Of a stretch of 64,000 nt of DNA, positions 1-64,000 are shown piece by piece; the first letter of the stretch is position 1, and every line of letters begins with the position of its first letter. Below the pieces are notes generated by a model, which was not told the DNA's origin, searched no databases, and saw nothing but the letters and a program-made list of their open reading frames with translations. The DNA comes from Selaginella moellendorffii (taxonomy: Eukaryota; Plantae; Lycopodiophyta): positions 135,183 through 199,182 of the forward strand of contig NW_003314277.1 of NCBI RefSeq assembly GCF_000143415.4, given 5' to 3'. The position numbers were made by a program, and so were the translations under genes.

Positions 1-1
1 A

Positions 2-1039
2 AAGCGGCATCAAAAATTACTCGAGACGGCACTGCAGCTTGATGCTGCAGGTCACTCTAGAGCATCCCCTGGTAAATTCCTCCTGGGTGAGCTTCTTTTC
101 GAGATCCAAAGGCACGGCAGCGCTTACGGCAGTCTCAAAGGAAGTACGCGGGCATGGCTCCTCACGGCTTTGCTCTCCAACTTACTCGCGCGATTCTCTC
201 CAAAGCCCGGAGAGCTCATCGACGGAGAACCACGGAAGTACAAAGCCAAAGCCACCTCCGCTCGCTGCGAGCAGGAGCTTAACGACGTGATCAAATGCCA
301 CACTCACGATTTCAAGCTAGACAAGAGTCTTCCCAGCGCTGTTCTTGTGGTGGTGCAAGGCGGGAGGGACGAAACCAAGTGGCCGGACTGCATGTACCAG
401 GCACTGAGCCAGACGGGCATGGGGGCAGCGATCAGGAACTCGTCGGCAAACAGGCTCCACTGCCTGGTGCTCGGCGATGGCTGGTGGGGCTGTGCAGAGA
501 TCCATCCTCTCGGCTACGTGATGGTCAAGCCTGGCAAGCCCGGAAACAAGATCTCGAGCAGCAGCGTCAAGGAATTCAGACGTCAGCTTGAATCCAAAGG
601 GACGATCAAAAGCGGTAGTGCCAAGCTCCTCTGGGAGAGCTTCCAGCGCTATCCAGACAAGAAGAGCTTGTTGGTGGAGCTGGAGGAACGAGTGAGGCTG
701 CGAACCGAGGAGGCGGCCAGGGCACTCAACGCCAGGCTCGTTTTCGACAAGATTGTGCACAACGAGGATATCGAACGCAGCTTCTCGCCTGTGACTGAGA
801 AGAGAAGACTGCTGCTCGTAGGAGCGATTGTTTGTGACAGCACGGTCTACGAGAGCAGCATTCTGAGCTTCCCGGTGGCGCACAAGGTAAGCGCCAATGA
901 CAAGCTTCTTGTTTCGGGTCTCCTCCGGATGTTTTTTGGCAACCGGGTGCTGCACTGGACGCTCCCCGGGATCCAGACACTGGTTGCCACACGCGACAAA
1001 GAGCTTAAAGAAAGAGTGAATGGCGTGCTAATGCCGTAG
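2..1039 (+). CDS. Intronless ORF of unknown function, 5'-truncated by the window edge (>345 aa)
   Basis: The frame is open from position 2 to TAG at 1037-1039, with GC-rich coding-like composition. The listed start at 170 is a TTG, so the true start lies upstream of the window. Confidence 0.7.
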   Translation, partial: KRHQKLLETALQLDAAGHSRASPGKFLLGELLFEIQRHGSAYGSLKGSTRAWLLTALLSNLLARFSPKPGELIDGEPRKYKAKATSARCEQELNDVIKCHTHDFKLDKSLPSAVLVVVQGGRDETKWPDCMYQALSQTGMGAAIRNSSANRLHCLVLGDGWWGCAEIHPLGYVMVKPGKPGNKISSSSVKEFRRQLESKGTIKSGSAKLLWESFQRYPDKKSLLVELEERVRLRTEEAARALNARLVFDKIVHNEDIERSFSPVTEKRRLLLVGAIVCDSTVYESSILSFPVAHKVSANDKLLVSGLLRMFFGNRVLHWTLPGIQTLVATRDKELKERVNGVLMP

Positions 1040-1145
1040 ACTTTGTTACGTTGGCGTAGAGTTTCGTGCTGCCGAGAATCGATAGCCATGAACAATTGAA
1101 CAACCATCACGACGAAATGGTCGAAGTTTGAGATCTTGCTTAGAA

Positions 1146-3017
1146 CTAGGAGACCATCATGTTGGCTGCAAGGACATAACCAGTAGCTCCTCTCGGATCC
1201 TTGTCAATGACATTCTTGGCAACGAAATTCCCAAACTCAACGGAGGATCTGTAGCTCCTACATGCCCCCAAGAGGCACTTCCAGTCCACAGTCTCGGGCT
1301 CGAAGGGCATGGTTTTGAGCAGCTCCTGGGCAGAATGCAAATACCCGGCTCTCCCCAAGACATCGATCATGCACCGAAAGTGGAGCTTCACGGGCTGTAC
1401 ATGGAAGTCCATCTCTATCGACACGAAGCAAGATCTTGCCGCGTAGACGCTGCCAACGTGGCTGCATGCCACGAGCGCACAGCCAAAGCATCCATCCACG
1501 GACACGTCCATGGCGTTCATGGAGTGGAAAACGTATAGTGCCTCGTCGGACCTGCCGTTCTGTGCGTAAGCTGCAAGCAGTGTGGTCCATGCAACCACGT
1601 CCCTTTCGGGCATACGCAAGAACAAGGACCCGCAACGACAAAAATGCCCATTAAGGGCAAATGCGGTCATAAAAGCAGTCCACGACACCAAATCATGATT
1701 TGTACCACTTTCAAACAGATATTTGGCTTCTACTACACATCCATTTTCCGCAAACGCGCTGAACATTGCTGTTTTTATTTCAGTGCTCTCAATATGTGCA
1801 GCTCTGGAAAATTGTCTTGCCTCGTCTAGGTGCCCCATTCGGCGTATGCAGAAATTAATGCGCATAATGGTACAGTGTTTTGCTCCGGCGTAGTTTCAAA
1901 ATAGATTCTCGCTTCCTCCAATTGGCCCCTGCAAGCAAGAAACGATACCACAATATTCCAGGATACCATATTTTTGAAAAGGTCCATGACTCGCTCAAAA
2001 TCCCCATTCGTGGCATATGCAGTCAAAAGTATGTTCCACGTTACAATATCTTTTTCCAAAATATAATTGATCATGATTTAATTGCTGCATTCTATTAGCT
2101 TTCGCCAAGGCTGCTAGCACAGCATTGCATGCCAAAGTGTTCCAATACGGCATGCAATACAGCAATCGTAAGGATTCTTCCAAATACCCATACTGGGCAG
2201 CTGCGACAACTATGGTTGTCCACGACACTATATCTTTCCATGGCATCCGGTTAAATATTTTTTTTGCCTGATCTAGGTGGTCATTGTTACTATACGCAGC
2301 CAAGTAAGCATTCCATGCCACGAGGTCGTGCTCTGGCATCTGTAGAAAGATACTTTGAGCATATTCTGGTTATCCGGCGTCGGCAGATGCTCTGACCATG
2401 GAAGTCCACGAGGCTAGATTGCCCTCCGGCATGTCCTCAAACACGAGCTTGGCAGCATCTAATTTGCCGCAGTCTAAGTAGAGACCCAGCATTGTGTTCC
2501 AAGAAACTAATTCCTCTGGGGCATGTTCTCCCAAACCTTTTGGGCATCATTTGGCATGGCCATTGCGGAATCTCTCGGCCTGGTTTGCGAGCCGGATCGT
2601 GGCGTACGCCGCAAGCAAAGTATTGAAGCATACAAGATCTCGTTCGGGCATCATCTCAAAGATATGCTCTGCTAGAGAGAGCGAGCCGGCTCGAGCGTAC
2701 GCTGCGAGCATCGCAGTCCACGGCACAAGATTGTGCAAAGGCATAAGATGAAGCAGTTCTCGGGCGCTATCAAGATGCCCAGCTTGGGCATAAGCAGAGA
2801 TAATGGTGGACCATGAAATGAGATTCGGCTGAGGTATGCTCTCAAAGGTTTGATGGGCTAAATCTAGCAATTGGTATCGTGAACATGCCGCGAGAATTGC
2901 ATTACAGCATGCAGTATCTAGCTGAGGCATTCTTTCGAAGCCATGTTTCGCGTCCAGCAATTGCCCTTTCCTGGCATAATCACAGATCGTAACCGTGCTC
3001 GATGATATAGAGGCCAT
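1146..3017 (-). pseudogene. PLS/E-class pentatricopeptide repeat (PPR) gene, disrupted
   Basis: Successive ORFs carry PPR motifs (MPERDLVCFNTLLAAYA, MPERDVVAWTTLLAAYAQNG) and a C-terminal E region (HFRCMIDVLGRAG...MPFEPETVDWKCLLGACR...GYVLAAN). The frame is broken into at least four ORFs by stops and frameshifts. Confidence 0.85.
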
Positions 3018-3146
3018 TTTATCGCATTGTTTTTGCCACGCCTTGTGTGCAAGGTATGTAGCTTTCCATTGACGTGAAAAATGGCTGTTTCACATAGTAA
3101 GTTGTTATTACGGTTTAAGCATGATGAATCATTCTTATACACATAT

Positions 3147-3878
3147 TTATAATGTATTATTGAATAGGTAGTCGATTTGGTTCTGGTAGCGCATTAAAAT
3201 GGTGTCCCTGCGAAGCTTCGTTGTCGGTGTCAATAGCCCATTCTCCATCTGAAAAAGATACAACCCATTTCAGCCAGTTAAATTTACTGTGAATGGTTCA
3301 TTCACGATGACAAAGGGCCCAATCTGGAAAGAACAACTTGACGTACTGCACATAGAATCCAAACATATTAGATGTAGCCGAAGAGCTCCCGTATATGATA
3401 TACGGGAGCGTATATCATACCATCTTTGAAGTTCTTCTCGAACCAAACTCTTCAAATCATTTGCAGATGTGGCTGCTGTATCCTTGCTTGCAACTATCAG
3501 TGCTCCAAGGCGCCTTTGGTCCTGTACAGACAGCAAAAGTACGTTAGATGAATCTCACAAAACAAAACCAAGGAATACAAAGTACCTGACCGACAACCAT
3601 GATTTGATCAATAAGACTGCTTTGCAGTGCTGCCTCTTCAATCTCTGTTGGCTCCACATTCTCGCCTGAAAAATGATTCTCATGAATACTTGAGAAAAGC
3701 AAACGCTTACACCATAACCTGTTGAGAGAACACTAGTTTCTTTTGCACGCCCCTCCAAGACTAACATTCCTCCACATTTTCTAGCAGCGCCAGTTTTCCA
3801 CACTGGGGCGACCCAGCCAAGATCACCCGTGTCAAGCCAGCCATCACCGTCTATGGCTTTTTGTGTTGCATCGGGATT
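3147..3878 (-). pseudogene. 3' exons of an AAE15/AAE16-like long-chain acyl-activating enzyme
   Basis: Spliced minus-strand translation gives NPDATQKAIDGDGWLDTGDLG...GGMLVLEGRAKE...ENVEPTEIEEAALQSSLIDQIMVVGQ|DQRRLGALIV...FQIGPFVIVNEPFT|MENGLLTPTTKLRRD with GT-AG introns. No 5' exons are present on this strand. Confidence 0.75.
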
Positions 3879-4085
3879 CTACGCGACAACAAAACTGAGC
3901 GAGATGTGATGCAAGAGTGAAACTCGAAAGCAATGGACCACGAACCATCACTATTCCTTTGTTTCCATTAGTCAAGGTTTTCCTGCTTTCGGGATCCCCA
4001 AGAAGTTAGAACGAGAGCATGCGCAGCACCACAACGCACAGCACTAACAGCTCCCAAAAGGACGGAGCCGCGTCCTCCTGTTGTG

Positions 4086-4260
4086 AATGGTTATGGATTG
4101 ACAGAGTCCTCTCCCGTAGTGTCAACTCGAGCTTTTTCCGACAATGTAAGTTCTATTCGAGCTGCTCACACAGAGACTCCAACATGATTATGTTTTCTTG
4201 CTCTCAGGTTCTCGGAACAGTTGGAATGCCTCTTCCAGAAACTGAAGTAAAAATTGTTGC
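4086..4260 (+). pseudogene. Two middle exons of an AAE15-like acyl-activating enzyme, in the opposite orientation
   Basis: NGYGLTESSPVVSTRAFSDN | gtaag...tctcag | VLGTVGMPLPETEVKIV, containing the AMP-binding family GYGLTE motif. Confidence 0.7.
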
Positions 4261-4299
4261 TCTCGCTGCTCGTTTTCAAGTTCTGGAAGCGCGCCAAAG

Positions 4300-5800
4300 G
4301 GATGACGAGTTTTCGCGCAGCGACGACAATCCACACTCACAGCTTTCACGCAGCCCAGCAGGGAGTGCTCGTTTTGCTGCATCCACATCATCAAGACAAG
4401 TAAGCATTTTCCATGGCTGGAAACCAGGTTTCCAAGCGCTTGGAGGTTGTCTCTGAGCTCCTTATCGCAAGCTCAATCCAGGAGTCGCGCATGGCCATGG
4501 CTTGTCTTGGTTATGGCCGCTACCCAGCTATACAGTGTTTGCTCATGATCTTGCTTCAGCAGCAGAGTCATGACGATGGTGTGCTCAACAGGTCCAATGA
4601 GGTAAGCTTTCTCGCGTACGCTGGTAAAGCACACAAGAGAAGCCAAGTGTACATTCCTCGACCTCAATCAAGATATATCGGGCTCACAACTCTACGGCTA
4701 AGACTTTATGCCTCTGCAGCGTCAATCGGTGATCATCAAGGGATCATGGGGCAGTGCAATCTTCACGCTCCAGAGCTCGGCTTTATTCCCGGATGTGGAT
4801 CGAAGTCCTGCAACTCTAGCGTAAGAATACTCTCCATACTCCTTGGCTCAGTGGTTCCGAGTCCGGCATACTCTTTTCCACTAAATGTAAGTCTATCTTT
4901 TCCTGGTTCCACACTTAACACTTGGCTTCTATAGGTTGCGTAGCCGGAGCTGGCAAGTGGTGCTCGTTCTCTCTTCTGGTGATCTTTCCCCGTGGACTTG
5001 TGTGGAGCTCCAGGTGCCGAGTTATCCATTACTGTTTGAGTTGGCGGTGCTCAAACTCAACACAGGTATTCCGCAGCTTCCAATCACCCCACTGCTTATC
5101 AAGCTAGTCTGCGTCAACTTTCAAGGAGATTACAGTACTACTAACTGTAAGCTGTTTGTGTTTTTGTTTGCATCATCCTTATCAAGTACTTTGGTTTGAA
5201 TTTCCAGCAATCTATGAGCGGGAAGTACATCGCGACATTGTGCCTGAGCGAGGAAAACAAGAAGCTCCTTGGTTCCTTGGTGCTCGGCTGCTGCTCAACG
5301 ATGATGAAAGCCCTCCATGCTCTTTACGGTTTTGTGGCGCTCTTCCCTCCGGGACTTGTGTTGAGCTCCAGGCGCCGATTTATCCATCACTGATTGAGCG
5401 AGTGTCGCTTTATGAACCATATCGTAAACTGCACTTCAGATTTTCGTTCTTTACGATAATTGACGAGAATTGCTTTGCAGGGTTTACGCACTCAGTGTCT
5501 TGGACATTCTGGACGCTCTAACTGGACGATTTCATACTGGCAAACCCCAGCATTTGCTGGTTATCGGGGAGCAGAGAGTCACACAGATGTTTGGGCCCCG
5601 GAGGGAGTGCTCGTTTTGTGTCATCGACATCAGCAAGATCACGCTCAAGACAAGTAAGATTTTGTCATTCTTTTTATAGAATCATGCCCCTTAGTTTTGT
5701 TTTTTACTGTTTTGACAGTGTCGGGGCTTACTTTCCCGTGGCATGGCAGCCTTCGTGCTTTGGAATCGACACTCCCTGATGATGACGATGCTTATACAGA
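4300..5800 (+). pseudogene. Unidentified degenerate multi-exon gene fragments
   Basis: Coding-like blocks alternate with short T-rich gtaag...ag segments, and there is an internal duplicated block (about 4983-5033 vs 5341-5393). No family recognised. Confidence 0.3.
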
Positions 5801-6131
5801 TTTAAGTACTCTTCCAAATTCCTTGTGGATTTTAGCTCTGAATTTATGTGTTGATTGAGCAGGAGGTCTTTAACATGTTTATTAATCTTATTCACGAGTC
5901 AAAAGGGGGCTGGAAATAATTCACACGTACGTTTGATTTCAATTTCTTTCGATGTTTTTTGGTTCTTTTATATTAATTTGCGAATGCAGGAGCTATAAAT
6001 TAGACTCCTCAAATTTATTGATTATATAAACAGCTGAACCAAGCCCAAGGGATTATAAGAATTTTAAAGAATCATTGTCTTGATTTGTGTGAATTATTTA
6101 TAAGTTGCATTTTTTTATATTTATTATAAAA

Positions 6132-6167
6132 ATGTATATATATATATATATATACACACATATATAT

Positions 6168-6198
<31 letters not shown>

Positions 6199-6225
6199 CA
6201 TATATACATATATATATACATATGT
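6132..6225. repeat. (TA)n/(CATA)n microsatellite
   Basis: Runs of tatatata and catacata are directly visible. Confidence 0.95.
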
Positions 6226-6376
6226 AAAGGAGTTAATGCAATTAGTTTTTTCCCTTTTACCAATTAGTAAATACTCTAAACGTTTCCCCTAGCGAGCATT
6301 ATAAATTTATAAAAACAACTTACGAAGCTAAACGAATTAAAGACATGAAAATATTTTGGCAAGTACTTTCATTAAC

Positions 6377-9300
6377 TGTAGCGCACGTGGTTTTGTCCCT
6401 TTATCCTATAGTAATTTACTATAGGATAACACCACGAAGCGGAACCTAAACCCTCTTTGTGCCACATGACGGATGCAACGTGTCACATGCCACATGTCCA
6501 TGCCACGTGTCCATAGGAACCCGAGGTTCAGGGCCTTGGGCCACTGAACGAAGGAATGGTGCCAAACTCCCAAGCATGGAGCCAAGGAGTGATGGAACCG
6601 AACCACGGAGCAACTCCCGAGCATAAAGCCCAAGGAGCGAAGGGACAGGGGCCTAGAGCGACTTGGAACAGTCCTAGAGTAACCAGCATCCCAATGCCAG
6701 GACCAGCATGCAAAACGGAGCCAAACGGGGTCTGGCGCTATTTCGGTATACCGGTGGCCTAACGCGAGGACATGGGTACTCCACCAACTAGCATGGAATG
6801 GAACTTGGGCTTAGACCCAAGCCGGACGCAGAACAAGGACAAGCACGCAAGCGGGAGCTAGACTATGCCTCAGGTTGGTCGGCCATGCCCGACCTACCCA
6901 CTATCCCTACTATACATTTGGAACCCCCCATAGCCCCCCCCCCTTGAGGAACACACGCTTTGGGCTTTCACCCCAAGCCTACCCTTAGTACCAGGAGTTA
7001 GTCTCTGGGACAAGCGCGAAACTTACTAAATATAGAATGGCGCTAGATTGCGAATTTGGACATGGGACGAACACCATTGTGTTCAGGCCGATCTCTACAT
7101 TCCGTAGATATGCCAAATGAGCGAATCTAGACACTTTCTATAAATAGTATTTGGGACCGAAATAAGACTAACACAAAGGGCATGATAGCGAGGGTGTTTG
7201 GCAGACACGGTAAGCTATCATCTAGCGATATTGAGGGACCAATCTCAATACGCGAGGGTTCTTGTCACTAGCAAGTGCAAGACAAAACGAGACGGGAACT
7301 CCTTACCGGGCTAAGTATGCTTAGCTAATAACACTTAGGAATTCCGTCCTTATGCTCGTCCGGTCTAAGTACACTCGAAATGCCCAGTTAACTCCACTAG
7401 CACAAGAGGGGCTAATAAAGGGTCCAGCAATACCGACCTCTTGCCATCGTGGCAGTAAGGTAAGAGTGTCCGTAAGGACTAGTCTATAAGTAACTTTCAA
7501 TACCCGAAGTCACATGCGCAACACTCTCCCCCCCTAGGGAAGATCGACGTCCTCGTCGATGCACACTCGAGTCTAGAATACCGCCAAGGAAACAACTCTA
7601 GAAAAAGTTCACGGTACTCACACTATGTGAGAAATGCACCAACTTAAATGAGTTAGGGGCAACCTCTTTGTCTAACGCGGATGCACTACCAACTCAGACA
7701 CCTTCCGGCCGTCGCCGACAAGGAAATGACCAACAAAGTTAGCCACCCTTGCTGCGCTGGGAGTCACCCAGCTACAAAAGAGTGATATGCCCCTGCCCGC
7801 AAGGACATAGAGAGAGAAGCCAGAGGCCCCAACCCTCCTAAGCAAAGAAACCAAACCCGTCGGTAAGGTTTAGATAGACTATTATAAACAGGCAGTTAGA
7901 GTTGTTTACACGGTCACGCCCTTTTAACGGAACAAGGAACATCGACAGAGAGGCGGGTGATGTGACCAGTCGACAATAGCTACCCCATGACTAAAGATTT
8001 CAACATGCACACAAAGTGCCGAAGCCAGTTTACTTATACTGGCCCAAACTCAAAGATCAATAGATGGACAATATCAAAGTCAGAGACAATGTTATCTTAG
8101 AGACTTAATTACCAGTGAATAAATCTTAAATTAGAACACAAAAGTATTCTAAGTAAGGTATCATCTGATAAACTAGTAGTATAGTAGATAGGAACCACCA
8201 AGATCATCAAAATTGGTAAACACAGAATGTACCATCCAACAAAATTCAATAGGTAGTATATCATCAAGGAAACTCAATGATGAAACTGAACTACCGAAAA
8301 TGGCAGACAGTATGCCAAATAACTTACTAAAGATAACTCATAGCACATAAAGGATCATCGACTAGCAAGCAAAATGCTCGCGAATGTATCACCCGAAGGA
8401 AATAACATCCGAATCTATCAAAGTGAACTCAAGCAATAATCAACAGAATAGAATGAATGTTCCATGGCTAACAAACACTCGTTCATGCCAACTATCACAC
8501 GAGCCAATCTGAATAGACCCCGGTCAACAATACCAAGGAACTAGAGTTGCTCTAGCAAGTGTCAGCAACATCCTATCGATGTCTCAAACCCAAGAGACCA
8601 ATCCAGAGCAAACCATAAAGAACATGTGGTATTGCAAAAAGCCAAAAGCTATCAAAGAGAACAACTAACCATCATGAAAGATCATTAATCATCCCATCAA
8701 AAAGATATGCTAAATCATCGTCAAGCAAGAATCTACCATCCCGAAGAATAGCAAATAATTCCAGACTAACAATAATCAAGCAAAACTTTTGACAAGGATA
8801 ATCAATATCCTAGATGACAGTCAATCATTACCAATGATTGCCAGATGCAAGAGCCAACTTCAACATCGAAGCTAACAAGCCAAAATGCCTTCCCCAACAA
8901 CTCCTAACAAATGGAACAATGAGCATAAAAACTCAAGGAACCAAAAGTTTGAAGAAGCCTATAGCCAAGTCTTGCCTAACAATGATCACAAGTCTTGTAT
9001 GAACTAACTTCAATGCTAAAGAAGAAATCATGGTACAACCCACAATATTCTCCTCAACACATCCATAAGCTAAATTTCATAATACCAAAGCTAATGAAGA
9101 GCATATCTGCATCAATCCAAAAGCTAAGCATAATGAAGCGATGCTCAACAAGTGATCACCAAACGATCCTCCATGAATCCATCTATAGCAAGACGTAACT
9201 CACTTCATAACAAGCACAAGAAGAATCATCAAGGATCAATATATCCCAACTCAAATCCAACAAGGACTTGATCACTTCAATATTGATCACTAACTCTTCC

Positions 9301-12300
9301 ACTTGTAGAGTTAGCATAGTTCACGACTGAATCACTTTTCAAGGAAAAGCCAAAGCTCAACCTTTACTACATAATTTTGTCTAGAACACAACTAACTCAA
9401 ACTTGCCACTCAACTCGTTTGAACGTCAATATAGTTGCTAACTAGCAGGTGCGCGAATGCTAATAACACAAAGCTAAAACCAAATCATCAACACTATCTC
9501 TATCAAGACTAATGAAACTCAATATCAATCCTAAGGATAGACATCTCATTTCACTCGAATCTCAACATTAACAATGTCAACGACAAAGCACCACTTCAAT
9601 GCCATCAACACCATAACAAAGCTAGAAGAAAGCAAGAGTGAATCACCACTCAAAACTCTCTTGCAACCAAACTAACCAAAGTCAAAGATACTTTACTCAG
9701 TATCCAAAACTAATCCTTCAACAATACTCAGCTACAAATAACACTTCCTCAAGGAATGAATCACCACATCCAAGACTCCATGAAATCCAACACTATGAAC
9801 TAAATGCAACCAAATGATATAAACAGAGGTAGAGTCAATATACCAACATGGAAAACCATATAAGTCTAATGACATGATCCTCCGCAACACCATTCGATAA
9901 AGCAAGCCCATCACTGCTGAATCATCATCAAGTGAAGCAAGTGTCACAGTCTTCGACAAAATCTACAAGCAATCACTAGTCGCAAAGCAACTAACAATCA
10001 CTCGTTCAACTTGCCTTCACAAGACCCAAACACTAAACTCATGCCATCGAGTCATATACTTGTCCAACATGAACGTAATACCTCATGGACGAAATAAAGG
10101 TTCATAGACAAGCACAAACTAAATGACCACTCGAATCCAACTCAACCGTGATAAACTCACCAATGCATTTAGCCACTAGCTCTGAGCATGCCTTGAAGAG
10201 GCTAGCTATACATGATCAACACTAAGTCAAAACTCAAGTGAAGACCATGAGATGGACTCATGTCAGTACACAACATCCACTTAGACAAAGCTATAGTATG
10301 GGTACTAACATCTCAACCGCAAACAACTAAATTGGACATCACTATCCTCAGCCAAGGTGTAGGGCTACCAAGACTAAGTCAAGATCAGTGAGAGCTCACT
10401 ACTCTCATAGAGTCTAACGAAATGCAAGGTGCAACCTGCCACCAAGCAGAACGCAAGAAGAAAGGCACAAGGGTCACCCTTCTTAGAAAAGTGCAACGGC
10501 CACTTTTCTACACCAACTCCAGACTCTATCCAACTCAATTGCCCTAGCCCCAAAAGTCAGCATCCCTTTTGGGCCGCATCATACAAACTACTTACTAAGG
10601 TCTAAGCCAACCGAAGTCAACTCCAATCCCTTCACTAGTTTGTACTGGCTTTCGAAAACGGAATGGTTTTTGAGCAAAGTGATAACAGATCAGCCATTGG
10701 AAAAGTCTAAGAAAATTTGTGGAGAATTTTCCAATCCTAGAGAAAGAATGACTCTCGGTCTAGGAATACAAACTTCCAAGACTCAACCAACTTCCTCCTA
10801 TTAACAACTTCACATATGTTCACCTCAACACAAATTCTCATGACCCATAATATGCCTAAGCATTGAACATCTCTTTTTGCCCATACTTTCGACATTTAAC
10901 ACCGACATCCGTAAAATGCAAAGTAAACATCCAAGGCTTGATCACGAAGACCAGATTTTCGGATATCCACATTGCACTAACACTCTTCTTCAACCACCTT
11001 CAAGATCCAATCTGAAGCTAAAACACTAACAAGAAAATGATATGGAAAATCAAGCTCTAAGGAAACTTCCTCATCACTTAAAATAACAATGCCACTTCCA
11101 CTAACACAAGTGCTAGCAATGTCAATGCCTCAACTACACACCTTCTCCATGCAATAATCTACTTCAAGTGCTAACGGATCAACTAACAAGCCATAGCAAG
11201 TGAATGCTATAACCTTTTTCCAACACCTAATGGGCAAACCCTCAAGAAGCAAGGAACCAACTTAAGCTTAGCATACTGGACCACCATTGAGAATCCAGCC
11301 AAGGCTACTACAATGCTATTTCGTGTAAGTAGACTAGCGTCACTATCAACCACTTTGGGGTTGATCATCGTTTAACCAAGCAACTTCGTAAACACATTGC
11401 TCATTATCACATAGATATGATATGGAAATCACAATGTCTTGATCATCAATCAAGCAACACCACGAGCAATGCCAATGTCATTATTTCAAAGGTTTATGTG
11501 AGCATCAAGTGTCAACTCGATTCGACAAAATGTAACATAAATATCACACTCCATCAATAGAGATATCACTACAACACTTAACACTACTAACTTTTGTTCA
11601 CAACACGGACAAGCTCATGCCACTCTCTTTTCGACCAAACTCAACACTAATCCAATACCAAGCTACTCAAGGAGCAATAGCAAGGTTCCCCGGAAAAGAA
11701 TTGAGCATTACAATCCAAGTCTTCCAATAGCAAGCCTAGACAAAATGGTTTAGCGCTTCACCGCTATCCATCCCACAACTCACCATTGTAAAACCATCAT
11801 CTTCAACATACATCAAGATAGGGACTCTTGTTTGCATGATGTGAACACGAGCAATGAGTTAACACTTCATTGCAAATCATCTCTCCAAAAGAAAATGATT
11901 TACGTGTTTGATCCTTCGTCCCTGGTAACTCTCTTTTCAGTCTTATCTTTGACTAAACCTCAAGCTTGCGTTCGCACTGCCTTCAGTTCAATCCAAGAAA
12001 AGTTTATGAGAGAGCACGGCAATGACTACTTGAAGCAATAGACTAGTCCCTACAGTCTTGATTGATCCACTTATAATCATACCTAAGAAGGATCCACCAG
12101 TGCCGTGCTAAACAGTTACAGACCAGCCTATTTGCCACTCACAGCAAACCCAGGGAAAGTTTACTTTCACCTATGGTGCAAGGAACAACTTATGGAACCA
12201 CCGATAGGCTAACATTAATCTTGCCAACTTAAAGTGTAACCTTGAGTTGCTAATATGCCTCACTCACGAGCCCAAGCACTAGCTCGTGCAAACGGAACAT

Positions 12301-13630
12301 CTCCAATCCATCCTATGAGCCCAAGCGCAAGCTCAACAAGGCAACAATATCCATACCTAAGGAACCAATGTGAACCCTTTGCACCAAACGTGTACCCACT
12401 CGGATCATCGTTTTCATCTCTGCGTATGCAACGAGACTAGTTGCCCAATCTCATTGAATAGTACTCGCTGAGACTCATATCTCTGATACCAAATGTAGCG
12501 CACGTGGTTTTGTCCCTTTATCCTATGGTAATTTACTATAGGATAACACCACGAAGCGGAACCTAAACCCTCTTTGTGCCACGTGACAGATGCCACGTGT
12601 CACATGCCACATGTCCATAGGAACCCGAGGTTCAAGGCCTTAGGCCAATGAACGAAGGAACGGTGCCAAACTCCCAAGCATGTAGCCAAGGAGTGATGGA
12701 ACCGAACCACAGAGCAACTCCCGAGCATAAAGCCCAAGGAGCGAAGGGACAGGGGCCCAGAGCGACTTGGAACAGTCCTAGAGTAACCAACATCCCAATG
12801 CCAGGACCAGCATGCAAAACGGAGCCAAACGGGGTCTGGCGCTATTTCAGTATACCGGTGGCCTAACGCGAGAACATGGGTACTCCACCAACTAGCATGG
12901 AATGGAACTTGGGCTTAGACCCAAGCCGGACGCAAAACAAGGACAGGCACGCAAGTGGGAGCTAGACTATGCCTCAGGTTGGTCGGCCATACCCGACCTA
13001 CCCACTATCCCTACTTTACATTTGGAACCCCCCATAGCCCCCCCCCCCCCCTCGAGGAACACACGCTTTAGGCTTTCACCCCAAGCCTCCCTTAGTATCA
13101 GGAGTTAGTCTCTGGGACAAACTCGAAACTTACTAAATATGGAATGGCGCTAGATTGCGAATTTGGACACGGGACGAACACCATTGTGTTCAGGCCAATA
13201 TCTACATTCCGTAGATATGCCAAATGAGCAAATCTGGACACTTTCCATAAATAGCATTTGGGACCGAAATGAGACTAACACAAAAGGCATGATAGCGAGG
13301 GTGTTTGGCAGACACGGTAAGCTATCATCCAGCGATATTGAGGGACCAATCTCAATACGCGAGGGTTCTTGTCACTAGCAAGTGCAAGACAAAACGAGAC
13401 GAGAACTCCTTACCGGGCTAAGTATGCTTAGCTAATAACACTTAGGAATTCCGTCCTTATACTCGTCCGGTCTAAGTACACTCGAAATGCCCAGTTAACT
13501 CCACTAGCACAAGAGGGGCTAATAAAGGGTCCAGCAATACCGACCTCTTGCCATCGTGGCAGTAAGGTAAGAGTGTCCGTAAGGACTAGTCTACAGGTAA
13601 CTTTCGATACCCGAAGTCACATGCGCGACA
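6377..13630 (-). mobile_element. Full-length non-autonomous LTR retroelement (LARD-like, probably Gypsy-derived), copy 1
   Basis: LTRs 6377-7523 and 12494-13630 (TGTAGC...ACA); TSD TTAAC at 6372-6376 and 13631-13635; tRNA-iMet PBS (minus TGGTATCAGAG, 12481-12491); PPT (minus strand, 7524-7535). The roughly 5-kb interior has no ORF longer than 80 aa. Confidence 0.93.
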
Positions 13631-14225
13631 TTAACATCTCCATTAATAATGACATATTTTTTAAAAGTAGGGAATGATAATATTTTTACTTTCTATATTT
13701 TTTCACTTTACAAAAAAAATGGAAATAAAATGAAAAAACCAAGCTCAATATGAAAAGCAATCACTAGGCTATTACAATAATAGTTCGATCACATATAAGC
13801 AAAAGAAAATCTTTCCCCACTCCATTTAATACTAATGAATGTTCATTCTTTTCTTAACGATACTTTTTGAAATAAATGGGTAAGAATCAATGGATATTAA
13901 TTTTTTTTCCTTTATTGGATGCTCAAGTAATAATAGTATTTTATATGTTTATATTTATATTTATCTAAAATTTTAATTAGCTAGCTTAAACTTAGATCAA
14001 CACCATGCCACTGGTTATTCTCAGGATGATTACCACGAGGTCACCTTAATTTTGAGGAGCCACAAGCCGAGTAAATAGAAATGTCAAACTGTGTCTCAAA
14101 TGAAAGAGGGATTGGGTGACATAAGTCCTCACATCGTTCTCACGCAGCAATCTTTGTAAAGAAACACGATAGCTTCAATGTAGTGAAGTGAAAATCTAGA
14201 ACAGTTAAACTAGGAACCATTGAAT

Positions 14226-14985
14226 TTACATCATGTGAAACACTGGAGTCTTGGTGAAAAACTCGGTGATCACCAAGGCGAGGAAGCCAAGCATCGCGGT
14301 TCGCCCATTCCAGCGCTCCGCCATGGCTCTAAATGGCCCAAACGATCTGCTGTCCGGGCTCTCGCCCTTAAACATGGGCACCAGCGACGCGTACGCGAAT
14401 AGCTGTGCCACCGCCAGAAAATGGAAAAGACCAGTGCTCCCCGGCGAGTAGAGCTGCTCCGCCACCGTTTGTCCCGTCAGTCGCTCCACTGCGAATGCCC
14501 ACACCAATCCTACCATTGCCTGTTTGACAAGTTCACGTTAGTTACTTGGTTGATCTAGAAAAAAACGCGAAGAAAAATCACCAATCGCTTACCAGTCTTC
14601 CGTTGATCGTTTCCGGGCCGGCTCCATCGAACGCCATCAAGCTGGGGAACGATCGATCGCCAGTCTCTGGTCGCCTCTCGACCTCTGGCCTGGGATAGAA
14701 GGATCCGGACGATGGGACGGCTCCAAACACGGAGCGCTTCTCCGACTCGTTCTCGGCCTGGTTCTTGAGCACCTCCTCGCGGGTTATCTCCTTCTTGGTG
14801 CCGTCGAGAACGCCACTGATGCCGCCATCGCCACCATCCCTTGATTTGTTCGAGGACGCTCTTACTACTACTAGATTTCTTGTCCCGATGGAGCTTGTGG
14901 GAGATTGCGATTGGACATGGAGCTTGTTGGAGATGAGCGAGGAAGAAGAGAGAGCTGCGATACCGCTGCCTGTGACGAGTGCCAT
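14226..14985 (-). CDS. ELIP: Early light-induced protein (ELIP), 2 exons (14593-14985, 14226-14519), about 228 aa
   Basis: Ser-rich transit peptide; LHC-family helices AFDGAGPETINGRL|AMVG and AERWNGRTAMLG; GT-AG intron 14520-14592. Confidence 0.93.
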
Positions 14986-15099
14986 TGTTTTGAGCTGGGA
15001 GCTAGCTAGCAAAAAATTCAACTGTGCAATGAATTTACAATGAGCTCCTTTCTTTAAGCTTTTTTTCCAATTCTAGAATATTCTTTCTAAAGGGCACAC

Positions 15100-15135
15100 A
15101 GATATTTATACGGTATGGGGACCGTACGTGGCAAA
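15100..15135 (-). promoter_or_regulatory. TATA box and ABRE/G-box-like motif upstream of ELIP copy 1
   Basis: Minus-strand TATAAATA near 15102-15109 and ACGTGGC at about 15126-15132. The equivalent GCCACGT is conserved upstream of ELIP copy 2. Confidence 0.55.
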
Positions 15136-17580
15136 ATTTAGATCCTGGCTCGTGTCCAGTATGTGTGGCACATCTTGTGCGGTGAAAATGGCCGAAGGTG
15201 AAACTTCTCTAGAGAATGCAAGGTGTGATACTTTGGGACTTTCGTTTTGTTTTGCAATCGAATTCGTACACGGGGATGCTCTCTTGTCTCCACAATAAGC
15301 GTGTTAATGTAATGCCGTTATGAGAGGCCGTCTGACGCATCAAACACGACTATCTCCCCTGTATCACGAGAAAGAAAAAAAGATGAGTTAAACAAGGTTA
15401 AAAAAAGATTTCGTGATCCACTTGAGAGCTAGTTATTTAGTGTGGATTTGGCTAAAAATACACATTTCAAAGGGATTCTCAGTATTGTTGTAATCACACA
15501 TTCAAGTTCTACTACCATCTAGAGGAATTCCCTCTTTCTGATGATGTTATATATGCTCTAACTTCTCAAGATCAACCTTCTAAGTTACCTTCATTCAACA
15601 AGGATGCACTCAATTTGCTTGTGTTTGGAAAGACTAACTAGGATCACTGCAAAGACAAAGAAAACAAATGCACTTTCTAGTCCTCGTTCCTTATTTTGTG
15701 ATGTAAAATGTTGGGAAAAAGTCCAATAATGGCAAGCTAACTCATTCTTGCAAACAATCACAAAAACTTTTGCTAATGAGTGCAAGTATAGAGCTGATTT
15801 GTTGGGAGTTGAGTAAACTTGATGTTAGGTGTTAAGCATCTTTACATGCACTTGGATTCTTTGCTTCTTTGCAAGCAACTAATTGGGAAGCTCCAGCTTC
15901 AACATCTTGGATTGCAAGTTTTTCATAAGAAACTACCATCACCTCTTGGCTCAATTGTCATCATGGAATTCCTTACACATAAAATGGTGTCAATGATATG
16001 CCAATGAAGCAAGGGTTGTAGAAGACTAAGAGAATCCATCCCACGGATTGCAACACAATAATGAACTTGATCAAATTGAAGATGCAAGTCTTTGTTGGCT
16101 GAATTGGCAACAATTCTTTTGGATTTGCCTATTAAATGCAGTGAGCAAAAACTATTGTTTGCCGGGGAGGAGTTGACAATGAGGGGAAAGCACTAAAAGA
16201 TTTCCTTGGTGAGTTCATAGATGTTTTTGCATGAGACTACTTGGAGCTGAAAGGTATTTCATCAGACATTATTATCCACAATTGAAGCAAGCTCAAAGTC
16301 AACTCAATGAGCCATTGGTCAAAAAAAAAGTTCACAAGTTGATGAGGAAGGCACATGTATTCCTTTTCCCCCTTAAGGAATGCTTGGTGATCTACAAAAT
16401 CAAACTTCTCTCTCGATTTTTTTTTGTCTCTTCTCTCTCTTTTTTTGTTCCTGGCATTCATGGAAGCTGATAAAGGATTGCAACACAGACATTTTCTAGA
16501 ACACCAATGTAAAAATGCCAATTGAATGTTTTCTGTCAATTGTTCTGAGTACAAAAGGATTGTATGTAACACAGTGATTGGTACAAGACAGGAGGAGATA
16601 TTTGCTATGGAAGAGGGGCTTGAGCAAGCCACATGAGATTTCTTTTAAAATCTGAGCCTAAGCTTTGTCAACAGGGACAACATCACTTTTCTGGTATATC
16701 CAAAAAGTGATTTTTATCACTGTTGATTGGATTAGATTTGTTTATTGAATGACAGCTTCAACCAGTTTGACAGATTCAACTTGGTACTACAAGCTATCAA
16801 GTATTTTTCAAAGTCATAGCCTGTTTATTCAAGATATATAGACATCTTTGGAGTCACCACAGCACCTGTTTAGGCACAGGACCATATTATAAAGCTTCCT
16901 GATGTTTTCTAAGCTAAGTGATAAGTTTACCTGGCACCATCACAGCACGACCATGGCTGATAATTAATTGCAGCTCACTAGGAGCTTGGTGGAGAGTAGT
17001 TGCAAGCTGTTTTGCCAAGGTGTTGTTGTGGAAGTAGTGCTGCAGAGATGACATGATGGTGCGATCCAATAAGGATGGTGTGCCAAGAGATGGCAAGAGA
17101 TGGTGAGATGCTTGAACTTACATAGCTTCAAGCACCAGGTGGTTTTACAATTTAACTGCCTGCAGCTTCTTTGAGCTTGTACACAGGAAGAGCTATAGGA
17201 TCAGTCATTGTCTTAAAGCTAGAAGGCAATGGAGGAACTTAATTGACTGTTGAACGGGCTACGACCAGGTTCTCCATGTTGAGCAGGCGGGAGTTATGCG
17301 TTCTTGACAATCTACATCCGAGAAGGAAAGAAAAAGCAGAAAACTAAAGATTGACTGGCAAAGGGAGAAAAAGAAACCCAACCGCCTCGACAATGAAAGT
17401 TCTCCGGTGTCATCGCATAAACGAGGTCGTTAGTAGTACTTATGAAAGACTTGCCTTACCATAGCTGGCAGCCAGTACATTGAGTGGTCCCACAAGCAGT
17501 CACACATTCAAGATTCATAAACAGAAGATGAGGTGATTTCAACTATAAAAACCATTATCAATCCAACACTCACCCACACC

Positions 17581-18549
17581 ATGGCTAATCTTACTGTTCT
17601 CATCCTTTTCTCTGTCTTTGCCATCTTTTTTGTGTGCGCTGCAGGACTCACTCACTCAAACGAATGGTTCAATGGCAAAGATTCAGTTCCATTCGCACTC
17701 GAAAACTTCATCGCTTCTCCAGTTTCGCTGGATCTTGGTAGCAGCGGCTTCTGCAGTGCTGCTGGCATTCGGTGCAACGACACTGGCCTTTCACCCTGTT
17801 CCAACAAGCCTTACCGCCGAAGACTCCTCGATGCGGAGCTCGATGGCGCCCTGGTCTGCGACCCTGTTCGATCGATTCAGGTTGTCAACACTCGCCGCTT
17901 CTTCCATCTCAGTGAATTCACCCCGGGGTCTCTTTTCACGTTCCCAGCCTTCTACAATGCCCCAGCCACGCGATTCCTCGCTCATCCCCTCGCCGCGAAG
18001 ATCTCATTGGACCCGCAGGAGCTTCCGGTCACCATGGCCACTCTCCATATTGTCAACGCCCCCGTCATGAAGCTCTTCATGGTGTCGACGCTCTCTGCGT
18101 GCGCGCATGCTCCATCTTCCATCGAGACCAAGAGATGCACGCCGAGCTTGAGAGAGCTCTCTAGCTTCGTTTCGGTAGCCCTGAACACCACGTCCCCGGT
18201 GGTTCGCGGCTCCAAAGGCACTTCCCACATGGATCAGCTGCTAGCCAACAAGCAAGTGCAAGTTCGCAAGCTGGCAGAAATCGTCCCGGTTTCAAAGCCT
18301 CACGTCGCGTGTCACAGGATGGCGTATCCTTTCATGCTGCACTACTGCCACATGGTACAAGGTACCCACGTTTTCTCTGTTACGGTTGCCGCCCACCATG
18401 ATGATGAAGTCGAATACTTGCTGGAGTGTCACACCATCACGAAGTACATGAAGCTCGGCAATGCGATCCTCAACCAGCTGAGTCTCAAGCCAGGAGAAGG
18501 CGAGTTCTGCCACCTTGTTGAATCGTCCGCTCTCATCTTCACAAACTAA
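17581..18549 (+). CDS. BURP-domain protein, secreted, intronless
   Basis: Signal peptide (MANLTVLILFSVFAIFFVCAAG), FF start of the BURP domain, ETKRC, and four CH dipeptides (VACH, HYCH, LECH, EFCH). Confidence 0.9.
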   Translation: MANLTVLILFSVFAIFFVCAAGLTHSNEWFNGKDSVPFALENFIASPVSLDLGSSGFCSAAGIRCNDTGLSPCSNKPYRRRLLDAELDGALVCDPVRSIQVVNTRRFFHLSEFTPGSLFTFPAFYNAPATRFLAHPLAAKISLDPQELPVTMATLHIVNAPVMKLFMVSTLSACAHAPSSIETKRCTPSLRELSSFVSVALNTTSPVVRGSKGTSHMDQLLANKQVQVRKLAEIVPVSKPHVACHRMAYPFMLHYCHMVQGTHVFSVTVAAHHDDEVEYLLECHTITKYMKLGNAILNQLSLKPGEGEFCHLVESSALIFTN

Positions 18550-18727
18550 AAGTGACCAAGTGTTCTCTTGCTACCACTCTCATCAAACTGTGTTCTCTAT
18601 ATACGCTCTTGGCAATATATGCTGTAATGTTACATAGACACTAGGTCTCCATTTTTGTCCTATGAGGGCGAGGGGCAACACTCTTTGTGCGTGGAAAGGT
18701 TGGTTTTAAAAACTAGCAGCGCTAGCC

Positions 18728-22927
<4,200 letters not shown>

Positions 22928-23199
22928 GGGCATTACATTAACGCGATTAATCTAGCTTATTGTTTCAGACAAAAGACATAATCGTGTACGAATTCGATTG
23001 CAAAATAAAACGAAAGTTGCAGAGTATCACACCTGGCATTCTCTTACCTTCGGCCATTTTCAGCACAAGATAAGCGATACAGTGGACACGAGCCGATGAT
23101 CCTCGCACCGTATAAATATCTGTCTGTCATTTGCCATAGTCATCTCAAACGTAGAAACACAGTAGCTCATTGTAAATTCACTGCACAGATGATTTTTTG

Positions 23200-23670
23200 C
23201 TAGGCAGCTCTCTCTTCTTCCTCAACAAGCTCCACCTCTTCGCAATCGCCCACGAGCTCCATCAGTTTGCGAAATCTAGCAGTACTGAGAGCGCCCTCGG
23301 ATGGTGGCGATGGCGGCATCATCGGCGTTCTCGACAGCACCAAGAAGGAGATCACCCGCGAGGAGGAGCTCAAGAACCAGGCCAAGAACGAGTCGGAGAA
23401 GCACTCCGTGTTTGGAGCTGTGCCATCGTCCGGATCGCCCAATGCAAGGCCAGAGGTCGATCGAGAGGCGACCAGAGACTGGCGATGGATCAGATTGATG
23501 GCGTTCGATGGAGAAACGATCAACGGAAGACTGATAAGCGATTGTTGATTGTTCTTCTCGTGGATCAAGCAAGTAACGAACGTGAACTTGACAAACAGCC
23601 AATGATTGGGTTGGTGCGGAGCGCTGGAACGGGCGAACAGCAATGCTTGGCTTCCTCGCCTCGAGTTTTT
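23200..23670 (+). pseudogene. ELIP pseudogene
   Basis: Homologous to the two ELIPs (KKEITREEELKNQAKNESEKHSVFGAVP, AFDG-ETINGRL). The ATG region is deleted, the intron donor is mutated (ataagc) and most of exon 2 is deleted. Confidence 0.88.
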
Positions 23671-24175
23671 CAATCAATTTTGCTCAAAACGTAATTGAAC
23701 AACTTCATAATCACATAGTACGATACAGATAGCCCATCAAACCGTAGGACATACCCCAATCTTATTTCCTGGTCCACCATTTGCCGCCGCTTATGCCCAT
23801 CCTGATTACGCCCGGGAGCTGCATACAATCTTGTGGACTGCGATTCTATAGAGAGTATCTTTGATCTAAAGATCTCCAAGGAATATTGATTTAATAAAAA
23901 ACATTAGATCCGTAATTCCACCCAAGAAATCGCTGTTGAAACAAAGCAAGTACTCATGAAACCAATTATTACATATTGCTCCTAGAATAAAGTTCTTAAC
24001 CTTTTTGAAATAAAAAAAAGCGTTTAAGACTTCGAGTGGAGTTCGCAGGCTAGCAGCAGCAGCAAGCACACTGACGCCGTCCTCGTCGCCATCGCCCCCG
24101 GCCATGGTGCTAAAGCACACATTCTAAAATCCCTAGATCCAACAAACAGGGGGCTGTGGAGCTTTGGTGAGAACC

Positions 24176-24856
24176 ATGTGGATGTCGAGCTACATTGCGG
24201 AGAGCAGCCGGGATGTTGCCAAGGACATGGCCAAGGACTCCCTCCGAGCTTCAGCAGCGGCGATTCTCACGCCGGACACTGTCTTCCAGGGCAAGATCCG
24301 CAACCTGGTGAAGTCGGACCGCAGCAAATACAGCAAGATCAGGCGGTCCTCGCGCTCCTTCCTCCACAGGATCCTCTACTGCCAGTCAGGGATCTCGAAT
24401 GAGATCTCCTCTTCCTCTTCCAGCAGCAGCAGCAGCAGCAGCGGCGGCCGAGGGATCAACCCCAAGTCCATCATCAACCACGAATTTCTTGTCATCGTGA
24501 TGAAGATCCGGGGGAAGCGGCACATCTTCCTGGCTGAGAAGTGCGGATCCGGAGCGAACTGCGGCATCAACATCAGGGCCGTCAAGGACGAGCCGGAGGA
24601 GATGGGGGCTTTGGAGGAGGCGCAGGTGTCGGCATTCGACTGCGAGGACACTCCCATGAATCTGGAGGAGGTGCTCGCCATTCTCGAGGACCACGACCCC
24701 AACTACGCCGCCCAGGAGAACAACTGCTGGAAGTACGCAGTGCAGTCGACGCAGGGGCTCCTCATGGCGTGCCAGGCGGTGACCGGAAAGGCGCACTTCG
24801 GGGAGCAGGCCAAGCTGGTGGGAGCAAAGGTGACGGTGACCACGTCCGAGAAATGA
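24176..24856 (+). CDS. Intronless hypothetical protein with permuted papain-like (PPPDE/LRAT-type) motif order
   Basis: GC-rich 226-codon ORF with a poly-Ser tract. NHEFLV is followed about 75 aa later by YAAQENNCWKYA. Confidence 0.65.
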   Translation: MWMSSYIAESSRDVAKDMAKDSLRASAAAILTPDTVFQGKIRNLVKSDRSKYSKIRRSSRSFLHRILYCQSGISNEISSSSSSSSSSSSGGRGINPKSIINHEFLVIVMKIRGKRHIFLAEKCGSGANCGINIRAVKDEPEEMGALEEAQVSAFDCEDTPMNLEEVLAILEDHDPNYAAQENNCWKYAVQSTQGLLMACQAVTGKAHFGEQAKLVGAKVTVTTSEK

Positions 24857-25089
24857 CTGCTAGAGGTCTCCAAATCCTGTTAAATGTGCTCAGTAGATGA
24901 CTCAGATCCACCCCAACTCCCTCTTTTCATTCTCCCTTTGATCGAATTCTGCAAAAGCTTCGCAAATTCCCAAATCCCTGCTCCTATTCNNNNNNNNNNN
25001 NNNNNNNNNNNNNNNNNNNNNNNNNNNNNNNNNNNNNNNNNNNNNNNNNNNNNNNNNNNNNNNNNNNNNNNNNNNNNNNNNNNNNNNNN

Positions 25090-26213
25090 AGTTCCATGCA
25101 GCCTCTGAAGAGATGCCCGGGGACCTTCGTTCTTCCAAATAAGCCTGAAAGCATCGATGGCGCCACGGTACTTCACAGCTTCGCCCGAAGTCATCATCAT
25201 CCTGCGCCGCACGGTATCGAACGGATAGACAGTGAGACTGGAGAAAGTTGTCACTACCCATCCAACAGCGAAACTAGCAGCAAAGCTTCCCTGTGTCAAA
25301 ACTTCGGAGGTTTAGAAGTAAAGCTCGAGAGAAAGATAATCGTACCTGGAGTGATCCCACCAGAACAAACGGCTTCACCGAATCATAGATGCCGAAGTAG
25401 AGGCTGCGGTATAGAACGATGCCAACTATGGAAGCGCTGAAGCCTCTGTACAAACCAAAAACACCATCGGTTGCCAGAGTTTTCTTGTATACATCGGTAA
25501 GACCTTGGTACTGGCGAGCACCGGTCTTCTCCAATTGTATGGTGTCGTTTGCGAGCCTGGTACGTGCAAAATCGAGCGAGTAGACAAGCATGGAGGATAT
25601 CACACCAGCTGCTCCTCCAGCCGCCATGTTTCCAATTATCCATTTGCAGTGGCCATCGCGTTCTCTGCTCAGGCCGAAGAGATCCTTGATGTAATCCTTG
25701 AAAGCAAAGTTGAAAGCCTGCGAGGTTCACGTGAGAGGGAAGAAGTCTTGTGCAAGACAATCCATTAAGAAACAAGAAAGTTTTGCATACCTGTGTTGGA
25801 AGGTAGCGTATGACATTGGTGAGGTTTCCTCTCCACAAGGCCAACACGCCTTCTTCTCTAACAACGCGGTGCAAGCAGTCTCCCACTCCTTTGTATGGTT
25901 GAGTAAGGCGGCCTGAAGGAATCCAAAAGAGAAACAAAAACTTAGCGACGAGGAACAGAACTGCGAAAGAAAAAGCCTCACCGCTCTTGAGAAGCTCGCT
26001 TTGGTTCTGGATCAACAGCTTCACTCGCTCGAGAGGCGCGGCGGCACTCTTGGACACTGCAGCAGCAACACCACCTGAGATAAAATCGAGAGCAAAGAAG
26101 TGACGCTGCCGCTCGATAGCCGAGCACACTACGAGCGGAGGGCGACGATCAACTGTAGAAGAAAATCCCTGCTTCCTTCCCTCGTTGCGGGAACTCTGGC
26201 GCATTTCCACCAT
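25090..26213 (-). CDS. ADP/ATP carrier, ER-ANT1-like (3' end runs into the N gap)
   Basis: [33 protein letters not shown]|AFNFAFKD, and [12 protein letters not shown] (ADP/ATP carrier RRRMMM signature). SIVGIVLYR and KPFVLVGSL resemble ER-ANT1 from memory. Confidence 0.88.
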
Positions 26214-26419
26214 TCCCTGCTTCTTCTGGTCATGGTGCCATGACCGCAAACCCTAAGCTGGAGCCACAGAAAAAGAAGATGACGTCGTGACTCACTGGAC
26301 CACTGCTGGAGCTTAAAAATTCGTTACATTGAGAGAAAAGAATTTGACAAATCCGTACCCCAGGAGCAATTTTTCCACAAAAACCATTCAAGCCGAGGAG
26401 TTGCTTTGCTTGTTGCTCC

Positions 26420-27572
26420 TCAAGTGCAACACGTTGACTTGGCCTTGTCACTGCCCTGATCCTTTGACGGGTCTAGTACTATATTGTTGATCCGGGGAGG
26501 CTGCAGAAAAAGATTTCACGTTACACTAGATCTGTGATGCAAAAAGCAGCTCCGCACCTCTGGTCTGGAGTCTGTTTCTGCCAGTCTCCGCTTGATGTCT
26601 CCCGCAATTGTGAAGAAGACCTTCTCCACGTTTAAGTTCGTCTTTGCACTCTGCAGCATTTAAACAGTCAGTACCGCAAGTCCGTGAAACAGAAGAGGTT
26701 TCAGCGAAAGGACTGCAAGTCAGAGATACCCACGGTTTCAAAGAACTTGATACCAAACTCGTTCGCAAGTGCTTGCCCTCTCTCTGTTGATACAGCCTGG
26801 GATATAATTCGGAAGAGTCAGAGACGCATGGGAAAATGAGATCCAGAGTTTCTTACCCTCTTGCTTTCGTCCATGTCGGCCTTGTTACCGACCAGGATCT
26901 TGTTCACATTGTCTGAAGCATGCTGCTCGATATTTCTGATCCAATTTCGGATGTCTTTACCGGAGCTGGATCAAGGACAACCAAAAAAAAAAAAAAAAAA
27001 AAAAAACAAAACAAAAAGAGAAAACAAAACCGCGCAAAGGATACTGTTAAACGAAGACTCGTCAGTAACATCATAGACAAGAAGAATGCCCATAGCTCCG
27101 CGGTAGTATGCTGCATAGGCAAGAATGGAATTTAGCTAGAAAGTATATGGAACTAGAGCAAAGCAAAACAAACCAGTTGTTATAGTCCGGAAGCGCTCTT
27201 GCCCAGCGGTGTCCCATATTTGGAGCTTGATCCTCTTGCCATCAAGATCCACAGTCCTGATTTTAAAGTCAATGCTGCGAAGAAATGGTCAGCCAGGCTG
27301 CGCATTTACAATGTGACATATACCCTATCGTTGTGATGAAGCTCGTTGTGAAGGAATCATCCGAGAAGCGGAGCAAAAGGCAGCTCTTCCCCACACCTGC
27401 TACGCGAGAAGCACGTAAATCAACCGAGGAGAAATATTTCGAGCGGATCATAAGGAGATCTCGCTCCACCAGGAAATGCGCTGCGAGATTTTCGCTTACC
27501 GCTGTCGCCGATGAGCAGCAATTTGATGAGGTAGTCGTAATCTGCGCGAGCTCTCCCCGCTCCCGACGCCAT
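26420..27572 (-). CDS. RABE1: Rab GTPase, RabE1 (Rab8/ARA3-like), 8 exons
   Basis: [15 protein letters not shown]|VGKS, FITTIG|[25 protein letters not shown]|SAK, and a C-terminal CCT-stop prenylation motif. Confidence 0.93.
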
Positions 27573-27909
27573 TGCGACTGTGATCCAAGCTCGCGATTCG
27601 CGGCGAAGGAAGATCGAGAGAGAGCGCCCTTTGAGTAGGGTTTTGGAAAATGACCGAAAGCGCAACCCCGTTTGTGTTGGTCTCTCGTGCAACGCTGTCA
27701 ATCCAACGCTCCAGAAACCATCCACGTGGACGGCCCGGCGAGGTCGTAAAAATGGCACAAAATAGCATCTTAGCCGTACTTTATCTCGTTCTCTTTAGGT
27801 CAGCCAAGATACTCCATGCCCTAATGGCCACTCATTCGTTAGCCGGGCAAAGCTAGGGCAAGAAGCGCCAAGGTAGGACAGTAGATGGGAAGAATTCTAG
27901 TGTAGAGGC
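27573..27909. promoter_or_regulatory. Probable bidirectional promoter between RabE1 and the NERD-like gene
   Basis: Divergent ATGs about 340 bp apart, a palindromic TCCACGTGGA G-box at 27721-27730, and a telo-box-like TAGGGTTT at about 27636. Confidence 0.55.
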
Positions 27910-30900
27910 ATGGACGACGAGCAGGAGCAGGAGCAGCGATTAGAGCTAGAGGTAGCGGCAGCGGTGGATGGAAGCAAAGATGGGAATGGAGTGGCCGAAA
28001 TGGAGCGAGACGAAAATCTTGGAGCTGTGGAGCAAGCTGGGGAGGAAAAAATCGTCTCGGGAGAACAGGTCAAGGAGGAATTAAGTGGCAAATTAGAGGA
28101 ATCGCCAGCGGCGGCTGATGGAATGGAAGTTTCAGAGCAGGACGAAGCTCCTGCCAAGGATGGAGCGGCTACTTTCGGTGAGAATTGTGAGGAGAAGACG
28201 GAATTACAGCGAGAGATGGAGCTTTTCGAAGCGGCCGAGAAAGAGGATGAAGCCAACATTCTCTCGAAAGCGAACGAGAAGAAGAGGGCTCAGGAGCAGC
28301 CTGCTCAAGAAAGTCGTAAGAAGCGGGGAAGGAAGGCTTCCGTGAAAGCGTCATTTAGGAAAGAAGAGGATGACGTTTGTTTTGTGTGTTTCGACGGTGG
28401 GGATCTAATTCTGTGCGATCAAAGGTGACTATTTTTTTGGTTTGGTAGGACACTTCGACTAAGTTTGTTTTTACAGGACATGCCCAAAGGCGTACCATCT
28501 TGGCTGTATCGGAAGGGACCAAGAGTTTTTCAGGAAGAAAGGAAACTGGCACTGCGGTTTGTGTTTTAGCATGCTTGACTTTATGTAACCTCTTCCTTGT
28601 GTAGGCTGGCATTTTTGCGATGGAGAAAACTGTTCGAAGAAAGCAAGCTTTCGGTGCTATACTTGTCCAAAAGCTTACTGCGCTGGATGCAGGAGTCGAC
28701 ACAGTTTTAGTTTATTTGACAAGAAGAAAGGCTTGTGCGAGGAGTGCGTGAACTACGTTAAAATGATTGAGCTCAATGAAACCGTAAACGCTGAAGGGGT
28801 AAGTTCACAACAATTAATAGTTCTAGCAAACGTCTAACTCGATGTGTTCTTTCAGAACACGGTCGATTTTAATGACCGCGACACATACGAATGTCTGTTC
28901 AAAGAATACTGGGAGGATTTGAAGGCGAAAGAGACGATCGTTTTGCCAGAATTTGACAAGGACGGAAAGTTCGTGAATGCTACACCTGCAGCAGATAGTG
29001 ACGGGCGGTCGGACGACGAGGCTTCAAGTTCCGAGTCAGAAACGTCTGCAGCTGTGGTGATGGCCGACGACGAAGATGTTCCTTTTGGTACTGGGATAAG
29101 GAAAGAAAGGAAGACGAAGATCCTGAATGCTCTCTCTGACGAGTTCAAGTGCACTGTAAATCAGGAGCAGAAGGAGCAACCTCTTACCGAGGATGTCGAT
29201 GAGAAAGGAGAAGACGAAGAGGAAGAAGAAGAGCAGGACGAGGAAGAGGAAGAGGAAGGAGAGGCTTACAAGCCTACGGTATTTGATGGCTGGGCGTCAA
29301 AGGAGATGATCAGTTTTATCAAGTTTATGAAGGAAGATCCAAAGACACCAATGAAGAGGCCCGCAGTTAACAAGCTTTTATGGGATCACATTAAGGCCAA
29401 CAAGCTCCAGAATCCGCGGAAGAAAACCATCATAAGATGCGACGAACAACTCCGGTCTCTCTTCGGCAAGAAGGCCGTGACTCAGCGCAGTTTGATGAAA
29501 TACCTCCACAACCATTTTCCGAGCAAAGCTTCAAAGACGGAACAAGCCGAAAGCCAAGTCGATGACGAGAAGGGAAAGAAAAACAAGCGAAGCCTCAAGG
29601 GAGACGAGTATGCGGCGATAAACCAGAGCAACATTAGTCATGTATATCTAAGAAGGGCTCTACTGGAGGACATGCTTGGCGATCCTAACTTTGAGCAGAA
29701 GGTGGTGGGCACGTTCGTAAGGATAAGGGTTCCAGGCAAAAATGATATGTGCTACCGTCTTGTTCAAATAGTTGGTAAGTAGTTTTTATTATATGCGTGG
29801 CTCGCTAACGATGTCGTATGGTTGCAGGTACCAGATTACAAGCTGAGGAGTACAAAGCGGGCAAAAAAAGTACGAAGATCGTTTTACTAATCACGAACCT
29901 ACAAAAGAAGGAGGACCTGACAATTGACTTAGTATCAAATCAGGATTTCACCGAGGTATGCGTGTTGACCATTACAAAATGCCGGATGCGTTACAGTAAT
30001 TACTGCAGGAGGAGTGCGCGCGTTTGCGGCAGAGCATCAAATGGGGGTTCATCCCGGCTCCAACTGTGGTATGCATTTTGCTGTGAGATTTTGCGTGTTC
30101 ATCTGGATCTAATTAAATCCATGACAGGGAGACTTTGAACGTAAAGCGCTGTCTATTCGAGAAGCGAAGCTTAATGATGTAAATGAAAATGAGCGCTTTC
30201 GCTTTGTTAATCTTTTATCTCTGTTGTTGCAGTGGTTCGAGACAGAAACCTCAAGGTTAACCGCGCTCAGGGATCGTGCCAATGAGAAGGGTCGAAAGAA
30301 AGAATATCCTTTTTGTTTTGTTGTCGAAATTGTTGCCAGCCCAGTGTAAGTTTCCTTAACTCCGTTGTACATTGAGGGAATGCGTGGAGAAGCTTCAAAG
30401 GATTTCGAATCAAGACTATCGCTTGAAGGAGTTGAGCAAGGTCCCAGCGTTTGAAGCGGACGCTACTATGGACCCCGAGCACGAGGAGCCAAGCGACGAA
30501 CCAAACCCAACTGAGCAGCCAGGTAAGTCGATGTCTGTTCGCTGGTACAGTGACAGCTCACTTTTTTTCTTGCAGCTGAAGTAGCCAGCACTGCCGAGAA
30601 GAGCCGAAGTATTAGAGAAGAGCATCAGCCTAACAAATGGGACAGGAGAAACGATCCGCCAGCTTTCACAAAGCAAGACAGTTTCAACAAGAGAGACGGT
30701 TTTGAGAGAGGATGGGACAGGGATCACGATTGGAGAAACGAGGGAAGATCAAACGGGAAGTTTGGTGGACATAAGAGCGCAGAACAGAAGGAGCCGGTTT
30801 ACGGAGGAGGGTCTTTACCACTCTCACGGCCTCCACCACCGCCACCTCGGCCTCCACATCTTTCAACGCCTCCAGCTAACATGAACGCGCCGCCGCCACC

Positions 30901-31543
30901 CGAGATAGCAGAGAAGGAGAAGGCATGGTTCTACCAAGACCCCAAGGCTATAGTCCAAGGCCCCTTCTCGTTCGAGCAGCTCAGGAAGTGGAGCTTGACG
31001 GGGCTGTTCCCGGCGGATCTCAAAGTCTGGAGGTCCGGCCAGCGAGAGCAGGCAGTTTTGCTAGTGGAAGCTCTAGCGGCGGCGCGTACGCCGGTGGCAG
31101 CGCCGGCGGCGGCTTGGGGTGCTCCACCACCTCCGGCGCTAGACACTGGACGGACAGGGGGCTGGGATAACACAGGTGGTGGTAGAAGTGGCTGGAACGC
31201 TTCGTCTAGAACAGGAGATTGGAGTAGCACAGGTGGTCATGAACGAGTAGGAGGAGGAGCTCCATCGCCGCCAAGTGACCCGTGGAGCCAGAATCCAGGG
31301 AGGTCCGACGGTGGTGGCGGCGGCGGTGGTAACTTCAACGATGGTCCGTGGGGTGCTCCTCCACAAGCACCGCACAGGAGTCCCGGATGGAGAGACCAGT
31401 CTCAAAACAGCGGCTGGGTGGACAGGGGCGATAGCTTTCGGAGCCCGAGAGTGCCTCACCAGCAGAAGAAAGGCACGCCATGCCGGTTCTACCAGAAGGG
31501 ATTTTGCAGGAACGGCGATTCGTGCCCATTCCAGCACAGTTGA
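27910..31543 (+). CDS. NERD-like PHD-SWIB-Plus3-GYF-CCCH protein
   Basis: PHD (DVCFVCFDGGDLILCD|CPKAYH), SWIB (GWASKEM...LWDHIKANKLQNP...IRCDEQLRSLFG), Plus3 (VVGTFVRIRV), GYF (WFYQDPKAIVQGPFS), WG/GW-rich tail and CCCH (CRFYQKGFCRNGDSCPFQH). Confidence 0.92.
30304..30370 (+). other. U12-type (minor spliceosome) AT-AC intron
   Basis: 5' ATATCCTTT, branch point TTTCCTTAAC (30351-30360) and 3' AC. Removal gives in-frame GRKKE|LRECVEKL. Confidence 0.93.
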
Positions 31544-31931
31544 GAGGAACGATTCATCGTAAGTTTCGGAAGTTTGGATCCTTCGTGTACCAGGTACGTT
31601 CGTTTTCCAGAGGACTGTACAAACGAGAACAAGAGATATATGTGACAGCTTCTTCTAGATCCCATCTCTCGAGGACATCGTCTCTCGGCCTCTGTTTTCC
31701 AGGCTCCCGTCCTGGAAAACAGGGGCCTTTTTTTTTTGGTACGGTCGTGATGAAGGTCTACCGTACTTTTGCCGTANNNNNNNNNNNNNNNNNNNNNNNN
31801 NNNNNNNNNNNNNNNNNNNNNNNNNNNNNNNNNNNNNNNNNNNNNNNNNNNNNNNNNNNNNNNNNNNNNNNNNNNNCTAGGGGAATCTATAGACTCACTT
31901 TTTTGCTTTGCTGGATTGAGCGAGTGGAGCT

Positions 31932-33587
31932 ATGGCGAAGCTCCTGGGCCGTTTCCCGGTGGCGTTTGGGGATTTCCAGCTCGCCAAGGGATCTGGCGAT
32001 GGCGCGCTCCAGCCGCCGATGGTGCGCGTGTTCTATCCGAGCGCCGCACAGCGGCAATCCAAGAAATGCCGCTGGCTGCCCGGCGTCGCCTACGCGTTTG
32101 GATACCTGTGCAATATGGCGCGGCCGAAGACGGCGATGCGCAGGGCGATGCTGTGGATCTTTGCGGGTAATCGTCTCCCTGTGGATGATCTCCTCGATTC
32201 TCTTGATTTATTCTATATTTTTTCTCGCAGGTGTGTTTTATGCAATGCTCTGGCCTGGGGCAGTGATCGCGGCCGCGGCAGCGCAGCCAATTTTGGTAGA
32301 GGATGGGGAGGAGAGATTCCCAGTGGTGGTTTTTTCCCATGGTTTGTGGGCTTGTAGAGCAACTTACAGCACGCTTTGCTCGGATCTAGCGTCGTATGGG
32401 TACAGTTATGTCGTTCTTCGAGCTTTTCTAGCTTTTCTTTCTGTTTGTTCGTGAATCTTTTCTAAACTTTGGGAAGTTGTCATGGCAGTCGTTGTGGCTC
32501 CGGAGCATTTAGATGGCTCCGCGAGCATTGCCAGTTACATTGACAACAAGGGATCGGAGAGATGGATTGAGCACAAGTACGCCAATTCAAACTTGCACGA
32601 TCTGAAAATGAAGGATCGCGGCATGCAACTCAAACAGGTGTGTCCAGGAAACTTTTTTTCTTTTTTCCTCCTCTTTGGTTCTTGTAGTTTCATGCTTTTT
32701 ACAATGTATCAGAGAGTCAAGGAGATTGAGCTCGTCCTTCATGGGCTCGACGAGCTAAACAATGGAAGTATAAGCTCCAACTTAGTCACTGGAGACTATA
32801 GCTTGGACGTTACCATGTTCAAAGGGAGGATGGACTTGGATCGAATAGCCATTGCTGGACATTCTTTTGGCGGAGCAACTGCGATCATAGCGCCTGGAGC
32901 TATCACCACCCGTTTCAAGTGCTCGCTCGGGCTAGACGTCTGGTGGGAGCCCGTGGAAAAAGTAAGCCCGCTTGATCTTTGATCTTCTCATGAGACTTTT
33001 TGCTCCGCAGGTAGACTATGAGAAGGTCTCTGGACATGTTCCCGTTCTCCTGCTTAACACTGAAAACTTCGATTGGAAGGCCTTGAAAGAAGCTCGTCTT
33101 GTGTATCTCAATGCAAGAGCTGGGACGAAAACCAAGGACGGGCAATCTCTTGAAACCAAGCTCTTGACGATCAAGGTCAGCTTTGCTTGATTTCTCTCAC
33201 TCGGGGAAGTTTACATTCATCTTCTCGCATTTGTAGCACACCGAGCACCAGGATCAATCTGATTTTCCATTGTTTCTTACGATGATGTCCAAGAAACTCA
33301 AGTAAGTTCGTACTGGTTCAAAGCTCGCTCCATGTTTCTCTTCGTTTTCTTTCCAAGGTTGTCTGGAGATCTCGACGTCCAGCTCGCGAAAGATATCAAC
33401 AGTAGAGCTTGCCTTGCGTTCCTTCAAAATCATATGCTTGCTTCTGGTAAAACTCTCGTCACTAAATCCTTCATGGAATTTATTTCCACGTTCTTTGTGT
33501 GTGTGTGTATGTACAGGCAAAAGGTATCCATCGTCCTTCCGTCCTGTGGAAAGCGATAACGAGTTCCTCGTGGGCGCAAGCATTTAA
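31932..33587 (+). CDS. PAF-acetylhydrolase-like alpha/beta hydrolase
   Basis: VRVFYPS, VVVFSHGL...TYSTLCSDLASYG, EHLDGSA, IAGHSFGGAT (nucleophile elbow), LDVW and HQDQSDFP; multi-exon GT-AG. Confidence 0.88.
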
Positions 33588-35604
33588 AACAACTCCAAAG
33601 GATATTCTATGAATAAACTCAAGACGTGGATATTCGGGCATATTGGATATTCATATTCATTAGAATGGAGATTTCTGTGAGAGCTCCTTTCTGGAGAGCC
33701 AACAGCGACAATGTACTATATTGGATGTGGATATGATCAATGCAGTTGTCTTAGAGTTCGCAATTTGCAAAGTACTTAAGTTTTTTGTCACTTGCAATCC
33801 ACAAAAGCTACACCTTATCCAAACTTATACGTGATAGTGCTTTAATTAATAAACTTTCTTAAACACCTAGTGTAGCTATTAAATGCAATTAGTGTGTGAA
33901 TAGACTTTTGCTTATATATAGGAAAGAGATTCAATCTGGTCGATATGCTACACTAATATTAGCGTTGTAGCAGTGGATGTATTTTCATAAATATTTTTCA
34001 TGTCATTATAAACTGTAAATTATTTTAGTTTCAATTAAAATAAATATTCATGAATAATTCATAATAAAAATAATTAAACTATTCGCATTCGGCTTCATGA
34101 TACCGCAAAGAATCAATAGGCTCATCAAACTTGGCAGGCAAGTTTGACACCACAGACCATACCACTTCATTTTCTTCCATTCATTGGAGCCCTCCCCATT
34201 CAAACATCATTGAATGGGCTGGTTTTGAAGAGGTGTCGGAGCTGCAGCTTCCCAATAAAGGTTCGGTTCATTGGACTTAAATAGTCACCTTCTGAGCAGC
34301 TGGTGATGGATTGATGAAAATGCATTTCTTCAAAACCAGCCCATGGTGTTCCTTCCAAAGCTTCTTGCTGCTCTTTGAATGCAGTTCCAAGACTCGTCCA
34401 AAAACAATATGATCAGCTACCCTGAAGATAAAGATGGAAGTCCTCTGGACTGATGAAAGAGGACAAGCTTGCTGTACAAGACAGGCGCACAATCTAGCTG
34501 GGCTACCTCATTTTCCTTGCTCAGAATCACGATATGGCTGCTTGCCTTCCACCGCTTGCTCATATTCCTCCTCCTGCATGTCGTTGTGCAAGAAGCAATC
34601 CAAGACATACAAGCAAGTGGTGAGCTGGATGCTGCCTCAAGAGTCTTCGGGGCACACTAACAAACATGCGCCACACAAAATACCCAAGCCAGGCAAATGC
34701 TTCGACGTATCTTTTGCTTCCAGGCCCGCATTATACGTACCAACGCAAGATCCGTGGAGAAGAATGTCGCTGTGTCAAGCCATCCCATAACAATAACTGC
34801 GGTGCAAAGCAAGAGCCCCGAAGAAATGCCCGTGCGAGGCAAAGGCTGCAACGTTCCCTGGCATTCTTGATACCACCAGCCAGCATCCCTCGAAGCATGA
34901 GCACACAGACATAGATCGATCGATGGCCCTGCTTTTACTCACCACCACCGGAGCTTCTCATGGAGTAGCAGCAGCCACGCCCGATCGCCATACCCTCATT
35001 GCGGCTGGGAAGAGCTCTGGCCTCGAGAGATCCCGGCCAGAGGATTCATGGCAAGCTTGTCAGCGATCGTGGGTCGGGAGAGCCATGGATTTGCGCTCCC
35101 AGGCTGTGTCCCATCTCTTCCAAGCCTGCCACTTCTCGGATCACAAAATCTGTTTGATCTTGTTTAATGTTTTGAGGTGGTCTTGGAACTCGTTTTTCTT
35201 TCTTTCTCGTGATACATACAGCAGAGATAGTCGAGTTTGATGCGCCGGAAGTGCTCTCGAGTAAACCTTCCAGGAATGTTTGACGAAGATTAACGGTATT
35301 ACATTAACACTCAAGACAAAAGTGCATCCCCGTGTGCCGTTTCTATTGCGAAACGAAACGAAAGTCCCAAAGTATCACACCTTGCATTCTCCCGAGAAGT
35401 CTTACTTCGGCCATTTTCACCGCACAAGATGTGCGACACATACAGTGGACACGAGCCAGGATCTAGATTTTGCCACGTACGATCCCCATACTACATAAAT
35501 ACCTGTGTGCCATTTGCCATAGCCATCTCAAACGTAGAAGAAAGTAGCTCATCGTAAATTCATTGCTCACTGATTTTTTGCTAGCTAACTCCCAGCTCAA
35601 AACA

Positions 35605-36353
35605 ATGGCACTCGTCACAGGCAGTGGTATCGCAGCTCTCTCTTCTTCCTCGCTCATCTCCAACAAGCTCCGTGTCCAATCGAAATCGCCCACAAGCTTC
35701 ATCGGCACAAGAAATCTAGTAGTAGTAAGAGCGTCCTCGAACAAATCAAGGGATGGTGGTGATGGCGGCATCAGTGGCGTTCTTGACGGCACCAAGAAGG
35801 AGATCACCCGCGAGGAGGTGCTCAAGAACCAGGCCGAGAACGAGTCGGAGAAGCGCTCCGTGTTTGGAGCCGTCCCATCGTCCGGATCGCTCTATCCCAG
35901 GCCAGAGGTCGAGAGGCGACCAGAGACTGGAGATCGATCGTTCCCCAGCTTGATGGCGTTCGATGGAGCCGGCCCGGAAACGATCAACGGAAGACTGGTA
36001 AGTGATTGTTGGTTGTTCTTCTAGATCTTGGCAAGTAACTTCGTGAACTTGACAAGCAGGCAATGATTGGATTGGTGTGGGCATTCGCGGTGGAGCGAAT
36101 GACGGGACAAACCGTGGCGGAGCAGCTCTACTCGCCGGGGAGCACTGGTCTTTTCCATTTCTTGGCAGTGGCACAGCTATTCGCGTACGCGTCGCTGGTG
36201 CCCATGTTTAAGGGCGAGAGCCCGGACAGCAGATCGTTTGGGCCATTTAGAGCCATGGCGGAGCGCTGGAATGGGCGAACCGCGATGCTTGGCTTCCTCG
36301 CCTTGGTGATCACCGAGTTTTTTACCAAGACTCCAGTGTTCCACATGATGTAA
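35605..36353 (+). CDS. ELIP: Early light-induced protein (ELIP) copy 2, exons 35605-35997 and 36060-36353
   Basis: Near-identical protein to the 14226-14985 copy, with the same intron position. Confidence 0.93.
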
Positions 36354-36466
36354 ATTTAATAGTTCTTAAACTGTTCTAGATTTCATTCTTTACAAAGATT
36401 GCTGCGTGAGAACGATGTGTTGGAAAATGGATCTGGACAGGCCGGGGATTGAACCTAGGACCGATG

Positions 36467-36790
36467 TGTTGGAAAATGGATCTGGACAGGCCGGGGATTG
36501 AACCTAGGACCTCCTACACCGGTGCCAGGTGCTCTACCACTGAGCTACCTGCCCTGGTTGTGTGTATCTTCAGCTTAGTTCTAACACTCCCCCCTAAGCT
36601 GAACACGCCACACATCCCTACCTGCCAGTCCATGCCTACCATAGGCCATCCAACCATAGCTCCGATACCATGTTGGAAAATGGATCTGGACAGGCTGGGG
36701 ATTGAACCTAGGACCTCCTACACCGGTGCCAGGTGCTCTACCACTGAGCTACCTGCCCTGGTTGTGTGTATCTTCAGCTTAGTTCTAACA
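36467..36790 (-). mobile_element. 324-bp miniature LTR retroelement (TRIM/SMART size) with tRNA-containing LTRs
   Basis: 120-bp LTRs 36467-36586 and 36671-36790 (TGTT...AACA, one mismatch seen); TSD CGATG; PBS minus TGGTATCGGAGC abutting the LTR; PPT minus AGGGGGGAG; 84-bp interior. Confidence 0.93.
36483..36554 (-). ncRNA. tRNA-like sequence (Ala-like scaffold, aberrant anticodon loop) inside the TRIM LTR; second copy at 36687-36758
   Basis: GGGCAGG TA GCTC AGTGGTA GAGC A CCTGG CACCGGT GTAGG AGGTC CTAGG TTCAATC CCCGG CCTGTCC A: 72 nt with a 7-bp acceptor stem, D arm, A box and B box. Confidence 0.85.
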
Positions 36791-37855
36791 CGATGCTCCT
36801 TGGACTATACAAAGATTGTGGCTTCATCGGATTCCTCACCCGCAAGAACCCTAAAAATTTATGGAGCTAGAAATTCGCTAGAAATTTCATTATTTTATGT
36901 ATAAGTTTACTGTGCTGTAACACTTCAGGGTGACCAAAATGACTGATCTGCTGCAAAAAAACATTGACAAGCTTCTTAAGTTAAAAGCAATCTTACCACA
37001 TTCTCTTATTTTTTAAGATTGAGAAAGCTCGCAAGTAGAAGGTGAAAGGTTCAAAACATTCTTAATACCCTCTTCCAACGAAAGTGTACTGATTCTTATC
37101 TTCCAACTAAGTAGAATAAATGGAAGCTTACCTCTCCTAGTTGGCCAGCAATCTAGTTTTTGTCCTTAGCCACAGAATAGATGTTAAAGTAGCAATGAGG
37201 AATTGCCTTTCAATGGAAAGAATTTTATCAAGTGCAATAGCAGAATGGTTTCCAAGTTTATGAAACAATAGATTTGGAAATTAAAATTTGGTAGCAATCA
37301 AAATGTATTATATATATTTTTTCAATGTTAATTTTTATAATAAAAATTTTGTTTTATTCTTAATACTTCTTATAAAATTATTTTTATTTATTACCTTTTA
37401 TGAAGATTTGAAGGTTACCAAAACCAAGTGATTTACAAAAGTTACTTATATTGTATAATAAAATTAAAAACTCTAAAGATGAATATTTCTACACACACAA
37501 AAAGTATATGGATATTTTCCTTTACTAATAAAGGAATATTATCATTTGAAGAACATTAAAGTTTCATTTCCACAAAAACTTCAACATAACCTTTTTTAGT
37601 GTATATTTAAAAAATAATCATCATTACAATGTCCTACCTATCAATTCTGTTATCATATAGTACCAGTAATTTTTGTAATGCCACTTTTTTTGTAATACTC
37701 TAAATTTTTAAATCATAATAATTAAAATAGATTATAAAAAGAAAAAATAATTCATTTTTATTATAAAAAATAGCTTAATAAATGCCAAAAACCCTAAAAT
37801 ATTTATAATAATATATAACTGTGAGGAAAGGGAATACAAAAAACATGCATATCAA

Positions 37856-40250
37856 TGTAGCACATTTTATCTCTCTCCTTTTAAGCAAACTGGAAAAGGG
37901 GTAATTGTTTGATGAGAGAGCCCTTAGTGGCTATTTTATCCCCATTTATTCCCCAAAATTCCAAGGATCCACAGTGACAGTATATTTAAATTTCATCCCA
38001 TGATTACATACGTTACACTCACCCCCCTTTAAAGATGTCAATGTCCTCATTGACTATTGATTAACAACCTTTAGTGAACTAAAGGGAACCAGCACTTCCA
38101 TTTTTATACTCAATCTACCTTTATTGAGCAAGGGGAACCAACACTTCCATTTCCACACTTAATTTACCAATCCTTCCATTGTGCAACCACAGTCCTACGG
38201 TACCCCCTTTAGAGATGTTAATGTCCTCATTGACTATTGACTAACAACCTCTACTGAGCCTAGGGGAATCAACACCTCCATTTCCACACTCAATTTACCA
38301 ATCCTTCCATTATGGAACCGCAGTTCCACGGTGCCCCCTTTAGAAATGTCAATGTCCTTATTGATTATTGATCTTACATGGTGCCCCTTTTAGAAATGTT
38401 AATGTCCTTATTGACTATTGACTAACAACCTCTATTGAGCCTAGGGGAACCAACACCTCCATTTCCACACTCAATTTATCAATCCTTCCAATTTACCAAT
38501 TGACATCTGGTTGGTCCAATTTGCTCTTGTTGGGCTCGACTTGAGGGGTAGGGTGTCAAGAGAGCTGTGACTCTCAACTTCCATTCACAAAGGCGTGAAC
38601 TTATAAAGAAGTGTAGTGAATTGTAAGCAACCAAAGAAAACGACTTGAGAGACGATCCGTTAGAGTTCAAATATAAAGGAAAAGGGCTTATAAATAAAAG
38701 TGCACCCCCTTTTTCAATTGGTTAAGGGTCTTGGGATACTTGGGGTTAAGCATCCTTGGGTTTGAATAATACTGGGCTGAGTAACCTCTTAGGAAGTCCA
38801 AATTCATGAGCTTACATGTAACACACCTTATCTCTCTCCTCTTAAGCCAACTGGAAAAGGGGTAATTGTTTGATGAGAGAGCCCTTAGTGGCTATTTTAT
38901 TTTTATTTATCCTCTAAGGTTCCAAGGATTCACGGTGACAGTATATCTAAATTTCATCCCATGATCACATGCACTACACTCACCCCCTTTCAGAGATGTT
39001 AATGTCTTTATTGACTATTGACTAACAACCCCTACTAAGCCAAGGGGAACTAACACTTCCATTTCCGCACTCTTTATTCTATGGTGATTTACTATAAGAT
39101 AACACCACGAAGCAGAAACTAAACCCTCCATGTGCCATATGTCAGATGCCACATGTCACATGCCATGTGTCAATAAAACAGTGGTGTGGAAACTAAGGTT
39201 CAAAGCCTTAGGCCACTAAACGAAGGAACGATGCCAAACTCCTAAGCATGGAGCCAAGGAATGATGGAACCAGACCACATACTTCCATTTCCACACTCAA
39301 TTTCCTATTGAGCTTAGGGGAATCAACACCTCCATTTCCACAAAGGAACTTAACACTTCCATTTCCACACTTAATTTACCAATCCTTCCATTGTGAAACT
39401 GTAATCTTACAGTTTCCATTTCCACACTTAATTTACCAATCCTTCCATTGTGAAACCGCAGTCTTATAGTGCCCCTTTTAGAGATGTTAATATCTTTATT
39501 GACTATTAATCTTACACGGTGCCCCACTTAATTTACTAATCCTTCCATTGTGAAACCGCAGTCCTACAGTGCCCCTTTTAGAGATGTTAATATCTTTATT
39601 GACTATTAATCTTACACGGTGCCCCTTTTAGAGATGTTAATATCTTTATTGACTATTAATCTTACACGGTGCCCCCCCTTTAGAGATGTTAATATCTTTA
39701 TTGACTATTAATCTTACACGGTGCCCCCTTTAGAAATGTTAATGTCTTTATTGACTATTGACTAACAATACCTCCATTTCCACACTCAATTTACCAATCC
39801 TTTAGAGATGTTAATATCTTTATTGACTATTAATCTTACACGGTGCCCCTTTTAGAAATGTTAATGTCTTTATTGACTATTGACTAACAATACCTCCATT
39901 TCCACACTCAATTTACCAATCCTTCCATTGTGGAACCTTCCATTGTGGAACCGCAGTCCCACGGTGCCCCCTTTAGAGATGTCAATGTCCTCATTGAGGA
40001 TTAGAAATCTTACGCAGTCCCACAATGGATACCTTTGTCTGTGGATACTCCACACAAGAAGAAATCTTATGCAGTCCCACAATGGATACCTTTGTCTGTG
40101 GATACTTTATCTCTCTTCCCTTAAGCCAACTGGAAAAGAGGTAATTGCTTGATAAGAGAACTTTTAGTGGCTATTTTATCCTCATTTACCCCCCAAGGTT
40201 CCAAGGATCTATAGTGACAATATATCCAAATCTCATCCCATGATCACATG
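37856..40250 (-). repeat. Mosaic tandem array of short LTRs and retroelement 3'-end units
   Basis: About 160-bp LTR copies at 37856-38017, 38817-38978 and about 40107-40250, the first two followed by a PPT (ctcaccccc). About ten copies of ccccttttagagatgttaatgtc..ttgactatt, plus a LARD-LTR fragment at about 39075-39275. Confidence 0.8.
38501..38816 (+). mobile_element. Degenerate Cassandra-type TRIM fragment (interior plus one 5S-containing LTR, 38622-38816)
   Basis: Collinear with 56246-56383 plus 55983-56178; 5S-like GTTAAGCATCCTTGGG...GGAAGTCC at about 38745-38799. Confidence 0.85.
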
Positions 40251-40808
40251 TAAGCCCAAAAACCCTAGTTTATATACAAGAGCGAGTGATTTAGATTAAA
40301 ACTAATCCAATTACTACTAAAATCCCATTACGCTAATATTAATATACGGCATTATAGCCGTACATTTGGACTTTACATCATCTAGCCCAAAACCTTGGCG
40401 TCACTTGGACCTCACATAACTTAATTTCATTGCTAAATTAGTATTAATTTATTTTACATATCTTCAACTTATTAATATATTGTACAAACTGTGAAGTAAA
40501 ATATAAATTAGGAAAACATAAAAAAATTCATACCAAAACAGTATATATTAATATATTATCTTATCTTGAATCTAGTATATTACTTGTTCATCATTCATCT
40601 ATTCTAATCAATTTTAGTTTGTTGAAATGGTTTTAAAATTGTATTAATTTTCATAATATGATAAATGAAAATATATAAGAACCCTTTACGTTTTATAATC
40701 TTAAACCTAACTTCTTATAGTTTCTATACCTTTATGAGAAAATGAAAAATAAAATATAAGAATACATTCACTTGCTGACAGATTAAACTCAATGTACAAA
40801 CAAAACAC

Positions 40809-42081
40809 TCATATACTAAGGCACTCCTCCAGCTTTCTCATCTTGTGAAACTCCAGAGCCATGAACACGTCCACGCTGCCATCTCCTTTGCAGCTAGACA
40901 GCACCAACACGTTCTTGGGCCTGTCGTTGACCGGGGCCGCAATGTCCCACCCAAAGTCAACGCCATCAAAAGGCAGCTTTGACCAGGGTGTGATGCCGCC
41001 GGGCAGTTCAATGATCCCGTGCCCATTGACCTCGCACCAGTCGATCTCCGACCGGATGTACTCCTCGTTCACGCTCGCGATTGCATCCCGGACCTTGCGC
41101 ACACACAGCGACAGCGAGCCATTGATAACCGAGTCAGCGGTGGTGTCAACGTACGGCGCCGCCACCACCGCGTTGCCCGTGAAGCCGTCGGGTAGCGCCG
41201 GGCTCTTGAGCTTGTCCCGGAGGTTCATCGCCACGAAGAGCTTGGCGATGGCGGATGGGTTCATCCCAAGAGCGGTGGTGCGTGCCTTCCAGACGTGGCC
41301 TGTGAGGGCCTCAAAGGTGGAGCAGCGGGAGACCTCTCCTCCCTCGATAGCTCTTTTTTGAGAAGATCGAGCTGCGCGAGAGAGAAGGAGAACGTCCTGA
41401 AGGCGTGCACGAGGCCGGATTGAAGAGCAGCTTCGCGGGAATGTCCGGGAGTCTCATGAGCTCCGGGTAGGCGTAGGAGATTCTCGGTGGCGATCGCGAG
41501 CGGAGCCCGATGGACTCGCCGCGAGAGATCCTGCCGATGTCGCTGAAGAACTGGCACCCCGAGATCCCATCAAACACGACATGGCTAGTGTAAATCCCGA
41601 CAATGAATCCCCCCACCTTCAAGAACACAAAGAAGAGCGACGAGAACAAAGAAAGAATGAAAATAGAAGAAGTCGAACAAGGGGATATCTTCGATCCTCT
41701 TGACATCAACCGGGTAAACGAGCAGCTTCCGGAAGTCTGGATTGGGAATTCGCAGATCGTCCAGCTCGGCGATGGTGGAATCGCAGTGGGCACCGGGAAA
41801 GTCTGCCCCAGCTCCATTGCACTCCACCTCAAGCCTCTTCTCTCGCTCGTTCACTCTGAATCTCCCCGCCGCGAAGTAGTATGGAATGAGAGCTTCGGCG
41901 AGAGCGTTGCGTACGTTACGTCTCCCGTGTCCGGGGACTGCACATCGTACATGAAAAGCATCTCGACGTGGAAGAACACTTGCTGATCCATGTTGCTGAG
42001 AAAGATGGTCTGGTTCTTGGTGTGACGTGCCGGTTTGATGGTCATTGGCTTCTCGGCGTAGACGTTCAAGCGCGAGGCCAT
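40809..42081 (-). pseudogene. BAHD acyltransferase, frameshifted
   Basis: IFLSNMDQ, HVVFDG (HxxxD), CSTFEALTGHVW, GFTGNAV, and DFGWD (degenerate DFGWG), spread over several frames. Confidence 0.85.
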
Positions 42082-42754
42082 CTTTGCTAGATTTTCACGA
42101 ATTAGTGAAAACAAATATCAAAGCTTTCTCTCGTGAAATCACATACCACGATCAAGAAAGAGCTTGTTCTAGCTTTTCCCGGATGAAGTGAAGCGAGTTT
42201 CCTGATATGAGAGTGCGGATAACATTTAAATCGAGAGCTCGGCCTGCTGAAGTTGGTGGCTGTGCATAGAAAGTCGCAAGTCAAATGTGTGCTTTGAAGA
42301 AATGCACTTTACGTAATCACGAAAAGTTCAATGTACTGCACCACTTGTGGGCGACCAAAATGACCGATCTACCGCATAGATCTGCATTGTCAAGCTAGAA
42401 ACACTGCTAGAATGCCGCATTATCCTATTGAGAAATCTAGCAACTGAAATTGGTGGGCTGCAGAGTGGAAAGTCAAAGTTTTGCTGCACCAAGAATCCAG
42501 CAATATCCAAAACATTCTTAATACCTTCTTCCAGAAGTCCACGAAGGTGTACTGATGCCCTGTTGTCCTGTTACAGTGAAATCACGAAACAATGCTTTGT
42601 GAAAACCAAGAAAACCAAGAAAGAACGGAAGCTTATCCCTATTAGCTCCTCCAAAATTGGCCAGCAATTAGCTAGACAAGAATTTCGTCCTTCGCAGCGG
42701 AATAGATGTTTGACAGCATGATGTATGGCAATGAGTCCTCCGGCTCACATTCGA

Positions 42755-43610
42755 TCACACGGCTTGCTTCAAGCTCCCCACGACTAAACACCCAACGAGC
42801 ACCGTCTTCCACGAGCAGCTATCCGGCACAAACGGCATATCACTCACGAGCTCCCGTGCTTGATCCATGAGGCCGGAACGCGCTAGCATTTCCGCCATGC
42901 AAACGCAGTGATCCCTGGTATACGCCACCCCAAAGTCCGTCGCCACCGAGAAGAAGCACTGCCTCGCGTTGCTCAAGTCCCCCGCGTGAGCACTCACCGA
43001 GAGAATGCTCACAAACGTAACGTCGTTTGGATGCACGCCTTCCAAGCACATCCGGAAGAACAGCTCCATGGCCGCGTCGAAAAGTCCATTGTCGGCATAG
43101 ATCCCAATCGTCGCGCTCCACAGCACGACGTTCTTCTCGCGAGCCGCGTCGAAGATCTCGCAAGCGGCGGCGAGGCGAGCAGATCGGCCGTGCATGCTCA
43201 CAAGTGCGGTGGAGACTGAGCTATCACTGCGACAACCCGAGGTGGATATCAAATCATGGAGCAACCTTGCCTCGGATGGCGCGAGGTGAGAAGCTAAGAC
43301 GCCGATAAACGTAGCTCTGTCCGCCTCAAATCCTTCCAGATCCATCTTTGCTAGAAGCTCGAGAGCTCGCAAGCTTTCTCCATTTGCTGCGTGAGCTGAG
43401 ATCATGGCGTTCCAGCTAGCCGTGTCCCAAACGTGCTTCCCGGGTAAGTCCCTTCTGCGCGAAGTCCATGAGCATGAGCGTCCAGGCATGAGATTGAACA
43501 AACCCCTCGCAAGATCAAAGTGAGCGTTTTGAGTGTATGCTGTGATCATCGCGTTCCAGGCCACCTGGTTCTTCTCTTTGATCCTGTCGAAAGCGTTGAC
43601 TCCTTTCGAA
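42755..43610 (-). pseudogene. PLS-class PPR fragment
   Basis: AWNAMITAY, KNVVLWSATIG, VHPNDVTFVSILS, DHCVCMAEMLARSG and MPFVPDSCSWKTVL. No ATG start, and truncated within the E domain. Confidence 0.8.
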
Positions 43611-43899
43611 AGGTTGTTGGAAAGTCTTATATCTCCTTTTTATGGAAAAATTTAAAGTATTATTCTGAGGAATCAGTAATCACAACTACCAAAAAAACTT
43701 TAAATTCTGGCTGAGAAATAGTCCCATTAGGTCGGAGGATCGAAACCTGATGTTTATCGAATTGTTTTCGTCCTTGGAATCGAGCTCCAGATCTGAGAGC
43801 TGGTTAAAAACTGGAGCTGAAGAAATTTTTGTTAAAGCTCCGGCTGCTGACGTGTATTTTGATTTCCAATCGCTCGGGCCGCCATTCGGTTCTCGCAGC

Positions 43900-46045
43900 T
43901 GCCGCCGCGCGCAGGGGCATTGGCGCCGGATACAAGCTGGTGGATTTGAGCGACTCGGGTGTCCAAGCTTACATCGTGCCTTCGGAGGACGCTCACCAGG
44001 TACTTGCGTCAAGAGAACAAGGAGTCTAGGAAAAAAATTTCTTGTTTCCTCTTTTCTTTTTTGTAAGTAGCTCACTGCTGCGTATGCAGAGTGAATTTAT
44101 AGCCGAGTGCTTCACGCGCCGAGCTTACATTTCAGGATTCACGGGAAGCGCAGGAACTGCTGTGTGCTGTGATCACCTTGGAGAAGGCTGCGCTTTGGAC
44201 GGATGGTCGATACTATCTTCAGGTAATTGATTCAACTTCATTCTTTTGCTTTCTTCCTGCACAGATTTCTCATTGTTTTTGCTGCTTCTGTGTAGGCTGA
44301 GAACCAACTTGGACCTAAATGGACGCTCATGAGAGGTAGTTCTATTGGCGTGCCTTCATACAGTGAGTGGCTCAGAGACAATGTCTCTGCTGGTTTGGCT
44401 GTAGGCATTGATCCTGTAAGATGTCGAGATCATTCTTTTGAGCTACAGTTTTTCTTTTGCTTTTCTAAACCTCCGTTCTCATGTAATTATTGCCTTGACA
44501 GTTTCTTGTCACCCACGATGGTGCGGAGGAGCTCAGGCGAACCTTGTCAGCCAAAGAGATTCAACTCACTTTTGTCGATCGCAACTTGATTGATGAGATT
44601 TGGCTCGATGGAGAGTGCACGATTTGATTTACGCTGGCGTTGATGTCGCGATGAAGCTCTCGGATGCGAGAAAGAAACTTTCCACAGCTGGTGCTACTGG
44701 CGTCGTGATAACCATACTCGATGAAGTTGCATGGCTGTTTAATCTTGTAAGTGAATGTCTGTACTTTTCTCTTCTGAATTTTTATGTTTCAGCGTGGTGG
44801 CAATGTCCCTCATTCTCCAGTGGCGTATGCTCACGCACTTGTCCAGATGGACAAGGCAACTCTTTTCACTGATGTGTCAAAGGTGACGCCAGACGTTGAG
44901 ATGCACCTGGAAAGCTCTTCCGTGACCGTCAAACAGTACTCCGCGCTCCTATCAACTATTCACAGGTGTGCTATCATTTTGATGTTAGGGAGTTGCTAAC
45001 GGAATGTTCTTTTAGATTAGCTGAGTCGGGCTCAAAATTGTGGCTAGATCCAACCAAAACCAACATGGGCATTGTGAATGCATTTTCGGAAGGATGTACG
45101 AGCTTTTATGCCAAAGCGGATGTCGACGGGAAATATGGAACATCAGATGGTCCAACTGCATTACATAGACCATCGCCACTATCTGTGCCGAAGGCCATAA
45201 AAAATGCTGCTGAGATCTCAGGAATGAAACAAGCACACTTGAGGTAAAGTTTTGTGGTTTTCTTTGCAATTGTCCGAGCAGAGATGCTGCAGCCCTGGTT
45301 GAGTTTTGGGCTTGGCTCAAAGTAAAAATCGTTACGGAGAAAGCCAAACTTACGGAGGTGGAAGTGGGCGATGAACTTCTCAGCTTTCGTTCCAACAAGG
45401 AAGGATTTCTAGAAACTAGCTTCGATACAATTTGTGGCTTGTATTTTCTACCATTGCAAAATTGTCGGCTCTTACCAGTCCTTACAGGATTGGGTGCTTA
45501 GTGGACGATGAAAATCTGCTTTTGCTCGACAGTGGCGCGCAATATACAGATGGAACAACGATATAACCAGGACTGTTCATTTTGGGTTACCTTTTCCAAG
45601 CGCGCGATAGCGTCCCTCCGGCATGTTCCGCTGGTAAAGACAAGCCTTGGTATTCTTCGCTAACCTTAACATGCCAGGGCTTGTCCGTGCAATGGGAGAT
45701 ATGCGAGTTTTAAAGGCACCCTCTGGATCATTTGTTGTCTTTTTAGCTGACTTGTTTGTATTTTAGGGGCACATATCGATTGATCAAGCAGTTTTCCCAG
45801 AGAATACTCCAGGCTTCGTTCTGAGAATTGGACTTGACTATTGTCACGGTAGTGTTTTCTCGCCTACAGTGAATTAAGTACTCTCTTGCTGTGCAGTGGA
45901 AATGTAGGAACTGGCCATTGAGTTGGCGCTGCTCTCAATGTCCATGAAGGCCATCATCAGTTTTCGATTCGGAAACATGGCTGCATGATAGTCAACAACG
46001 AGCCTGGTTATTATGAAGATCACAGCTTTGAAATTTGAATAGAGG
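43900..46045 (+). pseudogene. Xaa-Pro aminopeptidase P (APP1-like), disrupted
   Basis: AYIVPSEDAHQ|SEFIAEC..RRAYISGFTGSAGTA, LDEVAWLFNL|RG, LLDSGAQY.DGT and NEPGYYED, with frameshifts and deletions (e.g. about 44162, about 45560). Confidence 0.85.
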
Positions 46046-46129
46046 TGAGACAAGAAAGTTAATGAGAATAGCGCTCTTAACATTCTCTTTTTCATTGTGC
46101 AGAATTTACTAGAGTTTCTTACTTTCTTC

Positions 46130-47935
46130 TTTTTTCTTACTAATGGGACATAGCATGTACGAGGTATCCATCTTTCACGGATGGCATTGGCCAGTAGCTT
46201 ATTTTACTTTTTGGATTGACAGGCTCCCATCTTCAATCAAAGATTACAATTTGTTGACAAGAAAAGAGGAGCAAAAGAATTTACCTGTATTTTGTGATAA
46301 GCCTGTGTATGAAAATCCATTTGCTCTAACAGACTTAATGCTCTCCCTGGGCATATTCTATCTCCATAACCAAATGGAATAAATCTGCCAGTTTTAGCTG
46401 GAACCTAAAATAAAAGGTTTGGTTTAGTATAAACACGAAAAATACCATACTTCAAATCTGGATGGATTAAATTTTGCTGCATTGAGGTAAATGCTGTATT
46501 GGTGGCATATAGACATGAACCATCCAATCTTTGGGCAAGGTGTAACCTGTTAACACCAACAAAGTAGACAAATAATTGGAATTAGCTTCAATCATATGTA
46601 ATAAAACCTTTGTAGCTGATATCCTTAGTGATTTTCAACATTAGAAAGCCTCAGACTTTCATGGACAGCCTACAAAACCACTCGAATTAAATCTAGCATA
46701 AAACTGGAGCTTAATCCACAACCCTTAGAATGGCTGGCATCTGTCTTGTGTCTTCCCAAGTTAAGTTGTACTTGGTGGAGCTTTTACCAAGAAATATTTT
46801 CCTTTGCTCCTAGAAATCAAAACAGAATTTTAGAAAATCACAATCATATTAATAACAATAATAATAACCTCCACTTCCTTGAGAGCCTGTGGGTTCTCAT
46901 TCAAGTGTTTGATCAGCCACATGAGAGCGAGGGCTGTGGTGTGGTGGCCTCCGAACAGCAGGTTGATTCGAGAGGAATCCAACCTTGTCATCTTTGTGCG
47001 TAATAAACTCGTCCAGCGCATCTTTGTGCGTTTCACCGTTGGCAGCTAGTTCGCCCCTTCTCTCGTTGATGAGCCCATCCAAGAATCTGTGGAGCCTTGC
47101 CCTGGCCTGCTCAATTACAACAATAGATCTAGAATTAGAAAAATAAAAAACCATGCAAAAACCTGTAACGCTTTGCGATAAGGTGAGAAGGGTAAGTCGA
47201 TTGGAAACTGGAGCACCCCATTCTCTATCGTTTGGGCGTCTTTCATGAGATCAATCATCTCCGGAGTGGAGGGCAGGAGTTTCTTGCACACTAATCCAAT
47301 CATCGCGCAGTAGCTGAACTGGCAAAAGTATAAAACCAGATTAAACGATCAAGCGACACAAAGACGTGATGAAAACCTTGGCAGTTTCTTCCATAACCGA
47401 CACCGTCTTTTTCGACCCCCATGACTCGAGAGTCTCCTGAGCCAAGATATCAATCATTTGGACGTGGCACTTGAGCGTCTCTGGAACCATCATCCCTAGA
47501 ATGATTCTCCGGTAGAGCGCATGCTGACTTCCGATGACCTCGTTTACAGTTTCCGGTCCAAGCAATCGGGCAAACACACCTGAGGGGCCACAGTCAGCGC
47601 AGCTGAGGAAGAACTTGGCCGACTCTACTGTTGTTGCAACGATGGTGGGAGATCCAAGCAAGTTACTCCAGAAAACTCCTCCATACCTGTAAAATGCAGT
47701 TAGTTAAATCAAGATCGAAGCGAAAGTCAGAGAAGAACCTTTTGCGTCGAGTGCTGAGGAAGTCTTGAGGGGACCCCCAAAAGAGAGAGAGAGATTCTCC
47801 GACAAGAGGCAAGCCATGGCTTCCTGGCAGGAGCTTGATCGTGGATGGTTTGTAGAACTTTCGGGAGATTAGCCACAAAGAGAGTAGAAACACCAGAAAG
47901 TACAGAGCATTCCAGGACTGTAGGAAAAGCTCCAT
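46130..47935 (-). pseudogene. Cytochrome P450 (CYP85 clan, CYP707/CYP90-like), disrupted
   Basis: Membrane anchor plus PGSHGLPLVGE, LLGSPTIV, I-helix LLFGGHHTTA, and heme motif FIPFGYGDRICPG. Frame breaks occur in the 3' half. Confidence 0.82.
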
Positions 47936-48431
47936 GCTGCAAGAAGGAATTAAGCACTCACCAGTTTGAGATTGGCCTCTTGAATATATCCTGCACAAAC
48001 CAGACTTTCGTTGGCTTCTTTTGAAAGGGATCTGCCAATATAGGGAGCCATGTCAACAGGGAGCCAAGGGAGCCATAGCCATTGACAAGAATATTTTAAG
48101 GATATTTTGGCATTCCAAAGAATATTTTTTTAAGATTTTAGTAGCAATATTTTTATTAAAACGTTCCTTTTGTCAGCAGTCACCTGGAACGTAGTGCTCT
48201 TTAAGCAATGCTGGCACCATTCAGATCTAACAGCATGTTGGAGGCATTTTAAACCAAATTAGTAATTTTTAATAATATTTAGATTTGTGTAAATTACTAG
48301 TATCTAATCTTAGTAGCAATAGATAGCTGCTATTTAATAGAGGTTTTGCCTTATCAACTCGTTTATAAAAGAAATTATTATTTTAATATTTAATAATTTA
48401 TATTATATTAATTATTTAAGTAAGTATACTT

Positions 48432-50126
48432 TGTGAGGTCTAAGTATATAGCTACAATGCCATATACTAATATTAGCATAGTGGGATTTTAGTAGCTATT
48501 GGATTGGTTTCAATCCGGACCACTTGTTTATATAATTTTTGGGTTAATTAATATATGCATTTTCTATATTCTCTTTTTATATTCCATGTACTTATATTGG
48601 TAGAGGTGAATTGTCCCTAAGGAGAGCTTGGATTTAGGAGTTTTGGTTTAGATTTAGCTTTTGCATTATCTAAATCTCCATTTTCTTTTAGGTTTTTCCA
48701 TTTTTTTTCTATTGCTTTTTGTCTAGATTTAGCTTTTGCATTGTCTAGATCTCCCTTTCCTTATAGTTTTTTCCATTTCTTTTCTTTTGCTCTTTCATTT
48801 TCATTTATTTTCATGGCAAAGTAGCAATCTTCTCCTCCTTTAACTCTAGAGTAGCAGTTGGTGCAATTGTTTGATGCTATACAGTTGCAATTGAATAATA
48901 AAACTCAATTGATGGTGATATTTATGGCATGTGATACAACTCCTCTTGCTCTTATTGCCAATCCTCACGTTCGGCTGGAATTTTTCCATGGGAATCCTAG
49001 GGATGATGTGTACCATTAGTCCGATCACTTCACAATGATTGCCACATATCATTATTAGAACGATATTTGATATTTGCGTGAGTTTCCCATATATCTCTAA
49101 AAAACAATACTATAGTGGTACAATGGTTTAAATGCAGCCACTTGTGAAAATTAGAGTATTCTCCTAGACATCTTCAAACACACATTTGGAGATGTTGACA
49201 ATTGTGATGATGCCTTTTAACAATTGCATCATCTTTATTAAGGGTTATTTGAGTCAGTGATATAGTTTGGCATTCGTTGTGTAAAGTTAAATATGTCAAA
49301 GTGGATCAAGTTGGGAATGTTATGGCTAGCACTTCATCAAAATCTTGTAAGATTTGTGCATGCACTTGCGCTAGCCACCTTTAATGATGCCTTTTGCTTA
49401 GCACAACATTATGAGATAGATGTCATATCTTTCACTTTTTGCTACACATCCTTCAACTCCATTTTTTTGTGGGAGATGGTCATGTTCCAATGGATGTTAA
49501 TACTACTATTGCCCACGTTCAAGGACAAGGGTGAGGACATGGTCATGGCTATGATGTTTATTGTTGTGCATGTGATGAAGTTTGTCATACTTATTAGTGT
49601 TGTTAGCATTTTCTGGATTGGTGACCTCCATTTCCTTAGCGAAATGGAGACCTTAGTGTCAACAATGTTCTGTTGGTGCTGTTGTAGAGGAAAGTTTAGA
49701 CACTGAGATGCATTTGGAAAACAAAGAGTCATACGAGTAGCAAAAGGACTATGCACAAATAAGTTAATGACCCCTTCATTTTTCTTTCTAAAGTATCATC
49801 AAGGGGTTCACTCGGCAGCAGTTCATTTAGTGTTTACTTTCCATGCTCATTTTTATAACAAGAGGTTTTCTATTATTCTCTCCATGTTAGTTGATATAGG
49901 TTTAAGTTTATCTTTTATTGCTTGACTTATTGCCACATGTTGCCATTTGTATTTACATCATGCGGTAGAGCCAGTTTTCATTCTTTATGGCAATGGTAGT
50001 ACACACATATGTGTGTGGGCTTAGTTGTGCGTGTAAGCAATCTTGAGCTTAAGTTGTAGTCATTGCAGGTGGTGCCGAATCAAGCTTTTGACCTCATCCT
50101 TGGTATAAATTGGTTGCAGTGCAATT
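48432..50126 (+). mobile_element. Highly degenerate LTR-element remnant
   Basis: Starts TGTGAGG with an LTR related to 37820-40416. A gag-like remnant LHQNLVRFVHALALATFNDAFCLAQHYE lies at about 49330-49420. Confidence 0.45.
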
Positions 50127-53100
50127 TTTAGCGCACGTGGTTTTGATCCTTTATCCTATGGTGATTTACTATAGAATAACACTATGAGGCGGAACCTAAA
50201 CCCTCCATGTGCCACGTGTCATATGCCACGTGCCACATGCCACATGTCCAAAGGATAGTGGTGTGGAACCCGAGGTTCAGGGCCTTGGGCCACTGAACAA
50301 AGGAACGATGCCAAACTCCCAAGCATAGAGCCAAGAAGTGATGGAACTAGACCATGAAGCAACTCTTGAGCATACAGCCCAAGAAGCAAAGGGATAAGAA
50401 CCTAGAGCAACTTGGAATAATCCTAGAACAACTAGCATCCCAATGCCAGGACCAACACGCAAGATGGAGCCAAACGGAGTTTGGCACTATTTCAGCATAC
50501 TAGTGGCCTAACGCAAGGACATGGGTACTCCACTAGCTAACATAAAATGAAACTTGGGCTTAGACCCAAACCAAACGCAGAACAAGGATAGACATTCAAG
50601 TGGGAGCTAGACTATGCCTCAGGTTGGTTGGTCATGCCCGACCAACCTACCCACTATTCTTATTATACATTTAGAACCCCCTACAACCCCCCCGTGAGGA
50701 ACACATGCTTTGGGCTTTCACTCCAAACCTCCCTTAGTATCAGGAGTTAGTCTTTGGGATAAGCTCGAAATTTACTAAATATGGAATATCCCTAAATTTC
50801 GAATTGGATATGGGATGAACACCATTGTGTTCAAAACAATCTCTGCATTCTATAGATATGCCAAATGAGCAAATCTGGACACTTTCCATAAATAGTATTT
50901 AGGATCGAAATGAGACTAACACAAAGGGCATGATAGCGAAGGTGTTTGGCATACGGTAAGTTATCATCTAGCGAATATTGAGGACCAATCTTAATATCGT
51001 GGGGGTTCCCAACACTAGCAAGTGCAAGTTAACGAATGAGTTTCTCTAACTAGGTCAAGTATGCTTGACTAATAATATTTAGGAATTCCGTTCTTATGCT
51101 CATTTGGTCAAGTGCACATGCGAAGAATAGTTTCTCAACTAGTTTAGGCGAAGACTGATAAAGGACCTAGCAATACCGACCTCCTGCCATCGTGGCAGTA
51201 AAGAAACTAACCAACAAGTAACTTTCGATACCCGAAGTCACATTTGTGATACTCTTCCCCCCTAGGGAAGATCGACATCCTCGTCAATGCATACTCGAGT
51301 ATAGAATACTGCCAAGGAAACAACTCCAAAAAAAGTTCACGGTATTCACACTATGTGAGAAATGCATCAATTTAAATAAGTTAGGGTAACCTCTTTATCT
51401 AATGCGGATGCACTACCTACTTAGACACCTTCCGGTCATCGCCAACAAAGAAATGACTAATGGAGTTAGCCACCTTTGTTGCTCTGGGTGTCACCTAGCT
51501 TACAAAAGTGTGATACGCCCCTATCTGCAAGGATATAGAGAGAGAAGCTAGAGGCCCCAACCCTCATGAGTAAAGAAACCAAACATGTTGGTAAGGTTTA
51601 AATAGACTACTGTAAATAGGTAGTTAAAGTTGTTTACACGGTCACACCTTTTTAACAAAATAAGGAACATCGACAGAGAGGTGGATGATGTGACCGGTCT
51701 ACAGTAGTTACCCCATGACTAAAGATTTCACCATGCACACAAAGTGCTGAAGCCAGTCTGCCTATACTGGCCCAAACTCAAAGATTAATAGATGGACAAT
51801 ATCAAAGTTTTAGATAATGATATCATAGAGACTTAACTATCAGGGAATAAATCTTAGATTAGAACACAAAATTATTCCAAGTAAGTTATCATTTGATAAA
51901 CTAGTATTAGAGTATAAGAACCACCAAGATCATCATAATTGGTAAACACAGGATTCACCATCTAGCAAAATTTAATAGCAAGTATATCATCAAGAAAACT
52001 CAATGATAAAACTTAACTATTAAAGATTGTAGACCGTATGCCAAATAACTTATGAAAGATAACTCAAAGAACACAAAGTATCATTGACTGACAAGCAAAA
52101 TGCTCGTGAATATATCACTCGAAAGAAATAACATCCTAATCTATTAGAACTAGCTCAAGCAACAATCAAGAGAATAGAATGAATGTTGCATGACCAACAA
52201 ACACTCATTCATACCAACTATTGTACTAGTCAATCTAACTAGATCCCGATCAACAATACAAAAGAACCAGAGTTGCTTAAGCAAACGTCAGCAACATCTG
52301 ACTAATGTTTCAAACCCAAGAGATTAATCTAGAGCAATCCACAAAGAATATGTGGTATTGTGAAAAGCTATAAGTCATCAAAGAGAACAACTAACTATCA
52401 TGAAAGATCTTCAATCATCTTATCAAAAAGAGAGATGCATAATCATCATCGAAGAAAGAATCTACCATCCTGAAACAACAAATCATTCTAGATTAACAAT
52501 AATTAAGCAAAACCTTTTGACAAGGATAATCAACTATCTTAGATGATAGTCAATCATTACCAATGATTGTCAGATGCAAATACTAACTTCAACATCAAAG
52601 CTAAAGAGCCAACAATGCCTTCCCCCAACAACTTCGAACAAATAGAATAATGAGCATGAAAACTTAAGGAACCAAAAGCTTGAAAGACCCTATAGCCAAG
52701 TTTTGCCTAATAATGATCACAAGTTTTGCATGAACTAATTTCAATGTTAAAGAAGAAATCATGATACAACCCACAATATCCTCCTTAACATATATATAAG
52801 CCAAATTTCATAATGTCAAAGCTAATGAAGAGCATATCTATATCAACCCAAAAGCTAAATCCTCCATAAATCCATCTATAACAAGACGTAACTCACTTCA
52901 TAATGAACATAAGAAGAATCATCAATGATCGATATATTTTAATTCAAATTCAATATATTTCAAACATTCTAATATCAATCACTAATTTTTCCTCTAGAGT
53001 TAGCATTGTCTACGATTAAATCACTTTTCAAGGAAAAACTAAAACTCAACCTCTACTAAACATTTTCATTTAGAACACAACTAACTCAACTTGCAACTTA

Positions 53101-53235
53101 GTTCATTTAAACGTCAATACAATTGCTAACTAGCAAATGCATGAATGCCAATAACACAAAGCCATAACCAAATCATTAACACTATCTTCATTGAGACTAA
53201 TGAAACTCAATATCAATCATACGAAGAGACATTTC
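50127..53235 (-). mobile_element. LARD-like element copy 2 (LTR 50127-51251 plus partial interior), interrupted by the Gypsy element
   Basis: Collinear with 6377-9547, with a PPT after 51251. Confidence 0.9.
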
Positions 53236-54049
53236 TGTAAGCCACAAATTTTTCCTTTCCAATTTGCCAGCTTACCTCGTTTATCTGACCAACACTGCCT
53301 TGGCTTGTGCTAAGTTCCCTTGCCAAGGTTCTCGCCTATTGTACCAGCTCCTACTTGGTCCTACTTGGTTTCAGCTACTCACTGCACGAGCAACGGAGTG
53401 TTAGCCATCCATCTACGGATTCCCAAATCTCTCCCAATCCCCCTCCCCGAGTTAGACTGGACTTAAGGTTCGGCTACACTCCCCGTAGGCACAAACAGCC
53501 AAGCACACCAAGCCTCCAGGTTCCTAACACCCCTTGGTACAACAAGACTTGATCATGGGACCCTCTAAATCCCAAGCATTGGGTGCAGCACTTGCTTCGG
53601 GACGTCGGGGCGAAACACCGTGGCCTAACGGCCCAGTATGGGTACCTCTACCCCCCCACTTCCATCCCAAAGGGAAGGTCCAAGCCCCTAGGAAGGGCAA
53701 GGACCAATGAGCCGCATGGTACTCAAGTGGGGCACCACTCCACATGAGCCAAGAGCACCGCAGTCAGTTTCCTTTTCGGGAGTGGGAGCTGCTCTTGAGC
53801 ACTTCCTTGGATGGCCCCTCCGGCACCAACCAAGTCCATGCTCACTCCCACCCAAGGCCCCTTGGTCCCAGTCCCAACCTCAAGTCAGTTTGGAAGCCCC
53901 ACTGGAGAGTTCCTTCAAAACTGGTTCCTGGACCTCACTATCCCTACTATACTTTTGGAACCCCCTGCAGCCCCCCACCCCCCCCCCCTGGGAGACGCAC
54001 GCTTTGGGCTTTCACCCCTTGACCTGTATTAGTACTCGGACTTAGTCTC

Positions 54050-54270
54050 TGGCTTGATCTCGGATTCGACTTCGGATTTAGTCTCGGACTCGATCTCGGA
54101 CTCGATCTTGGACCCGATCTCGGACTCAATCTCGGACCCGTCCTCAGACTCGACCTCAGTCTCGTTCTCAGACCCGATTTCGGATCTCGGACTCCGTCTC
54201 GAACTCGGTCTCGAACTCGGACTCGAACTCGGTCCCCGAGTCGGTCTCGGACTCAATTCCGGACTCTATC
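54050..54270. repeat. CTCGGA/CTCGAT hexamer tandem repeat inside the Gypsy LTR, running into the N gap
   Basis: 6-nt periodicity is directly visible. Confidence 0.9.
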
Positions 54271-54802
54271 TNNNNNNNNNNNNNNNNNNNNNNNNNNNNN
54301 NNNNNNNNNNNNNNNNNNNNNNNNNNNNNNNNNNNNNNNNNNNNNNNNNNNNNNNNNNNNNNNNNNNNNNNNNNNNNNNNNNNNNNNNNNNNNNNNNNNN
54401 NNNNNNNNNNNNNNNNNNNNNNNNNNNNNNNNNNNNNNNNNNNNNNNNNNNNNNNNNNNNNNNNNNNNNNNNNNNNNNNNNNNNNNNNNNNNNNNNNNNN
54501 NNNNNNNNNNNNNNNNNNNNNNNNNNNNNNNNNNNNNNNNNNNNNNNNNNNNNNNNNNNNNNNNNNNNNNNNNNNNNNNNNNNNNNNNNNNNNNNNNNNN
54601 NNNNNNNNNNNNNNNNNNNNNNNNNNNNNNNNNNNNNNNACCCAACCTCCATAGAATACGTCTACGGATTCGACATCCCCACAGGGAGTCGGGCGTAGCT
54701 CCCTACGCCTGGTCGATCTAGCTAACCCATGCTAATTAGCTTACCTTCGGCGTGCCTTCAGGTCCTAACATATGCCATTGCTCAACTTCACAAATTGATA
54801 CT

Positions 54803-57800
54803 TTAATTGAACTTTGCATAAGTACATAGAGTTCTGCCTTGCAGAAATTCCTCCACTAGATCTCGCGCGTTCGCTATGTTCTCTTCCGGTTCCCATGTTG
54901 CTTTGCAGTGTGGAAATCCTTTCCACTTCACATGGAACTCTCTCACTTCGCGTCCTTGTCGCTTGCTCTTGCGCGCATTAAGGATGGCCTCGACTTCGTA
55001 TTCCTCTTCCCCTTGGATAACCTCAGGTAAAGGTCTTACTTGGTCCTTGCGAAGCAGATCCTCAAAATACGGCTTGAGTAAGTTCATGTGGAACACGGGA
55101 TGCATCTTCCCCATCTCTTGAGGAAGTCGGAGTCGGTAAGCCACTTTACCGATTCGAGCCTCAATCTCGTAAGGCCCCGCGAACCTGCTTAAGGAACTCA
55201 AGATCAACTCATTTACAGGAATACATGCATTTTTACCTTTGGGTCAACTTCCGGCTGATCCCACTTGGTAGCCTGAGGTTTTTGGTGTTCAGCCACACCT
55301 TCTCCCCAGCTTGGAACTCTACATCCCGGCGCTTCTGGTTCGCGTACTTAGTTTGCCTTTGTTGAGCTTGTTTCAAGGAATCCCTCACTAGATTCCAAAT
55401 GTTGAGTCTTTCCGCCGTGAATGCCTTTATTGCGGGTAACTCTCCATGATACTCGGCCACACCGAGTTCCACAGGACCTTCTATAGCTCGCCCATTGATG
55501 ACTTCCCATGGACTCACCCCGATACTCGAATGTGGTGAGTTGTTATAACACATTTCCACAAGCCCCAAATGACTTACCCAATTGGTCTGGTCTCCCGAGA
55601 CATAGCATCGCAAATAATCCTCCAGCTGCTTATTCACCCTTTCCGTTTGTCCGTCTGTCAAGAAGTGTTAGTGTCACTAAACTTGACTTAATACCTCATA
55701 CATGTTTGTGGGTGATAGGCTGTGCTGAATTTCAACTTAGTGCGATATTGTTCCAGGAGGGTCCTCCAGAACCTACTAGTGAAGATCTTATTTCGATCTG
55801 AGATGATCTCTTCCGGCCTTCCCCGCACTCGAACCACTTGTTCAAAGAACAGCTTCGCCACACCTTCTGCATCCACTTCCGTTGTGGTGGGTATGAAATG
55901 TGCCATTTTCGAAAATCGGTCCACCACCACGAATATCGCATCAAACCCCTTGCTTGGGGGAAGTCCCGTGATGAAGTCCATCTGTAAGCAACCAAAGGGA
56001 ACGATTCGAGAGACGATCCATAGGGGTTCAAATATAGAAGGAAAGGGCCCATGAACAAGAGTGCACCCCCTTTTCTAATCGGTTAAGGGTCTTGGGATAG
56101 TTGGAGTTAAGCGTCCTTGGGTTTGAATAGTACTGGGCTGGGTGACCTCCCGGGAAGTCCAAACTCAGGAGGTTTACATTTGGTATCAGAGGGGTCTCGG
56201 GTCCGACTCTGTTGGTTGGCTAGGGGAATCGCACCACATATTGATTGACATCTGACTGGTCCAGTTTGCTCCCGCTGGGCTCGACCCGAGGGGTAGGGTG
56301 TCAAGAGAGCGGGGCTCTCGGGAGAGCTGCGGCTCTCAGCTTCCGTTCACGAGGGCGTGAACTTGCAGGGAAGCGTGGTGGATTGTAAGCAACCAAAGGG
56401 AACGATTCGAAAGACGATCCATAGGGGTTCAAATATAGAGGGAAAGGGCCCATGAACAAGAGTGCACCCCCTTTTCTCATTTGGAATTGGGATGCTTTGC
56501 AACAAGCCCCCACTAGCCTTAGTCACGGCTTTGACCTGCTGACATGTTGGACATGTCTTTATATAGTCTTGGACGTCCTTAGCCATATCTGGCCAATAGT
56601 ACTTCCTCTTGAGTAAGCCCATCGTCTTGGGCACTCCGCCGTGTCCCGCAAGAGGTCTGTCATGACACTCTTCTAAGGCTACCTTCCTTAGTTCCCCTTC
56701 TGGAACATACACCCTCGTTTGCTTGTAATAAATGAGTCCGTTGCGTTCCGCATAGCCTGTTTTCTCTTCCATTGGCAGCTCACCTCTCTGGTGAGCTTCC
56801 CGCGCCTCCAGATTCCTCAACAACACTTCTTGTGCTAGACCATCGTTCTCATATGCTGTCCGCACATCGTCCCAGAAGGTTGCTGTTGCGCTGGATATCG
56901 CCAACCTCAAACTCGCTTTTCGACTTAGCGCATCTGCCACGATGTTGCTCTTCCCAGGCTTGTACAGAATCTCGCAATCAAACTCGGCCAAGGCATTGGC
57001 CCACCAACCTTGTTTCCCTCTCAGGTCGGGCTGTGACAAGAAGTGTTTCGTTGCCACATTGTCCGTGTAAACCTTGAAGTGTCTCCCAAGGTAGTGTCGC
57101 TACTCCTTGAGCGCCTTGACCACCGCAAACAATTCCATCTCGTGGGCAGGCCACTTCCATTGAGCCTTGTCCAACTTCTTCGAGAAGAACACTACTGGAT
57201 GGTTGTCTTGCTTCAAAACTGCGCCAAACACAAAGTCCGAAGCATCCGTTTCTACCTCAAAGTCCTTACCAAAGTCTGGTAATGCCAACACAGGAGCCTT
57301 CCTCAACTTCCCTTTGAGGTGGACAAATGCTACCTCGCATTCTGCTGTCTATACCATCTTCCCTTTTCCTGTTTGGTCCGTTAAGGGCAGGGCTACTCTC
57401 GAATAGTGTCTGATAAACTTTCGGTAGTAGTTGCATAGCCCCAAGAACGCCCTTAACTCATGTACATTCGATAGTCGCTCCCATTCCTGGATCGCTTGGA
57501 CCTTCTCCAGGTCCACCTTGAGCTCGTCCTGGCCCACCACATGCCCGAGAAACTTTACCTCTTGTTGAGGAAAGTCACATTTGCTCTCTTTAGCATACAA
57601 TTTGTGTTCCCTTAGTTTCTTAAACACCTTCGCCAAGTGTTCGGCATGCTCCTCTAGTGTCTCGCTATAGATCAGGATGTCGTCGATATAAACGACCACG
57701 AAGTGATCCAGATAGGGTACAAAGATGTGGTTCATCAACGCCGAAAATGTTGTCGGCGCATTGCACAGCCCAAAGGGCATCACCAGAAACTCAAAGCTCC

Positions 57801-60050
57801 CATACCTCGTTTGACAGGTTGTCTTCTCGACATCTTCCTCAGCTACCCTGATCTGGTAGTATCCTGACCTTAGGTCAATTCTCGAGAAGTATTTTGCCTT
57901 TCCCAACCTATTGAACAGGTCCTCAATCCTTGGCAAAGGGTATTTGTTCTTCTTTATATACTTGTTGAGCAACCGGTAATCTATGCAAATGCGCATAGAT
58001 CCATCTTTCTTTTTCACAAATAACACCGGCGCCCCATACGGCAACTTGCTCAACCTAACATACCCTTTGTCCACCAACTCCTCTAGTTGGCACTTGAGCT
58101 CCTTGAGTTCTTTTTCGTTCAACCGATAGGGGGGATGAACCACCGCCTCAGCACCCTCGACCAGCTCAATCTTATGTTCTATCAGTCGTGCAGGGGGCAA
58201 CCCTGCCGGTAGCTCCTCCGGCATGGTATCCTGGAATTGGTCCAACACCCGTTGGATCACTAAAGGTACTTCTTCCGTTCCTGTCTTTTTATCACTCTTC
58301 ACTGAGAGTAAGCACAAAAAGGTTGCCTTAGTTCCTTTAGTGAGTTGTCCTCTCGTGGACACCAGGTTTAAGTAGGATTCTTTGGCCTTGCTTTGCCCTA
58401 CCTTTAGATCCTGGGCCTCCACCCTAGACCTTCTTCCTTGGGCATTCGCCAGTACCACAAGGTTCCTACCTTGTCCATGTAGGGCTACCATGAACCGATT
58501 GAACCAATCCATTCCGAAGATCACGTCAAATCCCACCATGTCTAACACGGTGAAATCTATGTCTACTTTCCATGTCCCTACTTCGACTCTCGCTTGTCGA
58601 AGTACCTCATCAGTGCTTTGGCTACCTTGAACAAACTCTATAGTCCTTGGTTCACCTAGCCGCTGCACCGTTAGTCCGGCTTGCCGGACTACGTCTGCAG
58701 CCACAAAATTATCCGAAGCACCCGTGTCAATAAGGATCTTAACAAAGCTACCTCCGAGTTTCCCTCGGAGGGCTAGTAGATGTCGCGAATGACTCTCTAC
58801 CAAAGTTGCTTGTGTAATGAGTAACTTCGAGTTAGGGACTGGATCACATACCTCAGTTTGGACTTCACCCGACTTGATGGCCATATTGGCTCTGGCCTTC
58901 TTCGGGTAGGGACATTCCCTCGAAAAGTGTCCCGCTTCACCACAGTTGTAGCATATGTTGTTTCCCACGCTGCTATAAGACTTGACCTTTTTATCCGTGG
59001 GTTTGTCTTTTTTCGCTTGACTCCCCATGTACTCGCTCGCTGGCCACCGGATTTGCCTTTCTGGAACCCCGAGAACTCATTCTTATAGAAACTCTTCTTG
59101 AATTTCCCCCTGCTATACGTTCCCCTTGGTTTGGCCTCTTTGTTAAACGTGGATCCCGACCCCGTCGTGTTCCCCTTTCACAGGTTATCGTTGAAATGCA
59201 CTTTGATGGCCGCATCCAATGCTTCCTTGTAGTTGGTCGGGTTCCAGCGCATCACCTCACCGCTAGCCCAGGTTTGCAAACTTGATATGAAGGCATGGAA
59301 CGCATCCATATCCCCCATGTCCGTGACAAGTATCCTCTTTGCCATGAACCCATTCACATATTCCTGGATGGTTCCAGTCTGCTTCAGCCTACTCAACTCA
59401 TCTCTCAAATGCAGAGTGGCATTCGGAGGAACGTATGTTGCGCGGATCCTCGCCTTTATCATGTCCCAAGTGGCCACTGGTCCTTCGTTGGCCTCCGTCG
59501 TTCTCCACCAAGACTTGGCATTATCTGCCAAGTATGGTTTTGCACATGGGACCTTCTTCGAGTTCGGTAATCGCAACGCTCGGAAGTAGTCCTCCATATC
59601 GTAAAACCAATCCTCCACCACCTTATAGTCATTCACTCCTTTGAAGACCGGTGGGGGCTTTGGTTTGTACTTGGGAACTGCCTGAGGGACTGATTCTACT
59701 TCGGTCTATTCGACCTTGTTTGGTTCTGCCTCAGTCCCTGCCGAAGGGTCCGCACCTTCTGTGCTGCCAGCATCCGCGGTCTTTCTCTTTTTCTTCTGCT
59801 TCTCATCACGCTTTAGCTTGCGTATGAGAGTCTCCAGCAGGGCATTGGTCTGTGCTAACTGTCCTTCTAGCACGTCCAATCGAGCCTTGGACGACCAAAC
59901 CTCGCCACCAGACTCCTGTTTGGAAGTTTCCTCACTAGAGTCCTCCTCATGCAAGGATTCCTTATCCATAGCCTCTTATTCGACTGGAGGCTCCAGCTCC
60001 GGTGGAGGTTCCGTCTCCGCCTGGGTTCGCTTACGCTCTGCCCTTGCCAT
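54803..60050 (-). pseudogene. gag-pol polyprotein (gag, CCHC, protease, RT, RNase H, integrase, chromodomain)
   Basis: [45 protein letters not shown]...CPTCQQ, MDFITGLP, ISDRN, GQTERVN, AGPY, and YEVEAIL..FHVKWKGF. In-frame nonsense codons at about 59977, 59707, 59179, 57350 and 57101, plus one frameshift. Confidence 0.93.
55983..56477 (+). mobile_element. Cassandra-type TRIM (5S rRNA-derived LTR) nested in the Gypsy integrase
   Basis: LTR1 55983-56178 (TGTAA...TTACA) with a 5S-like block at 56105-56160; PBS TGGTATCAGAG at 56181-56191; interior about 205 bp; LTR2 from 56384, truncated at about 56477. Confidence 0.9.
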
Positions 60051-60505
60051 CTCCCAGCAATCCGCCTCTATCCTTCGCTAGAACTGAGAAAAAGGCTCTG
60101 ATACCAAATTGTAAGCCACAAATTTTTCCTTTCCAATTTGCCAGCTTACCTCATCTATCCGACCAACACTGCCTTGGCTTGTGCTAAGTTCCCTTGCCAA
60201 GGTTCTTGTCTATTGTACCAGCTCCTACTTGGTTTCAGCTACTCACTACACGAGCAACGGAGTGTTAACCATCCATCTATGGATTCCTAAATCTTTCCCA
60301 ATCCCCCTCCCCGGGTTAGACTGGACTTAAGGTTTGGCTACACTCCCTGCAGGCACAAGCAGCCAAGCACACCAAGCCTCCAGGTTCTTAACACCCCTTG
60401 GTACAACAAGACTTGATCATGGGACCCTCTAAATTGATTGAGTGCCTGGTGGTGAACTTTGAGGATGATGGGAAGAGAAATACTCTTGGTTTTCGAGTAT
60501 TGGCA

Positions 60506-63500
60506 GTTAGTCTTTGGGATTAACTCGAAATTTACTAAATATGAAATGTCTTTAGATTGTGAATTTGGACACGGGATGAACACCATTGTGTTTAGGACAA
60601 TTTCTACATTCCGTAGATATGCCAAATGAGCAAATTTAGATACTTTCCATAATTAGCATTTGGGACCGAATTGAGACTAACACAAAGGGCATGATAGCAA
60701 GGGTGTTTGACAAGCACAATAAGCTATCATCTAGCGAATATTAAAGGATCAATCTCAATATCACAGGGGTTCCCAACATTAACAAGTGCAAGTCAATGAA
60801 TGAGTTTCTCTAACTAGGTCAAGTATGTTTGATTAATAGCATTTAGGAATTCCGTCATGATGCTCATTTGGTCAAGTGCACATGCAAAAACTAGTTTCTC
60901 AACTAGTTTAGGTGAAGATTGATATGATAATGGGCCCAACAATACCAACCTTCTGCCATCGTGGTAGTAAGGAAAGAATATTCGAAAGGACTAACTGACC
61001 TGAAATCACATTCAAAAAACTTTCCCCCCCTTAAAGAAGATTGACGTCCTCGTCGATGCATACTCGAATCTAGACCATCGCCAAAGAAACAGCTCTATAA
61101 AAAGTTCACGGTATTCACACTATATAAGAAATGCACCAACTGAAATGAGTTAGGGGTAACTTCTTTGTCTAACACGAATGCATTACCAACTCAGACATTT
61201 TCTGGCCGTCGTTGATAAGGAAATGACCAATGGAGTTAGCCACCCTTGCTACTTTGGGTGTCACCTAGCTTACAAAAGTGTGATATGCTTCTGCCTGCAA
61301 GGACATAGAGAGAGAAGCCAAAGGCCCTAACTCCCGATAGAGAGGCGGGTGATGTGACCAGTCTATAGTAGCTACCCCATGATTAAAGATTTCACTATGC
61401 ACACGAAGTGCTGAAGCTAGTCTGCTCATACTGACCCAAAGTCAAAGATCAATAGATGGACAATATCAAATTTATAAACAACAATATCTTAGAGACTTAA
61501 TTATCAGTGATTAAATCTTATTTTAGAATATAAAAGTATTCTAAGTAAGTTATCATCTGATAAACTAGTATGAGCGTATAGGAACCACCAAAATCACTAG
61601 AGTTGGTAAACATAGGATTCACTATCTAACAAAATTTAATAGCAAGTGTATCATCAAGAAAACTCAATGAGAAAATTTAACTACCGAAAATTATAGACAG
61701 TATGCTCAACAACTTACCAAAGATAACTCAAAGAACACCAAATATCATTGACTAGCAAGCAAGATGCTCACGAATGTATCATCTGAAGGAAATGACATCT
61801 CAATCTATCAGAATTAACTCAAACAATAATCAATAGAATAGAATGAATGCGGCAAAACCAATAAAAACTCATTCATGTTAATTATCACACCAACTAATCT
61901 GACTAGATTTTAATTAACAATACGAAGGAACTAAAGTTGCTTAAGCAAGCGTCAATAACATCCTAGCAATATCTCAAACCCAAGAAACCAATCCAAGGAA
62001 AACCATAAGAACATGTGGTATTGCGAAAAGCCATAAGTTATCAAAAAGAACAATTAACCATCAAGAAAGATAGTTAATCATCCTATCAATGAAAAGATGT
62101 ATAATCATCATCAAAGAAAGAATCCACCATCCGAAGAATGGCAAATCATTCTAGATTAACAACAATCAAGCAAAAGCTTTTGACGAAGATAATCAACTAT
62201 CCTAAATGATAATCAATTATCACCAATGATTGGTAGATGCAAAAGCTAACTTAAATATTGAAACTAATAAGCCAAAATACCTTTTACAAGAACTCCTAGC
62301 AAATGGACTAATGAGCATAAAACTCAAAGAATCAACAACTTGAAGAAGTCTATAGCTAAGTCTTGCTTAACAATGATCATAAGTTTTGCATGAATTAACT
62401 TCAATGCTAAAGAAGAAATTTATGGTATAACCTATAATATTCTTCTCAACAAATCCATAAGCCAAACTTCATAATGCTAAAGCTAATGAAGAGCATATCT
62501 ACATCAATCCAAAAGCTAAGTATAATAGAGTTATGTTCAACAAGTGATCATTAAATCGATCCTTCATGAATCCATCTATATTAAGACGTAACTCACTTCA
62601 TAACAAACACAAGAAAAATCATCAATAATTAATATATTTTAACTCAAATCTAATAAAGATTCAAACATTTCAATATTGAACACTAACTCTTCTTCTCATA
62701 AAGCTAGTATAGTCCATGATTAAATCACTTTTCAAGGAAAAGCTAAAGCTCAACCCCAACTAAACAATCTCGTTTAGAACATAACTAACTCCACTTGCCA
62801 CTCAGTTCATTTGAATGCTAATATAGTTGTTAATTAGCAAATGCACGAATGCTAATAATATAAAGTTACAGCCAAATCATCAACATTATTTTCATTAAGA
62901 CTAATGAAACTTAATATCACTCTTACAGGGAAACATCTCATTTCACTCAAATCTCAACATCAACAATGTCAGCAACAAGGCATCACTTCAATGCCACTAA
63001 CACCATCACAAAACTAATAAAAACAAGAGTGAATCACCACTCAAAACTCTTTAGCAACCAAGCTAATCAAAGTCGAAGATACTTTAGTCAGTATCCGAGA
63101 CTAAACCTTTAACAATACTTAATTATAGATAACACATCATTAAAGAGTGATTCACCACATTCAAGACTCCATGAAATCTAACACTAGAGACTAAACGTAT
63201 CCAAATGATATCAATAGAGGTATTGTCAATATGCCAACATGGAAAAACCATGCAAGTCTAACAACACGATCCTTCACAATATCACCTAGTAAAGCAAGCC
63301 CATTATCGATAAATTGTTATCGAGCGAGGCAAGTGTCAATAGTCTTTAGTGAAGTTTACAAGCAATCACTAGTTGCAAAACAACCAAGAATCACTTTTCA
63401 ACTTGCCTTTACAAGACATAAACACTAAACTCATGCCATCAAGTTATATACTTGTCTAACATGAATGTAATACCCTAGTACGAGATGAAGGTTCATGGAG

Positions 63501-64000
63501 AAGCACGAACTAAATAACTACTCGAATCCAACTCAACCGCATTAAACTCACTAATGCATTTAGCCAACAACTCTAAGCATGCCTTGATGAGGCTAACTAT
63601 GCATGATTAACATTCAGTCGAAACTAAAATGAAGACCATGAGATGGAGTCATATTAGTACACAACCTCCTCATAGATAAAATTACAACATGGGTACCAAT
63701 ATCTCAACCTCAAATAACTAAGTTGGACATCACCACCCTCAGCTAAGGCGCAAGGGTACCAAGACTAAGTCAAAATCAGTGAGAGCTCACTACTCTCATA
63801 GAGTTTAACGAAATGCAAGATGCAACCTACCACCAAGCACTATGTTATAGAAGAAAGGCATAAGGGTGACTTTTTTTGGAAAAGTGCAACAACCACTTTT
63901 CTACACTAACTCCAAACACTATCCAACTTAATTGCTTTAACCCCAAAAGTCAAAATCCCTTTCGGGCTGCATTATACAAACTATCTACTAAGGTTTAAAC
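60506..64000 (-). mobile_element. LARD-like element copy 3 (partial LTR plus interior, continues past the window)
   Basis: Collinear with about 6996-10605 of copy 1. Confidence 0.9.

Follow-up and report, generated by a model that had tools for sequence, protein, structure and literature searches.

Helenus elements are TRIMs with tRNA-derived sequence in their LTRs and have been described as the twin of Cassandra (Kojima 2024, Biology 13:119, PMC10886601). Helenus-1_SMo, the sole Helenus family from a plant, was obtained from assembly v1.0 of Selaginella moellendorffii (PMC10886601; Repbase), and has an LTR of 120 bp, an interior of 85 bp, a total length of 325 bp and a TSD of 5 bp (PMC10886601 section 3.4, Table S1). 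A Pol III promoter role of the tRNA-derived sequence was inferred in that work from the conservation of the boxes across Helenus families and was called unvalidated (PMC10886601). Cassandra is a miniature non-coding LTR element of vascular plants with an initiator-Met PBS, for which TGGTATCAGAGC is quoted as the canonical plant form, and with the Pol III promoter and terminator of a small-RNA gene inside its LTRs (Kalendar et al., PMC7215508). Tandem arrays are known for Cassandra and other TRIMs (PMC7215508, PMC4717578). The genome of S. moellendorffii also contains the TRIM families SmoRetroS1-8 (Gao et al. 2016, PMC4717578), several of which form tandem arrays.

The locus described here lies in a 64,000-nucleotide stretch of DNA (hereafter the window) and consists of an element of 324 bp on the minus strand, two LTRs of 120 bp enclosing an interior of 84 bp, which we assign with high confidence as a recently inserted, structurally intact copy of Helenus-1_SMo (TRIM, class TRIMp3). 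It agrees with that family in host, LTR length, TSD length, PBS, PPT, tRNA-like unit, boxes and terminal TTTT, and differs from it in that the end of the 3' LTR and the TSD were duplicated in tandem (49 bp) after insertion. With Cassandra it shares the general design outlined above and possibly also tandem LTR-interior arrays, given an interior-LTR-interior contig in run X9. However, the promoter of Cassandra is of type 1 (5S), whereas that of the present element is of type 2 (tRNA A and B boxes), and Cassandra measures 565-860 bp (PMC10886601), compared to 324 bp here. No 5S rRNA was detected in the whole window using Rfam at gathering scores, the only matches being two to tRNA, and the element is thus not assigned to Cassandra. 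SINE2 elements are similar in their tRNA-derived head with A and B boxes, in being short and non-coding, and in their need for the reverse transcriptase of another element. Unlike SINE2, which has a LINE-related or A-rich tail behind the head, depends on LINE machinery and lacks LTRs, PBS and PPT, the Helenus element possesses all three together with a 5-bp TSD, and its strand contains no run of four or more A residues. SmoRetroS4, with a total length of 393 bp and an LTR of 104 bp in the accessible part of PMC4717578, is another family, and one of the remaining SmoRetroS entries might equal Helenus-1_SMo.

Architecture and age of the insertion

The following features, all on the minus strand, define the insertion.

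36791..36795, minus strand: 5' TSD, CATCG on the element strand (CGATG on the plus strand), an identical 5-mer being present on both sides
36671..36790, minus strand: 5' LTR, 120 nt, TGTT...AACA, direct repeat at 99%
36587..36670, minus strand: non-coding interior, 84 nt (85 nt in the consensus)
36659..36670, minus strand: PBS, TGGTATCGGAGC, interior positions 1-12, abutting the 5' LTR; the only exact match in the window
36587..36595, minus strand: PPT, AGGGGGGAG, interior positions 76-84, abutting the 3' LTR
36467..36586, minus strand: 3' LTR, 120 nt, from the direct-repeat finding and a script check
36462..36466, minus strand: 3' TSD, CATCG on the element strand
36413..36461, minus strand: extra duplication copy, comprising the TSD and the last 44 nt of the 3' LTR, with a third B-box match

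Short LTRs, a short non-coding interior, a PBS at the 5' LTR and a PPT at the 3' LTR together constitute the architecture of a TRIM, and CATCG on either side provides the 5-bp TSD found in plant and fungal Helenus. An earlier, sequence-only reading of this DNA had recognised a complete tiny LTR element with a CGATG TSD, an initiator-Met PBS, a PPT and an interior of 84 bp, and each of these parts was confirmed by coordinates and by script. The 3' end of initiator tRNA-Met can pair with the PBS along its whole length, one of the pairs being G.U.

The script comparison of the two LTRs gave one difference, which affects a CpG site: the 5' LTR has A at position 95, where the 3' LTR has G. The repeat finder returned 121 nt at 99%, one base more than the LTR, since an adjoining base happens to match. 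A single difference over 120 nt amounts to a K of ~0.008 and, at the commonly used plant substitution rate of 1.3e-8 per site per year, to an age of roughly 0.3 million years, a value that derives from a single CpG transition and has a very wide error. The young insertion deduced in the sequence-only reading from two 120-bp LTRs with a single mismatch is in line with this result. When searched against the window, neither the tRNA head nor the B box or PBS revealed a further copy or longer relative of the element; outside it there were matches at 60095-60106, where a chromovirus has the canonical initiator-Met PBS, and at one site attributable to chance.

A repeat search and a script check showed that 36413-36461 is a perfect copy of 36462-36510, a tandem duplication of 49 bp that includes the B box and the TTTT. 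The span of 36413-36795 originally given for the element does cover it, but the duplication within that span had been left undescribed. Because the duplicated unit contains the TSD, the duplication must postdate the insertion, and the perfect identity of its two units suggests that it is either recent or an assembly slip. No joint that skips 49 or goes back 49 was listed for the contigs of the public runs, which neither confirm nor contradict the duplication.

The flanks of the insertion, 36388-36405 and 36806-36822, have TACAAAGATTG and some neighbouring bases in common. Three exact matches to TACAAAGATTG are present in the window, compared to 0.12 expected, and the element seems to have inserted into a small local repeat that has diverged.

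The tRNA-like unit of the LTRs

Each LTR contains a tRNA-like unit of 72 nt at LTR positions 33-104, oriented in the sense of the element and recognised by both ARAGORN and Rfam (RF00005), together with the following motifs.

36687..36758, minus strand: tRNA-like unit of the 5' LTR, ARAGORN Arg-CCG, Rfam tRNA 49.8 bits
36741-36751, minus strand: A box of the 5' LTR
36699-36708, minus strand: B box of the 5' LTR
36677..36680, minus strand: TTTT of the 5' LTR, candidate Pol III terminator, 7 nt after the tRNA-like unit
36483..36554, minus strand: tRNA-like unit of the 3' LTR, ARAGORN, Rfam tRNA 47.2 bits
36537-36547, minus strand: A box of the 3' LTR
36495-36504, minus strand: B box of the 3' LTR
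36473-36476, minus strand: TTTT of the 3' LTR

Both units exceed the RF00005 gathering score of 29, which answers the proposal in the sequence-only reading that the LTR be checked against a tRNA model. At LTR positions 40-50 lies the A box, TAGCTCAGTGG, and at 83-92 the B box, GGTTCAATCC; both conform to the boxes of Helenus (A, TRGCY...YGG; B, GGTTC), which are likewise part of a tRNA-like sequence in the LTR. The acceptor stem is paired throughout (7 pairs, one of them G-U), as is the D stem (4/4 pairs). Rfam and ARAGORN thereby bear out the earlier description of 72 of the 120 LTR bases as a sense-oriented cloverleaf with A and B boxes and paired acceptor and D stems. The anticodon loop, which had been called aberrant for want of U33, indeed carries A in place of U before the anticodon CCG; the arm as a whole is aberrant, with a 4-bp stem and a 9-nt loop. 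In this copy the T stem has an A.C mismatch. In the minimum-energy structure the cloverleaf is lost, a single hairpin taking the place of two arms while the acceptor and D arms persist. Folding of the tRNA-like unit or of the whole LTR proved no more stable than that of shuffled sequences (z-scores -1.55 and -0.93).

A functional tRNA gene would have an intact T stem and an anticodon arm with a stem of 5 bp and a loop of 7 nt that includes U33; none of these features is found here. We conclude that the unit is not a working tRNA because of its anticodon arm, its T-stem mismatch and its non-cloverleaf fold. Runs of four T residues occur on the element strand only at positions 111-114 of each LTR, 7 nt past the tRNA-like unit, and this is the position at which the terminator of a tRNA gene lies. 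A scan for sigma-70 promoters and hairpin terminators, the models of which are unsuited to plant Pol III units, returned nothing in the element. Judged from its sequence, the unit is most likely a tRNA-derived promoter cassette that has been kept as an internal Pol III promoter through its A and B boxes.

The significance of the locus is mainly one of annotation and matters little beyond it: 36483-36554 and 36687-36758, both called as tRNA, should be treated as Helenus LTR sequence in repeat masking and kept out of counts of tRNA-Arg genes, a practical point that has also been made for rust fungi (PMC10886601).

Comparison with the Helenus-1_SMo consensus

The consensus of Helenus-1_SMo was taken from supplementary file 2 of PMC10886601 and compared with this copy by eye in blocks of 10 letters, not by an alignment program. 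By this comparison the copy shows 9 differences in 325 positions, an identity of ~97% (316/325). Three of 120 positions differ in the 3' LTR (19, 22 and 82) and four of 120 in the 5' LTR (these three and 95), while the interior has one substitution and a 1-nt deletion in a G run (84 vs 85 nt). The substitution at LTR position 82 disrupts a pair of the T stem. Being common to both LTRs, the differences at positions 19, 22 and 82 must come from the source RNA, and position 95 alone was altered after insertion.

As an independent check, contigs from public runs have the consensus letter, rather than that of this copy, in most or all of their depth at five of the differing places, 36505 and its 5'-LTR counterpart 36709, 36568, 36642 and 36696. 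At 36565 the contig depth has C, which corresponds neither to this copy nor to the consensus as read, and leaves this place unconfirmed. Positions 36769 and 36772, the 5'-LTR counterparts of 36565 and 36568, are absent from the contig rows listed.

The host of Helenus-1_SMo, Selaginella moellendorffii, is also that of the window: in a protein search, the BURP ORF at 17533-18546 matched 'BURP domain-containing protein 5 [Selaginella moellendorffii]' with 98% identity. The sequence-only reading knew of no described family of this design and had itself named a catalogue match as the result that would remove its novelty. Since Helenus-1_SMo provides exactly such a match at ~97%, the claim to novelty falls; the design is already known, the family having been published in 2024 from S. 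moellendorffii. Its characterisation of the element as a non-autonomous miniature LTR element with a type 2 Pol III promoter in the LTRs, a counterpart of Cassandra, amounts to the published definition of Helenus and TRIMp3 (PMC10886601).

Further copies in the contigs of public runs

Contigs of four public runs were placed on 35600-37600; they are assembled contigs throughout, and carry neither transcript ends, strand nor level. Run X1 contributed 202 contig pieces, most of them on the element and slightly differing from it. Because of these slight differences, most of the X1 pieces must derive from other copies. Record 20 of run X2 is a contig of 517 nt in which one whole 120-nt LTR stands between 163 and 234 unrelated letters; by its sequence it represents either a solo LTR or one end of an element inserted elsewhere, and its flank recurs in X10. 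Record 22 of X2 represents a copy whose interior lacks 15 nt. The prospect that the element might be single-copy, which would have told against a family in the sequence-only reading, is thus not borne out, as the contigs reveal many further copies with different flanks.

Record 30 of run X9 is an interior-LTR-interior contig in which 36629-36670 is joined to 36467-36648. Such a contig would be expected either from a tandem Helenus array with three or more LTRs or as an artefact of the de Bruijn graph.

Run X1, although labelled "DNA?", reaches a depth of thousands on exons and has zero depth in the intron at 35997-36058 of the neighbouring gene and beyond 37141. Its behaviour is that of an RNA library, since both the intron and the intergenic DNA beyond 37141 are without depth. 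LTR sequences of the family do occur in RNA-like runs, in contigs which cannot tell the transcribing polymerase.

Proposed transcription and life cycle

Having no coding capacity, the element presumably relies in trans on the reverse transcriptase and integrase of an autonomous LTR retrotransposon; the window itself yielded no such partner. Initiator tRNA-Met bound at the PBS would prime the minus strand and the PPT would prime the plus strand, after which integration would yield the 5-bp TSD. From the positions of the motifs we infer a model of our own for the R, U5 and U3 regions, in which Pol III would initiate around LTR position 33, continue past the weak TTTT in the 5' LTR and terminate at its counterpart in the 3' LTR. 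The tRNA-like unit (~positions 33-114) would then act as R, flanked by a U5 of ~6 nt and a U3 of ~32 nt.

It is possible, though less likely than not, that Helenus-1_SMo is still active and transcribed by Pol III in S. moellendorffii, its genomic RNA arising by read-through of the 5'-LTR TTTT with the tRNA-like unit as R. If this is true, then with a single difference between the LTRs of this young copy and with LTR-bearing contigs in RNA-like runs, the family would be the first plant system for testing Pol III transcription of a tRNA-type TRIM.

The terminator presents a caveat to this model, as the TTTT lies within the LTR and upstream of the PBS, and would end a transcript from the 5' LTR before the PBS, and so before its use as a template, unless it is leaky. 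The same fact fits an ordinary TRIM transcribed by Pol II, in which a tRNA-derived SINE or a copy of a tRNA gene is a passenger of the LTR with no role in the genomic RNA. A passenger would also fit the T-stem mismatch that this copy tolerates and the substitutions that contigs of the family show within the tRNA-like unit, among them, in single contigs, one at position 47 (A box) and one at position 87 (B box). Furthermore, the LTR is found in RNA-like runs inside longer contigs of otherwise unrelated sequence, as in record 20 of X2, which fits read-through from host transcripts. We nevertheless consider a Pol II-transcribed element with a passenger rather unlikely. The tRNA-like unit takes up 72 of the 120 bases of the LTR and leaves just 32 nt upstream for a Pol II promoter, and the A- and B-box motifs are conserved in Helenus of fungi, animals and S. 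moellendorffii (PMC10886601 section 3.5). In addition, Cassandra, which has the analogous 5S design, is reported to yield transcripts from its Pol III promoter (PMC10886601 section 4.1).

Origin of the family

Descent of the element from Copia by internal deletion had been proposed in the sequence-only reading. An origin of the family from an autonomous Copia element, by loss of nearly all of the interior with the Copia LTR ends, PBS and PPT kept, appears doubtful to us. The TG..CA ends, the 5-bp TSD and the PBS abutting the LTR are compatible with Copia, but such ends, 5-bp TSDs and initiator-Met PBSs are common to plant Gypsy and Copia elements, and the Ty3-gypsy chromovirus in the window has an initiator-Met PBS as well. 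The reading across the PPT, of 12 residues, is too short for a test, and no long element with these LTRs or this interior was found. Fungal Helenus families do have a PBS region in common with Copia elements (PMC10886601 section 3.6), but the LTRs of TRIMp3 have been argued not to be common to an autonomous partner (PMC10886601), and for S. moellendorffii TRIMs a larger relative has been identified only in the case of SmoRetroS4, where it is a Ty3-gypsy element (PMC4717578). The Copia proposal is therefore unsupported, given features that are common to Gypsy and no longer relative found. The origin proposed for Helenus in the literature is a SINE inserted in the LTR of an existing TRIM, and no partner was named for the plant family (PMC10886601).

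Two tandem copies of a tRNA gene or pseudogene with a spacer, and no retroelement, might be read from two tRNA calls on the same strand 204 bp apart, but this can be dismissed, as the ends are precise TG..CA ends, the PBS and PPT lie exactly at the inner boundaries and a perfect 5-bp TSD at the outer ones, and the 120-nt unit recurs between different flanks at many other loci and matches a published TRIM consensus.

Neighbourhood of the insertion

The Helenus-1_SMo copy is located 60 nt downstream of a light-harvesting-like (ELIP-type) gene at 35600-36353 on the plus strand (Pfam Chloroa_b-bind), the last exon of which is closed by a stop codon at 36351-36353. Contigs of X2 and X10 define the intron of this gene, 62 nt in length with GT..AG ends (35997-36058). 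A young and clean copy near an ELIP-type gene could serve as an insertion marker.

Host genes are also present at 17533-20110, 25383-26249, 28844-29782 and 42755-43564, with BURP-domain, ABC-transporter exon, mitochondrial carrier, SWIB/Plus-3 and PPR products. The protein search gave distant matches only for the ABC-transporter exon and none for the ORF at 31480-32451.

The chromovirus of the Ty3-gypsy type extends over ~54000-60300 on the minus strand, with the zinc knuckle, protease and RT in the ORF at 57349-59028. Its PBS has the canonical form, TGGTATCAGAGC, and is found three bases past the LTR end. The sequence-only reading had in addition noted introns in the integrase of this chromovirus.
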